The notes beneath the pieces are model-generated. The model was given only the letters and a program-made list of their open reading frames with translations, was not told the origin of the DNA and made no database searches. The translations under genes were made by a program, and so were the position numbers. DNA of 64,000 bases from contig JAVVGF010000001.1 of NCBI GenBank assembly GCA_032249235.1, forward strand, positions 288,001-352,000, read 5' to 3'. This document shows, piece after piece, positions 1 through 64,000 of the stretch. Numbering within the stretch: position 1 is the first letter of the stretch; every line of letters begins with the position of its first letter. The stretch comes from Thermoproteota archaeon. Its GTDB lineage: Archaea > Thermoproteota > Thermoprotei > Gearchaeales > Gearchaeaceae.

Positions 1-2
1 AC

Positions 3-2291
3 TTTGCTAAGGAAATTGATTATGGTCCAGAACAAAGATGGGTTAACTATACAGCAAGAGATATAATGATTAAGATATTAGCCCAAAATGCAGGTACTTT
101 AATAATATTCTCACAATTTGGCTCAGCAAACAATGTCAATCCAATATCTGGTCAAACCAATCAATACAATATGAATTGGGTATTGAACTATGTTGGATCA
201 AGAGTATACTTCCCAACAGGTGAAAATAAGAGTGCTGCAAGAGACGTGATGCCATTTACTGAAGGTCTACCAAGCATGATGATGCCTTTAACTGCAGGAT
301 GGGACAAGATAACTCTTGGCGGTATTCCATACAACACATTAGACTTCTACTACCAATTCGGTCCATCTTATGAATTGATAACTGATTATCAAGTTAATCA
401 AACAAACAGGAAGCTATTCTTAGATGTCAACTCTCGTAACTTAGATCCTAATAACTATGCTACATACAGTAAATTTGTACTCGCTACGCCAATTCAAACT
501 CCTGAACCATATCCTCCATTAACTACGTATGTATACAAGATAACAGTTCCAAATGCAGACTACGTATTACCAGTATTCGATTACATTGTTATAAGCGCAG
601 GAACAGTAGTTCAAGTTTTAGATTCAAACTATAATATAGTAGGTAGCTTCGTTGCAAACAGCGATACTGAAGTATATGGTAAAATAATTTCAGCTCCTGT
701 AAGAGGTGATACAGTTTACATAAAGTTCGCTTCTGGAACAGCAGTCAAACCAGGATTTGATAAAGGTATAGGAGTTTCATATGTATTATATGCAAGTACT
801 GCTTATCTAAATGATCTAGCAAACTTCTATGTAAAGAATGAATATAGAGAAGGATATACATATCAAGCAGGAAGATTTACAATGGCAAGCTGGCAAGCTA
901 TAGCAGGTAAATGGGGTCCTGCGTTAGTATTAGATACTCACTTAACAGGTGTTCAAGCAAGTTATGGAAACATTCCATTACCTAATGCTAAAGTTATAGC
1001 TTTCGGTGAATATTCATGGTTCAGCAATGCTTACTTCGAGCATGCTATTACGCACATGGTTACACCATTCCAGCTCGAATCGAGATGGAGCATAATATTG
1101 AGAATATTCTTAAGGAGCATATTCCAGTATGCTGCAGGATACTACTCATTAGTATCTAGCGGAATGCAAGCACTAACAACTTTCGTAGATTACTTGAACT
1201 TATTAGCAACGAATGCAAGAAATGCTGGAATGAACGTTAGCTCGAGCTTCGACAATCTAATTGCTCAAACACAGAGCTACTTATCACAGGCAAATGCTTT
1301 CATACTTGATGGTAACTATATAGACGCTGCTAAACCTTTGTTACAGGCTAATTCAACTGCTAATCAAGCAGCTTCTGTATTAGTTGCACAGTTATCAAAC
1401 CAAGCATTCGCAGCAAGAGATTCAGCATGGAGCCTAATAATGAATGCAACAAACTTCATCAATACTACTGCAACATACAACGTAGATGTGAAGTCAGCCA
1501 GAGACTTGTTAAATAGTGCATATGCATCATTTGCTAGTGCAAATGCTACATTAGCTGCATTCAAGTCTTCAGATCCTGCAACTTGGACAACACTAATAGA
1601 TTCATTCAAAGGATTCAAATCTGCAATGGGTATTGCTATGAATGCATGGAGCAAAGCTGGCGATTCTGCATATATATTGGCCAGTATGTTAAGAGATCAA
1701 ATAACGCAGCTCAGCAATGAGATTCAAGCATTACTTAATCAATTTGCTCAGGCTGGTATAGGGACATCTGATGTTACAAAGACCAAGTTGACAACATATA
1801 ATAACAAAGTCACCACTGCAAACTCTGAGCTAGCAAGTTATAACGCTGCAGATGTCACAACATATCCAAGTGCATTGAAAGCAATAGCTGACTACAGAGA
1901 CGCTTTAACCTTAGGACAAGATGTCGAGAAGTCTATATATGCTGATGCAAGAAGTACTGTTGCATCAAGATTATCTGACTTGAAGGCAAAAATTGCTTCA
2001 GTTAAAGCCCAGCCTCACGATGAAGCTAAGTTAAGTGACATTGAAGCAAGAGTTCCAGACTTAGAAAATAGGCTCAATTCTGCAGTGACAGCAAGTGATT
2101 ATATCAGATTACTTAACGATATAAATAACTACATCGCTAAAGCAGATGCTGCAATATTAACTCCGACTCCATCACCTACACCATTCCCGTTCTTGCAATT
2201 AGCCATTATAGTAGTATTGATAATAATACTGATATTCGCTTTAATATACGCTGCAACAAGGAGAAGAGCTAGAACAGTCGTAGCTTTATAG
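3..2291 (+). CDS. Large membrane-anchored surface protein (5' truncated); beta-rich/CUB-like region, long Ala-rich helical stalk, Pro/Thr linker, C-terminal TM anchor
   Basis: The frame is open upstream of the ATG at 66 to the window edge (FAKEIDYGPEQRWVNYTARDI-M). The C-terminus is TPTPSPTPFP, a hydrophobic helix, then RRR. Several N-x-S/T sequons are present. Confidence 0.75.
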   Translation, partial: FAKEIDYGPEQRWVNYTARDIMIKILAQNAGTLIIFSQFGSANNVNPISGQTNQYNMNWVLNYVGSRVYFPTGENKSAARDVMPFTEGLPSMMMPLTAGWDKITLGGIPYNTLDFYYQFGPSYELITDYQVNQTNRKLFLDVNSRNLDPNNYATYSKFVLATPIQTPEPYPPLTTYVYKITVPNADYVLPVFDYIVISAGTVVQVLDSNYNIVGSFVANSDTEVYGKIISAPVRGDTVYIKFASGTAVKPGFDKGIGVSYVLYASTAYLNDLANFYVKNEYREGYTYQAGRFTMASWQAIAGKWGPALVLDTHLTGVQASYGNIPLPNAKVIAFGEYSWFSNAYFEHAITHMVTPFQLESRWSIILRIFLRSIFQYAAGYYSLVSSGMQALTTFVDYLNLLATNARNAGMNVSSSFDNLIAQTQSYLSQANAFILDGNYIDAAKPLLQANSTANQAASVLVAQLSNQAFAARDSAWSLIMNATNFINTTATYNVDVKSARDLLNSAYASFASANATLAAFKSSDPATWTTLIDSFKGFKSAMGIAMNAWSKAGDSAYILASMLRDQITQLSNEIQALLNQFAQAGIGTSDVTKTKLTTYNNKVTTANSELASYNAADVTTYPSALKAIADYRDALTLGQDVEKSIYADARSTVASRLSDLKAKIASVKAQPHDEAKLSDIEARVPDLENRLNSAVTASDYIRLLNDINNYIAKADAAILTPTPSPTPFPFLQLAIIVVLIIILIFALIYAATRRRARTVVAL

Positions 2292-2296
2292 CAGTA

Positions 2297-2341
2297 TTTT
2301 TATTTAATTAATTTTTTTATTTTCTTTTCCTTTTTATTCTT
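2297..2341 (+). terminator. Oligo-T archaeal terminator
   Basis: Multiple T-tracts (ttttt, ttttttt, ttttc) immediately after the stop at 2291. Confidence 0.55.
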
Positions 2342-2869
2342 GTGAATAATAGCACATGCTATCCTCCTTCTGAGGATACCTTTCTTCTTGAAGAATCTAT
2401 TAAAAAAGAAAAAGGACATATTGCAATAGAAGTAGGAGCAGGAACAGGTTATTTATCGCTCGTAATTAAAGATAATTTCAATTTGATTTTAGCAACTGAT
2501 ATATCTTTATATTGCTTGAAAAAATTCAAAGAAAAAATAAGAGAGAAGGGAATTGCGAACATTGAGCTTATTTTAGCGGATCTTTTAACTCCAATTAGAA
2601 ATTATGATATCGACTTAATATTTTTTAATCCTCCTTATTTACCTAAGGATGAATTCAAGACAAATATTGATGATTTTGTAATATATCAAAGAAATGGTAG
2701 AAATATTATAAATGATTTTCTAAAACAAACTAAAAGATTTAAAACTAAAGTTTATTTTGTTTGTTCAAGCTTATCCAATTTTGAAAAAGATAATGTCAAT
2801 ATTGAAGTTGTATTGAGAAAAAAATTATTTTTTGAAGAAATTTATGTTTTAAAATTCTCTACCTTTTAA
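2342..2869 (+). CDS. HemK2/MTQ2-family SAM-dependent methyltransferase (release-factor Gln methyltransferase-like)
   Basis: YPPSEDTFLL N-terminal motif, EVGAGTG SAM-binding motif, FNPPYLP motif. Confidence 0.85.
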   Translation: MNNSTCYPPSEDTFLLEESIKKEKGHIAIEVGAGTGYLSLVIKDNFNLILATDISLYCLKKFKEKIREKGIANIELILADLLTPIRNYDIDLIFFNPPYLPKDEFKTNIDDFVIYQRNGRNIINDFLKQTKRFKTKVYFVCSSLSNFEKDNVNIEVVLRKKLFFEEIYVLKFSTF

Positions 2870-4099
2870 TCTATAAGCTTCTGCTGTTCTTTGAAGTGCA
2901 AGAGTTAATGCTGCAGTCCTCATATCTACTTTTAATTTTTCACTTAATAAAAGTACGTCATAGAATGCTTTGACCATTTTTTCTTCCATTCTTTTCAAAA
3001 CCTCCTCTTTACTCCATTTAAACCTTTGCATATTTTGAACCCATTCAAAATAGCTCACTGTGACTCCTCCAGCATTTGCAAGAATATCTGGCACAACAAG
3101 AACCTTTTTCTTGAACAAAATTTCATCTGCTTCAGGTGTCGTTGGCCCATTTGCTCCTTCCACGATTATTTTGGCTTTAATCTTATCAGCATTGGCTCCA
3201 GTTATTTGATTCTCCAACGCTGCAGGAATAAGTATATCTGCTTCGCTGGTAAGCAACGCTTCATTTGATATTTTCTTCGTATCTTTAAATCCTATAACAC
3301 TTCCTGTTTTATTTTTATATTCTAATAATTCTTTAGGATTTATTCCCTCCTTAATATAAACTCCACCTTGTGAATCGCTTACTGCTATAATTTTGAAACC
3401 ATATTCATAAAGTTTCTCAGCAGCATAATAACCGACATTTCCGAATCCTTGTATTGCAACTGTTGCTGAATTTATATCTAAGCCTAGTTGTTTTGTAGCT
3501 TCTTTAACGCATGCAGCTACACCATAGCCTGTCGCCTCTTTTCTACCTTCTGATCCTCCTAGCTCAACAGGCTTACCTGTTACGACACCATATGCAGGAT
3601 ATCCTTTAAGCTTTGAATATTCATCAAATATCCATGCCATTGTCTGAGCATCTGTATAAACATCAGGTGCAGGAATATCTATATCAGGACCTATTTCGTT
3701 AGCTATCATGTCTATAAATCTCCTAGTCATTCTTTCCTTTTCTCTAACACTCATGTATTTAATAGGGCATGCTATTCCTCCTTTTCCCCCTCCAAATGGC
3801 ACATCTAAAACTGCGCATTTCCATGTCATCCACATAGCTAGGGCAGTTACTTCATCTAAGTTAACATCTGGATGGTATCTTATTCCTCCCTTGTAAGGCC
3901 CTCTAAAATTGTTATGTTGTACTCTATAGCCTGTGAAGACTTTAACAGACCCATCATCCATCAAAACAGGTACGTTTACTATTATTATTTTTTGTGGTTT
4001 CTTCAATATTTCAACGATTTCGCTTTCGAGATTTATTAGCTTTGCAGTATTTTCAAGTTGCTTAATTGCAACTTCATATGGGGATATTGAAACCGGCAT
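2849..4099 (-). CDS. gdhA: Glutamate dehydrogenase (Glu/Leu/Phe/Val DH family)
   Basis: GYRVQHN..RGPYKGGIRYHP, PFGGGKGG, DIPAPDV, GFGNVG, EGANGPTT, ANAGGVTVSYFEWVQN. Confidence 0.95.
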   Translation of the reverse strand: MPVSISPYEVAIKQLENTAKLINLESEIVEILKKPQKIIIVNVPVLMDDGSVKVFTGYRVQHNNFRGPYKGGIRYHPDVNLDEVTALAMWMTWKCAVLDVPFGGGKGGIACPIKYMSVREKERMTRRFIDMIANEIGPDIDIPAPDVYTDAQTMAWIFDEYSKLKGYPAYGVVTGKPVELGGSEGRKEATGYGVAACVKEATKQLGLDINSATVAIQGFGNVGYYAAEKLYEYGFKIIAVSDSQGGVYIKEGINPKELLEYKNKTGSVIGFKDTKKISNEALLTSEADILIPAALENQITGANADKIKAKIIVEGANGPTTPEADEILFKKKVLVVPDILANAGGVTVSYFEWVQNMQRFKWSKEEVLKRMEEKMVKAFYDVLLLSEKLKVDMRTAALTLALQRTAEAYRLKGREF

Positions 4100-4139
4100 A
4101 GAGTAAGATGTGATATCTTTGAAATTATAAAAACTTAAA

Positions 4140-4610
4140 TCATTGCAATTCTTTCTCTAATAAATACCCTACGATTTTAAAACCATTTTTTTCATAGAAT
4201 TTTATTGCAATTTCATTGTCTTTCCATACAATCAATCTTATTTTTTTGACGTTTTTTTCTTTTGAAAGATTTTCTATGTATTTGAGGATATTTGTGCCAA
4301 TTTCTTTTCTTCTATATTCTTTTTCTACAAATAAATCGCTTATATAAGCCCATTTCTCTTTAACTTTAAACGGTTCGCTTGCATTGAGATTAAACAATGC
4401 ATAACCTATAATTTTACTATCGAGTTCTGCAACTGCAATAGAATTTCTATCCCTTGCTAAGATATTAGAGATGACTTCAATCCAATACTTTCTGTTTTCT
4501 TCATTGATTATTATGTTGTTATCACTCACATTAGGCTCTGATAAAAGCTTCATTGCCAATTTGGATATTTCTTCTATTTCTTGATATATGATGGGTCTTA
4601 TTCTTAGCAT
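4140..4610 (-). CDS. GNAT family N-acetyltransferase
   Basis: ISDLFVEKEYRRKEIGT (motif A), NEIAIKFYEKNGF (motif B). Confidence 0.9.
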   Translation of the reverse strand: MLRIRPIIYQEIEEISKLAMKLLSEPNVSDNNIIINEENRKYWIEVISNILARDRNSIAVAELDSKIIGYALFNLNASEPFKVKEKWAYISDLFVEKEYRRKEIGTNILKYIENLSKEKNVKKIRLIVWKDNEIAIKFYEKNGFKIVGYLLEKELQ

Positions 4611-4647
4611 GAAAATAAATAATACATTAAAAATAAAACATAATTGG

Positions 4648-4733
4648 GCGGAGGTGCCCGAGCCAGGTCAAAGGGGCAAGGTTCAGGCCCTTGTGCGTTT
4701 AGCGCTTCGTGGGTTCAAATCCCACCCTCCGCA
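4648..4733 (+). tRNA. tRNA-Leu(CAG), long variable arm, no encoded CCA
   Basis: Acceptor GCGGAGG/CCTCCGC+A; anticodon arm CAAGG-TTCAGGC-CCTTG; T-arm GTGGG-TTCAAAT-CCCAC. Confidence 0.95.
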
Positions 4734-4771
4734 TTTAAACTTAAATATAAATCCCATAAAGTAAATTAATA

Positions 4772-5647
4772 ATGAATTTCAACAAATACTGTGAAGATGA
4801 ATATATTGATCACACCGTTTATTCAAGGCTAGCTAATCTTGAAAGCAATGAAGAAAGGAAGAATATCTTATTAAAGCTGGCTGCTCAAGAAAAAGAACAT
4901 CTGCAATTTTGGTCTAGTCTTGGAGGTAGATATTCTAATAATTTCATGACTAAAGTTAGAATAAACCTAATTATATTTTTAAGATATCTATTCGGTTTGA
5001 CTTTTGCCATAAAATTTATGGAAAGGAATGAAAGAAGGGTAATATCTGAATATAAAAAGGCTTTAGAAAAGCTTGAAGGAGAAAATAGAATCAACCTAGA
5101 GAGAATAATATACGATGAAGTTGAGCATGAAAATTACTGGATTTCTCAAATTAAAGAAAGAGCTGTCACATACATAGGCTTTATCATTCTTGGTCTTGCT
5201 GATGCAATTATCGAAATAACAGGTGTACATGCTGGATTTTTAGGTGTTACGGCATCTACTATCGTAGCAGGTATTGCAGGTTTAGTTGTAGGAATATCTG
5301 CTTCAATAGCTATGGCTTCAGCAGCATATTTGCAAGCTCAACAAGGAAGTCTAGGAAATCCTAGATTATCAGCTATATATACAGGGTTTTCATATATCAT
5401 GACAGCAGTAGCTCTTGCAACCCCTTATTTTTTAACTCATATAATGCTCTTGGCTTTCACACTTTCTTTAATCGTTGCCTTAGCTTTGTTAGCATTTTTC
5501 AATTTTTATTCTGCTGTGATATCAGATAGAGAATTTATTCGTGATTATCTATTCAACTCGGGCTTAATTTTATTAACAGCTTTTGTATCGTTCTTCTTCG
5601 GTACGTTTTTAGGAGAATACTTTGGAATTACAGGAATATTTCATTAA
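4772..5647 (+). CDS. Rubrerythrin/ferritin-like domain fused to VIT1/CCC1 iron/manganese transporter
   Basis: N-terminal EKEH and EVEHE diiron-type motifs; ILGLADAIIE...AGIAGLVVGISASIAMASAAYL VIT1 signature; about 5 TM helices. Confidence 0.85.
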   Translation: MNFNKYCEDEYIDHTVYSRLANLESNEERKNILLKLAAQEKEHLQFWSSLGGRYSNNFMTKVRINLIIFLRYLFGLTFAIKFMERNERRVISEYKKALEKLEGENRINLERIIYDEVEHENYWISQIKERAVTYIGFIILGLADAIIEITGVHAGFLGVTASTIVAGIAGLVVGISASIAMASAAYLQAQQGSLGNPRLSAIYTGFSYIMTAVALATPYFLTHIMLLAFTLSLIVALALLAFFNFYSAVISDREFIRDYLFNSGLILLTAFVSFFFGTFLGEYFGITGIFH

Positions 5648-5680
5648 TTTTATTTTTTTAATTATATTATATTAATCAAT

Positions 5681-6499
5681 GTGATAAAAATAGAAAGACT
5701 TTCAACAGGTATTCCAGAACTAGATAATATATTAGAAGGAGGGATACCTAAAGGTTTTTTCGTAGCTTTAACAGGAGAACCTGGCACAGGTAAAACAATT
5801 ACTTGTATTCATTTCATTGCTCAGGGAATTAAAGAAGGAGATAAATGTATATATGTAACTACAGAAGAATCAGCTTCTTCAATCATTACTCAAGCTTCCC
5901 AATTTAATATAGATTTTCAAAGAGCTATCAACGAAAATAAGCTAATAGTAGTAGATGCCTTGATGGGAAGAGAAGATGAATGGTCTCTTAAAAGTTTGGA
6001 AATGGAAGAATTAGTCAACAAAGTAATAGAAGCTAAGAAAAAGCTAGGATATGGAAGAGCTAGACTAGTAATAGATTCTGTATCAGCTTTTTGGCTCGAT
6101 AGGCCTGCAATGGCAAGAAGGCTTTCATATTATGCAAAAAAAGTACTTTCAAAATGGGATTTCACAGTATTGGCTACTTCGCAATATGCAATAAGCACGT
6201 CTGAAGCTTTTGGATGGGGTGTAGAGCATATTGCAGATGGAATAATAAGATTTAGACGCGCAATAAGGCAAGGAAAATTGCATAGATATTTGATTGTTGA
6301 AAAGATGAGACAAACGGCTCATAGCTTGTATATGTATGAAATCGATATTGTTGATGGAATAGGTTTAGTTATAGTAGGCCCAACTTCAGAAAGAAAAGAA
6401 GATTATGCGTTACCTAAAGAAGTTAAAGAAAAAATCATTAGAGCTAAAGAGAAAAGTAGTGAAGAATTAAGTGAAGCAAATTCTGATGAGAAAAGTTGA
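5681..6499 (+). CDS. Single-domain KaiC-like RecA-superfamily ATPase
   Basis: RLSTGIPELD, Walker A GEPGTGKT, YVTTEE, Walker B LVIDS, EHIADGII, VEKMR. Confidence 0.9.
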   Translation: MIKIERLSTGIPELDNILEGGIPKGFFVALTGEPGTGKTITCIHFIAQGIKEGDKCIYVTTEESASSIITQASQFNIDFQRAINENKLIVVDALMGREDEWSLKSLEMEELVNKVIEAKKKLGYGRARLVIDSVSAFWLDRPAMARRLSYYAKKVLSKWDFTVLATSQYAISTSEAFGWGVEHIADGIIRFRRAIRQGKLHRYLIVEKMRQTAHSLYMYEIDIVDGIGLVIVGPTSERKEDYALPKEVKEKIIRAKEKSSEELSEANSDEKS

Positions 6500-7344
6500 T
6501 ATTAGAACATTATAATAGAAATGATGTTTTGGAGGAGATAATTAAATTTTCTAAAGATCGTTGGCTTGCTTTCTTAATTGATAATAAAATATTTAAGAGA
6601 TATCAAAATAAAATTCCTTTAAAAGCTGATAATATAGATGAATTGAAAAATTTAATTATAAAATTTAAGCCTAGATCTATATTTGCGAGTATAAATCTAT
6701 ATAAAAAATTAGAAAATAAAAATGATCTTGAATTAAATAATATTTATTCATGCACACCTACTATAGATATAGATAATGATATAAAAAACTGGAAAGCCAC
6801 AATAAAAATAGTTGAAGAAATTGTATATTTACTCGATAAGTTCAATATAAAAAAATCTATTATAATAAAATGGTCAGGAAATGGTTGTCATTTGCATTTG
6901 AATCACAAGGCTATTTCAGAAAGCATTACTAAGAAATATCATCCTCTTGACTTGGCTTATGCTGTAGTTGAATTTATAATAAGAAAAATTGAGCCAAAAG
7001 TCTTTGAAAATAAGAAAGAATTGAAGGAACTTAAAATAGAAAATAAAATAGATGCTAAACGTGTATTTACAGCACCTTTAAGTCTGCATAGAGAACTAGA
7101 TGTTGTTTGTATATGCATATCTTTGAACGATTTAAAAAATTTCGATATATCTTGGACTGCTATTAATAATTTTAAGCATTTCAAGGATTGGGACAGATTT
7201 GATGTAGGAGAATTAGATGAATTGCTCGAAATTGCTTACCGAGAAATAGGGCCGCGTTCTTTAAAGAGATATAAAAGAAAGTATCCTCCTGTAGATGAAC
7301 AAATAAGGCAATTTCTTGATAAATACGGCAATTTGAAAGTATAA
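6496..7344 (+). CDS. Archaeo-eukaryotic primase (AEP) superfamily protein, uncharacterised
   Basis: Motif I IDIDND, motif II KWSGNGCHLH, motif III KIDAKRVFTAPLSLH. Overlaps the KaiC-like gene by 4 nt. Confidence 0.7.
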   Translation: MILEHYNRNDVLEEIIKFSKDRWLAFLIDNKIFKRYQNKIPLKADNIDELKNLIIKFKPRSIFASINLYKKLENKNDLELNNIYSCTPTIDIDNDIKNWKATIKIVEEIVYLLDKFNIKKSIIIKWSGNGCHLHLNHKAISESITKKYHPLDLAYAVVEFIIRKIEPKVFENKKELKELKIENKIDAKRVFTAPLSLHRELDVVCICISLNDLKNFDISWTAINNFKHFKDWDRFDVGELDELLEIAYREIGPRSLKRYKRKYPPVDEQIRQFLDKYGNLKV

Positions 7345-7400
7345 TGAATTTTTTCGAGTAAAAGTTTAAATATTATTAAGTGGGTAATTAGCAAAATTTA

Positions 7401-8525
7401 ATGACAGATTTAAAAGCCCTGCTCATACTAGAAGACGGAAGTTTTTGGAAGGGTCGGGGCTTCGGTTTTCCACGTAAAGTCTTTGGAGAAGTGGTTTTCA
7501 ATACTGGAATGGTAGGATATCCAGAAGCTTTCACAGATCCTTCATACCTTAATCAAATATTAGTTATGACCTATCCTCTTATAGGTAATTATGGTGTTCC
7601 AGAATTAACTTATGATGAATATGGATTGCCAATAGGTTTCGAATCAGAAAAAATTCAAATATCTGGCTTAGTTGTTCAAGAAGCTTGCGAAATCCCAAGC
7701 CATCCTAGTTCTAAATATTCAATTCATGAATGGTTATTTAGACAAGGAATTCCTGCTATTCAAGATGTAGATACTAGAGAAATAACCAAAAGGCTTAGAA
7801 ATAAAGGCGTTATGATGGGAGCATTGGTAGTTAGCGAAGATGAAATTAATGAGGATGAAATTTATGCAGAATTGAAGAAAGCAGAGAAGTATGATGCTAA
7901 ATTCATCGCTCCTCCTAAAATAGAGCCTAAATTTTATGGTGAAAAAGGTCCTTTAGTTGCTTTCATCGATTGTGGAGCAAAAGCTAGTATTATAAGAAAT
8001 GTACTAAATCGAGGTTTCAGGATAATAAGGTTACCATATGATACAGATTTCGATGAATTGCTTTCTTATAATCCAAAAGGAGTTATTGTTAGCAATGGAC
8101 CAGGAAATCCTAAAAAATTCACAAAAACGATAGAACTTATAAAGAATATCATAGATTCTCGCATTCCTACCTTAGGCATATGTTTAGGAAATCAGTTAAT
8201 AGCTCTAAGCTATGGTGCAAATACTTTCAAAATGAAATATGGTCATAGAGGTCAAAACAAACCATGCGTTAATTTACAAGAAAATAGAGTTTACATAACA
8301 AGTCAAAATCATGGTTATGCCGTTGATCCTGATTCGTTGAAAGATAAAACTTTAAAGATTTGGTGGATTAATGCTGATGATTCAACTATTGAAGGTTTAA
8401 TTGATTTGGAAAGGAATGTAATTTCTGTTCAATTCCATCCTGAAGCAAATCCTGGTCCTTATGATACCTTGTTTGTCTTTGAGATTTTCAAGAAAATAGT
8501 TGAAAAGGTGGATTATCATGCCTAG
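7401..8525 (+). CDS. carA: Carbamoyl-phosphate synthase small (glutaminase) subunit
   Basis: GEVVFNTGMVGYPE, SNGPGNP, GICLGNQ, GHRGQN, SQNHGYAVD, QFHPE. Confidence 0.97.
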   Translation: MTDLKALLILEDGSFWKGRGFGFPRKVFGEVVFNTGMVGYPEAFTDPSYLNQILVMTYPLIGNYGVPELTYDEYGLPIGFESEKIQISGLVVQEACEIPSHPSSKYSIHEWLFRQGIPAIQDVDTREITKRLRNKGVMMGALVVSEDEINEDEIYAELKKAEKYDAKFIAPPKIEPKFYGEKGPLVAFIDCGAKASIIRNVLNRGFRIIRLPYDTDFDELLSYNPKGVIVSNGPGNPKKFTKTIELIKNIIDSRIPTLGICLGNQLIALSYGANTFKMKYGHRGQNKPCVNLQENRVYITSQNHGYAVDPDSLKDKTLKIWWINADDSTIEGLIDLERNVISVQFHPEANPGPYDTLFVFEIFKKIVEKVDYHA

Positions 8526-11500
8526 ATTTGAAACTATTAAAAAAGTATTAGTCTTAGGAAGTGGTGCTATTAAAATTGCAGAAGCAGGTGAATTTGATTA
8601 TTCTGGTAGCCAATGTATTAAGGCGTTGAAAGAAGAAGGAATCAAAACAGTTTTAGTTAACCCAAATATTGCTACGATACAAACAGATAGAAACTTAGCT
8701 GATTCAATTTATTTCTTACCTGTAACAAGTAAATATGTAGCTGAAGTAATAGAAAAAGAAAGGCCTGACGGAATACTTTTAGGATTCGGTGGTCAAACTG
8801 CTCTTAACTGTGGAGTAGAGCTAAAGAAAAACGGTATCTTAGATAAATATGGAGTAAAAGTATTAGGCACTTCTATCGAAGCGATTGAAACTGCAAGCGA
8901 TAGAGAAAAATTCAAGCAAACAATGTTAAAAGCTGGAATAAATGTTGCAAAAAGTAAAAGTGCTTATTCAGTTGAAGAAGCTAAGGCATATGCAAAAGAA
9001 TTAGGTTATCCTGTAATGATAAGGGTAGCTTTTACTTTAGGAGGTAAAGGAGGAGGGATCGCAAAAAATGAAGATGAATTGATAGAAATTGTTGAAAGAG
9101 GCTTAGCTCATAGCTTAATAAAAGAAGTTTTGTTAGAAGAGTATCTAGGCGAATTGAAGCAAATAGAATATGAAGTAATGCGAGATTATGTAGGAAATTC
9201 AATAACTGTATGCAACATGGAGAACATTTTAGGAATGAGAATACATACAGGAGATAACATTGTTGTAGCACCATCGCAAACATTGACAAATCATGAATAT
9301 CATTTGTTAAGAGAAGTTTCAATAAGGGTCGTTAATACGATAAAGCTTGTAGGTGAGTGTAATGTCCAATTTGCACTCGATTCTAATACAGGCAATTATT
9401 ATGTAATAGAAATCAATCCTAGAATGTCTAGATCTTCAGCATTGGCATCTAAAGCAACAGGATATCCCATAGCATATATGGCTGCAAAGTTAGCAATAGG
9501 CTACACTCTTCCTGAACTTTTAAATAAAATAACAAAAATGACTACTGCAGCATTCGAACCTTCATTAGATTATCTAGTATTAAAAATGCCTAGATGGGAT
9601 TTCGACAAATTCCCAAGAGTAGATAGAAGATTGAGGACTCAAATGAAATCAGTTGGAGAAGTTATGGCTATAGGTAGAAGCTTTGAAGAAGTATTGCAAA
9701 AAGCAATTCGCATGCTAGATATTGGCAAAGATGGATTAGTGGCAAACAGAGATGAAGAGGATTTGAGCATTGAAGAAATTGAGAAAAAATTAGAGGAGCC
9801 TGATGATAAAATAATGTTCTATGTAGCGAAAGCAATAAAGAAAGGAATGAGTATTGAAAGAATTGTGAAATTATCTAGAATAGACCCGTGGTATCTTTGG
9901 AAGATAAAGAATATCGTAGACATGGAAGAAGAATTGAAGAAAACAAATCTTAAGGATATTAAAGAATTGAAGGAAAAAATTCTTAAAGCAAAGAAATTAG
10001 GATTTTCTGATAGGCAAATTGCTCGTATTCTAAAAATAGATGAAGCTCAAGTTAGAAATTTGAGAAAAGAGCTTGGAATAAAGCCTGTAACTAAACAAAT
10101 CGATACGTTGGCTGCTGAATGGCCAGCAAGCACAAATTACCTTTATTTAACTTATAATGCAACGCATGACGACCTTGATTACTCTGGATCAAAGAAAAAA
10201 GTAATGGTTCTAGGAAGCGGGCCATATAGAATAGGTAGTTCTGTCGAATTTGATTGGGCTACAGTTAACATGATTTGGGCTGTTAAGAAATATGGAATCG
10301 ACGAAGTGATTGTCATCAACTGCAATCCTGAAACAGTATCTACAGATTATGATATTAGCGATAAGCTTTATTTCGAAGAATTAACGCTAGAAAGGGTCTT
10401 AGATATTTATGAAAAAGAAAATCCTTTAGGAATCATAGCATGTGTTGGGGGCCAAACAGCTAATAATCTCATTCCAAAACTTGCAAGATTTGGTGCAAGA
10501 TTGTTAGGTAGCAGTTATGAAAGTATTGAAATTGCGGAAAACAGAAAGAAATTCAGCGAATTCTTAGATTCCCTAGGAATTAAACAACCTCCTTGGAATG
10601 ATTTCACAAGTTTAGAGGATATATTTGAATTTGCTTATAAAGTTGGATATCCTGTAATCGTTAGACCATCTTTTGTGCTCAGCGGTTCTGCAATGGAAGT
10701 TGCATGGACTCCTACTCAACTTAAAAAATATCTTGAAAGAGCTACGAAGGTTAGTCCTGAATATCCAGTTACTGTTAGCAAATTCATAATAAACGCTAAG
10801 GAAGTTGAAGTAGATGCTGTATCAGACGGTAATAAAACAATAATCGGTGCAATTATTGAGCATATTGAAAATGCAGGTGTTCATTCAGGTGATGCTACGA
10901 TGGTTATACCCCCTTTAACGTTAAGTCCTGAAATACAAGAAAAGATAATTGATATCACGAATAAAATAGCAAAAGGTTTAAAGATAATAGGTCCTTTCAA
11001 CATTCAATTCATTGTTAAAGATCAAGAAATTTATGTCATCGAATGCAACTTAAGAAGTTCAAGATCGATGCCTTTTACTTCAAAGTTTACAGGCGTCAAT
11101 TTAATTGAATTAGCTGCACAAGCTATCATGAAAGGTAAAATAGAATGTGATGTAAAGCCATATATTAAGGGTTATGCAGTTAAAGTTCCACAGTTTTCTT
11201 TTATGCAATTAGATAAAGCTGATCCTGTGTTAAGTGTTGAAATGCGCTCTACTGGTGAAGTAGCATGCTTCGCTGATACCTTTTATGAAGCATTCTTCAA
11301 AGCATTAGAAGCTTCAGGCTTAAGAATTTCATTTAAAGGTAATGTTCTCATATCAGTAGGAGGAACAGAGCTTAAGCAGAAGATACTTCCTATAGCTATT
11401 AAATTAAGCGAACTAGGATACAACTTGTATGCTACGGAGCATACAGCTGAGTTTCTTAAAAACTATAATCTCAAAGTTAATGTTGTTTATAAAGTAAAGG

Positions 11501-11745
11501 AGGTTAACAGAAGACCCAACATTTTAGAAATTTTAAGAGAAGGCAAAGTGGATCTTGTAATAAATATTCCTTATTCGATAACACTTGAAAAATTCTCAGA
11601 AATGTTGGAAGATGACTATCTAATAAGAAGGAAAGCAGTTGAGCTAAATATTCCTGTTCTTACAAGGCTTGAAACAGCTCAAGCTTTGGTTGAGGCTTTA
11701 GAGTTCATAATTAAGAAAAAACATTTATTGACAGTAAATGAATGA
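8518..11745 (+). CDS. carB: Carbamoyl-phosphate synthase large subunit (ATG 8518 preferred over TTG 8500)
   Basis: KKVLVLGSGAIKIAEAGEFDYSGSQ, two ATP-grasp halves, EINPRMSRSSALASKATG, C-terminal MGS-like domain. Confidence 0.97.
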   Translation: MPRFETIKKVLVLGSGAIKIAEAGEFDYSGSQCIKALKEEGIKTVLVNPNIATIQTDRNLADSIYFLPVTSKYVAEVIEKERPDGILLGFGGQTALNCGVELKKNGILDKYGVKVLGTSIEAIETASDREKFKQTMLKAGINVAKSKSAYSVEEAKAYAKELGYPVMIRVAFTLGGKGGGIAKNEDELIEIVERGLAHSLIKEVLLEEYLGELKQIEYEVMRDYVGNSITVCNMENILGMRIHTGDNIVVAPSQTLTNHEYHLLREVSIRVVNTIKLVGECNVQFALDSNTGNYYVIEINPRMSRSSALASKATGYPIAYMAAKLAIGYTLPELLNKITKMTTAAFEPSLDYLVLKMPRWDFDKFPRVDRRLRTQMKSVGEVMAIGRSFEEVLQKAIRMLDIGKDGLVANRDEEDLSIEEIEKKLEEPDDKIMFYVAKAIKKGMSIERIVKLSRIDPWYLWKIKNIVDMEEELKKTNLKDIKELKEKILKAKKLGFSDRQIARILKIDEAQVRNLRKELGIKPVTKQIDTLAAEWPASTNYLYLTYNATHDDLDYSGSKKKVMVLGSGPYRIGSSVEFDWATVNMIWAVKKYGIDEVIVINCNPETVSTDYDISDKLYFEELTLERVLDIYEKENPLGIIACVGGQTANNLIPKLARFGARLLGSSYESIEIAENRKKFSEFLDSLGIKQPPWNDFTSLEDIFEFAYKVGYPVIVRPSFVLSGSAMEVAWTPTQLKKYLERATKVSPEYPVTVSKFIINAKEVEVDAVSDGNKTIIGAIIEHIENAGVHSGDATMVIPPLTLSPEIQEKIIDITNKIAKGLKIIGPFNIQFIVKDQEIYVIECNLRSSRSMPFTSKFTGVNLIELAAQAIMKGKIECDVKPYIKGYAVKVPQFSFMQLDKADPVLSVEMRSTGEVACFADTFYEAFFKALEASGLRISFKGNVLISVGGTELKQKILPIAIKLSELGYNLYATEHTAEFLKNYNLKVNVVYKVKEVNRRPNILEILREGKVDLVINIPYSITLEKFSEMLEDDYLIRRKAVELNIPVLTRLETAQALVEALEFIIKKKHLLTVNE

Positions 11746-11938
11746 GAAAATCTTCGATATAGCTAAAAAGTTATTTGAAAGCCATAGAGAGATTCTAGAT
11801 CCTACTATTCTGAAGAATGTTGAAGTTGAAAATATGATAAGAGAACTTGGATATGTTGAGAGCTTTAAAGAAGAAGAAATAATTTTGATAAAAATAAAGT
11901 GGGCTAATATCGTTTTTAATTCATCTTCTCTCCTCTAA
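11738..11938 (+). CDS. Small hypothetical protein (66 aa)
   Basis: Overlaps the carB stop, with typical charged composition. No recognisable motif. Confidence 0.35.
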   Translation: MNEKIFDIAKKLFESHREILDPTILKNVEVENMIRELGYVESFKEEEIILIKIKWANIVFNSSSLL

Positions 11939-12436
11939 TATTCCTGCACCTATATGTACCCTGTCAATATGTTTTGACAATTCTTTTTCATTAGTAAATA
12001 TAGAACCGCAAAAGGCGCATACTAAACCTTTTATTTCTTCAATTTCTTGAGTAATTTCTTCACTAGGCTTTAGATCACCAATTAAAGTTCTTAAAGTAAG
12101 AATGCCGATTATTTCGTTACCATCTCGAACAGGCAGCCTTCTTATATTTTTCTCCTTAAAAATTTTTATTGCTTCACTTATATCTTTATCTTTTTCTATC
12201 GTTATCAAGGGACTAGACATTATTTCTTTAGCTTTTGTCTTTATTGGATCTTTACCTTCAGCAACTACTTTATAGAGTATGTCTCTTTCTGTTATTATTC
12301 CTACATATTGATTTCCTTCTTTAATTAATACACTTCCTACTTTCTTTTCCTTCATGAGTTCAGCAATATACCTTATATTATCTTCAACGCTGGCGCTTAC
12401 AATGAATTTCCTCATTTTATCTTCAACTTTAGGCAT
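11921..12436 (-). CDS. CBS-pair protein with C-terminal C2H2 zinc finger
   Basis: GIITERDI, IMSSPLITI, IRRLPV CBS motifs; CAFCGSIFTNEKELSKHIDRVH. Confidence 0.85.
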   Translation of the reverse strand: MPKVEDKMRKFIVSASVEDNIRYIAELMKEKKVGSVLIKEGNQYVGIITERDILYKVVAEGKDPIKTKAKEIMSSPLITIEKDKDISEAIKIFKEKNIRRLPVRDGNEIIGILTLRTLIGDLKPSEEITQEIEEIKGLVCAFCGSIFTNEKELSKHIDRVHIGAGILEERR

Positions 12437-12476
12437 AAGTAAAATTTTGGTTTAGAGAATAAAAACCTAGAGAAAG

Positions 12477-12604
12477 TGGGGTCGAGGGGACTTGAACCCC
12501 CGGCCTTTGGGTCTCTCCGCTCCAGAACTTCATCATCGCATATGCTCAAATTTTCTTTATTGTGTTCTGGAGCCCAACGCCCTACCTTGCTAGGCTACGA
12601 CCCC
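12477..12604 (-). tRNA. tRNA-Trp(CCA) with 54-nt intron at position 37/38 (intron 12513-12566)
   Basis: On the reverse strand: acceptor GGGGTCG/CGACCCC+A, anticodon arm TTGGG-CTCCAG|intron|A-CCCAA, T-arm GGGGG-TTCAAGT-CCCCT. The central helix CTCC/GGAG with 3-nt bulges forms a BHB/BHL motif. Confidence 0.93.
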
Positions 12605-12634
12605 CTACTATAAATAATATTTAGATGCTAAAAA

Positions 12635-14341
12635 TTAAATTTTCCTCACTTTACGATATATATAGAGGTTCAAGATGATCTGTAAAAACAGAATAAACGT
12701 TAATGCAGAAATATAAGCGTAATCTGAACCGCTAAGCTCAGTTCTAGTTTTATATAAGCTAATAACTAGAGTTTTGTCGCCGTCTAGAATAAATGTTTGT
12801 GTAAAATTAACAAATCCTTCCTTTAATACTTCTATTTTATAATTTCCCGAAGGTAAAAGCAGATTTGTAAATCCATATTCAATTCTTGAATCAAATAACA
12901 ATAGATCATTATAGTAGATTTTAACTGTTGCGTTGGGCTTATCTAATCCTTCAGCTATTATTTCTAAAGTTAAATTATAAAATTTATAAGATATAATATT
13001 AATACCATAATCATCTATAGTTTTATTATATAAAAGTTTCAATGGTATCTTTGCATTATTAATATTAATAATTATATTACTAGGCATATCTTTATATATT
13101 AAAATGGCTTTATCATTAATAGTATATGATAATGAATCTTTAACTATTAAATTAAAGTTTTTCACAAAATTGTTTTTAGCTGTATTATATAACATTATTT
13201 CCGTAATTTTATAGTCAAACTTTTTCACTATAAAGTAGTACCTTGAATTTTCTTTTACGATAAGTGCTACGTAAATGTTTTTCAGCGAACTCGTTGAGTT
13301 ATATTCAAAGAGATTTGAAAATTCGAAATTTAAACTACCTTTTATGGCTATTCCATTAATCGTTTCGTTATTCTCTAGTTTAACCTCTTTCAATACTTGA
13401 TAAAATATACCGCTCGTTTTTTGGTATATGAAAAAAGTATTATAGTTATACGATAAAGAACTTTCATTTCTAGTATAATTAATGTTCAAATATATCAACT
13501 TATCTCCTAAAATATTTGTAATAGGAATAATTATTTTATCTTTACCTATTATAAAGTTTTCAAAGGAGTATTTTGCAATAAGAGAGGGCGTATAAGTAAT
13601 TACTCTTGTACCGTTTATTGTTTTATCAAAGACATTTTGATAGTATAAATATATATCTAATTTATCTACTTTAAGATTAATATATCCTTTAGTTGAATTA
13701 TATATTAATGGCATTATTATTAAACTATTGTTTTTGATATCCTGCTTTATAACTGAAAAGCCTATTCTAGTTATTTTAGTTCCTTCGATTCCACTACTTG
13801 TTTCCACTATAAGTTGATTCGTGAAGTTAAGGATGGATTCATTTGTTAAAAGCCCTAAGTAAAAACTCGCATTTCTGAAAGTCTTAGGTAATGTAAAATT
13901 AGTATTAATAAAAAACATATTATTTGAAACATTAAGGCTATATTCGAAATCATTTATAATTTTTTGTTTTTTTACATAATTGATAAATGCTTGAATATAA
14001 ATTATTCCTATCTCGTCTTTTACTATTATTTTATAATAACCATACTTTTGATTATCGAAAGTATAAATCTTTTGAATCTCATTACTCTTCAGTTTGACTA
14101 TTAATATTTCTTCGTTAATCGGTGATAGTAATGTTAGATAAAATGATAAGCTATTCTGCGCTAATATCTCCACATATAACGAATCACCGTCTTCGACCAT
14201 TAATGAACCTAAACGATAAGAATAAAGACTATCTTTCTCGGTTCCGATTAATAAATCTTGGATTATTTCTCCTTTTACATGAATATTATTTAATAATGAG
14301 ATGAGGAGAATAAGAAGTATAAAAGAGATTGGTCTTCTCAT
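12635..14341 (-). CDS. Secreted/surface glycoprotein with signal peptide, C-terminal PEGA/carboxypeptidase-regulatory-like beta domain and TM anchor
   Basis: N-terminal hydrophobic signal, about 16 N-x-S/T sequons, LPSGNYKIEVLKEGF motif, C-terminal TM helix followed by RKVRK. Confidence 0.7.
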   Translation of the reverse strand: MRRPISFILLILLISLLNNIHVKGEIIQDLLIGTEKDSLYSYRLGSLMVEDGDSLYVEILAQNSLSFYLTLLSPINEEILIVKLKSNEIQKIYTFDNQKYGYYKIIVKDEIGIIYIQAFINYVKKQKIINDFEYSLNVSNNMFFINTNFTLPKTFRNASFYLGLLTNESILNFTNQLIVETSSGIEGTKITRIGFSVIKQDIKNNSLIIMPLIYNSTKGYINLKVDKLDIYLYYQNVFDKTINGTRVITYTPSLIAKYSFENFIIGKDKIIIPITNILGDKLIYLNINYTRNESSLSYNYNTFFIYQKTSGIFYQVLKEVKLENNETINGIAIKGSLNFEFSNLFEYNSTSSLKNIYVALIVKENSRYYFIVKKFDYKITEIMLYNTAKNNFVKNFNLIVKDSLSYTINDKAILIYKDMPSNIIININNAKIPLKLLYNKTIDDYGINIISYKFYNLTLEIIAEGLDKPNATVKIYYNDLLLFDSRIEYGFTNLLLPSGNYKIEVLKEGFVNFTQTFILDGDKTLVISLYKTRTELSGSDYAYISALTFILFLQIILNLYIYRKVRKI

Positions 14342-15276
14342 TTTTTATTTGATACGTAGAAAATTATGATTAGCATTATAACTGGAACTAATAATACAAA
14401 ACTAATATAAGGATTATTTAATAAAGCGACTACACTTTGTGCCAAATAAATTAGAGTAATTGAGATTAATACACTTACCAAAGATGTTAAAGCTAATTTT
14501 CTTAATATTTCAATATAATTTTTCTCTATCTCAATCGTTTCTTTTTTGTAATAAAGTTTTTCATCGTACAATTCTAAGTTGTTTATAATTGATTTCAAGG
14601 CATAAATATAGGATGCGAATAATGCAATTGGTAGTATATAATAAATTGAATTATCTTGAATGCCTTTTATTAACTCAATCTGATTAGGTTCTATGTTTGC
14701 TCCTGAAAATAATGATTGGAAAGCTGCTAAGTAAGCTAAGAATAGATTCAATTCAAAAATTCCTAATTTATTTATCTGTATTTCGCCTATGCTTGATAGT
14801 TGCAAACTAATAGCTATCTTCAAAACATAACAATTAATTGTACCGATCGTGAATAATAAGATCATTTTAAAAGGATTTCTAAACCCTGTTTCTCTAGAAA
14901 AAAGCGAAATCAACGCTATGATTGGCGGTATTACGGTATTACTTAAAAGAATGTATGTAATATTCTCGAGTGCCAATTCTCTGCTGTTGGAGTAATATGC
15001 GCCGATTAAAGGAATTATTATGGAAAGCAAGAAAATAGAATAAACAGACAGGAAAGCTCTCCGAGTACCATCCTTAACCATTTGTAGCGATAACTGATAT
15101 ATGAATGTTAGCAAAAAATTCATTATAAAAAATATGTTACTAGACACTAAAATATATTGAGCAATGTATATTAATAAGGCTATATAATTTGTCGAAATAA
15201 ATATATATAAAAATGAAATAAACAACAAATATATCAAAATTGTATCTAAGTTAAATCTTTCTTGTCTCATATTCAA
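14338..15276 (-). CDS. Multi-pass membrane protein, unknown function
   Basis: About 8-9 hydrophobic segments; overlaps its neighbours in the MoxR operon. Confidence 0.7.
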   Translation of the reverse strand: MNMRQERFNLDTILIYLLFISFLYIFISTNYIALLIYIAQYILVSSNIFFIMNFLLTFIYQLSLQMVKDGTRRAFLSVYSIFLLSIIIPLIGAYYSNSRELALENITYILLSNTVIPPIIALISLFSRETGFRNPFKMILLFTIGTINCYVLKIAISLQLSSIGEIQINKLGIFELNLFLAYLAAFQSLFSGANIEPNQIELIKGIQDNSIYYILPIALFASYIYALKSIINNLELYDEKLYYKKETIEIEKNYIEILRKLALTSLVSVLISITLIYLAQSVVALLNNPYISFVLLVPVIMLIIIFYVSNKK

Positions 15277-16549
15277 TCAAGCTTCTATATCTCATATTAT
15301 TATATGCTCTTACTATCTCTTTTATGATATCATCTTGAAATATTATTTTAGTTGATATATTATATTTTTCTATTTCCTCTTTTATCATATTAAGGCATAT
15401 ATTTTCAGATGAATACAATATTGAATTTATATTATCTTTTATATCCTCTCTATGGAAAGATCTGAGAATTATGACTTCAAATCTTATATTTTTACATTTT
15501 ATAAATAGATCTAAAATGTTGTTATTTATAATCCCACGATCGCATATAAAAAAGAAATATGTGTTAAGATCATATTTTAATAATAAAGAAACTAATTTGT
15601 TTATATCATTCTTTGTTGGCTTATTTTTTATTTCACCTAAATATTTAATTAAATTATAGAGTTCAATAAAGTTTTTTATTAAGAATTGATCAACATTATT
15701 ATTATAAAGAAAAATAAATTCTAAATACGTGTTATATTTTAATGCAACACTCGCGAATGTTATGATAGATTCAGCAAGAATGTCTATTTTTCTTTCTCCT
15801 TCTTTACCTTCAAACATAGTATCCTCTATTATGACAACTGTTCTGAAAACGTTCTTTCCTTCCTCTTCCTTTTCTATTATGTACAATTTTCTCTCAGGCG
15901 ATTTGGCAACTTGGCGCCATGCTATTCTTCTTAAATCATCCCCTATTGTATATTCTCTACTGCTATAAAATTCAAATCCTTCTCCTTTTCTTCTCGTACT
16001 CTTAAGTCCATATTCACTATAAAGTATTGCGCTTCTTATTAAGTTGCTAATTTGAGCTGATACACTAGGGTAACACGATATCTTATTGTAATACTTATAC
16101 TCTTTTTTTACAAAAAAGAACTGAAAGGGATCAAATGCAACTATTTTTAAAGTTTGAAATTCATGAACACCTATTTCTTTTGGCAATAAATAGTAGCTTA
16201 TTTTTGTTATTCCTTTTTTTAATTTGCCATTAAATCCTAACTTGCCTTCATAGTAGAAAAAGCCTGATGGAATTTCATCAATAATTACTACATAGGGGAT
16301 GTCTTTTGTGCTTTTTATTTCTAGTTCAATTTTTATCGGTGAATTTCGAAAACATTTGTCATCAAGAATCCTTCTGATCTCAAGATATTTTAAAGCATTC
16401 AATATTCTAATGAATCTAAGAGCTTCGATTAATGTAAGAGTTATAAAAGAAATAGAAAAAATGTAAAGCCAAGAAAATGAAAAGATTATTGAAAGTATAC
16501 ATAATAATATTGAGTTATAAATCACGAAATAACCATTGTGAGTTATCAT
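15251..16549 (-). CDS. DUF58 family protein (MoxR partner, VWA-like)
   Basis: GEGFEFYSSREYTIGDDLRRIAWRQVAK DUF58 signature; N-terminal TM hairpin; DPFQFF. Confidence 0.9.
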   Translation of the reverse strand: MITHNGYFVIYNSILLCILSIIFSFSWLYIFSISFITLTLIEALRFIRILNALKYLEIRRILDDKCFRNSPIKIELEIKSTKDIPYVVIIDEIPSGFFYYEGKLGFNGKLKKGITKISYYLLPKEIGVHEFQTLKIVAFDPFQFFFVKKEYKYYNKISCYPSVSAQISNLIRSAILYSEYGLKSTRRKGEGFEFYSSREYTIGDDLRRIAWRQVAKSPERKLYIIEKEEEGKNVFRTVVIIEDTMFEGKEGERKIDILAESIITFASVALKYNTYLEFIFLYNNNVDQFLIKNFIELYNLIKYLGEIKNKPTKNDINKLVSLLLKYDLNTYFFFICDRGIINNNILDLFIKCKNIRFEVIILRSFHREDIKDNINSILYSSENICLNMIKEEIEKYNISTKIIFQDDIIKEIVRAYNNMRYRSLIEYETRKI

Positions 16550-17508
16550 TATCTAGGAGCTTGAATAGATTTCATACAATCATCGATTATTGTTTTTAGA
16601 TCTGAGTATAGGTCAGTGATTTGCCTAGGATTCCTTAGACTTCTATATTCAAGCGATAGAATTAATCTGTGATTTAGTATGGGGAATAATAATTCTTTTA
16701 TATCATCAGGAATCACATAATCCCTTCCTTCAATAGCTGCTAATGCTTTACTAGCTCTTATCAATAAAACTGCCGCACGGGTACTCGCCCCTAGAGTTAA
16801 CCTTTTATCTGATCTAGTTCTGTTTACTATATCTATAACGTATTTCTCTATATCCTGATTTACATGAATTTTTTCAACATCTTTAATAAACCTTAATATA
16901 CTATTTTTATCAATGATTGAATTTGTGTTAATTTCAAGATTTTTACCGTATTTTCTAATCACTTCCATTTCTTCCTCAAAACTTGGATAATTCAAAAGCA
17001 TTCTGAACATAAATCTATCTAATTGTGCTTCAGGTAAAGGATAAGTACCTTCTAATTCTAATGGGTTCTGAGTTGCTATTACTAAAAACGGCTTATCAAG
17101 CTGTCTTGTTATTCCTCCTACAGTTATTTGTCTTTCTTGCATAGCTTCAAGCAAGGCAGATTGAGTTTTAGGTGGTGCTCTATTTATTTCATCTGCAAGT
17201 AGAATGTTTGTAAATATTGGTCCTTCGTAGAAGATGAATTCTTGCGATTTCATATCGAATACATAACTTCCAATAATATCTGAAGGCAAGAGATCTGGTG
17301 TGAATTGAATTCTTTTGAATTTAAGATCTAAAATTTGAGCAAAAACTTTTGCTAACAAGGTCTTTGCTATTCCAGGTACACCTTCAAGCAATACATGACC
17401 TTCACTTAATAATGCAATCGTTATATATTTTATTTCTTTATCTCGTCCTATTACATATTTCGCTATTTCCTCTTTTAGATTTTTATAAAATGATTTAATC
17501 TCCTCCAT
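16549..17508 (-). CDS. moxR: MoxR family AAA+ ATPase
   Basis: [73 protein letters not shown]. Confidence 0.95.
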
Positions 17509-17902
17509 CTAAAATCTTTATGATATCATCATATTTAACTATCAATTCCTTAATATCCTTAATGTCTTCTGTTTTTATTAAGAATTTTTTTATCTTTTTC
17601 ATAGCTTTTTTACCATATATCTTTTCGATTTTATCAAAATTAATAAAATAAGGAACTTGGATATAACCTAGTTTTTTTGATATCTTATGATATATTATAA
17701 ATTTCATGTTTTCAATAATAAATTTTCTCTCATTTTCTTTATCTAGGTATTTATTGATTAATGTTGCCAAATTCGATTTATAATTTATTCGTTTAATAAA
17801 ACCTTTTATCAAATATTTATCTCTAAAATTATGACCTACAATTAATAATAATATAATTAATGATAAAAATAATACTAAATTGAAAAATTCAAGTAATTGC
17901 AT
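17495..17902 (-). CDS. Hypothetical protein with N-terminal TM helix
   Basis: Single hydrophobic N-terminal segment; overlaps both neighbours. Confidence 0.6.
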
Positions 17903-18428
17903 ATTGGATTTTACTTGATAATTCTTTTAAATTATGAAGAAATTCATTTATCTCTCCATTAGTAGGTTCGTGTTCTCCGAATCTTACTTTTTCGTAAGAT
18001 AAATAGAGCTTATATATGATTTCCTTCACGAAATTAGAAGGAATAGTTCTGTTATATTCATTTATTCTCTCTCTTTCAGTCAAATAAGGTTCCACCTTTA
18101 CGTTCAATAATTTCTCTAGAAAATTACTTAAATAAATGTATGATTGAATTATTGCAGTTTTGCTATTTTTTTCACTTATTAATTTATGGAATAAGTCAAT
18201 AATATCTTCAAGCTCTTTCATAATACTTTGTACTTTATCTTCAAGCTCTTTCTTCTTTAGCATGAGCTCTCTTTTAATCGCTCTCTTTTTTCTTAAATAT
18301 AGTATTGATAAAATTATTGTAACTATTAGTAAAAAAATAAATATAGGAAGCCAAATATAATAAATAAATTCTCCTAATCTCAAATTCATACACAAAAGTA
18401 ATATTATAAAAATTTTATGTATTAACAT
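17889..18428 (-). CDS. DUF4129-like membrane-anchored protein
   Basis: AIIQSY...LTERE...YEKVRFG pattern typical of DUF4129; preceded by a TM segment; MoxR/DUF58 context. Confidence 0.7.
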   Translation of the reverse strand: MLIHKIFIILLLCMNLRLGEFIYYIWLPIFIFLLIVTIILSILYLRKKRAIKRELMLKKKELEDKVQSIMKELEDIIDLFHKLISEKNSKTAIIQSYIYLSNFLEKLLNVKVEPYLTERERINEYNRTIPSNFVKEIIYKLYLSYEKVRFGEHEPTNGEINEFLHNLKELSSKIQYAIT

Positions 18429-19260
18429 AGTCTGTTATTTTAGTTTTAGATAGTACAAGATATAAATCAATACTATTTATATTATTTAAATCAATATAAC
18501 TTCTGATAGGGCCGGCATATTTTGTAAATATATACTCTATGTTATCTCTAAAAACGAATATATCTTTACTTTCTGCAATACCAATTGCATATTTATTGAA
18601 GTACAAAATAGAAAAGATAGCGGTATAGTTGTTTTCTAAAAGATAGCTTATACTTTTTATTTCTGTATTAACAGTTAAATATTCTCCTTTTTCGTATTCT
18701 AAAATTGAGTTTCCATCGAAGTCATATACATTCGCAATAGTCGGTCTTAAACTATTTACTTCAAACCAAACAGATATGAATTTATCCTTATTCAAAAATA
18801 ATATAATGCTCTTTGGTTGTACGTGAACAACGCTATATGTGCTTTGTAAAGCATTTAATTGTTTATTTGTAGCAACTGGTAACCAAAATGAAACATCAAT
18901 TGTTATATTATAGATCCCCAAGTTTAATTTAGTTTCGTAAAATGTGCCATTATTCAATATAGCGGCAGCTACTAAAGATTGCTTGGTCATATCATAAATT
19001 TTTGCTAAAATAGAATTTTCTTTTGAACTTATTAGATATAACGTGTTATTTAAGTGAATTTTAACTTGCAATCTTATGGAGAATTTTTCTTGCTTAGTAT
19101 TATTTCCTGGATTAATCGAATTTTCATTTCCAGTCTTTGATCCCACTTGTATTGCAAATAAGGATGCAAAAGAGAGCTGAAAATTGAAAGCATAAGTAAT
19201 CAACAGTATGAGCGAAATGAATATGAGAAGATAACTCAAATAATCTTTCTTATTGTTCAC
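18415..19260 (-). CDS. Membrane-anchored/secreted beta-rich hypothetical protein
   Basis: N-terminal TM helix, several N-glycosylation sequons; first gene of the minus-strand operon. Confidence 0.6.
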   Translation of the reverse strand: MNNKKDYLSYLLIFISLILLITYAFNFQLSFASLFAIQVGSKTGNENSINPGNNTKQEKFSIRLQVKIHLNNTLYLISSKENSILAKIYDMTKQSLVAAAILNNGTFYETKLNLGIYNITIDVSFWLPVATNKQLNALQSTYSVVHVQPKSIILFLNKDKFISVWFEVNSLRPTIANVYDFDGNSILEYEKGEYLTVNTEIKSISYLLENNYTAIFSILYFNKYAIGIAESKDIFVFRDNIEYIFTKYAGPIRSYIDLNNINSIDLYLVLSKTKITDYVNT

Positions 19261-19305
19261 AATATTGAATTTATAAGTAATGAATAAAAATGTGTCATCA
19301 TAAAA

Positions 19306-20796
19306 ATGGAAGAAATTCCTTCCGTTATAAAAAAGGGAGGTTTATCTTTAATATACTATGGTTTAACAGCTTTCATTTCTATGCTAGTATCATTAATTGC
19401 TACGAGAAAGTTGGAACCTACAGAATTCGGTACTTATCAATTTTTAGTAATCTATGCTTCATTTTTTAATTTAGGAGTTAATTCACTTGGATGGTTTTTG
19501 ACACGCTTTATTGCTCGTGGATATGATGTTAGAAAAGAGGCAATTAAAATTGGTTTGCCATTAATTCTTGTTTCTGACTTATTACTTTTCATTTCATTGG
19601 TTTTTGTTTCAAAAGCCTCAATTGCTTTAAATTTTAATCTAGTTCTCTTAACATTTTCGTTGTTTCTTACCCAATCCCTTTTTTTATTAATTATAGGCGC
19701 TATTCAAGGAATAGATGTATCAATTGTATATATGGGTAATTTAATTCAAGCAATATCAAGACTTTTCCTGTTATTTGTAGGAATATACATTCTATTTGAA
19801 AAATTATCTGTTGAATTTTTCATATTAGTGATTTTAATTGCAAACTTGATCGCTACGATTTTCTTACTCACTAAATTTTTGAAATTCAAAGGAATAGAGC
19901 AAAGGGGTTCCCTTATAAACACTTTTAAAAGATTTTGGTACGTACCTTTTTTGAATTCATTGTTTGTTTCAATGATAATCTATGATTCTGTTTTGATGAC
20001 GATTTTGCTTTCTTCAACCATAACTTTGGCTTTTTTTAGAAGCGCATATATTATTGCAAGCGTTGTAGGTTACATTCAAGTTTTTGTTCAAGCATATTAT
20101 AGAGAATTTCTAGAAAAAGATTCAATCAAAGGCTTGACACAAGCAATAAAAGTCCTTGTTCTTTTAAGCGCCATGATTACTTTTTTGATAATGAGTATTG
20201 GCGATTTATTACTTGCTATATTGAGACCTTTATATGTTTCTTCTTATCTTCCTTTAATATTGTTATCCATAAGTTTCTTCATGGGAAATATGGCATCGTT
20301 ATTTGGCTCTTCTATATTAAGTTTAGAAAAGACAGACTTGTATACTAGCGAAAGGAGCTTTAAAAATACTCAATTTTATACCGTTACAAAGATTTTGTTA
20401 TATCAGACCGTTTTTCAATACACGGGCATCATATTTCTCGCTTATCTTTCAAAAATTTTTGCCTTGGAACCAGTAGTTATAGCAGTTTATTGGTCTTTAG
20501 TATGGTTGATGGCGAACATTTTAACGTTTTCTCTTTATTATAAGAAACTAAGAGATTTGCACTTAATTACTTTCCCAAGTGTTAGTGTTGGAAAATATGT
20601 TGTTATTTCAATGATTTCTTCAATAATAACATATATTATGAAACCTCGAGGCATTTCATCTAATTTATTTTCACAATTTTTTATTTCTTCTTTATATGCT
20701 TTAATATATTTGGCAATTTTCTTTTCGTTATTATTACTACTTGATGAGAACATTCGAAAAAGAGTAATTCGTATATCCCTTAGTCTTTTAAAATAA
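19306..20796 (+). CDS. Oligosaccharide flippase (Wzx/MOP superfamily)
   Basis: About 12-14 TM helices; N-terminal IATRKLEPTEFGTY pattern typical of Wzx/RfbX. Confidence 0.75.
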   Translation: MEEIPSVIKKGGLSLIYYGLTAFISMLVSLIATRKLEPTEFGTYQFLVIYASFFNLGVNSLGWFLTRFIARGYDVRKEAIKIGLPLILVSDLLLFISLVFVSKASIALNFNLVLLTFSLFLTQSLFLLIIGAIQGIDVSIVYMGNLIQAISRLFLLFVGIYILFEKLSVEFFILVILIANLIATIFLLTKFLKFKGIEQRGSLINTFKRFWYVPFLNSLFVSMIIYDSVLMTILLSSTITLAFFRSAYIIASVVGYIQVFVQAYYREFLEKDSIKGLTQAIKVLVLLSAMITFLIMSIGDLLLAILRPLYVSSYLPLILLSISFFMGNMASLFGSSILSLEKTDLYTSERSFKNTQFYTVTKILLYQTVFQYTGIIFLAYLSKIFALEPVVIAVYWSLVWLMANILTFSLYYKKLRDLHLITFPSVSVGKYVVISMISSIITYIMKPRGISSNLFSQFFISSLYALIYLAIFFSLLLLLDENIRKRVIRISLSLLK

Positions 20797-20817
20797 AAAT
20801 TTTTGATTGAAGAAAAT

Positions 20818-21855
20818 ATGACAATGATTGAAGAACTAAAAGAGTTGACAAATTTAGATGGGCCTTCAGGATTTGAAAACGAGGTAAGAGATTATATCAA
20901 GAAAAAATTAGAGAAACAGCTGGAAATTAAAGTAGATAAGATAGGAAACGTGATCGCTAAAAACGAATCGAATAAAAAACCTAACGTTTTAATTTGTGCA
21001 CATATGGATGAGGTAGGTTTTATAATTCAAGATATAACAGAAGATGGCTTCATAAAAGTAGCTCCCATTGGAGGATGGGATGAAAGAATCTTATTAGGCA
21101 TGCCTGTTAGGATTTTATCAAGAAGAAAAATAATTGGTGTATTTTCTACATTGCCTCCTCATATATTGAAAGCTGAGGAAGCCACGAAAGTACAGCGGAT
21201 AGAAGATTGCTTTATTGATACAGGATTGAATAAAAAAGAATTATTAGAAGAAGGTATTGATATAGGCACTTTCGTTACACCTCATTCGGATTTCATAATT
21301 AATAAAGACGTAATTATTACAAAGGCGTTAGATGATAGAGTAGGCTGTGCTTTGCTCATCGAAATAGCTGAGAAAATTAAATCCTTTGATTATTCCATCA
21401 CGTTAGGAGCAACTGTTCAAGAAGAAGTAGGATCTAGGGGAGCAAAAGTCCTTATTAATCAAGTTGATCCAGATATTGCGATAATATTAGAATGCACAGT
21501 AGCTGCAGATATACCTGGTGTTGAATTTCATAGACAACCAACAGCTCTTAAAAAAGGTCCTGCATTGACATTGGTCGATAAAACTATGATAGCAGATAAG
21601 AGACTTTTTGATATGGCTTTGAAAATTGCGAAGGAAAGAGGAATTCAATATCAAATTAAAAAACCAATATACGGCGGTACTGATGCAGGAGCTATTCATA
21701 TAGCAGGAAGAGGAATACCTTCACTAGTTATATCATGTCCTGCAAGATATATTCACTCAGCAAGTTCCTTAACAACGATTGAGAATTTAGAAGAAACTAA
21801 AAGATTAGTTATAGCAATTTTAGAAGAAATAAATAAAGATTTTAAAATAATCTAA
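20818..21855 (+). CDS. M42 family aminopeptidase (TET-like)
   Basis: GPSGFE, AHMDEVG, KALDDRVG, VQEEVG, GGTDAG, RYIHS. ATG 20818 preferred over TTG 20803. Confidence 0.93.
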   Translation: MTMIEELKELTNLDGPSGFENEVRDYIKKKLEKQLEIKVDKIGNVIAKNESNKKPNVLICAHMDEVGFIIQDITEDGFIKVAPIGGWDERILLGMPVRILSRRKIIGVFSTLPPHILKAEEATKVQRIEDCFIDTGLNKKELLEEGIDIGTFVTPHSDFIINKDVIITKALDDRVGCALLIEIAEKIKSFDYSITLGATVQEEVGSRGAKVLINQVDPDIAIILECTVAADIPGVEFHRQPTALKKGPALTLVDKTMIADKRLFDMALKIAKERGIQYQIKKPIYGGTDAGAIHIAGRGIPSLVISCPARYIHSASSLTTIENLEETKRLVIAILEEINKDFKII

Positions 21856-23029
21856 CTTTTTTATCTAAAATATCTTTCCAAATATAAGGAAGTTTGTTAA
21901 GTTCTTCTTTTACAATTGAACTCAATGTTGCTTCATCAGGACCGCTTTTTTCTGGAATTACTTTTAAGTTTATGGTTTTAGGTTCATTTATAGGATGTCC
22001 AATGCTACTAACCATATAGCAATAAACTTCTTTGATATCTTCACATTCAGACACTATCCTATCACAAATTCTTTGAGCCGTTATTGAATATAATTTACCA
22101 GTATGTGAAACTGGATTCTTTCCTGCAGTAGCTTCAAGAGTCATAGTCCTGAAAGGTGTTATCAATCCGCTTGCTCTGTTTCCTCTTCCTACTTGTCCAT
22201 CATCACCATGCTCAGCGCTTGTGCCAGTTACAGTTAAATAATAAATATTATTTTTATAATCGTCTGCGGCATTAACTACAACTTCATACTTATATTTTGT
22301 ATTTGAATCTATAATATATTCAGCTTCTTTTTTTACTATATTTTTTATCTTATCATATTCTTTTTCATTATTAATGTATTTTGATATAAAAGCACATGCG
22401 ATTATAACTTTTAATTTATCTTCTATTCTTATGCTCATAACTTTAATATCTTCACCTACTGCAGGATATTCGTCTTTTAATTTTTTACTGTTGAGATGTC
22501 TTTCTATATTTAAAGTTATATTCTCAACAGCAGAGAAAGGAGCAAAGCCTACACCGAAGCTTGTATCATTGGCTAAAGGAATTTCCTTACCTTTTTCAAA
22601 ATTCTTGACCAAATCAACGCTTCCTCCTCTAATTTTTGTATCTATGATCATATGCATATCAGGATCGAGAAATCTCATTTCTCTTTTAATTAAATTCTTT
22701 ATTGCTTCCTTAGCTATTTGATCAACAGGTATAGTCTCATTATTTATGATCCTTGTAGCTCTACCAACTAATAATAGGTATATCGGTTCAGTAATGATGC
22801 CTCCTCCAAATTCGACTTTTGCTTGGCCACCAGCTAAAACTGCTTTGTCTACATTATGGTGGAATATTCTACCATATTTACTCAAGAAATATTTAGAAAG
22901 TTCAATGCTTACTTCTTCTGCAGCCATATCGCAAATAGAGTCAGGATGACCTTTTCCTTTTCTCTCAACCATTTCAACAGGTAATTCTGGTACAGCTCTC
23001 TGGTTTGAAAAGGATATTATTAAATCCAT
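21842..23029 (-). CDS. mat: Archaeal S-adenosylmethionine synthetase
   Basis: [65 protein letters not shown]. Confidence 0.95.
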
Positions 23030-23091
23030 TCTCTTATTTCATCTTCATGCCTTTATAAAAATCTTAGGAATTTTTTTGCAGTATATGAATA

Positions 23092-23658
23092 TTATAAACG
23101 AGTGAGAAGATCTGCTTTTGTAACAATTCCTTCAATTTTTCCATTTGTCATAACTAAGACAGCCTGATAATATGATAAGATGTAAAAAAGCAAGCTTATA
23201 GGTGCATTATTAGGAACAATCGGAAATGGTGGGCCTATATAATTTTCAACTTTATCATTCATTACTTTCCTTTCATCAGCACCCTTGGCAATCCTTTCAA
23301 TAATATTCTGTTCAGTAATGCTTCCTATTACTTTCCCTTCTTCAATTACAGGTAATTGGGATATCCCATAATCTGCCATCTTCTTAACTACATCTTTAAC
23401 TCTTTCATCTCTCCTTGCAAAGATTACGTTTCTAGTCATGATTTCGCTAACTTTTCTTGACTTATCTAGTATTCTAGATAATAGTATTTCTGAAAGGGTC
23501 TTCATTTTACTATAAGTAGGATCCACTTCTCCTCTTTCAAGTTTTGCTATGAAAGATTGACTAACTTTACATAATCTTGCTAATTCCTTTTGCGTTAAAT
23601 TTGCTTCTTTTCTAAATTTCTCAACTTCATTTGGCTCTATTATTATTTGCATATTCAT
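23092..23658 (-). CDS. XRE-HTH + CBS-domain transcriptional regulator
   Basis: LTQKELARLCKVSQSFIAKLERGEVDP HTH; ISQLPVI and GIVTKADLL CBS motifs. Confidence 0.9.
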   Translation of the reverse strand: MNMQIIIEPNEVEKFRKEANLTQKELARLCKVSQSFIAKLERGEVDPTYSKMKTLSEILLSRILDKSRKVSEIMTRNVIFARRDERVKDVVKKMADYGISQLPVIEEGKVIGSITEQNIIERIAKGADERKVMNDKVENYIGPPFPIVPNNAPISLLFYILSYYQAVLVMTNGKIEGIVTKADLLTRL

Positions 23659-23714
23659 TTATTCAAAATCAATTGCTTAAAAGTTTGATATTATCAACTA
23701 TAACTTTTATATAA

Positions 23715-25954
<2,240 letters not shown>

Positions 25955-25955
<1 letters not shown>

Positions 25956-27277
25956 TGTCAAAGAGGATATTAATATTAGGTGCTGGAGGTAGAGATTTTC
26001 ATATATTCAATGTTTTATTCAGAGATAATATTGAATACGAAGTTGTAGCATTCACAGCTTCTCAAATTCCTGGTATAGCTAATAGAATTTATCCTCCTTC
26101 ACTTGCTGGTAAACTTTATCCAAAAGGCATACCGATTTACGATGAGCAAAGATTGGGTGAAATAATAAAAGAACACAAGATAGATGAAGTGATCTTGGCA
26201 TATAGTGATTTGTTGTATGAAGATGTAATGAAGAAGGCAAGTATAGTTTTAGCAAACGGTGCTGATTTTAGATTGATTTCTCCCTTTTCTACTATGCTCA
26301 AAATAGATAGACCGGTCATAGCTGTTACTGCATCGAGAACTGGAGCTGGGAAAAGTACAATAACTAGAGCTTTAATAAAGATACTTAAGAAATTCAAAGT
26401 TCGTTTTGTTGTAATAAGACATCCGATGGCTTATGGGGATCTTGAGAAAAATGTCGTCGTAAGATTGGGCGATATTAATGATCTTGAAGAGTATGGTCTA
26501 ACTATTGAAGAAAAAGAAGAATTCGAACCTCTATTAAGAGAAGGTGTGATTTGTTATGAAGGAGTAGACTATGCTAAAGTATTCGAAATGGCTTCTAGAG
26601 AAGCAGATGTTATTATTTGGGATGGAGGTAATAATGATTTACCTTTCGTAAAACCTAACTTAATGATAACAGCAGTTGATCCATTGAGATTGGGTCATGA
26701 AAATTCTTATCCAGGAGAAATAAATGTAAGGCTTGCTGATGTGATTGTTATAACTAAGGCGAACACAGCACCAAAAGATAACGTTGAGAAAACGAAGCTA
26801 AATGTAAGAAATCTTAATTCGAAAGCTTTAATCTTAGAAGCAGATTTTGATATAGAAGTTGATAATCCTTCTTTAATAAAAGATAGAGAAGTCTTGGTTG
26901 TTGAAGATGGGCCTACCGTTACTCATGGTCATATGCCTTATGGTGCAGGATACGTTGCAGCAATAAAATATGGTGCAAAGAAAATTATAGATCCAAGACC
27001 ATATGCTAAAGGTGTCTATAAGGAGATCTATGAGAAATATTCACATATGGAGAAAGTTATTCCTACAATTGGTTATAATGAAGAACAACTTAGGGCTTTA
27101 GAAGATATGATTAATTCAATAAAGGCTGATTCTATCGTTCTAGGAACCATGTCAGATATCTCACGTTATCTAAAATTAAACAAGCCGGTTGCTAGAGTTA
27201 GCTACCATTTGAAGGAGAAAGAACATAAGCTTGAATCTATCATAGAAAACTTTTTGAATAACATTCTGAAGAAATAA
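25955..27277 (+). CDS. COG2403 P-loop protein (cyclic 2,3-diphosphoglycerate synthase-like; candidate arginine synthetase ArcE)
   Basis: ILGAGGRDFH...VVAFTASQIP, RTGAGKS P-loop, RHPMAYGDL, WDGGNNDLPF, EDGPTVTHG. TAATG overlap with cdc48. Confidence 0.8.
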
Positions 27278-27279
27278 CT

Positions 27280-28200
27280 CTATCTTTTTTTGAAAGTTAT
27301 AGATATCGCATCAGTATGGCATGCTGCTACACATTCAAAGCACATTATGCATTCTTTGCTATCAATCCTTCCAATTTTTGCATTGATGACATCGATTTGA
27401 ACGGGACAAATTTTATTACATAATCCACATTCGTCGCATTTGCCTACGCTTCTGTATATTCCTAGAATACTTTTAGAGGAAAATATTGCATTTAGACTTC
27501 CCATTGGGCATACATATCTACACCAGAATCTAGAAATCCTCGCAGCTAAAACTAATACAATTACTAAAATGAAATATCTAATAAACAAAGCAGTATTCAG
27601 CGAAGAAAGTAGCTTATCAGCATTAGGCAAAATACCTAAGCTAAATAAAAGAGGAATTGTTCCGAATAAAGTAGCATCTGGAGCAATTGCAGTGAAAGGC
27701 ATTATAGCTATTCCTCTACCATAGTTTTGTGCAAACAAGTCGAGTGTATTTGTTATTGTTAAGTTTGCGAAAGCTAAGCATGTCAAAAGGACTATTATAA
27801 GCACTATATATTTGAAAAATTTAAGGTTATGATCAATTCTTGAAGATATGAATCTTTTAGCATTGAATAAATAAGCTGCTAAATCTTGTACAAAACCAAA
27901 TGGACATAGCCAACCACAAAATATTCTTCCTAAAATTACGTTGAAGAATACTATACTTGCCAAAGGTAAAAGAGGTGGTACTAATAAGATGATCATTATT
28001 TGAAGCATATCTAGAGCACTTGGGAATGAAGTCCAAGGATATGATAAACCTATTATCGGTAGAGGAAATGCAATGCTTAGAGCTAAATTAGCAACAACTA
28101 AGAATGAAATTTGAACAATTAATCTAATTGCTCTGAGTACATTTAATCTTACAATTGATCTCCTATGAAAATCTTCAAGCTTCGCTTTCTTTTTACTCAT
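27280..28200 (-). CDS. NapH/MauN-type membrane 4Fe-4S protein
   Basis: GRIFCGWLCPFG, RFWCRYVCPMG, CDECGLCNKICP and CIMCFECVAAC ferredoxin motifs; several TM helices. Confidence 0.88.
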   Translation of the reverse strand: MSKKKAKLEDFHRRSIVRLNVLRAIRLIVQISFLVVANLALSIAFPLPIIGLSYPWTSFPSALDMLQIMIILLVPPLLPLASIVFFNVILGRIFCGWLCPFGFVQDLAAYLFNAKRFISSRIDHNLKFFKYIVLIIVLLTCLAFANLTITNTLDLFAQNYGRGIAIMPFTAIAPDATLFGTIPLLFSLGILPNADKLLSSLNTALFIRYFILVIVLVLAARISRFWCRYVCPMGSLNAIFSSKSILGIYRSVGKCDECGLCNKICPVQIDVINAKIGRIDSKECIMCFECVAACHTDAISITFKKR

Positions 28201-28343
28201 GGTAATATACCTGTTGTTATAGGGCTAATTAGTCTCTTAATATATTCAGGTATTACGCTTAGCAAGTTTGTTTCGTATGACGCTGTATATGCGATAATTG
28301 ATAAGAAAAGAAAAAGCAAAACGATTAACCAGTCTCTATGCAT
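28197..28343 (-). CDS. Unannotated 48-aa single-TM protein (MHRDWLIVLLFLFLSIIAYTASYETNLLSVIPEYIKRLISPITTGILP)
   Basis: Own translation. ATGA overlap with the start of the NapH-like gene; TTAAATA TATA-like box about 25 nt upstream on the minus strand. Confidence 0.6.
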   Translation of the reverse strand: MHRDWLIVLLFLFLSIIAYTASYETNLLSVIPEYIKRLISPITTGILP

Positions 28344-28403
28344 AGAATAATGGATGTAATGAAGTATTTAAGCCTTAAATTCCATCTATACTTTAATATA
28401 ATA

Positions 28404-28470
28404 GGGCAATGATAGAGCTCGAAAGGTCTTATTTAAAAGATGATGAACCCACGCAGCTTTGAGCCTCTGA
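28404..28470 (+). ncRNA. Box C/D guide sRNA (degenerate boxes)
   Basis: GGC-A-ATGATAG(C)-GAGCTCGAAAGGT-CTTA(D')-TTTAAAAG-ATGATGA(C')-ACCCACGCAGCT-TTGA(D)-GCC. Terminal GGC/GCC stem; both guides are complementary to tRNA-like sequences; TATA-like CTTAAAT at 28374. Confidence 0.75.
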
Positions 28471-28473
28471 AAC

Positions 28474-30357
28474 ATGACGTTCTCAATGTTTCGTGAAGAA
28501 GTTGAAAGAGCTTTGAAAGAAGTTTTTCAAGAAGTTCAAGATTTTGATTTAGAAATACCTCCTCTTGAAGAGTTTGGCGATTTATCTTCTACAATCTGCT
28601 TTAAGTTGGCATACAAATATAATAAGACTCCGCAAGATTTAGCTAATGATATTAAAGAAAAAATAAATAAAAATATTGAAAATTTCAAATTAATAAAAGA
28701 AGTAAAAGCAATAAATGGTTATCTTAACTTTTATATGAACATTGATAGAATTGCACATATTGTTCTAAACGAGATATTAAGTAGGAAAAATGATTATGGC
28801 AAAAGGGATATAGGACATGGAAAGAAGGTTTTGATTGAACATACAAATGCTAACCCAAATAAAGCTCTTCATATTGGGCATGCAAGGAATACTTGCCTTG
28901 GTGATTCTTTGGCTAGGATTTTGAAGTTTACAAACCATAACGTAATAGTTCTTGATTATGCAGACGATACAGGTTCTCAAATGGCTGATTTAGTTTTAGG
29001 CTTTAAAAAATTGGGTTTTCCATTAGAGAGCGATATTCGTTTTGATAAATATTGTGGCGATCAAATATATGTCAAAGTAAATGCTCTCTATGAAAGCAAC
29101 CCTTCCCTTCTTGAAGAGAAACAAGGAATAATCAAGGAAATCGATTCACAAGCAGGCGAGATTGCGAAATTTAGCAAAATGATCGCAGATCGCGTACTAA
29201 AAGAACAACTTAAAACATGTGCAAGGATAGGAGCAAGGTTTGATATAGTGAATTGGGAAAGCGATATCATAAAGTTTCAACTTTTAAAAGAAGCTTTATC
29301 TACATTAGAAGAAAGAAAAATAATTCACAAAGAAACTGAGGGTCCTTTAAAAGGTTGTATTGTGATCAAGAGCGAGTTGATTAAAGGAAGAGAAAAAGAA
29401 ACAGATAAAGTTTTGATTAGATCAGATGGAACCACTACTTATTTAGCAAAAGATATAGGGTATGCTTTTTGGAAGTTAGGAATTTCAAAAGCTCGTTTCA
29501 AGTATAGATATAGGAATGATATCGCTGAAGGTCTTCTTGAAACAAGCTTAGAAGGGGATATTGATGATTTCGCATATGGGGCTGATTTGGCTATAAATGT
29601 AATAGATGTAAGGCAAAGTAGATTGCAAGACATAATTAAATCTATCATTGAATTGACTGCAGGGAAAGAAGTAGCAGATAGGTATATTCATTATAAATAT
29701 GAAGTTGTAGCTTTATCTCAAAAAGCTGCGAAAGAACTAGGTTACGAATCTGATTCAAAGATAGTGCATATGTCTAGCAGAAAAGGTGTTTATTTCAATG
29801 TTGATGATGTACTTGACAAACTTAAAGAAATATTGAAGAAAAGAATAACTGAAAATAACTCGAATTTAGATAGTAAAGTTGTTGATGAGTTAAGTGAAAA
29901 AATTGCAGTCTCTGCTTTGAGATATTCTCTACTCAGAATAGATAGAAATAAGCTTCTTATTTTTGATTTCGATGAGACCTTAAAGATTGAAGGAGACAGC
30001 GGTGTTTATGTATTGTATACATACGTTAGAACTAAAGGTATATTGAAAAAAGCTGCATTTAAACCTAAAACGGATACTTCAGGTTATGAAATGAACGACT
30101 TAGAAAGAAAACTAGTGAAGCAATTGGCTTTATTTGAAGAAATAGTATCGAAAGCTGCAATTACTCTTGAACCCCAAACTTTACTCTTGTATATCAGAGA
30201 TCTTTGCGATCTTTTCAATACGTACTATGAGAAATATCCTGTTCTCAATGCAGATGAACCTGCAAGATCTTTTAGATTTAAATTAGTTCAATGTATTTCT
30301 CAAGTATTAGAAAACGGAATGAATTTATTAGGTCTTGTACCAGTTGAACAAATGTAG
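28474..30357 (+). CDS. argS: Arginine--tRNA ligase
   Basis: FGDLSS, EHTNANPNKALHIGHARN (HIGH), RSDGTTTYLAKDIGY, MSSRKG, C-terminal DALR domain. Confidence 0.96.
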   Translation: MTFSMFREEVERALKEVFQEVQDFDLEIPPLEEFGDLSSTICFKLAYKYNKTPQDLANDIKEKINKNIENFKLIKEVKAINGYLNFYMNIDRIAHIVLNEILSRKNDYGKRDIGHGKKVLIEHTNANPNKALHIGHARNTCLGDSLARILKFTNHNVIVLDYADDTGSQMADLVLGFKKLGFPLESDIRFDKYCGDQIYVKVNALYESNPSLLEEKQGIIKEIDSQAGEIAKFSKMIADRVLKEQLKTCARIGARFDIVNWESDIIKFQLLKEALSTLEERKIIHKETEGPLKGCIVIKSELIKGREKETDKVLIRSDGTTTYLAKDIGYAFWKLGISKARFKYRYRNDIAEGLLETSLEGDIDDFAYGADLAINVIDVRQSRLQDIIKSIIELTAGKEVADRYIHYKYEVVALSQKAAKELGYESDSKIVHMSSRKGVYFNVDDVLDKLKEILKKRITENNSNLDSKVVDELSEKIAVSALRYSLLRIDRNKLLIFDFDETLKIEGDSGVYVLYTYVRTKGILKKAAFKPKTDTSGYEMNDLERKLVKQLALFEEIVSKAAITLEPQTLLLYIRDLCDLFNTYYEKYPVLNADEPARSFRFKLVQCISQVLENGMNLLGLVPVEQM

Positions 30358-30393
30358 AAAAGCTTAAATCGTCGTATATTATAAAAGCATTAA

Positions 30394-31203
30394 TTGGACA
30401 GCCCAATCGTCATTATATCATTATTAGTCATAGTTGCTATTCTTAGCTGGTTTTCTGTAAAGAAAAAGTATCTAACATTAGATGGGGCTATTATAGCTTA
30501 TATATTTGGGTTAATCATAATATTCACCGGAGGTGTTATTTTATTCGTTCTTTTATTACTTGCCTTTTTAATTACAAATCTAGCTACTTCATATAACATT
30601 GAAGAAAAAATACGCCTAAAACTAATAGTAGCTAAGAAGCCTATAAGAGATTGGAAAAATGTTTTAGCTAACGGTTTACCGATGGTTTTATTTTCTATTC
30701 AAGAATATCTCTTCTCATTAGATTTACTTAAACTAGCTTTTATTGCTTCGACTGCAAGTTTTCTTTCAGATACTGTTAGTACAGAAATCGGCGTTTTATC
30801 TAAGAGTAAACCTATTCTGATTACTAACTTAAAAGAATCTCATGCAGGAAGATCTGGAGCTATTTCAAAGCTAGGTCTTCTAGCAGGTTTTCTTAGTTCT
30901 TTGGTATTTTCTATGATTGCATACTTTTTAATTCAATGGAATGAAAGCTTGCTGAATTTCGTTGCATTGATCGTTCTTTGTTCTATGCTTGCTAATTTAA
31001 TGGATAGTTTAATAGGTGCCACTTTACAAGGAAATTATTTTTGTGAAAGATGCAATATGTATTCAGAGGAGCCAAAGCATACTTGTGGAAGTCAATGCAA
31101 ATATGTATCTGGATTGAAGTTTTTTAACAATCATGTTGTGAACTTCATATGTGTCTTAATAGGTGGTCTGCTCGCAATATTATTTTCTAGAGTAATACTT
31201 TAG
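30394..31203 (+). CDS. DUF92/TMEM19 family membrane protein with C-terminal Zn-ribbon insert
   Basis: RDWKNVLANG, DTVSTEIG, GRSGAIS, DSLIGATLQ, CERC..HTCG, NHVVN. Confidence 0.85.
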   Translation: MDSPIVIISLLVIVAILSWFSVKKKYLTLDGAIIAYIFGLIIIFTGGVILFVLLLLAFLITNLATSYNIEEKIRLKLIVAKKPIRDWKNVLANGLPMVLFSIQEYLFSLDLLKLAFIASTASFLSDTVSTEIGVLSKSKPILITNLKESHAGRSGAISKLGLLAGFLSSLVFSMIAYFLIQWNESLLNFVALIVLCSMLANLMDSLIGATLQGNYFCERCNMYSEEPKHTCGSQCKYVSGLKFFNNHVVNFICVLIGGLLAILFSRVIL

Positions 31204-31210
31204 TATTACT
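31191..31210. promoter_or_regulatory. Palindromic putative TF site AGTAATAC-TTTA-GTATTACT upstream of the 78-aa Zn-ribbon gene
   Basis: Perfect 8-bp inverted repeat with 4-nt spacer about 20 bp upstream of the TATA-like CTTTAATT (31230). A second copy lies at 50291. Confidence 0.6.
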
Positions 31211-31258
31211 GCTTTTTCAGAAAGATGTCTTTAATTTTTATTATCAAACATTATTTTC

Positions 31259-31495
31259 ATGAGCTCATTAGTTGCTGTATGCCCATTTTGTGGTTCAAAA
31301 GCTAAGAGATTTGTACTTCCTAATGGAATTACCACAAATTACTATATTTGTTCTATATGTAATAGGAGCTTTACGTATGACCAATCTATGCTAGGAGAAA
31401 TGGCTAGGAAAATATTCAACTCAAAATCCGACATAATACCTTCGAAAAAGATATTGTTAAGTGAAAAAGAATCAAGATATTTAGAAAGACTCTAG
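31259..31495 (+). CDS. Small zinc-ribbon protein
   Basis: CPFCGS...YICSICNRSF CxxC pairs; TATA-like box upstream. Confidence 0.7.
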   Translation: MSSLVAVCPFCGSKAKRFVLPNGITTNYYICSICNRSFTYDQSMLGEMARKIFNSKSDIIPSKKILLSEKESRYLERL

Positions 31496-31528
31496 ATTTT
31501 TTAAGCTTCTATGCTATAATAACATGCA

Positions 31529-32032
31529 TTGGGCTGGTATAGCATACTATGGTCTCCTTGGAGAGCTGAATATATAAAAAGAGTATCTAGAAATAGCAAT
31601 AAAGATTGCTTCATTTGCGAAGCTGTTAAAAATCCCAACAGCCCAGAGAATCTTACACTTCTATTAAAAGGGAATGTGATCATACTTTTGAATAAATATC
31701 CTTATAATAGTGGTCATTTAATGGTAGCACCCATAAGGCATGTGAAGAATATAGAAGATTTGACGCAAGATGAATGGACAGAAATTTCTAAGGCAATAGT
31801 TCTTTCTAAAAAGTTATTAGATGTTGCATATAAGCCTGATGGATATAATATAGGAGCAAATTTAGGCAAAGCTGCTGGAGCAGGATTAGAAGATCATCTT
31901 CATTTTCACATAGTTCCAAGATGGATTGGTGATGCTAGCTTCATGACAGTTATTGGAGCAACAAAGGTAATACCTCAATCTTTAGAAGATACTTTAAAAG
32001 AATTGAAGGAAATTTTAAAAAATCTAATCTAA
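31529..32032 (+). CDS. HIT family hydrolase (Ap4A phosphorylase-like)
   Basis: LWSPWRAEYI, CFIC, NKYPYNSGHLMV, HLHFHIVPRW. Confidence 0.92.
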   Translation: MGWYSILWSPWRAEYIKRVSRNSNKDCFICEAVKNPNSPENLTLLLKGNVIILLNKYPYNSGHLMVAPIRHVKNIEDLTQDEWTEISKAIVLSKKLLDVAYKPDGYNIGANLGKAAGAGLEDHLHFHIVPRWIGDASFMTVIGATKVIPQSLEDTLKELKEILKNLI

Positions 32033-33486
32033 GTAAAGCCTAGCAAAATGAATATCGGAGCTATACCAAGAATTATGCTAACTATCATCATTCCAATAGG
32101 AGCTGCGATTTCTAAGTTTGATGCATCTGAACTTATGATCAATTCCTCTTTCTTTCTTCCAAAAGATACCCTCTTGAGCATTTGTAAAAAGTAACATGTT
32201 GTAACGACAAGCGCTAGAAGGACAAGTACCGTTAAAGTCAAATAGAGCATACTTGAAGTTATTAAACGTATTAAACCAACAATTATTAAAAGCTCAGCTA
32301 TGAAGCCGCTTGTTCCAGGCAATCCTATATCGCCTAAAGTTGCCAGTATTAAGCTAAATGAAAACTTTGGCATGTAAGAATTCAATCCGCCCAGCTTGCT
32401 TATCAATCTTGTTCCGGTTCTTTCTTTAATTACTCCTGAAAGTATGAAAAGTGCTCCAATTATGAAACCATGACTTATCATTATAAAAATTGCTGTTGTA
32501 TACAAAAGATTAGCTATAGGAGTATTTAGCTGATTAAATGAAGTAGCAATTGCAAGCATTACTAAACTCATTTGTGTTATGCTCCCATATGCTATCATTC
32601 TTTTCAGATCATCTTGTGTCATTGCAACATAGCTTATATAAGCTGTCGAAATCGCAGCTAACAATGAAATATATATAAAATATGAATTCGCTATATCTGG
32701 TACTAGTGGATATGCAATTCTAAGCATACCATATCCTCCCATTTTGAGCAAGAGAGAAGCAAGTATTACGCTTACAGGACTAGGTGCTTCAACATGTGCA
32801 TCAGGTAACCATGTATGAAATGGAGGAATCGGCATTTTAATAGCAAATGCTATGAAGAAAGCGAAGAATATCAATGTTTTGAGAAATGTATCTAGCATTA
32901 CTATATTGGAGAAATAGGCATCGAATGAGAAGCTTTTAGCTGCATATGCATAACCTATGAATATACCTAGAAGCATTATAACACTTCCAATGTGAGTGTA
33001 TATTAAGAACTTCATAGCCGCATAATGTCTTCTCTCATCTCCCCAAATATCTATAAGGAAAAACATTGGAATCAAAACAACCTCCCAGAAAATGAAGAAA
33101 AATAAGAAATCTCTTGCTAAAAAAGTTCCAGTTATTCCTATTTGGGTTACTAAAATTAGGAAATTATAAGTTCTTATCGAATGATGAATTAAAGTCAATG
33201 AAGAAAGTGCGACAAAAAACATAACTATACCTGTTAGAAGTACTAAAGATAAGCTAACTGCATCTCCGTAAAGATATAATGAAGAATTTATAGAATTCAA
33301 GCCAGTAATGACATAATTTTCTTTTAAAATGGATTTATTGATTAAAAAATTATACCAGATATATATGCTAAGTATCATTGTAATTATAGTTGAAATTATG
33401 GTAATTAATTGAGATATTTTATCTTTGAATATTAGTGAAATTATCGAAAAAATTAATGGAACAATTATTAAATAAATCAGTATCAT
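32029..33486 (-). CDS. nuoM: NADH-quinone oxidoreductase subunit M (complex I antiporter-like)
   Basis: FFIFWEVVLIPMFFLI, AIKMPIPPFHTWLPDAHVEAP, LLKMGGYG, LPGTSGFIAE. Confidence 0.9.
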   Translation of the reverse strand: MILIYLIIVPLIFSIISLIFKDKISQLITIISTIITMILSIYIWYNFLINKSILKENYVITGLNSINSSLYLYGDAVSLSLVLLTGIVMFFVALSSLTLIHHSIRTYNFLILVTQIGITGTFLARDFLFFFIFWEVVLIPMFFLIDIWGDERRHYAAMKFLIYTHIGSVIMLLGIFIGYAYAAKSFSFDAYFSNIVMLDTFLKTLIFFAFFIAFAIKMPIPPFHTWLPDAHVEAPSPVSVILASLLLKMGGYGMLRIAYPLVPDIANSYFIYISLLAAISTAYISYVAMTQDDLKRMIAYGSITQMSLVMLAIATSFNQLNTPIANLLYTTAIFIMISHGFIIGALFILSGVIKERTGTRLISKLGGLNSYMPKFSFSLILATLGDIGLPGTSGFIAELLIIVGLIRLITSSMLYLTLTVLVLLALVVTTCYFLQMLKRVSFGRKKEELIISSDASNLEIAAPIGMMIVSIILGIAPIFILLGFT

Positions 33487-35360
33487 ATCAAGAAAACTAA
33501 AACTAAAATCAATAGGAATGAAGCAGTAGCAAATACGTAGAAAATGTATTGCTCAAGATTTCCTGTTTGAATTCTTCTTATATTATTTCCTGCTATTTTT
33601 GCAGCTTGACCAATGCCATTTACTATTCCGTCAATTATCTTATCATCGAAAAACTTTGCTGCAAGTCCTAAAATCCAGCCTGCATATTTCGCAATTCTTT
33701 CATAAACGTAATCGAAATAGTAGCCATTCTCTAAGATTTTATACAATATCTTGCCTGTGCTACTATTAACAAAACCCTTCATCCATTGAGCATTATAGTA
33801 TTGATAATATAGATAAGCTCCGCTTACCGTTATTAGAAGAACGATCAAATCTAAAAGTATCGAATTAAGTTCATTTGCTAACATTACATATTCACCTCCC
33901 AATATTGCGGGAAGGTTTGTTAATAACGCGAATATACCGAATCCGATTGTTAATATAATAAAGCCAAACATCGGTATTTTCATCGTTAAGTTTTCTGGTT
34001 CAGCTTCTTCTGCTTTCTTACTTCTTGCTTTACCTAAAAAAGTTAATTGGACAATCCTCATCCAATAAATTGCTGTGAAAAATGATGATAGAACTCCTAA
34101 AATGAAAAGCAGATTATTTTTACCAAATGCTTCTTCTAAAATTGGTTCTTTGGTAAAGAATCCGCTTAAAGGAGGAATTCCCATTATACTTAATCCTCCT
34201 AAAATCATCGAGTAATAGGCTATTTTCATTCTATTAGCTAATCCTCCCATTTCAAGCATGTTCCTTGTACCTAGTTCATGAATTACTGCTCCTGCGCTTA
34301 AAAACATTAAAGCCTTTGAAAAAGCATGTGCATATAAATGCATGATTGAACCTGAAGGTAAACCAATGCCCAATGCGAGCATCATTAAGCCCAATTGACT
34401 AATAGTTGAATATGCTAACACTTTCTTTATATCATTGGCAACTATTCCTAGAATTCCTGCATAAAGAGAAGTTACGGCTCCTATTATGCCTACAACGGCT
34501 AATGGAATTGTATCTATAGAAAACATAACGTAAAGTCTTGCAACTAAATATACGCCTGCGGCAACCATTGTGGCAGAATGAATTAACGCACTAACTGTTG
34601 TAGGTCCTTCCATCGCATCTGGCAACCATACATGCAATGGGAATTGGGCACTTTTACCAATGCTACCTCCAAAGAATAGTAGTGGTATTATTGTTGAAAG
34701 GCCTAATGCAACTAAAACTTGGTTTATTAAACCTGCTTGTATTTCTGCAACTGTGGGTAAGTATCCTAATTTAACCCATAGCAACGTAATTCCAGCTAAG
34801 AAAAATACATCACCAATCCTCGTAACTATAAATGCTTTTCTAGCTGCAGCAGCAACTTCTTCTCTTTCATGCCAAAATCCTATAAGTAAATATGATGCCA
34901 AGCCTACAAATTCCCAGAATAAATATAACATTATAAGATTATTCGATAAAACAAGCCCTTGCATCGAACCAACGAAAAATGACATCTCAGCAAAATATCT
35001 TGCAAGTCCTGGGTCTCCTTTCATATATTCAAGAGAGAATATGAATATTAGCAAGCTAACTATTGCGACAACAAGTGCTGTTGTTACGCTTAAATTATCA
35101 AGATATAATGACCAAGTCAATCCTTTAATTTCTCCAAATGAACTTTTGAAATCAGGTATTAATTGAAATCCTTCAATAACACTTTGATTTCCTGAAGCAT
35201 ATATCTCATTCGCTGTAAATATAGCAGCTAATAGAGATACAAAAACTGCTGCGATTGCTACATATCCTCCGCCCGCTTTAAGTTTTCTTCCAAATACTAA
35301 TATGAAAGGAGATATCAACAAAGGCACTAGTATTATGAGCCAAGCTATTTCTTTGATCAT
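33483..35360 (-). CDS. nuoL: NADH-quinone oxidoreductase subunit L
   Basis: WEFVGLASYLLIGFW, KAFIVTRIGD, GKSAQFPLHVWLPDAMEGPTTVSALIHSATMVAAG, QTG in the C-terminal helix. Confidence 0.93.
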   Translation of the reverse strand: MIKEIAWLIILVPLLISPFILVFGRKLKAGGGYVAIAAVFVSLLAAIFTANEIYASGNQSVIEGFQLIPDFKSSFGEIKGLTWSLYLDNLSVTTALVVAIVSLLIFIFSLEYMKGDPGLARYFAEMSFFVGSMQGLVLSNNLIMLYLFWEFVGLASYLLIGFWHEREEVAAAARKAFIVTRIGDVFFLAGITLLWVKLGYLPTVAEIQAGLINQVLVALGLSTIIPLLFFGGSIGKSAQFPLHVWLPDAMEGPTTVSALIHSATMVAAGVYLVARLYVMFSIDTIPLAVVGIIGAVTSLYAGILGIVANDIKKVLAYSTISQLGLMMLALGIGLPSGSIMHLYAHAFSKALMFLSAGAVIHELGTRNMLEMGGLANRMKIAYYSMILGGLSIMGIPPLSGFFTKEPILEEAFGKNNLLFILGVLSSFFTAIYWMRIVQLTFLGKARSKKAEEAEPENLTMKIPMFGFIILTIGFGIFALLTNLPAILGGEYVMLANELNSILLDLIVLLITVSGAYLYYQYYNAQWMKGFVNSSTGKILYKILENGYYFDYVYERIAKYAGWILGLAAKFFDDKIIDGIVNGIGQAAKIAGNNIRRIQTGNLEQYIFYVFATASFLLILVLVFLI

Positions 35361-35417
35361 ACGTGTTCATGAAATGATAATTTTCAAATTTATATCTTAC
35401 GTTGTTAAATATCGTTA

Positions 35418-36011
35418 GTGGAGGAATCTAGCTTCAAGAAAAGGCTTAGTAAGCGTTTAGCTGCATATATTCTTGTCACAATTTTGATAGGAGTAATTTT
35501 AGTAGGAATGTCATCTTTAAGGATTGCTACTAATGCAATAAATCAAGAACGAGTTCAGAACACAGAGAAAGAGCTCGCGCAAATTAGAAATCAGACTCAA
35601 GTCGAAATTTTCTTCTCAATTTTTAAAAACAATTACTTCATAGCATTGAACTTTCTCCCTCCTATAGCTGGACCAGTTTTCTTTGTTTTAGTTATGTATT
35701 CGACAGCTGAAATTTTTGCTGCTAGGTCAATTGAACTCTCTAACAACACGTTATCTCCTTATCTAATATCATTTTTATACATTTTTTCCTTAATGTTCAG
35801 CCCTACAGTATTATTTTTTGGATTCCTAGAATTTTTAGGCTATGCAATTGCTATAGCCCAAAGTTTTTATTTGATTGGATCTGCGCTAAGAACAATAAAA
35901 GAACGTCAAATCGCTATCTTTACAAATGAATTAAAATTCACTGCTTATACAGCTTTAATTATCGCATTAATATTATTACTTGCTGCTTATCTAGAATCTC
36001 TTTTAGTATAA
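35418..36011 (+). CDS. SpoIIM (stage II sporulation M)-like membrane protein
   Basis: IFKNNYFIAL, GFLEFLGY, LLLAAYLESLL motifs; multiple TM helices. Confidence 0.65.
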   Translation: MEESSFKKRLSKRLAAYILVTILIGVILVGMSSLRIATNAINQERVQNTEKELAQIRNQTQVEIFFSIFKNNYFIALNFLPPIAGPVFFVLVMYSTAEIFAARSIELSNNTLSPYLISFLYIFSLMFSPTVLFFGFLEFLGYAIAIAQSFYLIGSALRTIKERQIAIFTNELKFTAYTALIIALILLLAAYLESLLV

Positions 36012-36631
36012 TAAACTGATATTGGAAGTAATATAAATATAATTAATATGATAATGCTAGATATAACTATTATATGACTAAGTTTATTATTAATCAAGTA
36101 TATTAAAATTAAAATTTGAAAAAAAGAATATATAAATGTAAATATTCCGTCCGTCTTTTTTACTCTTATTATTCCTCTTAATTTCCTGTTATTCATTAGC
36201 AAATCTACTCCCTCAATTGTTATTGCATCCCCCATCAAATGAAGAAAATATGCGCCTATAATGGAAAACGGTATTAATAAAGACTTAAGCCAATTTATCT
36301 TAAAGTTCAAGAGCAAAATCCATATTAAAATCACGATGATTGAGAAAAATCCTAATCCGTATATAGAATGTGTTATTCCTCTATGTTTTATTTTATCTTT
36401 CTTTCTTAAAATTAACGCTAATATTATAAAAAAGAAATAAAAAATTGCACCAAGAATTTTTGATTTTCCATGTTTAGATCTATAAATGTCTATATCAGGA
36501 AAATTTGAAAATAGAAATAACATTAAAGCTGAAGCGATGATGATATTATAATCAAAGTTGTTCTGATAAAGAAAAACATATGTAGGAAGGAAAGTCATTA
36601 GATTGAATGTTAAATGATATCTTCCTAACAT
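35987..36631 (-). CDS. YdjM/YbcI-like membrane metal-dependent hydrolase
   Basis: H near the N-terminus, FPDID, HRGITHS, HLMGDAIT. Confidence 0.85.
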   Translation of the reverse strand: MLGRYHLTFNLMTFLPTYVFLYQNNFDYNIIIASALMLFLFSNFPDIDIYRSKHGKSKILGAIFYFFFIILALILRKKDKIKHRGITHSIYGLGFFSIIVILIWILLLNFKINWLKSLLIPFSIIGAYFLHLMGDAITIEGVDLLMNNRKLRGIIRVKKTDGIFTFIYSFFQILILIYLINNKLSHIIVISSIIILIIFILLPISVYYTKRDSR

Positions 36632-36660
36632 ATGAGGATTTTTATTTAAAATTTAAAGCT

Positions 36661-36715
36661 TTATCAGCTCGTCTCTTCTTCATCATTATTCAGTGGCTGC
36701 TTGCTTCATCACAAA
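36661..36715 (-). ncRNA. Box C/D guide sRNA (canonical boxes)
   Basis: Reverse strand: GTGATGA(C)-AGCAAGCAGCCA-CTGA(D')-ATA-ATGATGA(C')-AGAAGAGACGAG-CTGA(D). Two 12-nt guides give the textbook archaeal architecture. Confidence 0.92.
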
Positions 36716-36746
36716 TATTAAATATTGTTATTCCTATAAATTTCTC

Positions 36747-37682
36747 ATGGTCTATGACATAATAATAATCGGTTCTGGTCCAGCAGGATATACTGCCGCA
36801 ATTTATTGTTCGAGAGCTCTTTTAAAGACTTTGCTTATTGCAGGCTATAATTATGGTGGTCAATTAATGTTGACTACCTTAGTTGAAAATTTTCCAGGAT
36901 TTCCTGAAGGAATTTTGGGACCAGAATTGATGAAAAGAATGGAAGAGCAAGCTGAGAAATTCGGTACTGAAATAATTAAAAGGGATGTGACGAAAGTTGA
37001 TTTGGGCACAAAACCTTTCAAAATTTGGGTTGAGGATGAGCTTTATGAGGCATGGTCTTTAATAATTGCAACAGGAGCGAGACCTAGATTCCTAGGCGTT
37101 AAAGGTGAAAAAGAATTACTAGGAAGAGGAGTTTCAACTTGCGCACCATGCGATGCACCTTTTTATAAAGGAAAGGAAGTCATCGTTGTAGGTGGAGGTG
37201 ATAGTGCTATGGAAGAAGCATTGGAATTAACTAAGCATGCTAGTAAGGTTACAATAGTTCATAGGAGAGATCAGTTCAGAGCACAAAAAATATTGCAAGA
37301 AAGAGTCTTTAAGAATCCGAAAATAGAAATAAAGTGGTCTCATGTTGTTGAAGAAATCGTAGGTAAAAATAAAGTTGAAGGTGTAATATTACGAGATCTT
37401 AAGAGTAATAATAGTTATTTCTTTAAATGTGATGGTGTTTTTATAGCAATCGGTTATGAACCTAATACTGAATTGTTTAAAGGTCAAGTAGAAATGGATG
37501 AAAAAGGCTATATAAAAGTCAAAGAATTTACAAAAACAAACATCGAAGGTGTGTTCGTAGCAGGAGAAGCTACAGATTATATTTATAGACAAGCAATAAC
37601 TGCAGCAGGTGATGGATGCAAAGCAGCTTTGGATGCTATTAAATACATTGATGAATTAAAGTCAAAGAAAATTATTACTTGA
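36747..37682 (+). CDS. trxB: Thioredoxin reductase (start revised to ATG 36747)
   Basis: IIGSGPAGYTAA, GGQL, ENFPGF, GVSTCAPCD (CxxC), GGGDSAMEEA, RQAITAAGDG. Confidence 0.95.
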   Translation: MVYDIIIIGSGPAGYTAAIYCSRALLKTLLIAGYNYGGQLMLTTLVENFPGFPEGILGPELMKRMEEQAEKFGTEIIKRDVTKVDLGTKPFKIWVEDELYEAWSLIIATGARPRFLGVKGEKELLGRGVSTCAPCDAPFYKGKEVIVVGGGDSAMEEALELTKHASKVTIVHRRDQFRAQKILQERVFKNPKIEIKWSHVVEEIVGKNKVEGVILRDLKSNNSYFFKCDGVFIAIGYEPNTELFKGQVEMDEKGYIKVKEFTKTNIEGVFVAGEATDYIYRQAITAAGDGCKAALDAIKYIDELKSKKIIT

Positions 37683-38323
37683 TGAAAAAAGCAATCTTAA
37701 TAGATATCGATGATTGTATTTTAAATACGATAAAAAGAAAAAAAGCAATATTTGAATTTCTATTGAATAAAAAAGTTCCTGCTTCAGAGATAATAGGCAA
37801 AAGGACAGCTGAAATACTAAGCAAGTATGTTTCGATTGAGAAAGTTTCTGAATATAGATTTAAATTCTGGAGTATTGCGCTCTGCGTAGATCCTATAGGA
37901 GAGAAGTTTTTATATTTGGATGAACCTGAACCTTATGCAAGACATATTCTAAGAAAGTTATCAAAAAAATATGAAATTTTTTATATAACAAATAGATTAG
38001 TATCAATGCAAAAATATACAGAATTAACTTTAAAGAGATATAATTTTCCAAAATATTGGAATATAATATCTGCCGATGATTATACTTTTTTTAAAAATGA
38101 AAATGGAAGGAAAACAATAATTAAAAAATTGCCATCAGAATATGAATATGCAGTTGTAGTTGATGATTTACCTGAAAATTATATTTATTATAAACAAATA
38201 GGCATAAAAAATATAATAGGTTATATGAAATACATAGTCTTAGACGAAAAGTTATTCTATGAACATGGGGCGAGTCTTGTCATTAAAAGTTGGAAAGAAT
38301 TCCCGTTGAAAGATTTCTTATAG
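37682..38323 (+). CDS. HAD-superfamily hydrolase
   Basis: LIDIDDCILNT motif I, ITNR motif II, VVDD motif IV. TGATG coupling to trxB. Confidence 0.8.
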   Translation: MKKAILIDIDDCILNTIKRKKAIFEFLLNKKVPASEIIGKRTAEILSKYVSIEKVSEYRFKFWSIALCVDPIGEKFLYLDEPEPYARHILRKLSKKYEIFYITNRLVSMQKYTELTLKRYNFPKYWNIISADDYTFFKNENGRKTIIKKLPSEYEYAVVVDDLPENYIYYKQIGIKNIIGYMKYIVLDEKLFYEHGASLVIKSWKEFPLKDFL

Positions 38324-38370
38324 AAGAAAAGCTAGAAAGTTATTTAAATTAGTCATTTTTTATTTTCTTA

Positions 38371-38895
38371 ATGAAAATCCTCTTCCTGCTAGGCGAAGGT
38401 TTTGAAGATATAGAATTCTATTATCCGTATTACAGATTGATCGAAGAAGGTTTCAATGTAATAGTTGCAGGCAAAAGCAAATCAAAGATAACAGGGAAAA
38501 GAGGTTATAGCTTTGAACCGCATATAACCTTTGATGAAGTGAAGCCTGAAGAGTATGATGCTCTCGTTATTCCTGGTGGTAAGTCTCCTGCAAATATAAG
38601 AGATGATCCGAATGTACAAAAGATTGTCAAATATTTCATGCAAAATTCAAAGCCTGTAGCTGCGATATGCCATGGGCCTCAAGTTTTAGTCTCAGCAGGA
38701 GTTGTAAAAGGTAGAAAATTGACATCTTGGTATGAAGTTTCTAAAGAAATAGTAGCAGCAGGAGGCGAATATATGAATAGCGAAGTTATTATCGATGGAA
38801 ATCTCATAACTTCTAGGCATCCAGGCGATTTGCCTTTTTTCGCTAGAGAGCTGATAAAAGCTTTGAAGAAAAAATTGGTAGAGGTCCAGAGATAA
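38371..38895 (+). CDS. pfpI: PfpI/DJ-1 family protease/deglycase
   Basis: FEDIEFYYP, IPGG, AAICHGPQ, ITSRHPGDL. Confidence 0.92.
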   Translation: MKILFLLGEGFEDIEFYYPYYRLIEEGFNVIVAGKSKSKITGKRGYSFEPHITFDEVKPEEYDALVIPGGKSPANIRDDPNVQKIVKYFMQNSKPVAAICHGPQVLVSAGVVKGRKLTSWYEVSKEIVAAGGEYMNSEVIIDGNLITSRHPGDLPFFARELIKALKKKLVEVQR

Positions 38896-39648
38896 TTGGG
38901 AGACATAAAATTTAGAATAGCTCATATCTCAGATACTCATATAAGCGATTTTGGTCAATATGTTGATAGCGTATTTGAAGAAGGCGTAAAGCTCGTAAAT
39001 AAACTAGATCCTAAACCAAATATTATAGTTCATTCAGGCGATTTAACTGATAATGGCGTATTATCAGAATATAAGCTTGCTCTTGATAAAATGTCAGAGT
39101 TTGATCAAAGAATGGTAATAACAACTGGAAATCATGATCAAAGGAATTTCGGTAATTCTTTGTTTGACGAGTTTATAGGCAAATTGGACTATGAAATTAG
39201 GATAGACGATTTCCAATTTTTAATAATAAATAGTGCACAGCCAGATAGGGATGAAGGTAGAATAGGTAGGAGAAGAATGGAATGGATATCTAACACTTTG
39301 GCTAAAGACAAAATAAAAATCTTGGTTTTTCATCATCACTTGATACCTGTACCGCATTCAGGAAGAGAAGCAAATGTGTTGGAGGATGCAGGAGATATTC
39401 TTGAGATGGCTATAAGAAATAAAGTTCATTTAGTGTTGATGGGGCATAGACATGTTAGGAATGTTATAAAAGTTGAGGATCTAATATTAGTAAACGCTGG
39501 AACATTTTCATGTAGAAGAACCAGAGGAAAATTTGGTTATTCTTTTAATTTAATTGATATAACTGAAGAAAATGAAGTATGCGTACAAGAAGTTTCGATA
39601 GATTATAACAAAACAACTTTATTAAAGAAATATAGCTTGAGATTTTAA
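38896..39648 (+). CDS. Calcineurin-like metallophosphoesterase (Icc/CpdA-like)
   Basis: HISDTH, SGDLTD, GNHD, HHH, GHRH motifs all intact. Confidence 0.9.
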   Translation: MGDIKFRIAHISDTHISDFGQYVDSVFEEGVKLVNKLDPKPNIIVHSGDLTDNGVLSEYKLALDKMSEFDQRMVITTGNHDQRNFGNSLFDEFIGKLDYEIRIDDFQFLIINSAQPDRDEGRIGRRRMEWISNTLAKDKIKILVFHHHLIPVPHSGREANVLEDAGDILEMAIRNKVHLVLMGHRHVRNVIKVEDLILVNAGTFSCRRTRGKFGYSFNLIDITEENEVCVQEVSIDYNKTTLLKKYSLRF

Positions 39649-40593
39649 TTAAAATTTTGATAATATTTCATAAACTTTTTTGGCATAATCTTCTTTAATT
39701 TTTTCTTCATCAAACATTAGTAAAATGGTTCCTAAAATTGGCTTAACTTCCAATATTTTTATTTTTATATTATTCAATTTCTTTTTAATTTCTTCCTCGA
39801 CTAAATTAACGTAGAATAAATTTTTTGTCAACCCTCCTGTCAAATAGACTTCATTCCATCCTGTTTTTTCATGAATTACTTTGACGCATTCTGCTACTTG
39901 CTCAGCTTCATTTTTTAAAATTTTTAATATCTCTTCATCCTCCATTGCTTTTTGAATTATAAAAGGCGCAAGTTTAGCAATATCTTCATTATTCATTTTA
40001 GTGTAAACAATACTAGCTAAATCGCTAGGATTCTTTATTTTTAGTCTTTCAAATATTTCATCTTGTGTTTTAATTTTAGATAATCTACCATCATATCCTT
40101 TTAAAATTCTAGAAAAAGTTTTAATTACGATTCTATAAGCACTTCCTTCATCGCCTAGTAAATGACCCCAATTGCATGCTCTGATATAATTTCCCTTATT
40201 ATCGTATGCAGCTACCAAAGAACCTGTTCCTAATATTACTATTATTCCTTTATTTCCTCTCGTTGCTGCATAAAGCGCAGCTTCTCCATCATGGATTACG
40301 CGTAATTTTGCGAAAAGATCAAGTTTAGCTAGTTCTGATATCATCGTTTCATAATCTAGAGGGCTATTAATTCCTGCAAGTGCAATGCATGCATAATCAA
40401 CAGGAGGCTCAATATTCACAGCTGTGCAAGCTTGAATTGTAGCTTTTTCGATGTTTCTAATGGCTTTTTTTATTCCAACAGTTTGATAATTCGAAGGACC
40501 GCTATAAGCAAGAGCTATTTTCTCAGCATTCTCGTTAGTTATACATGCTTCTGTCTTCGTTGCACCTCCATCAATACCTAGAAACCATTTCAT
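39649..40593 (-). CDS. BadF/BadG/BcrA/BcrD-type sugar kinase (N-acetylglucosamine kinase-like)
   Basis: GIDGGATKT, HDGEAAL, ILGTGS, WGHLLGDEGSAY, TGG. ATG 40593 preferred. Confidence 0.88.
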   Translation of the reverse strand: MKWFLGIDGGATKTEACITNENAEKIALAYSGPSNYQTVGIKKAIRNIEKATIQACTAVNIEPPVDYACIALAGINSPLDYETMISELAKLDLFAKLRVIHDGEAALYAATRGNKGIIVILGTGSLVAAYDNKGNYIRACNWGHLLGDEGSAYRIVIKTFSRILKGYDGRLSKIKTQDEIFERLKIKNPSDLASIVYTKMNNEDIAKLAPFIIQKAMEDEEILKILKNEAEQVAECVKVIHEKTGWNEVYLTGGLTKNLFYVNLVEEEIKKKLNNIKIKILEVKPILGTILLMFDEEKIKEDYAKKVYEILSKF

Positions 40594-40632
40594 ATAATTA
40601 CACAAATACTTTACTATAATTGATTGATTTTA

Positions 40633-40704
40633 AGCCGGGAGGGGGATTCGAACCCCCGTGAAACGGCTCTGCAGGCCGCCGCATAACCTCTATGCTATCC
40701 CGGC
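40633..40704 (-). tRNA. tRNA-Cys(GCA), intronless
   Basis: Reverse strand: acceptor GCCGGGA/TCCCGGC+T (U73), anticodon arm GCGGC-CTGCAGA-GCCGT, T-arm GGGGG-TTCGAAT-CCCCC. Confidence 0.95.
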
Positions 40705-40759
40705 TTCTTCCAAATTAAAAAAGAATGGAAGAGGTTAATAATTTTTTTGATCGGAATAG

Positions 40760-41875
40760 TTACGCGACTTTATTGCTCAATTCTTTAAATATTTTAATTA
40801 AATCACTTATTTGAGCATTAGTTTTGATTCCTTTGCTATAGAAATGTGTTCTACCAGCTAAGAATCCCATTTCTTTTAACTTAACTATCACATCTCCAAT
40901 TTTTGGTTCATTAGTTTTTAGTTTACTTGCCAGGCTATCAAGCGTATAGAAAAAAGGAGGCTTTTCAATTTCTTGTTCTATAAACTCTATAAGTTCTCTC
41001 GCTTCAAATGAAATCTCTTTATTTTTCATGTTTTCAACAATTTCTTTATCGTAGATTTCTCCAAGCCATAAAGGCCCTGCAATTTGAGTTTTCTCTCCAC
41101 AATTTTCGCATATTTTGTTTATTTCTTTAAAGTCGAATATGTTTTTTCTCCATAAACAGTTTTGACAGTATTCTACATAGCCAATTTTAGCCAATATTGG
41201 GTCAACTTTACTTACGCTTACATACATTCGAAAATACACTCTCAAGTAATGTTTTGTCGCATGTGCAAAAACAGGTTCTAGTGCTAGTTCATTTGCGCTT
41301 GCAATTCTAATGCATGCTGCAATCAATATTCTAACCCCTATTTCTTTTGAAAATTCATTTTTTAAAGGGTGTGCAAAATATCTTCTCAAACAAGCCCTTC
41401 TAGCAACACCATATAGAGCAGCTGTATCTGTAGCTGCAATAGCGAGATAACCTTTATGCGCTAAGCTTCTCAAAGCAGGCTGTATGTAGTATATCGGAGA
41501 TCCAAAAGGATCTACATCTATGAAATCGAACCTTTTTCCTTTATATGCATGCTCTTCGAGCAACAAATTTGCATCTTTATTTTCTGCTTCAGCAATATTC
41601 TCTAACCCATTAATTTTGATGTTTTCCAAAATGTTTTCGTATGCAACCTTCAATTTATCGTTAAGTAAAATTTTCTCCACAGCTTCGGTTTCTAAAACAT
41701 ATCTAATTCCCCTTACTCCGGTAGCTGATAAAGGTTCGCATATTCTTAACTTTCTATTCATCTTTTTAAAAATAGAATCCAAAAAAGCAACTCCTATGTC
41801 CCTAGACAATTTCGCTTCAGGATTGTAGAATACTCCTTCTCTAACGATGATTTTTGCTTTACCTTCTTCTATCAT
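40760..41875 (-). CDS. trm1: tRNA (guanine26-N2)-dimethyltransferase
   Basis: VFYNP, SATGVRGIRY, DVDPFGSP, ATDTAAL, EIGVRIL, CxxC..CxxC, AGPLWLG, RTHF. Confidence 0.95.
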   Translation of the reverse strand: MIEEGKAKIIVREGVFYNPEAKLSRDIGVAFLDSIFKKMNRKLRICEPLSATGVRGIRYVLETEAVEKILLNDKLKVAYENILENIKINGLENIAEAENKDANLLLEEHAYKGKRFDFIDVDPFGSPIYYIQPALRSLAHKGYLAIAATDTAALYGVARRACLRRYFAHPLKNEFSKEIGVRILIAACIRIASANELALEPVFAHATKHYLRVYFRMYVSVSKVDPILAKIGYVEYCQNCLWRKNIFDFKEINKICENCGEKTQIAGPLWLGEIYDKEIVENMKNKEISFEARELIEFIEQEIEKPPFFYTLDSLASKLKTNEPKIGDVIVKLKEMGFLAGRTHFYSKGIKTNAQISDLIKIFKELSNKVA

Positions 41876-42429
41876 CTAATTAAGATCCTTTTATCAGAAA
41901 CTATCATGTCCAATTTAACATCGTTTTCGCTAAAAGGTAGTTCTTTTATAATTTGAAAATCGTAAGCTATTCCTATCTTTAAACTTTGATGATTTTCTCT
42001 TAGAAACTTATCATATAAACCTAAACCATATCCAAGGCGATTAAAATTGAAGTCAAAGGCTACACCAGGAACAAGAATAATATCGATTTTTCCTTTGAAA
42101 ATTTCTTTGTTTTTAGGCACAGGTATTCCGAAATCATCCTTATCTAATTCTTCATCGTTTTTATACAAAACTGGATAGATTTTCTTCTCTTTTTTAACTG
42201 AACAGGGTAATAGTATTATCTTCTTCTCACTCATCTCTCTCAGAAAGTTGAATATATCTACTTCTTTTCTGATAGGATAATAACCCATAATCGATGTAGC
42301 TTTGTTTATTATTTCCAATTCTTTAAGTTTCCTAGAAATGGAATAGCTTGCATTAATTATTTCTTCTCTAGTTAGAGAAGATCTTATAAGCAGTAATTGC
42401 TTTCTTATTCTATCCTTTATCTCTTCCAT
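41872..42429 (-). CDS. 5-formyltetrahydrofolate cyclo-ligase
   Basis: IKDRIRK, EVD, FGIPVP, LVPGVAFD..NRLGYGLGLYD, DVKLDMIVSD. Confidence 0.9.
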   Translation of the reverse strand: MEEIKDRIRKQLLLIRSSLTREEIINASYSISRKLKELEIINKATSIMGYYPIRKEVDIFNFLREMSEKKIILLPCSVKKEKKIYPVLYKNDEELDKDDFGIPVPKNKEIFKGKIDIILVPGVAFDFNFNRLGYGLGLYDKFLRENHQSLKIGIAYDFQIIKELPFSENDVKLDMIVSDKRILIR

Positions 42430-42470
42430 TAATTATGATGTTTTTTATTAATTTTTTATAATTATTAAAG

Positions 42471-42929
42471 ATGGTTTGGATAATAGCGATCAAGCCAAAA
42501 GATAAATCAAATGACTGGAGGGCTATAAAGCTTGAGAATGAAGCTTTTGAACTACTAAATAAAAAAATGAATGCAAGATCTCTATTTTGTTATATTCTTG
42601 AAGGAAGAATTTCAAAAGAAGAAGCGAAGCGAATTGCAGAAGAATTCATCGTAGATCCTATTGTTGAAGATTATTATTTATTCGAATCTGAAGAAGAAAT
42701 TTATAAAGAGTTTGAAGGTCTTAAAATTTCAATTCATTATAAAAAAGGTTTCATAAATCCTGATGACGAAATAATTCAAAGAAGTTTGAGAATGATTTTA
42801 GGAGATAAAATCTCTAATCTTAAAACTTTTTTGACTTATCTTATAGAAGGAATAAACGAAGAAGAAGCAAAGCTTGTTGCCGAAAAAATATTAGCGAATA
42901 AGCTAATTCATGATGTAATAATAAAATGA
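42471..42929 (+). CDS. purS: PurS-like subunit, tandem two-domain form
   Basis: IAEEFIVDPIVEDY and VAEKILANKLIH PurS-like repeats; immediately upstream of purL. Confidence 0.7.
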   Translation: MVWIIAIKPKDKSNDWRAIKLENEAFELLNKKMNARSLFCYILEGRISKEEAKRIAEEFIVDPIVEDYYLFESEEEIYKEFEGLKISIHYKKGFINPDDEIIQRSLRMILGDKISNLKTFLTYLIEGINEEEAKLVAEKILANKLIHDVIIK

Positions 42930-45286
42930 TCGAATTTCAAAGATTCAATATTTCAAGCTATAATGATGATGAATTACTCAGACTAAATCAACTTCTCGAT
43001 TTAAATTTAAGTATAGAGGAACTTAAAGCAATAAGAAAATATTACGAAAAAGAAAATAGAGAAGCTACTGATCTAGAATTACATACTTTTTCTCAAGTAT
43101 GGTCTGAACATTGTTTTCATAAGACTTTCAAGTCGAAAATTATCCTGAATAATGAAATAATCGAAGGATTATTCAAAGAATACATTTTTAAAGCGTCTGA
43201 ATTGTTGAATAAAAATTGGTGTATTAATTTATTTTCCGACAACGCAGGAATTATCGAATTCGATGAACAATATGCGATTGCAGTAAAAGTTGAGACGCAT
43301 AATCATCCTACTGCTTTAGACCCATTTTGCGGTGCTCATACAGGAATGGGAGGAGTTTATAGGGATATACTTGGTGTCAGTGCTAGACCTATTGGAGCAA
43401 TGGATTATTTATTTTTCGCACCTATCGATTTACCATATAACTCAATTCCTTCAGGTATCTATCATCCCAAAATAGTTTTAAAAAGAGTAGTTGAAGCCAT
43501 CGCAGATTATGGAAATAAAGTTGGAATTCCTACAGTAAATGGTTCAATTCACTTTGATATCGGTTATTTGAGAAATCCTTTAGTATATGCAGGTTGCATC
43601 GGTATCCTACCTAAAAATAAATACGTAAAAAATCCTAAAGTTGGAGATTTAATAGTAATAATAGGAGGGAAAACTGGAAGAGATGGAATTCATGGTGCAT
43701 CATTTGCTTCAGCTTCATTAACTCTAGAAAGTGGAGAAATCTACTATTCTGCTGTTCAAATAGGAAATCCGATTGAAGAAAAGAAAATTATTGAAGCGAT
43801 TATGAGAGCTAGGGATGAATATGAGAAACCTCTTTATTCTTTAATTACCGATCTAGGGGGCGGAGGGTTAGCAGTAGCTTTATGCGAATCATTCAAAAAT
43901 CTTGGATTTAAAGTAGATCTAAGCAACGTGCAACTTAAGCATTTGAATATGCAACCATGGGAAATTTGGGTTTCAGAATCTCAAGAAAGGATGCTTTTAG
44001 CAATACCGAAAGAGAACTTAGAAAAATTTTTAGAAATATGTGATGAAGAAGGAGTAAACGTTAACGTTATAGGCGAAGTAACGAATGATAAGAAAGCTTT
44101 AATATTTTATCAAGAAATGTTGGTGGGAGAAATAGATTTGGATTTCCTCTTTAAAGGAATACCACTTAAAGTTTTGAAAGCTGAATTGCCTAAATATGAA
44201 GCTTCTGAAGAAGTAGAGTTGAAAGATAAAGATGATTATACTTCTGATTTAATTGAAATATTGTCCGATCCAAATATTGCTAGTAAAGAATGGATTATAA
44301 GGCAATATGACCATGAAGTTGGTGCGAGGACAATTTTGAAGCCTTTACAAGGTTTCAATTGCGATGGCCCTGGTGATGCTGCTGTATTAAAACCTTTATA
44401 TGATTCATGGAAAGGTGTTGTAATTTCTAACGGCGGAAACCCTAGATACTCTTCCGATGTATATAACATGGCTTTATCAGCTATAGATGAAGCAATAAGA
44501 AATAATGTTGCTGCTGGTGGAAGAAGGATAGCTCTTTTAGATAATTTCAGTTGGGGCGATCCAAATGATCCGAAAGAATTAGGAAAATTAGTTTTAGCTG
44601 CAAAAGCATGTTATGAAGGTGCAATTGCTTTCGATACTCCTTTCATATCGGGAAAAGATAGTTTGTATAATATTTACCAAGAAGAAGGAAAAACCTTTTC
44701 AATCCCTCCTACATTGGTCATTACTGCAGTAGGCATAATTCCAGATGTCAGGAAAGCTGTAACAACAGATTTCAAAAGGAGTGGAAATTACATCTATATT
44801 TTGGGCTTTACTTTTGATGAGCTCGGGGGTTCTGCATTTTATTATAACAAAGGAATAAAAAGTGGAAAAGTTCCAACTGTGTATCCTGAAAGAGCAAAAC
44901 AAATCTATGAAAGAGTAATTAAAGCAATCGATAGAGGTTTGATCAAAGCATGTCATGATTGCTCTGAGGGAGGACTAGCTGTCGCAATAGCTGAGATGTG
45001 CATAGGCGGAAATTGTGGTGCAGAAATACACTTAGAAAAAATTCCTACAAATCTTTCTAAAAGGTATAAAATTCTTTTTTCAGAAAGCAATTCGAGATTT
45101 CTTGTTGAAGTTGCACAAGGCTATGAAAAAGAATTCGACCATGTAATGAGAGGTATAACTTATGCTAAAATAGGTTATGTTACAAGCGAAAAAACGCTAA
45201 AAATAAAACATGAAAAGTCAACAATTGTAGAGGCATCATTAAATGACATGGTTAGAGCGTGGAAAAATCCATTAAGTTTACCATGA
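42926..45286 (+). CDS. purL: Phosphoribosylformylglycinamidine synthase subunit PurL
   Basis: WSEHCFHK, KVETHNHPT, TGRDGIHGA, DLGGGG, SESQERM, QYDHEV, GKDSLYN, HDCSEGG. Confidence 0.96.
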   Translation: MIEFQRFNISSYNDDELLRLNQLLDLNLSIEELKAIRKYYEKENREATDLELHTFSQVWSEHCFHKTFKSKIILNNEIIEGLFKEYIFKASELLNKNWCINLFSDNAGIIEFDEQYAIAVKVETHNHPTALDPFCGAHTGMGGVYRDILGVSARPIGAMDYLFFAPIDLPYNSIPSGIYHPKIVLKRVVEAIADYGNKVGIPTVNGSIHFDIGYLRNPLVYAGCIGILPKNKYVKNPKVGDLIVIIGGKTGRDGIHGASFASASLTLESGEIYYSAVQIGNPIEEKKIIEAIMRARDEYEKPLYSLITDLGGGGLAVALCESFKNLGFKVDLSNVQLKHLNMQPWEIWVSESQERMLLAIPKENLEKFLEICDEEGVNVNVIGEVTNDKKALIFYQEMLVGEIDLDFLFKGIPLKVLKAELPKYEASEEVELKDKDDYTSDLIEILSDPNIASKEWIIRQYDHEVGARTILKPLQGFNCDGPGDAAVLKPLYDSWKGVVISNGGNPRYSSDVYNMALSAIDEAIRNNVAAGGRRIALLDNFSWGDPNDPKELGKLVLAAKACYEGAIAFDTPFISGKDSLYNIYQEEGKTFSIPPTLVITAVGIIPDVRKAVTTDFKRSGNYIYILGFTFDELGGSAFYYNKGIKSGKVPTVYPERAKQIYERVIKAIDRGLIKACHDCSEGGLAVAIAEMCIGGNCGAEIHLEKIPTNLSKRYKILFSESNSRFLVEVAQGYEKEFDHVMRGITYAKIGYVTSEKTLKIKHEKSTIVEASLNDMVRAWKNPLSLP

Positions 45287-46056
45287 AGGTAAAATCATTA
45301 GTAATAAGGTCTGAGGGTACGAATTGTGATTTAGAAACTGTAGAAGCTCTTAGACTTGCAGGTTCTCAAGTAGATCTCCTTCACATCAATAGAATAATTA
45401 AAAAACCAGGTTTGTTGGAAGAATATCAATTGCTAGTTTTTCCAGGAGGTTTTTCTTTTGGTGATTGTATAAGCGCAGGCAAAATATTATCTAACATTTT
45501 AAAAACTGCTTTAAAGAAAGAATTGAAGAAATTTATAGATGAAGGTAAGCCTGTGCTTGGAATTTGCAATGGTTTTCAAACTTTACTTAAGCTAGGGGCA
45601 TTACCTTTTTCTGATGAATTTGAGCAATGTGCTTCTTTAGTGACGAATTCAAACGGGCTTTTTATCGATAAATGGGTTTATTTAAAATTCAACAGATCTA
45701 AGTGCATTTTTACAAAAGATTCTCCAAATGTAATTTACCTGCCAATTAATCATAAAGAAGGGAGATTTGTGATCGAGGAAAAATTTTTGAAGAAACTGGT
45801 AGATAACGAGCAAATCATTTATCAATATTCTTCGCAAAGCGGCGAGGTTAAAGAGGAATATAACCCTAATGGATCAACATTTAATATAGCCGCTATTTGT
45901 AATGAACATTATAATGTTCTAGGTATAATGCCGCATCCTGAAAAATACGTTCATAAATATCAACATCCTTCTTGGACTAGATATCCTAACTTGAAAGAAG
46001 AAGGAGAAGGGTTGTTAATTTTTAAAAACGCCTTGAATTACGCAAAAAAATTTTAG
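45283..46056 (+). CDS. purQ: FGAM synthase glutaminase subunit PurQ (ATG 45283, ATGA overlap with purL)
   Basis: GTNCD, PGGFSFGD, GICNGFQ, NPNGS, MPHPE. Confidence 0.95.
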   Translation: MKVKSLVIRSEGTNCDLETVEALRLAGSQVDLLHINRIIKKPGLLEEYQLLVFPGGFSFGDCISAGKILSNILKTALKKELKKFIDEGKPVLGICNGFQTLLKLGALPFSDEFEQCASLVTNSNGLFIDKWVYLKFNRSKCIFTKDSPNVIYLPINHKEGRFVIEEKFLKKLVDNEQIIYQYSSQSGEVKEEYNPNGSTFNIAAICNEHYNVLGIMPHPEKYVHKYQHPSWTRYPNLKEEGEGLLIFKNALNYAKKF

Positions 46057-46133
46057 TTCGCATAACCTAGGCTTTCATTTCGAGTAAAAAATCAAAAATT
46101 TTAAATAGCGGGATAAGATAAATTATTGCTTTC

Positions 46134-47369
46134 ATGTCGTCATTTAGGTTGGATGATTTAATTAGTAGATTATCTGAAAGAGCTTCGAGAATTTTTAAAA
46201 ATAGAGAAACCTTGAGACCTGATTATATTCCTGATGAACTCCCACATAGAGATAAAGAGATATACAAATTAGCTGAAATTTTATTCCATCCTTTGTTAAA
46301 AGGAGATAGACCTTCTAATGTATTCATCTACGGTTATCCAGGAACAGGCAAAACTGCTACAACAAAACATGTTTTCAAAGCTATAAAAGAAAAATTAGCT
46401 CCTAGACTTCAAGTTCCAGTTTATTGTCTTATTATAAATTGCAAAATCGACGATACTAATTATAGGATACTAAAGGAAATAAACGACTTCTTCAGTATAC
46501 CTACGCCTCATACAGGCTTATCACTAGCTGAGTTATATACCAGAATAGTTAAAGAGCTAAAGAGAAGGACAGGATTTTTCATACTTGCTTTAGATGAAAT
46601 AGATAATTTCGTGAAAAAAAGCGGTGATGAAATACTTTATAAATTAACTAGAATAAATTCTGAAGGAATCACAACAAAAGTATCCTTAGTGGGTATTACG
46701 AATGATCTTCATTTTAAAGAATATTTGGATCCAAGGGTTAAAAGTAGTCTAAGTGAAGAAGAACTAGTTTTCACACCATATACTGCAGATCAATTAAGAG
46801 ATATTTTGTATGCAAGGGCAAAAATCGCATTATATGAGGATAGCTATACAGATGGTGCCATAAATTTATGTGCTTCAATAGCAGCAAAAGAGCATGGAGA
46901 TGTTAGAAGAGCTCTAGATCTTTTAAGAGTGGCAGGAGAGTTGGCTGAGAGAAGGAATGATCCTAAAATAACTGAAGATCATGTAAAAGAAGCACTTAGA
47001 ATTATGGAGCGTGATAAGATTTGGGAAGTGGTGATTTCTTTACCTTTCCATTCAAAGCTTGTTTTATTGGTTATAGCTTATCTACAAGAAAGATTTCTAA
47101 GAGAATGTACCACGGGTGAAGTTTATGAAGAATATGTTAAAATATGCAGAGAAATTGGCCAAGAACCTCTAACTGCAAGAAGAGTTAGTGATATTATAAA
47201 TGAACTCGACATGGGTGGTCTAATAAAAGCAAACTTAACAAGTAAGGGTAGATATGGGAGAACTAAGTATATATCTTTGAGAATAGATAAGGATGAAACT
47301 TTCAGAGCTCTTAAAGAAGATGAAAGGCTTGAATTCATCATACAATCTATTAGTAGCTGGAATAGATGA
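46134..47369 (+). CDS. cdc6: Orc1/Cdc6 replication initiator
   Basis: LRPDYIPDELPHRD, GYPGTGKT, LDEID, LDPRVKSSL, HGDVRRALDLLR, C-terminal wHTH (GRYGRT). Confidence 0.95.
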   Translation: MSSFRLDDLISRLSERASRIFKNRETLRPDYIPDELPHRDKEIYKLAEILFHPLLKGDRPSNVFIYGYPGTGKTATTKHVFKAIKEKLAPRLQVPVYCLIINCKIDDTNYRILKEINDFFSIPTPHTGLSLAELYTRIVKELKRRTGFFILALDEIDNFVKKSGDEILYKLTRINSEGITTKVSLVGITNDLHFKEYLDPRVKSSLSEEELVFTPYTADQLRDILYARAKIALYEDSYTDGAINLCASIAAKEHGDVRRALDLLRVAGELAERRNDPKITEDHVKEALRIMERDKIWEVVISLPFHSKLVLLVIAYLQERFLRECTTGEVYEEYVKICREIGQEPLTARRVSDIINELDMGGLIKANLTSKGRYGRTKYISLRIDKDETFRALKEDERLEFIIQSISSWNR

Positions 47370-47907
47370 TGGAGGCTTCAAACCAGATTTTAAATATATA
47401 AAAGAAAAACCTTCTGTTCCCTTAATAGTTGTTTATTATAGAAATCATAGAATTATAGATTTGAAATTTTCTGCAATAAAAATAGATGGTTTGGATGCGA
47501 CCGAAAAATTAATTGAAATCCTTAAGCTTAAAAAACCTTCTGTCATCTTTTCAGCTGGCATCACAGTAGCTGGCTTTAATATTATAGATTTCATAAAGAT
47601 TTATGATACATTAAAAATTCCAACTATTGTTGTCTTAGATCATAAACCAAATCTAAAAAGAATTAAGGATGCAATTGCTAAACATTTGGATAATGCGGAA
47701 AAAAGGATTAGTATTATTATGAAGTATCCAAAATTTAAAAAATTCAAGAACCTTTATTATGAAAGTATTGGTATCGATGAAAAATTGGCATTGGAGCTAA
47801 TTAATTCTTTTAGAATTTTCAGTAAATATCCGGAGCCGCTTAGATTGGCTCATATGATAGCTAAATCATTGTATAAATACTCTTTAGAAAAGGAATCTCA
47901 TAACTGA
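47320..47907 (+). CDS. DUF99 family protein (endonuclease V-like / endonuclease dU)
   Basis: GIDDG, IDGLDAT, GITVAGFNIID, PEPLRLAHMIA. Start uncertain (47293/47320/47329); overlaps the cdc6 3' end. Confidence 0.85.
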   Translation: MKGLNSSYNLLVAGIDDGGFKPDFKYIKEKPSVPLIVVYYRNHRIIDLKFSAIKIDGLDATEKLIEILKLKKPSVIFSAGITVAGFNIIDFIKIYDTLKIPTIVVLDHKPNLKRIKDAIAKHLDNAEKRISIIMKYPKFKKFKNLYYESIGIDEKLALELINSFRIFSKYPEPLRLAHMIAKSLYKYSLEKESHN

Positions 47908-49290
47908 TAGATCCTTTAAATTTATCACATAGCATGAATGCCTAGGTTTTTCATCGTTTAGATAATTTATCCATGATGAATTAGAGATTAATAAACAACC
48001 ATGATAACTCGAATTACTATAAATGTCAAAATGACCACACAACATTAAATCAGGCCTTTCATCTATTATAAAAGGATCGTAACCTAAAGGAAGAAGTCCT
48101 TCAATTCTTACGTTGCTTATAAGACTCCTTCTTTTCATTACATCTTGCATAGTTTTAATCATAGCTTCTTCTAATTTTTCTAAATCAACCACATTTTCGT
48201 TGAATAGAGATTCAAAATAAAATCCATGCGTCATTAGTATTTTTCTTTCAGATATCTCAATATAAGAAGGATCTTTGAGCAGTATTAGATTCTTAAATTT
48301 AAATAAGGGTTCAGTAATTTCTTGATCGAATTCATTAAAAGGAATAGTCTGAATTAATTGGTCTCTTTCACCTGGAATAGCATAAATCGTTATATCTTGT
48401 CTTATATTACTCAATAATCCAGCAAGTTCCTCATATTGACTGTACATGTCATCAGTTATATTAAATTTGAATTTACTTTCAAAAGAAAATCCTTCAATTA
48501 AATCTCCTGTTATTAATAAATATTTTATTTTTGAAGAAATTTCTTTATATTCATCAAATTTATTATTTAAAAAGTCTATAAAATTTTTAAAAGCATCATA
48601 ATCAAATGTTTCATTGCCACATCTTATGTCAGATATACATGCAATATATATATCTTTTTCTATCTTTTTTTCTGTCGCATATTCTAAATCAGGTAGATAA
48701 ATTTTATTTACTCTTATATAATATCCTTTATCAGTTTTTATAAGTATACCATCTAATATTGCTACGTCATCTAATTTCATTTCTAAAGCTAACCGGTATG
48801 CTTCTTCTTTATACTTCGGTACTATAGCTCTAAAGCTTCCATAAGGATCTTCAAATTCTAGTAGCAACGCATCATACTTGGCGCTTTCCTTACTATACAA
48901 CATCCCAGCTATTGATATCTGTGATTTATCCAACATCTTATCGAGATCAGTAGAAGTTGTATTTGCTGTTTTGCGATGAACTTTTTCAATTATCTTTTTT
49001 AGTTTGTTAAATCTATCTTCAAGCATTAATTTATACCCCATTGTGATATCGCTTACTTCTTTTATTTCTCTTCTGTAAGTCTGTGAATTTTGTTCTTTTA
49101 AAGATAAGTCTTTTGAATATCTTTTTATTAACTCATTAACAGTTTCTTTAGTAATTAATTCATCTATATTTTTTATTTCATTTAATATTAAATCTATAAT
49201 TTCACTATCTTCTAAACTTTCTAAAATTTTTAATGCATCCTCTGTAATATAGATTTTCTCTTTATTTAAAAATTCTTTAATTTTACTCAT
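47884..49290 (-). CDS. DNA polymerase D small subunit (DP1) homolog with degenerate exonuclease motifs
   Basis: N-terminal helical domain, DRFNKLKKI, OB fold (AGM...LEFEDPYG), phosphoesterase fold with ISDIRCG/GDLIEG/PGERD/THG/CGHFD, DPFIIDERPD, LISNSSW. Confidence 0.82.
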   Translation of the reverse strand: MSKIKEFLNKEKIYITEDALKILESLEDSEIIDLILNEIKNIDELITKETVNELIKRYSKDLSLKEQNSQTYRREIKEVSDITMGYKLMLEDRFNKLKKIIEKVHRKTANTTSTDLDKMLDKSQISIAGMLYSKESAKYDALLLEFEDPYGSFRAIVPKYKEEAYRLALEMKLDDVAILDGILIKTDKGYYIRVNKIYLPDLEYATEKKIEKDIYIACISDIRCGNETFDYDAFKNFIDFLNNKFDEYKEISSKIKYLLITGDLIEGFSFESKFKFNITDDMYSQYEELAGLLSNIRQDITIYAIPGERDQLIQTIPFNEFDQEITEPLFKFKNLILLKDPSYIEISERKILMTHGFYFESLFNENVVDLEKLEEAMIKTMQDVMKRRSLISNVRIEGLLPLGYDPFIIDERPDLMLCGHFDIYSNSSYHGCLLISNSSWINYLNDEKPRHSCYVINLKDLSVMRFLF

Positions 49291-50230
49291 TTAAAGCAAG
49301 TGCTTTTAAAACTGTTATCCAAGCATTAGCTACGTTTTCAAAATTATAACCGCCTCCACCTAGAGCAAGTAGTCTACCTTTGCTTTTCTCATGTGAAAGT
49401 TTATGCAACAATTTCGTTACTTCTTTGTGCACGTTAGGAGTATAATTCAAATGTGTTAATGGATCTCCTCTCAAACCATCAGCGCCACATTGTAAAATGA
49501 TCAGTTCATAATTTTCATTGAGAATCATTTCTTCTGCTCTTTTAAGAGCTCTAAGAAATTCTTCATCTCCGCTATATGGCTTAAGAGGTATGTTTAACTT
49601 TTTGCCAAATCCTTCTCCTTTACCTCTTTCGTTTTCAAAACCTGTTCCTGGAAACAAAAATCTTCCATCTTCATGTATATCAACAAAGTATAGCTCGCCA
49701 TCTTCTTCATAAGAATAATAGACACCATCTCCATGATGAGCATCTATGTCAAAATAAAGAATTTTTTTAATACCATACTTTTTTCTTGCATACTCTATGC
49801 CAATACATATATCGTTGAAAACACAGAATCCTGAAGCTCTTTCTTTATATGCATGATGCAACCCTCCTGTTGGATTGAAAGCATGCTGAACTTTTCCTTG
49901 AAATATCGAATCTAAAGCTTCAAGGGTTGATCCTGCTGAATATGCAGATGCTTCATAAACGCCCGGATAAGCAGGCGTATCACCATAATCAAGATAGCCG
50001 CTACCAATTTTTGACAATCTTTTAACCAATTCTAAATACTCTTTTTCATGAAATAGTAAGATTTCTTCATCTGTCGCTCTTCTCGCACTCAGCTTTATTA
50101 CGATATTATTATCTAGCAATTCTTGTAATTTTTCTAAGAATATCTTATACCTATCTTCGTTCAAAGGATGAGGTTTAGGAAAATGATATCTTAAATTTTC
50201 TCCTAATACTACTCCTACTTTGCAATTCAT
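49283..50230 (-). CDS. Histone deacetylase / AcuC family deacetylase
   Basis: HP, GDTP, GGLHHA, SGFCVFND, DIDAHHGDG, FPGTG, QCGADG...DPL, GGGGY. Confidence 0.93.
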   Translation of the reverse strand: MNCKVGVVLGENLRYHFPKPHPLNEDRYKIFLEKLQELLDNNIVIKLSARRATDEEILLFHEKEYLELVKRLSKIGSGYLDYGDTPAYPGVYEASAYSAGSTLEALDSIFQGKVQHAFNPTGGLHHAYKERASGFCVFNDICIGIEYARKKYGIKKILYFDIDAHHGDGVYYSYEEDGELYFVDIHEDGRFLFPGTGFENERGKGEGFGKKLNIPLKPYSGDEEFLRALKRAEEMILNENYELIILQCGADGLRGDPLTHLNYTPNVHKEVTKLLHKLSHEKSKGRLLALGGGGYNFENVANAWITVLKALALNE

Positions 50231-50290
50231 CCCCTAATTTTAATCGATTAACGATTTTTAAATTAACATTATTAAATTATCGAGTTCAGT

Positions 50291-50310
50291 AGTAATACCT
50301 AAGTATTACT
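50291..50310. promoter_or_regulatory. Palindromic putative TF site AGTAATAC-CTAA-GTATTACT
   Basis: Inverted repeat (extends to 9 bp, 50290-50311) about 22 bp upstream of TATA CTTTATAA (50332), in the divergent HDAC / small-protein intergenic region. Same arms as the 31191 site. Confidence 0.65.
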
Positions 50311-50355
50311 ATAGAGCTTTGAAAGTAGTAGCTTTATAAAACACGTTTAGTATTC

Positions 50356-50562
50356 ATGATGGATTTCATATATCAGATTTTCAATTTATTCGTATTCGCT
50401 TCATTCATATTTATTGCTATACTTTTTGTGCTAATGGTAAGGAAACCTCTTGCTGTAATACCTTCATTTTTTACAGGAGTAGCTATTTATATTGCGACAT
50501 ATAATGGTCTCATTGCAGGTTTAGTAACTTTTCTTCTAGCAGTCCTGTTTCAAGTTAAGTAA
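50356..50562 (+). CDS. Small hydrophobic membrane protein (68 aa)
   Basis: Two or three hydrophobic segments; own TATA box. Confidence 0.65.
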   Translation: MMDFIYQIFNLFVFASFIFIAILFVLMVRKPLAVIPSFFTGVAIYIATYNGLIAGLVTFLLAVLFQVK

Positions 50563-50597
50563 TAAACATTTTATAGAGAATATCAATATTTTTAATA

Positions 50598-51128
50598 ATG
50601 GCTGTACTGGGAAAGAGCGAATTATTAAAACTTCAAGAAAAATATCATCTCATATATCCCTTCAATGAAGAATTAATAGACGGTGATAGTTTTATCTTAA
50701 CAGTTCAGCAGGATGTTGAGGTAAAATATTTAGAACATAAAAATATAATCTCTCACGAAATTGTATTTGTTCCAATTAACTTTGTCGCACATATGACTGC
50801 AAAAAGTAAATTTGGCAGATTAGGTTTGTCTTTTTTGAATGCTGCGAAAGTCCATAGTGGTTTTGTAGGAAGGATAGTTCTAGAAGTAGTTAATTTAAAT
50901 AACGAGCATTTACCCATAACTATTAAAAAAGGTGAGCCTTTCATGCATCTAGAATATATAAGAAGAGAAGGTGAGCCTTCTCCTTATCATGGTGAATATC
51001 AATTCCAATATATGAATGATGATGAGATAAGATTTTACCTTAAAATATTAAAAGAACACATTCCTAACTTCGAGTACTATTCAAAGATATGGCTAAAGAA
51101 TAAACCTCATTTACTTAAAGAATTATAA
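50598..51128 (+). CDS. dCTP deaminase / trimeric dUTPase superfamily protein (atypical motifs)
   Basis: AKSKFGRLG, VHSGFVGRIVLEVVN, PYHGEYQFQ. Confidence 0.8.
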   Translation: MAVLGKSELLKLQEKYHLIYPFNEELIDGDSFILTVQQDVEVKYLEHKNIISHEIVFVPINFVAHMTAKSKFGRLGLSFLNAAKVHSGFVGRIVLEVVNLNNEHLPITIKKGEPFMHLEYIRREGEPSPYHGEYQFQYMNDDEIRFYLKILKEHIPNFEYYSKIWLKNKPHLLKEL

Positions 51129-51512
51129 TTTTTCAGCATACAAAAGGGGCCAAATTGGCCATTCTGTTCTTTCTGTCTTTTTGAATACAATCTTTACTTT
51201 TTGACCTATTTTTATCTCATTTAGATTCTCTTTCATCCTTGCTAAAATTTTTACATTATCTTTAAGTCTTATAAGACAAACAGCATAAGGAACCTCATCT
51301 CCAAAGCTTTTAGGTGCAACATGAATTATCGTGAAACTTTCTATTTCTCCTTCATTACTGATTTTCTTCCATGTTAATTTATTCGAAAAACAAGAAGGAC
51401 AAATTTTTCTCGGAGGTAAGCTAAGCTTTCCGCAATTCATGCACATTGAAGCATATAATTCGCCATTACTTGCTTTTCTGTAGAATTCTTCAATACTTAT
51501 TTCTTCGCTCAT
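51123..51512 (-). CDS. DUF35 Zn-ribbon/OB-fold acyl-CoA-binding protein
   Basis: CMNCG..PPRKICPSC, GEIESFTII, PYAV; ATGA-coupled to the thiolase. Confidence 0.92.
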   Translation of the reverse strand: MSEEISIEEFYRKASNGELYASMCMNCGKLSLPPRKICPSCFSNKLTWKKISNEGEIESFTIIHVAPKSFGDEVPYAVCLIRLKDNVKILARMKENLNEIKIGQKVKIVFKKTERTEWPIWPLLYAEKL

Positions 51513-52696
51513 GATCTAGCTTTAACAATCGTGACGAAATGGGTTAAGCCTGAACCACCCATATTTTGTGCTAAGCCTATTTTTGCACCCTTTACTTGTC
51601 TTTGTCCAGCTTCATTTCTCAATTGAAGATATAATTCATAGATTTGTGCAATACCAGTTGCTCCGACAGGATGACCTTTAGCCTTTAAGCCTCCACTTGG
51701 GTTTGAAGGATATTCTCCATTTAGATCAGTGATCCCTTTTTCAACAAGCTTTCCTCCCTTTCCTTTTTCAGTAAAACCTAATTCTTCATATTCTATGATT
51801 TCAGCAATCGTAAAACAATCATGCAATTCAAATACATCAATGTCATTTATGGTTAAATTTGCCTGTTCCAAAGCTTCCCTTGCAGCGATTCTTATACCTT
51901 TAATTTCCGTTATATCTTCTTTCTCTATTATAGAAGAATGATCGTTTGAATGTCCACTTCCAATTATATCAATTGGTAAATCTGTAAACTTTTCAGCTAT
52001 TTCAGGCTTAGTCAAAATAAGACATGCAGCACCATCGGTTACTAATGAACAATCATAAAGTTTAAGAGGCCATGCAATTACCCTAGATTTGAGTGCATCT
52101 TCTACAGTTATCAACTTTTGCATGTGTGCTTTTGGATTATAGTATGCGTTTTTATGATTCTTTACAGCAACCATAGCGAGTTGCTCTTCTGTAGTACCAT
52201 ATCTGTGCATGTGAGCTGTAGCCATGAGAGCGAAAACACCTACAAAGGTTAATCCACTCCATTGTTCAACGCTAACATCACTTGCAGTCATCAACGCTTC
52301 AGTTACTTCTGGAGTAGTTCTGTTGTTCATCTTCTCCACTCCACCTACGAGAACGATATCATAGAGGCCAGATTGGATAGCCATTATCCCTGTTCTTAAA
52401 GCAGTTGAACCTGATGCACATGCATTCTCAACCCTTATAGAAGGCAAATTATGCATGCCCAACCAGTCAGCAAGTATAGGTGCAACATGTGCTTGATGTT
52501 CAAAAAATTCTGAAAAATTCCCAAAAATTCCTAATTTAATCTTACCTCTAATATCTGGGTCTTTGCATCTAGCTATTGCTTCTTCAAAAGCTTCCACAAA
52601 AAGTTCTCTTGCCATTATTCCTGTTCTTTTACCAAATTTTGAGCATCCTGCACTAACTATTGAAGCTAAGGGTTTTTGAGAAAGCAATCTACTCAT
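51509..52696 (-). CDS. Thiolase (archaeal acetyl-CoA acetyltransferase / SCP-x type)
   Basis: VENACASG, GVEKM, KNH, DCSLVTDGA, ELHDCF, GGLKAKGHPVGATG. Confidence 0.93.
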   Translation of the reverse strand: MSRLLSQKPLASIVSAGCSKFGKRTGIMARELFVEAFEEAIARCKDPDIRGKIKLGIFGNFSEFFEHQAHVAPILADWLGMHNLPSIRVENACASGSTALRTGIMAIQSGLYDIVLVGGVEKMNNRTTPEVTEALMTASDVSVEQWSGLTFVGVFALMATAHMHRYGTTEEQLAMVAVKNHKNAYYNPKAHMQKLITVEDALKSRVIAWPLKLYDCSLVTDGAACLILTKPEIAEKFTDLPIDIIGSGHSNDHSSIIEKEDITEIKGIRIAAREALEQANLTINDIDVFELHDCFTIAEIIEYEELGFTEKGKGGKLVEKGITDLNGEYPSNPSGGLKAKGHPVGATGIAQIYELYLQLRNEAGQRQVKGAKIGLAQNMGGSGLTHFVTIVKARS

Positions 52697-52725
52697 AGTA
52701 ATTACTTAATTCATAAAATATTTAA

Positions 52726-54018
52726 TCAAAATCTTGCCTGTCTCAGTGCAGCAATTCCTGGTAATTCTTTTTCCATTAACATTTCTGTAAGTGCTCCTCC
52801 TCCTGTGCTTACATGGCTGAATTTTTCTGCATAACCAAACATATTCAATGCAGCTACCGTATGTCCTCCTCCTGCAACAGAAAAAGCGTTTGAACTTGCA
52901 ATTGCTTTAAGCACTCTTTTAGTTCCGTAACTAAATAAAGATTCCTCATATACTCCAACTGGTCCGCTTATTATTACAGTCTTAGCTTCGTTTAAAATAT
53001 CTTCTATAAGTTCACATGTCTTCATTCCAATATCTTTTATAGGCATGTTCAGAGGTAAAGCGCTTAAGGGAAATTCGAATCTCTCATTCTTAGGGGTTTC
53101 TGCAGCAAGATCTTGAGGTAAAATTATCTTATCTTTATATTTTTCATATGCAATTTTTGCCCCTTCATATAATAATACTGCTCCCTTTCTTTCTAGTAAT
53201 TTCTCGTTAACTTCTCCGAGATTGTAACCTACAACTTTCAAATATAAATTGCCAATCAATCCTGCTAAAAATATCCAATCTGCTTTTCCTGTTTCTCCCA
53301 AATGCTCAATCATACTTATTGCGTCATCTAGCTTTGTTCCTCCTAGGATGTAAAGTCTGGGTTTTTCGCTATATTGTAGTAACCAAGTTAGAGCTCTTAC
53401 TTCCCATTCCATTACTCTACCAGCACATGAAGGCATTACAAACGGATAACCTGTTAGTGAAACATTAGCTCGATGGGCTGCTGCGAATGCATCGTTAACA
53501 TATATATCGCAAAGGACTGAGAGTGTTTGAACTTGTTTTGTTTTAGCTTGTTCTTCAAATGGTCTTTTTATCATCTCATCAGGATCTGTTCTAACGTTTT
53601 CGAGCATGACTATTCTATATTCTCCTTCTCTTAGCTTTTTCAATGCATCAACAGCTTTAGGCCCATAAACATCTGGAACGTAAATAACTTTAGTTTTAAG
53701 CATCTTTGATAGCAGTTTAGCATGAAGATCAGTCGTTGTGAAATCAGGATCGCCCGGCCTTCCTTGGTGGGTCAAAATAGCAACTCTCGCACCTCTAACT
53801 AATAGCTCCGTTAGCGTGGTCTCAGCTAATACCCTCATCCTTGTCAAATCTATTGGCATGTTAGTTTTAGGATCTAAAGGAAGATTCATATCTGTTCTAA
53901 GCAATACAACTTTATTTTCGAATTCAAAATCGTCCATTGTCTTGAATCCTACGTCTATTTTATTCATTTGTTCGAGAATGTCCTCTCTAACTTTTCCTCT
54001 TAAAATTCCGTAGGGCAT
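52726..54018 (-). CDS. pgk: Phosphoglycerate kinase
   Basis: LLRTDMNLP, THQGRPG, LENVR, VNDAFAAAHR, GGGHT, HVSTGGGA. Confidence 0.96.
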   Translation of the reverse strand: MPYGILRGKVREDILEQMNKIDVGFKTMDDFEFENKVVLLRTDMNLPLDPKTNMPIDLTRMRVLAETTLTELLVRGARVAILTHQGRPGDPDFTTTDLHAKLLSKMLKTKVIYVPDVYGPKAVDALKKLREGEYRIVMLENVRTDPDEMIKRPFEEQAKTKQVQTLSVLCDIYVNDAFAAAHRANVSLTGYPFVMPSCAGRVMEWEVRALTWLLQYSEKPRLYILGGTKLDDAISMIEHLGETGKADWIFLAGLIGNLYLKVVGYNLGEVNEKLLERKGAVLLYEGAKIAYEKYKDKIILPQDLAAETPKNERFEFPLSALPLNMPIKDIGMKTCELIEDILNEAKTVIISGPVGVYEESLFSYGTKRVLKAIASSNAFSVAGGGHTVAALNMFGYAEKFSHVSTGGGALTEMLMEKELPGIAALRQARF

Positions 54019-54019
54019 T

Positions 54020-55054
54020 TCAATAGAACTTCTTAACTATATTCAAAGTCCTATCAGTCAATTCTATTGATCTTCTTGGTTCTTCCTCAATTCCAGTTAA
54101 TGCTCTAATAGCATCAATATTTTCGGGAATCACGTTGCTTTCTTCAGGAGTAGCCCATATCAAAGTTAGGTCATTTTGTATCAGAGCAATGCTTTCTAAC
54201 CAAACAGGTATTTCATAAACATCTCCTCTACTTCTGCCAAGTTCTCTTCCTATTTCGAAGATTGTATTAAGTGCTTCAACCTTATCCTTACCACTTACAA
54301 ATACTACTCTAGGCTCTTCTTCTAAAGCTCTTATTACTGTTTCCTTGTTAACTCTTTCTTTCAATTCAATGAAAGCTGCATGTAAATGATATAAGTTGTG
54401 GCTACCTTTTGCTGCTATGGTAATTATATCCAAATCTTTTATCACAGTTTGTGCATCAGGACCGTGATGAGAAGGTATCTCAAGTTCGGGTACTACGGTA
54501 TTGATTATTCCTTTTTTATGCGATTCCCAAGGATCCGCTGCCCTACGAAATATTGATACTCTTGCTCTTTTAACTCCAATCCTTTCATGTATCGCCCCTA
54601 TTACTCTACATATTGCAGTCGTATTGCAGCTAACAACTCTTGTGAATTGCTTTCCAAAATTTTCTAAGTAATTTCTCGCGGCAACAAAACTAGCATTTGT
54701 TAATTCATGATCCTCTCCTCCTTGGAAAATCGCTTTTATGTTATATTTTTCATAAAATGGTTTGTTTTTAGCCCCCCATCCTTCTGTAGAAGCATCCACG
54801 ACAATATCTACTTTTTGAAGTAATTCTTCGAAAGTTCCAGCAGGTTCAAAATTATGCTTCTTAAATTCTTCAATTCTGGGATTTTGTGATAGATAAATTG
54901 GTATTCCTTTCTTAGCCATCAATGCAGCACGCCAGTCAAAGCCTGGCCCTGCAATTCCAATGAGCTCCATATCAGGTTGAAGTCTTACAGCATCTGCAAC
55001 GCGTTTTCCAATTGTTCCGTAACCCCCAACAACAGCAACTTTTACTTTTTTCAT
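54020..55054 (-). CDS. gap: Type II (archaeal) glyceraldehyde-3-phosphate dehydrogenase
   Basis: GYGTIGKRVADAV, FQGGE, RVVSCNTT, RRAADP, PSHHGPD, ESNVIPENIDAIRA. Confidence 0.95.
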   Translation of the reverse strand: MKKVKVAVVGGYGTIGKRVADAVRLQPDMELIGIAGPGFDWRAALMAKKGIPIYLSQNPRIEEFKKHNFEPAGTFEELLQKVDIVVDASTEGWGAKNKPFYEKYNIKAIFQGGEDHELTNASFVAARNYLENFGKQFTRVVSCNTTAICRVIGAIHERIGVKRARVSIFRRAADPWESHKKGIINTVVPELEIPSHHGPDAQTVIKDLDIITIAAKGSHNLYHLHAAFIELKERVNKETVIRALEEEPRVVFVSGKDKVEALNTIFEIGRELGRSRGDVYEIPVWLESIALIQNDLTLIWATPEESNVIPENIDAIRALTGIEEEPRRSIELTDRTLNIVKKFY

Positions 55055-55078
55055 ATTTAAGAATGGCTTTACAAATTA

Positions 55079-55687
55079 TTAAATATTGTTCTTGAGATTC
55101 TTCTGCTTCATGAAGAATTCTGCTATTCTTTCTACAGCAATTTCTGTATGTTCAAACTCTCTACTCTGTTTAAATCTTAAATTCATTATAATCAACAAGC
55201 ACTGCACTGCATTTGCTACGCTTGCAGCGAAGATTCTATTAATAGTTTGATGGAGTTCGATTTCTTCTTCACTTTCAATTTCTCTTCCCATTCTTATTCC
55301 TTGCATATCCTTTTTTCTTCTTTCAATTATATCAGATGGATTGTATTCAAGAAGTATAATTGCATCAGGATTAAGGGCTTTAGCTGCTTCTAATGGCAAA
55401 CCTGGATAATATCCTCCTTGCATTTTTATGCTTACATGCGTATCTATTAGCACATCTCCTTCGATATCTGCAATTTTTTTAGCTGCGTCAAGCTGCAATG
55501 TTCTATATTCATCTAATGGTATCTTTTTTCTCATCTCATCTCTATCTTTTATGCCATATCTTTCTCTAGCTAATTCTAACATGACATCTCCATAGTTTAC
55601 AACCTTTAATTCAGGCATCTTTTTCCTTATGTAATTAAGAATGGTTGTTTTTCCAGCACCTGGTACAGCTACGATGACAGCTTTCAT
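55079..55687 (-). CDS. adkA: Archaeal adenylate kinase
   Basis: VPGAGKTT, VNYGDVM, DRDEMRK, IDTH, YYPGLP. Confidence 0.9.
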   Translation of the reverse strand: MKAVIVAVPGAGKTTILNYIRKKMPELKVVNYGDVMLELARERYGIKDRDEMRKKIPLDEYRTLQLDAAKKIADIEGDVLIDTHVSIKMQGGYYPGLPLEAAKALNPDAIILLEYNPSDIIERRKKDMQGIRMGREIESEEEIELHQTINRIFAASVANAVQCLLIIMNLRFKQSREFEHTEIAVERIAEFFMKQKNLKNNI

Positions 55688-55749
55688 AATTGTGCTATGT
55701 TTTTGCTTATAAAAATTTAGCTTTAATATTGCTCCTTGTATTTTTTCAT

Positions 55750-56907
55750 ATGGATTTCGAATTTAGCGAGGAACAAAAACTATTCAGAGAGAGCGTAAAG
55801 GAGTTTGCAGAAAAAGAGATTGCCCCTTATGAAGCTGAATGGGATAGAAAAGGAGAATTTCCTAAATCTTTATTTAAGAAATTAGCAGAAGTAGGTTTAG
55901 CAGGAATAAGAATTCCAGAAAAATACGGCGGCCAAGGTGCTGATGCGGTAACAACAGGAATAGCGATTGAGGAGCTTTCTAGATATGATTTCAACGTAGC
56001 TAACTTTTTGATAATCAACAACGTTTTGACAGCTAATGTTATTGCAGAATATGGGAGTGATTATCTAAAAGAATTGGTCCTTCCTGGTGTTGCTAAAGGC
56101 GAAATATGCTTAGGCATTGCATTGACAGAACCTCATTGCGGTAGCGATGCTGCAGCAATAAAAACAACTGCAATACTGGATAAAGATGAATGGGTTATAA
56201 GCGGAGAAAAATCATCCATAAGCATGGTTAAATACGCGAACTATTTCGTATTATTCGCGAAAACTAAACCTGAAGAGAGACATAGAGGAATAAGTGCTTT
56301 CTTAGTACCTGCAAATTCTAAGAACATAAAATATTCTTATTTTGATGATGTAGGTTATAGACCTATAACTAGAGGTGCCTTTAAGCTTGAAGAGGTAAGG
56401 ATACCTAAAGAATATTTGATAGGTAACTTAAATGAAGGATTTTATTACGTCATGAAAACCTTCGATTTTAGTAAAACTTTATTGGCTCTTTCATGTCTAG
56501 GAGCTGCTGAACAATCGCTTGAAGAAACAATAAAGTATGCGAAAGAGAGATATGCTTTTGGTAGACCTATAGCTAAGTTTGAAGCTATTCAATTCAAAAT
56601 AGCTGAACATCTAACAATGCTTGAGGCTTGTAAAACGTTATGTTACAAAACCTTGTGGATGAAAGATAAAGGTTACACGATTACAGCATATGCTGCGATG
56701 TGCAAATGGTGGGCTCCAAGACTTGCCTTTGAAATAATTCATGATTGTATATTAATGCACGGAAATATCGCATACACGAAAGATTTACCTTTAGAAAGAA
56801 GATTGAGGAATGTTATGGGAATAGAAATAGGCGATGGAACTGCAGAAATTCAAAAAATAGTTATTGGGAGAGAAGTTATAGGTAAAGATTATGTTCCTTA
56901 TAAATGA
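55750..56907 (+). CDS. Acyl-CoA dehydrogenase (cyclohexanecarboxyl-CoA dehydrogenase-like); start revised to ATG 55750
   Basis: MDFEFSEEQ, IPEKYGG, LTEPHCGSDAA, GEKSSIS, RYAFGRPIAKFEAIQF, IGDGTAEIQK. Confidence 0.9.
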   Translation: MDFEFSEEQKLFRESVKEFAEKEIAPYEAEWDRKGEFPKSLFKKLAEVGLAGIRIPEKYGGQGADAVTTGIAIEELSRYDFNVANFLIINNVLTANVIAEYGSDYLKELVLPGVAKGEICLGIALTEPHCGSDAAAIKTTAILDKDEWVISGEKSSISMVKYANYFVLFAKTKPEERHRGISAFLVPANSKNIKYSYFDDVGYRPITRGAFKLEEVRIPKEYLIGNLNEGFYYVMKTFDFSKTLLALSCLGAAEQSLEETIKYAKERYAFGRPIAKFEAIQFKIAEHLTMLEACKTLCYKTLWMKDKGYTITAYAAMCKWWAPRLAFEIIHDCILMHGNIAYTKDLPLERRLRNVMGIEIGDGTAEIQKIVIGREVIGKDYVPYK

Positions 56908-56911
56908 TATT

Positions 56912-57244
56912 TTAATTAAAAATTTTAAAATATTTGATGTTTCTACAAATTTTATAAAAAACTGACTTATTTAAAACCATTTCATGAAATCCTAAAATAT
57001 GTAAATAACAAGCATGATGCCAGCTATTGAATATTTCTTCTCAATGATTGAGCAGCATCAAATAACAACGCAGAAGTCATCTTTTTTGCGATATTACTAT
57101 TTCTAAGATATTGCTGATGTTTTATAGCTTCTTCGGCTGCCTTAAGTGCTCTCACCAGTTTGAACTACATCAATCTTTAAGTAGCCGTAAGTCTCTAGAA
57201 ATTAATTAGCAATTGTTATTCTAGATTCGGTGTTTGAATTTCAT
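56912..57244 (-). pseudogene. Decayed PaREP1 (HEPN-like) family gene
   Basis: Minus-strand fragments ESRITIAN*FLETYGYLKIDVVQTGE / KAAEEAIK...TSALLFDAA / EEIFNSWHHACYLHILGFHEM, separated by a stop and frameshifts. They match the PaREP1 pattern DxVQAxEKxYKAAEE...WxxAxxLHxxGFHE. Confidence 0.7.
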
Positions 57245-57267
57245 AAATGAGTGAATGGAATAGAAAA

Positions 57268-58716
57268 CTAGCTAAGGTTTATTATAACAGATTTGATTCT
57301 TGTATAATTATATATCGCATGTATGCTTTGCTCAAATCCTAGACCACTTTGTTTTGCTGTAGAGAAAGGAACTTGAGGATAAGTTATTGGTCCTTCGTTT
57401 ATACAAACTGTTCCAGCCTTAATGCTTGCAGCTAGCTTATGCGCTTTACTCAAATCGTTTGTCCAAATGGCAGCATATAGACCATAAATAGTGGAATTTG
57501 CAAGTTCTATGGCTTCATCTAAGCTTGAAAAACTTGTCGCAGATAAAACAGGTCCAAAGATTTCTTCTTGGAATATTTTCATATCTTTTGCCACTTCATC
57601 AAAAAATGTTGGCAATAAGAAGTTGCCTTTTTGTAATTTTTCATCACTAGGTCTTGAACCACCATATATTAATTTTGCACCTTCTTTTCTTCCCTCTTCA
57701 ATATAATACATAACTCTGCTCAATTGTTCTTTAGAAACTAAAGGACCCATTTGGGTATCTTGATCTATTCCTGGCCCTACTCTAATCTTAGCAAATTGTT
57801 CTTGCAACATCTTTATCAGCTTATCTTTTAGACTTTCATGATATAGTAATCTTGAATATGCCCAACACATTTGTCCTGCATTCGTTATTATACCGTTTAT
57901 GATTCCTTGAATTGCTTTATCTAATTTAGCATCTGGTAATACGATGTTTGGGTTCTTTCCACCTAGCTCCAAGATTATAGGTTTTATGTGCTTTGAAACC
58001 AAAGCTATTACTTCCTTACCTCCCTCTAAAGAACCAGTAAATGTTACAGATTCTATTTCTTTATGCTCTACGAGATATCTTCCTATGGTTTTTCCGGGTC
58101 CTATTACTACATTTAAAACTCCATCTGGTAAACCTGCTTGCTTTGCTAATTCTGCTAATTTTATTGCAGTGATAGGAGTGTATGTAGCAGGCTTTAAAAT
58201 AGCTGTATTTCCTGCTGCTAATGCAGGCGCCAAGCTTCTTGCAGATAAAGGTAAAGGATAATTCCAAGGAGCAATATGGGCTGTTACTCCTAAAGGTTCT
58301 CTCAAAGTATAGCAGAATCTATCACCAGGTAAAGGTATAGTATCACCTTGTATTTTGTCTGCAAGTCCTGCGTAATATTCAAATAAGCGTGCAGCATAGA
58401 GAACATCTCCTATTGCTTCTTTAATTGGTTTTCCATTGTTCAGCGTTTCTAATTTGGCTAAATCGTTCGTATTATCTCTAATCAATGAAGCTAATTTATA
58501 CAATATCCTAGCTCTTCTAACAGGTTCTTGCTTAAACCATTGATCAAATGCTTTCTTCGCTGCTTCTATTGCTTTATCTACATCTTCAATAGAAGCCTCT
58601 TCTGCATAAGCTATTATTTCATTCGTAGCAGGATTGTAAACAGGTATTTTCTTTCCAGAACTAGCTTCAACAAACTTTCCATCAATAAACAATTTAACGT
58701 TTTCTATATTCTCCAT
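57268..58716 (-). CDS. NAD(P)-dependent aldehyde dehydrogenase
   Basis: NPAT, PWNYP, FTGS, LELGGKNP, NAGQMC, EEIFGPV. Confidence 0.95.
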   Translation of the reverse strand: MENIENVKLFIDGKFVEASSGKKIPVYNPATNEIIAYAEEASIEDVDKAIEAAKKAFDQWFKQEPVRRARILYKLASLIRDNTNDLAKLETLNNGKPIKEAIGDVLYAARLFEYYAGLADKIQGDTIPLPGDRFCYTLREPLGVTAHIAPWNYPLPLSARSLAPALAAGNTAILKPATYTPITAIKLAELAKQAGLPDGVLNVVIGPGKTIGRYLVEHKEIESVTFTGSLEGGKEVIALVSKHIKPIILELGGKNPNIVLPDAKLDKAIQGIINGIITNAGQMCWAYSRLLYHESLKDKLIKMLQEQFAKIRVGPGIDQDTQMGPLVSKEQLSRVMYYIEEGRKEGAKLIYGGSRPSDEKLQKGNFLLPTFFDEVAKDMKIFQEEIFGPVLSATSFSSLDEAIELANSTIYGLYAAIWTNDLSKAHKLAASIKAGTVCINEGPITYPQVPFSTAKQSGLGFEQSIHAIYNYTRIKSVIINLS

Positions 58717-58728
58717 AATTAATATTAG

Positions 58729-59043
58729 TTATACTTTCTCATATTCTTCAGCAAAGAATACTTTCATTTTACCTTCTGAGATCTTCATAGCATCTCTTGC
58801 TGCTTCTTTCATTTCTTTAGAATTCAAGGCTGTTTCTAAATCTTGTTTGCTTTCAAATAATAATTCAGCTATCAAATAATATTCAGCTTCTCCAGAAGGC
58901 GTTCCAAAAATTTTGTTAATTCTAAATTTCTTCAATTTAGGTAATTTCTTAACTAATTCAACGTGTACTTTTTCATAATGTTCGTCAAAACTTTGAGCAT
59001 TAGAAGGCTTAGGATAAATTACGAAGATCTTGTACATATTCAT
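58729..59043 (-). CDS. EthD family (dimeric alpha-beta barrel) protein
   Basis: FDEHYEKVHVELVKKLP, YYLIAELLFES..ALNSKE. Confidence 0.85.
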   Translation of the reverse strand: MNMYKIFVIYPKPSNAQSFDEHYEKVHVELVKKLPKLKKFRINKIFGTPSGEAEYYLIAELLFESKQDLETALNSKEMKEAARDAMKISEGKMKVFFAEEYEKV

Positions 59044-59095
59044 TCATATTATATTTACTTAAAAATTTAAGAGAAGAAAAAGAACTAGAGTATGA

Positions 59096-60004
59096 ATGAG
59101 TATTAACGTAATATTCGAGAGAAGAAATCAAATAGAAAGAAAACCTGAATGGATAAGATCAAGAATTCCTGCTGGAGAAAAATTTAAACTCATTAGTAAT
59201 TTATGCAAGGAATTAAATCTACATACTGTTTGCGAAGAAGCTGCATGTCCTAATATAGCTGAATGTTGGGGTTCTGGAACTGCTACTTTCATGATTCTTG
59301 GAGATATATGTACAAGAGCATGTAGATTTTGTAATGTTAAAAGTGGAAATCCAAAGGGTTTTGTTGACTATACAGAACCATTAAGGGTTGCAGAAGCTGT
59401 GTCGAAAATGGATTTAGATTACATCGTTATTACCTCTGTTGATAGAGATGATTTAGAAGATGGAGGCGCATCGATATTTGCTGCAACTGTTAAGGCTATC
59501 AAGAAAAAGAATCCAAATATAATAATTGAACTATTAATTCCCGATTTTAAAGCTAATATTGATTCTTTAAAAACAGTAGCTAACAGCGGCGCTGAAGTTA
59601 TAGGTCATAATATTGAGACTGTTAGAAGATTAACACCTATTGTAAGAGATCCTAGAGCAAACTATGATCAAAGCCTTTTTGTTCTAAAAACCCTTAAAGA
59701 ATTGAATCCAAAAATATTTACTAAATCTTCTATAATTGTAGGTTTCGGAGAAACAGAAGAGGAAGTAATCGAAACTATGGAAGATTTGAGAAAAGTAAAT
59801 GTTGATTTTTTGACAATAGGACAATATCTAAGACCTTCTAAAAGGCATATTCCCGTTATAGAATATGTAAATCCCGAAAAATTCAAAAAATATGAAGAAA
59901 TAGGATTGAAGTTGGGTTTCAAATACGTAGCTGCAGGTCCTTTCGTTCGTAGCTCATATAAAGCAGGACATTATTATATAAAAACACTATTAGCTAAAAG
60001 CTGA
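59096..60004 (+). CDS. lipA: Lipoyl synthase
   Basis: RKPEW, CEEAACPNIAECW, CTRACRFC radical-SAM motif, SVDRDDL, GQYLRP, VRSSYKA. Confidence 0.96.
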   Translation: MSINVIFERRNQIERKPEWIRSRIPAGEKFKLISNLCKELNLHTVCEEAACPNIAECWGSGTATFMILGDICTRACRFCNVKSGNPKGFVDYTEPLRVAEAVSKMDLDYIVITSVDRDDLEDGGASIFAATVKAIKKKNPNIIIELLIPDFKANIDSLKTVANSGAEVIGHNIETVRRLTPIVRDPRANYDQSLFVLKTLKELNPKIFTKSSIIVGFGETEEEVIETMEDLRKVNVDFLTIGQYLRPSKRHIPVIEYVNPEKFKKYEEIGLKLGFKYVAAGPFVRSSYKAGHYYIKTLLAKS

Positions 60005-60034
60005 CTTCTCCCCGCCCTGAAGGGTGAGGCTTTC
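60005..60034. mobile_element. Isolated GC-rich hairpin resembling an IS200/IS605-family end (non-autonomous remnant)
   Basis: CTTCTCCCCGCCCTGAAGGGTGAGGCTTTC is an imperfect palindrome far above local GC content and similar to archaeal IS605-type subterminal hairpins. No tnpA/tnpB nearby. Confidence 0.5.
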
Positions 60035-60113
60035 AATTGATGCAAAAAGTTCAATTTATTAATTTTTGTTTAATGAATCTTGAATAATTCTTACGCTATC
60101 CTTATAGTTTAAA

Positions 60114-60128
60114 AAACATTTTATAGAG
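60114..60128 (+). promoter_or_regulatory. BRE/TATA core promoter of pdhA (AAACATTTTATAGAG)
   Basis: An identical 15-mer lies at 50564-50578. Both start exactly 34 nt upstream of an ATG. Confidence 0.65.
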
Positions 60129-60147
60129 GATGCTTGAATAATATACG

Positions 60148-61233
60148 ATGAGCGAATTATATCAAATATTAAACGAAGAAGGAATTGAAAATAAACAACT
60201 TTTAAGCAAGATAAACCTTAGCAATGACAAACTTCTTGAAATGTATAGACATATGTTAATAACGAGAATTCTTGACGGTTGGCTTATGAAATTGCAAAGA
60301 ATGGGAAAAGCTGCAATCCATGCACCTAATGAGGGACAAGAAGCAATAGCTGTAGGCGTAGCTCATGCAGCTGAAAAAGAAGATTGGTTCTTTCCTACTT
60401 ATAGAGATCTTGGTTTGCTAGTTGCTAAAGGCGCTCCAATAAGAGAAATTTTGAATAGATGGTTGGCTAATGCGCAAGATCCTTTAAAAGGGCATGAATT
60501 TGCTATATATGGCGGTAGAAAGTATAATATGGTTCCTACAACAACTCCTGTTAGTGTTCATCTTGCTGCAGCTACAGGCTTCGCTCATGCAGCCAAAATA
60601 AAGAAAGATAAGCTAGTTGTTTTCGCCTTTCTAGGAGATGGTGCTACATCTAAAGGAGATTTCCATGAAAGCTTGAATTGGGCAGGTGTGTTCAAATTAC
60701 CAATTGTATACGTATGTCAAAATAATCAGTATGCTATATCAATGCCTTTTAGAAGACAGACTGCATCTGAGACTATCGCTATAAAATCTGTTGCATATGG
60801 AATAAAAGGTATGAGAATAGATGGAAATGATATATTAGCCGTTTATTCAGCTATAAAAGAAGCAAGAGAAAGCGCTCTTAATGGTATGCCTGTTTTAGTC
60901 GAATGTTTAACTTACAGACTTGGATCACATACAACTGCAGATGATCCTACAAGATATAGAAGTCAAGAAGAGGTTGAAGAGATGAGGAAAAAAGAACCAA
61001 TTAAGCGCTTCAGGGCTTTCTTAATATCAAAAGGCATTTTGAGTGAAAAAGAAGATGAACAAATGAGGAAGGATATCGAAAGAGAGATAGAAGAAGAAGT
61101 TAAAATAGCAATAACAATTCCTCCACCTCCAGTACAAGCTATATTCGAAGATGTTTATTCTGAGCTACCGTGGCATTTAAAAGAGCAGATGGAAGAGCTC
61201 GTAAAAGAATATGAAGAAGATCATTTAAGTTAA
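60148..61233 (+). CDS. pdhA: 2-oxoacid (pyruvate/branched-chain) dehydrogenase E1 alpha
   Basis: GQEA, PTYRD, GDGATSKGDFHE...QNNQYAIS TPP motif, YRLGSHTTADDPTRYR. Confidence 0.92.
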   Translation: MSELYQILNEEGIENKQLLSKINLSNDKLLEMYRHMLITRILDGWLMKLQRMGKAAIHAPNEGQEAIAVGVAHAAEKEDWFFPTYRDLGLLVAKGAPIREILNRWLANAQDPLKGHEFAIYGGRKYNMVPTTTPVSVHLAAATGFAHAAKIKKDKLVVFAFLGDGATSKGDFHESLNWAGVFKLPIVYVCQNNQYAISMPFRRQTASETIAIKSVAYGIKGMRIDGNDILAVYSAIKEARESALNGMPVLVECLTYRLGSHTTADDPTRYRSQEEVEEMRKKEPIKRFRAFLISKGILSEKEDEQMRKDIEREIEEEVKIAITIPPPPVQAIFEDVYSELPWHLKEQMEELVKEYEEDHLS

Positions 61234-61234
61234 C

Positions 61235-62209
61235 ATGCCAGTCCTAACTCTTGCAGCTGCTATTAATAATGCAATTAGAGAACAAATGAGAAAAGATGAT
61301 AGGATAGTAGTGCTCGGAGAAGATGTGGGTAAAAGAGGGGGTGTCTTCTTAGTGACAGAAGGTTTATTAGAGGAGTTCGGTCCTGAAAGAGTAATTGATA
61401 CGCCTTTATCAGAGGCTGCAATATTTGGTGTCGCTGCTGGAATGGCTATATATGGGCTCAAGCCTATTGCAGAAGTTCAATTCTTTGATTTTGCTTTTGG
61501 AGGCTTTGACCAAATCGTTTCTCAAATAGCTAAATTAAGATATAGAAGCGGAGGACAATTCAAAGCTCCTGTTATTATAAGGGGTCCTGTTGCAGGAGGA
61601 ATAAGAGGTGGAATGTTTCATTCCCAAAGTCCTGAAACTTACTACGTTCATACTGCAGGTCTTAAAGTTATAGTTCCTGCATTTCCTTATGATGCAAAAG
61701 GATTGTTGATTGCTGCTTTGAAACAAGATGATCCTGTTATATTTATGGAACCTAAAAGCATATACAGGACAGTCAAGCAAGAGGTACCTGAAGGAGAATA
61801 TATTGTTCCAATAGGAAAAGCGAACGTGATAAGACAAGGCGATGATGTTACAGTAATAACATATGGAGCAATGGTACATCGTGTTCTTGAAGCTGCTGAA
61901 GAAGCAAGTAAAGAAAAAATAAGCGTAGAAGTAATTGATTTAAGAACATTGATGCCTTATGATATTGATACGATTCTTAGCTCTATCAAAAAGACTGGTA
62001 GAGTAGTGATAGTTCATGAAGCTCCTAAAACATTAGGTTTCGGTGCAGAGATAGCAGCTTCTATTGCAGAAAGAGCATTGCTTTATCTAGAAGCTCCTAT
62101 TATAAGAGTGTGCGGTCAAGATACTCCTTTTCCGCTTGCAAATGAACATTACTATCTTCCTACAGTCAAAAGGATAAAAAAAGCAATAACTAAAGTCGCT
62201 ACATTTTAA
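61235..62209 (+). CDS. pdhB: 2-oxoacid dehydrogenase E1 beta
   Basis: GEDVGKRGGVF, DTPLSE, EVQF, HSQS, FMEPK, EVIDLRTL. Confidence 0.93.
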   Translation: MPVLTLAAAINNAIREQMRKDDRIVVLGEDVGKRGGVFLVTEGLLEEFGPERVIDTPLSEAAIFGVAAGMAIYGLKPIAEVQFFDFAFGGFDQIVSQIAKLRYRSGGQFKAPVIIRGPVAGGIRGGMFHSQSPETYYVHTAGLKVIVPAFPYDAKGLLIAALKQDDPVIFMEPKSIYRTVKQEVPEGEYIVPIGKANVIRQGDDVTVITYGAMVHRVLEAAEEASKEKISVEVIDLRTLMPYDIDTILSSIKKTGRVVIVHEAPKTLGFGAEIAASIAERALLYLEAPIIRVCGQDTPFPLANEHYYLPTVKRIKKAITKVATF

Positions 62210-62210
62210 A

Positions 62211-63413
62211 ATGCCTAAGGAAATTTTACTTCCTGATATTGGAGAAGGAGTAAGCGAAGGAGAAATTGTAAAGTGGCTAGTAAAAGAAGGAGATTATGTC
62301 AAAATGTTTCAACCGATCGTTGAGGTCTTGACGGTTAAAGTTAAAGTCGAAATTCCATCTCCTTATAATGGTAAGATTGTTAAAATTTTGGCAAAAGAAA
62401 AAGAAGTGGTTAGAGTAGGAAAACCAATAGCTTTAATCGAAACTGAAGAAGTGATACCTGAGACAAAGCCTAAAGAAGAAGCTAAACCTAAAGAAGAATT
62501 AAGGCAGGTTGAGATTCCTAAGGAGGTAGCTGAAGAGAAAAAAGAAATACTTGCTACACCTGCTGTTAGAAGACTTGCAAGGGAATTAGGCGTAGATTTG
62601 TCCAAAGTTAAAGGTACAGGACCTGGAGGAAGAATATTGGAAGAAGATGTTAGAAGATATGCTGAAGAAATGAAGAAACATGAAGTTAAGCCAGTAGAAG
62701 TAAAAGCTGAAAAAGCTGCTTTGGAAGAGAGAATTCCTATTACTGGAGTAAGAAGAATGATTGCAGAAAAGTTATCAAAGACTGTTAAAACTGCAGTGCT
62801 AGTTACACATATGGATGAATGCGATGTAACTGAATTGGTTAAAATAAGAGAAGAATTAAAACAAGAAGCAGAGAAAAGAGGAGTAAAACTAACTTTCTTA
62901 CCTTTCATCATTAAAGCTGTGATTAAAGCTCTTCAAACATACCCTTCATTCAATGCATCGGTTGACGAAGAAAAGAATGAGCTAGTAATTAAGAAATATT
63001 ATAATATTGGCATTGCAACAGCAACAGATCAAGGTCTAATAGTCCCTGTAATAAAAGAAGCAGATAAGAAAGGATTATTTGAATTAGCTAAGGAGATTGA
63101 AGAACTAACCGAAAAAGCTAGGAAAGGAACGTTGAAAATTGAAGAAGTTATAGGCAGCACTTTTTCAATAACCAATGTAGGTCCGATTGGAGGCGTATTT
63201 GCTACGCCAATATTGAATAATCCTGATGTAGCAATTCTAGGAATTGGTAAAATTAAAAAAAGACCTTGGGTAGTTGAGAATAGAATTGAAATTAGAGACA
63301 TATTAACGCTATTTTTATCCTTCGATCATCGCGTAATAGATGGTGCTCAAGCAGCGCAATTCATGAATGAGGTAATGAAATACTTAGAAAAACCTTATCT
63401 ATTGTTAATTTAG
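62211..63413 (+). CDS. pdhC: Dihydrolipoamide acyltransferase E2
   Basis: Lipoyl domain (LPDIGEG...EVLTVKV), E3-binding ATPAVRRLARE..GTGPGGRI, catalytic DHRVIDG. Confidence 0.93.
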   Translation: MPKEILLPDIGEGVSEGEIVKWLVKEGDYVKMFQPIVEVLTVKVKVEIPSPYNGKIVKILAKEKEVVRVGKPIALIETEEVIPETKPKEEAKPKEELRQVEIPKEVAEEKKEILATPAVRRLARELGVDLSKVKGTGPGGRILEEDVRRYAEEMKKHEVKPVEVKAEKAALEERIPITGVRRMIAEKLSKTVKTAVLVTHMDECDVTELVKIREELKQEAEKRGVKLTFLPFIIKAVIKALQTYPSFNASVDEEKNELVIKKYYNIGIATATDQGLIVPVIKEADKKGLFELAKEIEELTEKARKGTLKIEEVIGSTFSITNVGPIGGVFATPILNNPDVAILGIGKIKKRPWVVENRIEIRDILTLFLSFDHRVIDGAQAAQFMNEVMKYLEKPYLLLI

Positions 63414-64000
63414 AACTCTGCAAAAACTGTACAAGGTGAGCTATCAATAACCTCGATGAAGAGCGGAATAACATAAAGTTTTTTTATTTCACTAGGAAGT
63501 TTTTCCAAATTCATATCCTCAACTATTATGAATTTTCCTTTGGAAAGCAAAATTCTATGAGCCTTTCTACCTTCTTCTCTATGCAATGGTGAAGATAAGG
63601 ATATGAAATCGAATCCTATTCCTCTAATATTTTCAAAATTAGCGAGATAGCTTGCAGCTTCAGAACTGAATCCAGGGCCCTCAAATTGATAAATATACGG
63701 ATCTTTATTTCTAAATATTTGAAATTCTGTTTTAATTATTATAAAGTCTGAATTTTTAATTCTTTCTTCAAAATTTTCAAAATCTTTCCTAAAAAATAAT
63801 TCTCCTTTTCCTTTTTTTATTTTTAAAATTAATATTTTATTAAAAATAAAATCTTCGATATCATATTCAGCTACACCTTTACCTCCTTCTATGAAATGTT
63901 TTTGGCAATCTGCATGAGTTCCAATATGGTTACCGAATTTTAACTCAAATGTATTCGCAGAATCTCCTTTGCTAATTTGATTTATAGGTGTTATTATAAG
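63410..64000 (-). CDS. Cyclase / kynurenine formamidase family protein (5' truncated; absent from ORF track)
   Basis: Own translation: ...NHIGTHADCQKHF... (HxGTHxDxxxH), GIGFDFIS, AHRILL, IVEDM, DSSPCTVFAEF*. Confidence 0.85.
   Translation of the reverse strand, partial: LIITPINQISKGDSANTFELKFGNHIGTHADCQKHFIEGGKGVAEYDIEDFIFNKILILKIKKGKGELFFRKDFENFEERIKNSDFIIIKTEFQIFRNKDPYIYQFEGPGFSSEAASYLANFENIRGIGFDFISLSSPLHREEGRKAHRILLSKGKFIIVEDMNLEKLPSEIKKLYVIPLFIEVIDSSPCTVFAEF

Follow-up and report, generated by a model that had tools for sequence, protein, structure and literature searches.

A remodelled PolD small subunit and a candidate miniaturised DP2 partner in a family of Thermoproteota archaea

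According to the textbooks, Crenarchaeota simply lack PolD. Where PolD is found in its canonical form (P. abyssi, T. kodakarensis; PDB 5ihe, 6hms, 6knb), the DP1 subunit consists of an N-terminal domain, an OB fold and a phosphoesterase (PDE) domain, and the DP2 subunit carries an N-terminal domain, three zinc fingers, a C-terminal domain and a hydrophobic tail. In P. abyssi, DP1 residue H451 is reported to be essential to nuclease activity and DP2 residues D956 and D958 to be critical for activity (PMC4996933); the H451A mutant is the protein crystallised as 6HMF, and the KxRRxP loop of DP2 binds DP1 (PMC6355029). PolD forms a link between primase and GINS and raises the ATPase activity of CMG (PMC8096248, PMC9023282); T. 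kodakarensis is the only species in which the DP1 N-terminal domain is known to bind GINS (Gins51) (PMC9023282).

Kazlauskas et al. (2020) listed three archaeal groups with an inactive DP1 and/or no active DP2 (PMC7544198). In one of these groups, represented by 2–3 MAGs from which the authors concluded nothing, DP1 is inactivated, an active DP2 is missing and no PolB carries a C-terminal domain; Supplementary Figures S15 and S16 of that paper may show inactive DP2. A 2025 paper gives Aenigmarchaeota and Baldrarchaeia, in the passages available, as the sole lineages with DP1 but no DP2 (PMC12680538). In eukaryotes, the non-catalytic module of Pol epsilon (the C-terminal half of Pol2 with Dpb2) is needed for CMG assembly, not for synthesis (PMC6265327, PMC9022971).

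The window analysed here, a stretch of 64,000 nucleotides from a Thermoproteota archaeon, carries a DP1-like gene with a remodelled phosphoesterase site, and a candidate DP2 partner was found on another contig of the same genome (G000). The features are collected in Table 1.

Table 1. Positions of the DP1-like gene, its domains and motifs, neighbouring and comparison genes, and the DP2 remnant. Positions are those of the window unless a contig is named; those of the motifs were checked one by one against the sequence.
Feature	Position	Strand	Evidence or remark
DP1-like gene, PolD small-subunit ortholog, 468 aa, remodelled phosphoesterase site	47884..49290	(-)	ORF, Pfam, NCBIfam, PDB
N-terminal helical domain, residues 1-60	49111..49290	(-)	NF003118 aligns from residue 4
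OB fold, residues 126-198	48697..48915	(-)	Pfam PF01336, 7.2e-5, under cut-off
PDE domain, residues 216-424	48019..48645	(-)	Pfam Metallophos, DNA_pol_E_B
Motif I, SDIR; D221 kept, ligand His to R223	48622..48633	(-)	P. abyssi and multiple alignment
Motif II, GDLIEG; bridging D263 kept, second Asp to E266	48490..48507	(-)	Alignments
Motif III, PGERD; ligand Asn to E308, catalytic His (P. abyssi H451) to R309	48361..48375	(-)	Alignments
Motif IV, THG; H355 kept	48223..48231	(-)	Alignments
RRSLIS replacing RRHLAP; His to S389	48115..48132	(-)	Alignments
Motif VI, GHFD; H420 kept, last His to D422	48025..48036	(-)	Alignments
cdc6/orc1, marks ancestral DP1 locus	46134..47369	(+)	Pfam Cdc6_C 4.5e-29, Cdc6_lid 1.2e-26
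Endo_dU (PF01949), between cdc6 and DP1	47293..47907	(+)	Pfam 6.1e-45
Histone-deacetylase-family gene	49283..50230	(-)	Pfam 1.7e-80
Comparison Metallophos gene	38896-39648	(+)	Pfam 2.9e-18; DTH, GD, GNHD, GHRH intact
DP2 remnant, 729 aa	G000:C4:10846-13032	(-)	Other contig than DP1-like; profile comparison and gene position

The DP1-like ORF is open over its full length, and the three-domain DP1 architecture that a sequence-only reading of the window had proposed was recovered in Pfam, NCBIfam and PDB alignments. The DNA_pol_E_B family matched residues 216–420 (4.3e-9; 36.6 bits against a cut-off of 29.1), and NF003118, the NCBIfam DP1 equivalog, aligned over residues 4–440 with 219.9 bits (6.7e-65), far below its cut-off of 445 bits. 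A phmmer search of the PDB matched residues 77–441 to P. abyssi DP1 (5ihe_A, 3.4e-47). The N-terminal domain is the counterpart of canonical DP1 N-termini in the multiple alignment, and the OB fold can be aligned to the OB region of P. abyssi DP1. Orthologs are present in 9 of 9 genomes of the window's family (f1), all of them incomplete assemblies (67–95% complete). Searches with a profile of the f1 DP1 alignment matched only f1 itself and one canonical fragment; this profile also matches Pol delta B-subunits (1.7e-9).

The order cdc6 / Endo_dU / DP1 is conserved in f1 and in f3/f6, families with canonical DP1 (loci L015, L019, L020 and L021). This common order bears out DP1 orthology as well as the earlier claim of a DP1 gene near cdc6. 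Endo_dU is convergent with the DP1-like gene, sharing 24 nt with the 3′ end of the latter. At the other end, the stop of the deacetylase-family gene overlaps the DP1-like start by 8 nt, and because of this overlap co-transcription of the two genes is suggested; a deacetylase gene lies upstream of DP1 only in L007, L008, L039 and L043, the loci of the window's genus. No evidence for a replication origin was found beside cdc6, where the 78-bp upstream spacer holds one 12-nt repeat pair, or in the 367-bp spacer at 50231-50597, which holds a small hydrophobic ORF, and the GC skew follows gene strand. Contigs from one hot-spring metatranscriptome run covered a small share of the stretch, here only parts of the cdc6 and deacetylase-family genes, and none fell on the DP1-like gene, a result without weight for or against its expression.

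Eight positions were taken as the canonical DP1 site: seven metal ligands and the catalytic His (H451 in P. abyssi). Residue-by-residue alignment to 5ihe_A confirmed all the motif replacements noted in the sequence-only reading (from P. abyssi, SDIH to SDIR, GDVVD to GDLIE, PGNHD to PGERD, RHLAP to RSLIS and GHVH to GHFD) and showed AHG to THG at the motif with the intact HG, and the metallophosphoesterase at 38896 that it had used for comparison does have intact motifs. Its statement that most metal ligands are replaced is somewhat overstated, because four of the eight positions are kept (D221, D263, H355 and H420) and two of the four that are changed (R223, E308, R309 and D422), namely E308 and D422, could still bind metal. 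The complete calcineurin-like set (DxH, GD, GNH[DE], H, GHxH) is absent, and the motif pattern was found in none of the five canonical relatives and four outgroups inspected. Because the catalytic His and one ligand His have both become Arg, proofreading has very probably been lost, in agreement with the earlier claim. Since four ligands are kept and two of the replacements are carboxylates, the pocket may still hold metal at one site, and some hydrolysis is possible.

The same reading called the site eroded, and this is a misdescription. All nine f1 members have the same residue at seven of the eight former active-site positions, against 76 of 468 invariant columns overall (binomial P 2e-5), and R223, E308 and R309 are each invariant (9/9). 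Position 422 is D or N, while position 389, in RRSLIS, is variable (S/Y/N/E). The PDE is the best-conserved domain of the protein within f1, with a mean pairwise identity of 0.53 and 56 of 245 columns invariant. This pattern of conservation indicates a pocket that is remodelled and constrained, not drifting; the strict invariance of R223/E308/R309 suggests a specific new pocket function, which a pure scaffold model would leave unexplained.

A search of the window genome for a DP2 and for a second, intact DP1 gave a DP2 remnant and no second DP1. Canonical DP2 models produced no match in this genome (91% complete); however, a weak C-terminal DP2 match in relatives led to a 751-aa ORF and from there to its ortholog in G000 (E 4.2e-58), a protein annotated as hypothetical in the databases. 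With hhalign, residues 343–736 of the f1 DP2-like profile aligned to residues 641–1143 of canonical DP2 (99.4%, E 2.3e-21), and with a probability of 88% (E 2.8e-6) the first 260 residues of the remnant correspond to the N-terminal domain of DP2. In the PDB, an hmmsearch found T. kodakarensis DP2 (2.2e-20) and P. abyssi DP2 (6.8e-19), the matches forming three collinear segments, and the 10 best feature matches of the remnant in the ESM Atlas were all DP2 families. Pfam DP2 families gave no match at cut-off in the eight DP2-like members, where only zinc-ribbon noise and sub-threshold DP2 domains were seen, and NF011302 scored 21.3 bits on the remnant against a cut-off of 1791. The gene is surrounded by membrane and lipid genes. 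In f1 a GGGP-synthase (PcrB) gene lies upstream of the remnant, just as f3/f6 have one upstream of canonical DP2. By profile comparison and gene position, the 729-aa protein is a degenerate DP2 ortholog. It is found in 8 of 9 f1 genomes, the exception being one that is 67% complete, and the suggestion that DP1 was kept without DP2 is therefore not upheld.

The remnant is about one third smaller than canonical DP2 (729 versus ~1140 aa). No counterpart was aligned in it for approximately residues 300–640 of the canonical protein, which include DPBB-1 with its GFRIRYGR block, and the alignment thus indicates that DPBB-1, and with it a two-barrel catalytic core, is absent. The CDGDED motif, whose first two Asp correspond to D956 and D958 by offset from the PDB DP2 alignment, is replaced by ADNLIR or a similar sequence, in which no acidic residue is conserved among the eight f1 DP2-like members; both catalytic aspartates are missing from the aligned remnant. 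Because DPBB-1 and both aspartates are lost, the protein is predicted to be unable to polymerise. The N-terminal domain, the three zinc fingers, the DP1-binding C-terminal domain and a PIP-like tail appear to be kept. None of the cysteines of Zn-I/II/III (C347, C350, C359, C362, C372, C375, C384, C387, C647, C650, C663 and C666) varies among the 14 DP2 and DP2-like sequences in the alignment, and E721, L723, D724 and K725 of the tail are invariant among the f1 DP2-like proteins, in which the tail and Zn-I/II are the best-conserved segments. The DP1-binding KxRRxP loop of Zn-III has suffered degradation, for seven of the eight members have only a single R left of the RR, and in G004 it is absent. 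This degradation could weaken the DP1–DP2 interface.

Both genes are under purifying selection. Most pairwise dS values were saturated or undefined and the closest pairs alone were usable; the least saturated pair gave dN/dS values of 0.096 for the DP1-like and 0.143 for the DP2-like gene, so that the comparison across relatives proposed by the sequence-only reading yields about 0.10 and 0.14. The ORFs of both genes are intact over three genera at 25–40% identity, and 76 (DP1-like) and 45 (DP2-like) columns are invariant within f1. Between G000 and G001, Cdc6 is 88% identical, the DP1-like protein 63% and the DP2-like protein 41%. PolD is absent from the remainder of the class (0 of 104 genomes in 11 other families). 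The DP1 of the sister family f2 is nearly intact, retaining SDLH, GEHD and GHVH, and its DP2 is full-size, N and Q standing in place of the catalytic Asp residues; f2 would on this evidence represent an intermediate state.

The f1 pair is homologous to, and collinear with, both subunits of canonical PolD, with which it shares the DP1 N-terminal domain, OB and PDE and the DP2 N-terminal domain, three zinc fingers, C-terminal domain and hydrophobic tail, and canonical PolD genes within the class occupy the same genomic positions. It differs in the R, E, R and D that stand for H, N, H and H in the DP1 site, in the loss of the DPBB-1 region and catalytic Asp from DP2, and in scores under the NCBIfam cut-offs for both proteins. 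Rogozin et al. reportedly described inactivated archaeal family-B polymerases in 2008; like the f1 proteins these are replicative paralogs retained after the loss of catalytic residues, but they are single proteins of another family, whereas in f1 both subunits of a heterodimer are affected. The Pol epsilon module is also, in outline, like the f1 pair in combining a dead polymerase, a zinc-finger C-terminal domain and a dead DP1 homolog. The dead module of f1 is, however, a relic of a two-barrel DP2 and not of a family-B fold, and it is unfused to an active polymerase; an essential part in helicase assembly would be hypothetical for f1. Aenigmarchaeota and Baldrarchaeia resemble f1 in keeping DP1, in having lost DP2 polymerase activity and in using PolB as replicase, but their DP2 C-terminal domain is fused to PolB (PMC7544198; PMC12680538), whereas in f1 it sits on a free-standing remnant and PolB lacks it.

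Other shrunken DP2-like proteins (685–715 aa, without the aspartates) are listed at NCBI as hypothetical proteins of Nitrososphaerota/Nitrososphaeria archaea, and these probably belong to the inactivated-DP1 group of PMC7544198. They come from another class and have shrunk differently, with a possible DPBB-1 relic kept (by eye); this type was found in none of the 120 genomes of the window's class, and its profile had no match in 401 genomes of the phylum. The literature searched makes no mention of the f1 lineage or of a miniaturised DP2, and the f1 family is not named in the available passages of PMC12680538. A search for PolD loss or inactive DP2 in Crenarchaeota had no match, one for inactive DP2/PolD in DPANN yielded PMC7544198 only, and the single-cell genomes AAA471-B05 and AAA261-N23 are not named in the papers among the matches listed. 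The arrangement had been put forward as previously undescribed. This holds for the f1 lineage and its miniaturised DP2 within the sources as seen, but not for inactive archaeal DP1 as such; because groups of that kind were already reported in 2020 (PMC7544198), the f1 pair is better called a new variant.

What the pair does has to be weighed against several alternatives. The sequence-only reading favoured a DP1 retained alone, without DP2, as a eukaryote-like B-subunit on the C-terminus of a family-B polymerase. The silence of the standard DP2 models in G000 would agree with this, as would the precedent of Aenigmarchaeota and Baldrarchaeia, whose DP1 binds PolB–DP2CTD fusions (PMC7544198; PMC12680538). 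The sole canonical PolB of the window genome (PolB1 type, 866 aa; NF004417 equivalog, 1072 bits, cut-off 780), whose polymerase and exonuclease motifs are intact as read by eye, however lacks a B-subunit-binding Cys-rich C-terminal domain (CysA/CysB or DP2-CTD-like), and tblastn found no PolB paralog in this genome. In the 2025 study, DP1 failed to bind PolBs without a DP2-derived C-terminal domain (PMC12680538), and a DP2 ortholog with conserved C-terminal domain and Zn-III accompanies the f1 DP1 in all but one genome. Of the two features of a eukaryote-type B-subunit, a PolB with a Cys-rich domain is thus absent and the loss of catalytic residues is partial (4/8, including the catalytic His). 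We consider binding to PolB very unlikely. That both genes are non-functional relics nearing deletion would suit the disappearance of PolD from the rest of the class and the shrinkage of DP2, but is scarcely credible given the intact ORFs across three genera, the low dN/dS and the many invariant columns.

The constraint on the DP1 pocket could also mean that the remodelled site is still enzymatic, acting as a phosphoesterase or nuclease of a single-metal or altered kind, with DNA binding supplied by the DP2 remnant. Four ligands are kept, E308 and D/N422 are possible further ones, metal site 2 (D, E, H, H) may have all of its ligands, the PDE is the best-conserved domain, and f2 still has SDLH, GEHD and GHVH. 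Against this, the equivalent of the essential H451 (PMC4996933, PMC6355029) is Arg in 9 of 9 members, the motif I His is Arg too, and the pattern occurs in no active DP1 among the relatives and outgroups inspected; retained catalysis is distinctly unlikely. Alternatively, the pair, or the DP1-like protein alone, may have acquired a function outside the replisome, for instance in repair or regulation, where the two new arginines would hold a 3′ end or phosphate. The invariance of R223, E308 and R309, the operon link with the deacetylase-family gene, the setting of the DP2-like gene among membrane and lipid genes and the fast evolution of both proteins relative to Cdc6 could all be read in this way. 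The deacetylase linkage is, however, confined to one genus, the ancestral position by cdc6 is kept throughout f1, and the PIP-like tail and N-terminal domain, which are replisome-contact modules, are retained, so that we regard such a change of function as unlikely.

The reading that we prefer, with moderate confidence, is that a dead PolD heterodimer is kept as a non-catalytic replisome scaffold or helicase cofactor while PolB1 synthesises DNA. The DP1-like protein would be the small subunit, and the 729-aa remnant the large one, of a PolD that is whole but has lost its catalysis. Both proteins appear to keep the contact-making parts of canonical PolD, and a scaffold role is therefore the likeliest. 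On the DP1 side these would be the N-terminal domain (the Gins51 binder in Thermococcus) and the OB–PDE body, and on the DP2 side the C-terminal domain with Zn-III, which is the DP1-binding module, and the hydrophobic PIP-like tail, which in Thermococcus binds primase and PCNA. Co-occurrence in 8 of 9 genomes and the retention of the C-terminal domain and Zn-III are indirect signs of a heterodimer, and we infer that the two subunits remain bound in a pair that would act at the replication fork. By analogy with T. kodakarensis, the DP1-like N-terminal domain may bind GINS; a Gins51 ortholog was looked for in this genome and not identified, and the sole Sld5-family ORF carries that domain in its C-terminal half.

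More tentatively, and we regard this as possible but rather doubtful, a non-catalytic job of PolD at the fork, ancient and open to selection, may outlive its enzymology. Such a job would consist in linking primase and PCNA with the CMG helicase, in activating the helicase, or in both. The order of events would be polymerase death (f2), then exonuclease-site remodelling and DP2 miniaturisation (f1), then loss; the R223/E308/R309 pocket would hold a 3′ end or phosphate without hydrolysing it, and the whole would be an independent archaeal replay of the acquisition by Pol epsilon of a dead polymerase module and a dead DP1 homolog. If this is true, f1 and f2 are living intermediates on the road of Crenarchaeota to PolD loss. 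Canonical, polymerase-dead, miniaturised and absent stages occur within one class, and this natural system would separate the structural role of PolD from catalysis. In HMM surveys f1 would pass for a third lineage with DP1 and without DP2, yet a cryptic DP2 is kept; relics of this kind escape presence/absence tables that rely on curated thresholds, as PF04042 missed the DP1-like ortholog in a 95%-complete genome of the window's genus. The question opened is whether the essential function of PolD may be partly non-catalytic, as it is for Pol epsilon.

The DP1-like protein of the window is matched in Pfam by PF04042, the DNA-polymerase B-subunit/DP1 family (4.3e-9), and by the calcineurin-like phosphoesterase family, with the OB fold falling below threshold. 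The NCBIfam DP1 equivalog model NF003118 covers residues 4-440 at 219.9 bits (cut-off 445), and the best match among solved structures is Pyrococcus abyssi DP1 (5ihe_A, 3.4e-47). In the alignment to this chain, SDIH is replaced by SDIR, GDVVD by GDLIE, PGNHD by PGERD, RHLAP by RSLIS and GHVH by GHFD, with the HG motif unchanged. The sequence-only reading had listed these altered motifs, with HG intact and an ORF free of stops, and every substitution is seen against 5ihe_A; the metallophosphoesterase that it had cited for its intact motifs (38896-39648) is indeed normal, with every motif in place. [quoted passage not shown] The arrangement of the DP1-like gene with a histone-deacetylase-family gene suggests an operon, a linkage confined to the window's genus (loci L007, L008, L039 and L043) and missing from the other genera of the family. 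A 367-bp spacer separates the deacetylase gene from a dCTP-deaminase-like gene (50598-51128) and holds a small hydrophobic ORF of ~68 aa, found by eye (50357-50563, plus strand).

Coordinates of the PolD-related genes and their neighbours (L-numbers are excised loci; C4 is a contig of the window's genome, G000)
Feature	Location	Strand	Remarks
DP1-like ORF	47884-49290	minus	468 aa, uninterrupted
Histone-deacetylase-family gene	49283-50230	minus	8-nt overlap with DP1-like start codon
DP2 remnant (ortholog of 751-aa ORF)	G000 C4:10846-13032	minus	729 aa
200-aa membrane-protein gene	L025:3675-4277 (G000 C4)	minus	no Pfam match; 4-nt overlap with DP2-like gene
DUF2070 membrane-protein gene	L025:3-1292 (G000 C4)	minus	follows DP2-like gene
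Sister-family (f2) DP1 (G009/G010)	L017:1216-2742, L018:1270-2805		
Sister-family (f2) DP2 (G009/G010)	L037:1484-4579, L038:1649-4744		

Orthologs of the DP1-like protein, 39-63% identical to it, are present in 9/9 genomes of the window's family, f1 (G000-G008, three genera). All nine read SDIR, PGERD and THG, and variation within the site is confined to the final His (D or N) and to the His of RRH (S, Y, N or E). Of the eight canonical positions with a ligand or catalytic role, seven do not vary in f1, against 76 invariant columns among 468 overall (binomial P 2e-5), and the phosphoesterase domain is the best-conserved part of the protein. Pairwise dS is mostly saturated in f1 comparisons; the pair with least saturation (G008-G005, dS 0.43) gives a dN/dS of 0.096, in line with purifying selection. 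Judged from the sequences, the f1 DP1 site is a remodelled one and not an eroding one. A 20-sequence DP1 tree (IQ-TREE, LG+C20) recovers f1 as monophyletic (100/100), with a long stem, and separates f1 plus f2 from all canonical sequences with support 100/98, a split in which long-branch attraction is possible. In G001, which belongs to the window's genus, PF04042 gave no DP1 match despite the presence of a 63%-identical ortholog, and family-model surveys under-detect the diverged DP1 of f1.

The DP2 models PF03833 and TIGR00354 gave no match in G000 (1.43 Mb, 18 contigs, 91% complete; the genomes compared are incomplete assemblies throughout), and a full DP2-model match was found in no f1 genome. 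In one f1 genus, a 751-aa ORF weakly matches the end of the DP2 model (final 80 positions) and is collinear with Thermococcus kodakarensis DP2 in three short stretches. Its 729-aa ortholog in G000 is 'hypothetical' and without a Pfam domain in public sources, and no f1 member of this remnant reaches the DP2 thresholds of Pfam or NCBIfam. A profile of eight f1 members aligns with canonical DP2 of the same class (hhalign 99.4%, E 2.3e-21), pairing profile residues 343-736 with 641-1143, and with the solved DP2 chains 6knb_B (2.2e-20) and 6hms_B (6.8e-19). Over its first 260 residues the remnant resembles the N-terminal domain of canonical DP2 (39 sequences; probability 88%, E 2.8e-6), the ten best ESM Atlas feature matches are all DP2 families (10/10), and dN/dS for the closest pair is 0.143. 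The earlier suggestion that DP1 might have been kept without DP2 is contradicted by this remnant; that interpretation is supported in part, in the loss of catalytic residues under selection. Two nearly equal DP2-like copies were seen in G003 (74% complete; C201:287-2473 and C67:758-2944), which may reflect duplication, strain heterogeneity or assembly redundancy.

In a 14-sequence alignment, refined against canonical DP2, the remnant has no counterpart of approximately canonical residues 300-640, a stretch that takes in the first double-psi barrel's conserved block GFRIRYGR, and two smaller blocks are also absent; by this alignment, the barrel is lost. In place of the catalytic loop RRNCDGDED stands a sequence such as EIIADNLIR, and f1 members share no acidic residue there. 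Numbering in the T. kodakarensis chain differs from that in the P. abyssi chain by a constant 9, which makes the first two Asp of CDGDED P. abyssi D956 and D958; both are reported to be critical for polymerase activity (PMC4996933). Retained are the Zn-finger cysteines (12/12, invariant over the 14 sequences), the DxLLNxS helix downstream of the dead loop, and the C-terminal domain. The remnant ends in EKLDKFF, in which f1 members all share E, L, D and K. The DP2 of canonical relatives ends in LDDYM, LEKFM and similar; in T. kodakarensis, a hydrophobic PIP motif at the DP2 C-terminus is described as binding primase, then PCNA (PMC8096248). The Zn-III loop KxRRxP, reported to bind DP1 (PMC6355029), is down to one Arg in 7/8 f1 members and gone in one.

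The order cdc6, Endo_dU, then convergent DP1 holds in every f1 locus long enough to show it, and in four loci of f3 and f6, families of the same class, with fully canonical DP1. Canonical DP2 in f3 and f6 is immediately preceded by a PcrB/GGGP-synthase gene; in f1 this gene precedes the remnant, with the 200-aa membrane-protein gene between, an insertion found in f1 only. Since these positions are shared with canonical loci, the DP1 and DP2 genes decayed in place, and their positional orthology rules out paralogs or imports.

Across the class (120 genomes), DP2 or its remnant was found in f1 (7/8 besides G000), f2 (2/3), f3 (4/4) and f6 (1/1), and in 0/104 genomes of eleven other families. Both PolD subunits are canonical in f3 and f6. 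In f2, which belongs to the same taxonomic order as the window, DP2 is full-size (1031 aa), with CNGQED as its loop and hence neither of the critical Asp; its DP1 keeps nearly the whole site (SDLH, GEHD, GHVH), the changes being limited to the Asn and the His of RRH. By these residues, the f2 PolD looks like an intermediate, polymerase-dead with an exonuclease that may still be active. In f1, a miniaturised DP2 is combined with a DP1 carrying R223, E308 and R309 in the former active site. From these present-day states, unrooted, we infer that polymerase death was followed by exonuclease-site change and DP2 shrinkage, and then by loss.

The best 150 library matches of the remnant profile, a sample biased towards look-alikes of the query, include 137 of at least 600 aa. 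The catalytic site could be anchored in all but 21 of these: both Asp are present in 90, and at least one is missing in 26. The 26 include one false call, six f1 proteins and one of f2 type. Many Asp-less homologs from public metagenomes retain Zn fingers and end in a PIP-like tail (examples of Asp-less proteins are P0013, P0026, P0031, P0032, P0048, P0052, P0072, P0101, P0103, P0132 and P0145). Three are shrunken (685-715 aa), and for two of these (P0015, P0019) cluster members are labelled Nitrososphaerota or Nitrososphaeria archaeon at NCBI. Dead PolD is probably wider than f1 and may be widespread. Kazlauskas et al. 2020 reported three groups of archaea in which DP1 is inactive, an active DP2 is missing, or both. 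One of them, a 'Nitrososphaeria' group (2-3 MAGs), has an inactivated DP1, lacks both an active DP2 and a PolB with a C-terminal domain, and was left uninterpreted by the authors (PMC7544198). The claim of a previously undescribed arrangement is to that extent anticipated; it is supported in that our literature search found no mention of f1 (Thermoprotei), of a DP2 reduced in size or of a PolD heterodimer dead in both subunits.

One family-B polymerase is detectable in G000 (866 aa; 1072 bits to NF004417 'DNA polymerase I', cut-off 780), with exonuclease motifs I-III and polymerase motifs A and C intact by eye. This sole PolB lacks the cysteine-rich C-terminal domain, which argues against the proposal that DP1 is bound to a PolB. 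A PolB1-type enzyme of ~870 aa occurs in 9/9 f1 genomes; a second type (~800 aa, about 225-245 bits to PF00136) occurs in 0/9 f1 genomes and in 16/16 other relatives scanned (G009-G024). Weak PolB-like ORFs of 570-710 aa are present in G001 and G004-G006. G000 also has PCNA, the primase large subunit and a GINS-family ORF; a Gins51 ortholog was sought there and not identified. Many Crenarchaeota have three PCNA paralogs; in G000 a single PCNA_N match (256-aa ORF) adjoins the primase large-subunit gene (C4:95773-97601), where the PriL match contains one TAA.

Both PolD subunits persist under selection in f1 without catalytic residues, DP2 also without one barrel, and the feature is a complete PolD, predicted to be catalytically dead. 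Its closest functional analogy is the module of Pol epsilon made up of Dpb2 and the non-catalytic C-terminal half of Pol2; this module is reported to be essential for CMG assembly and the catalytic half dispensable (PMC6265327, PMC9022971). In Thermococcus, the DP1 N-terminal domain is reported to bind Gins51, and PolD to stimulate the CMG ATPase (PMC9023282, PMC8096248). A pure scaffold leaves the invariant arginines unexplained, so non-hydrolytic binding or residual single-metal chemistry is possible. The dead heterodimer would still assemble via the DP2 C-terminal domain and would serve as a scaffold or helicase cofactor, with DNA synthesis meanwhile carried out by PolB1.
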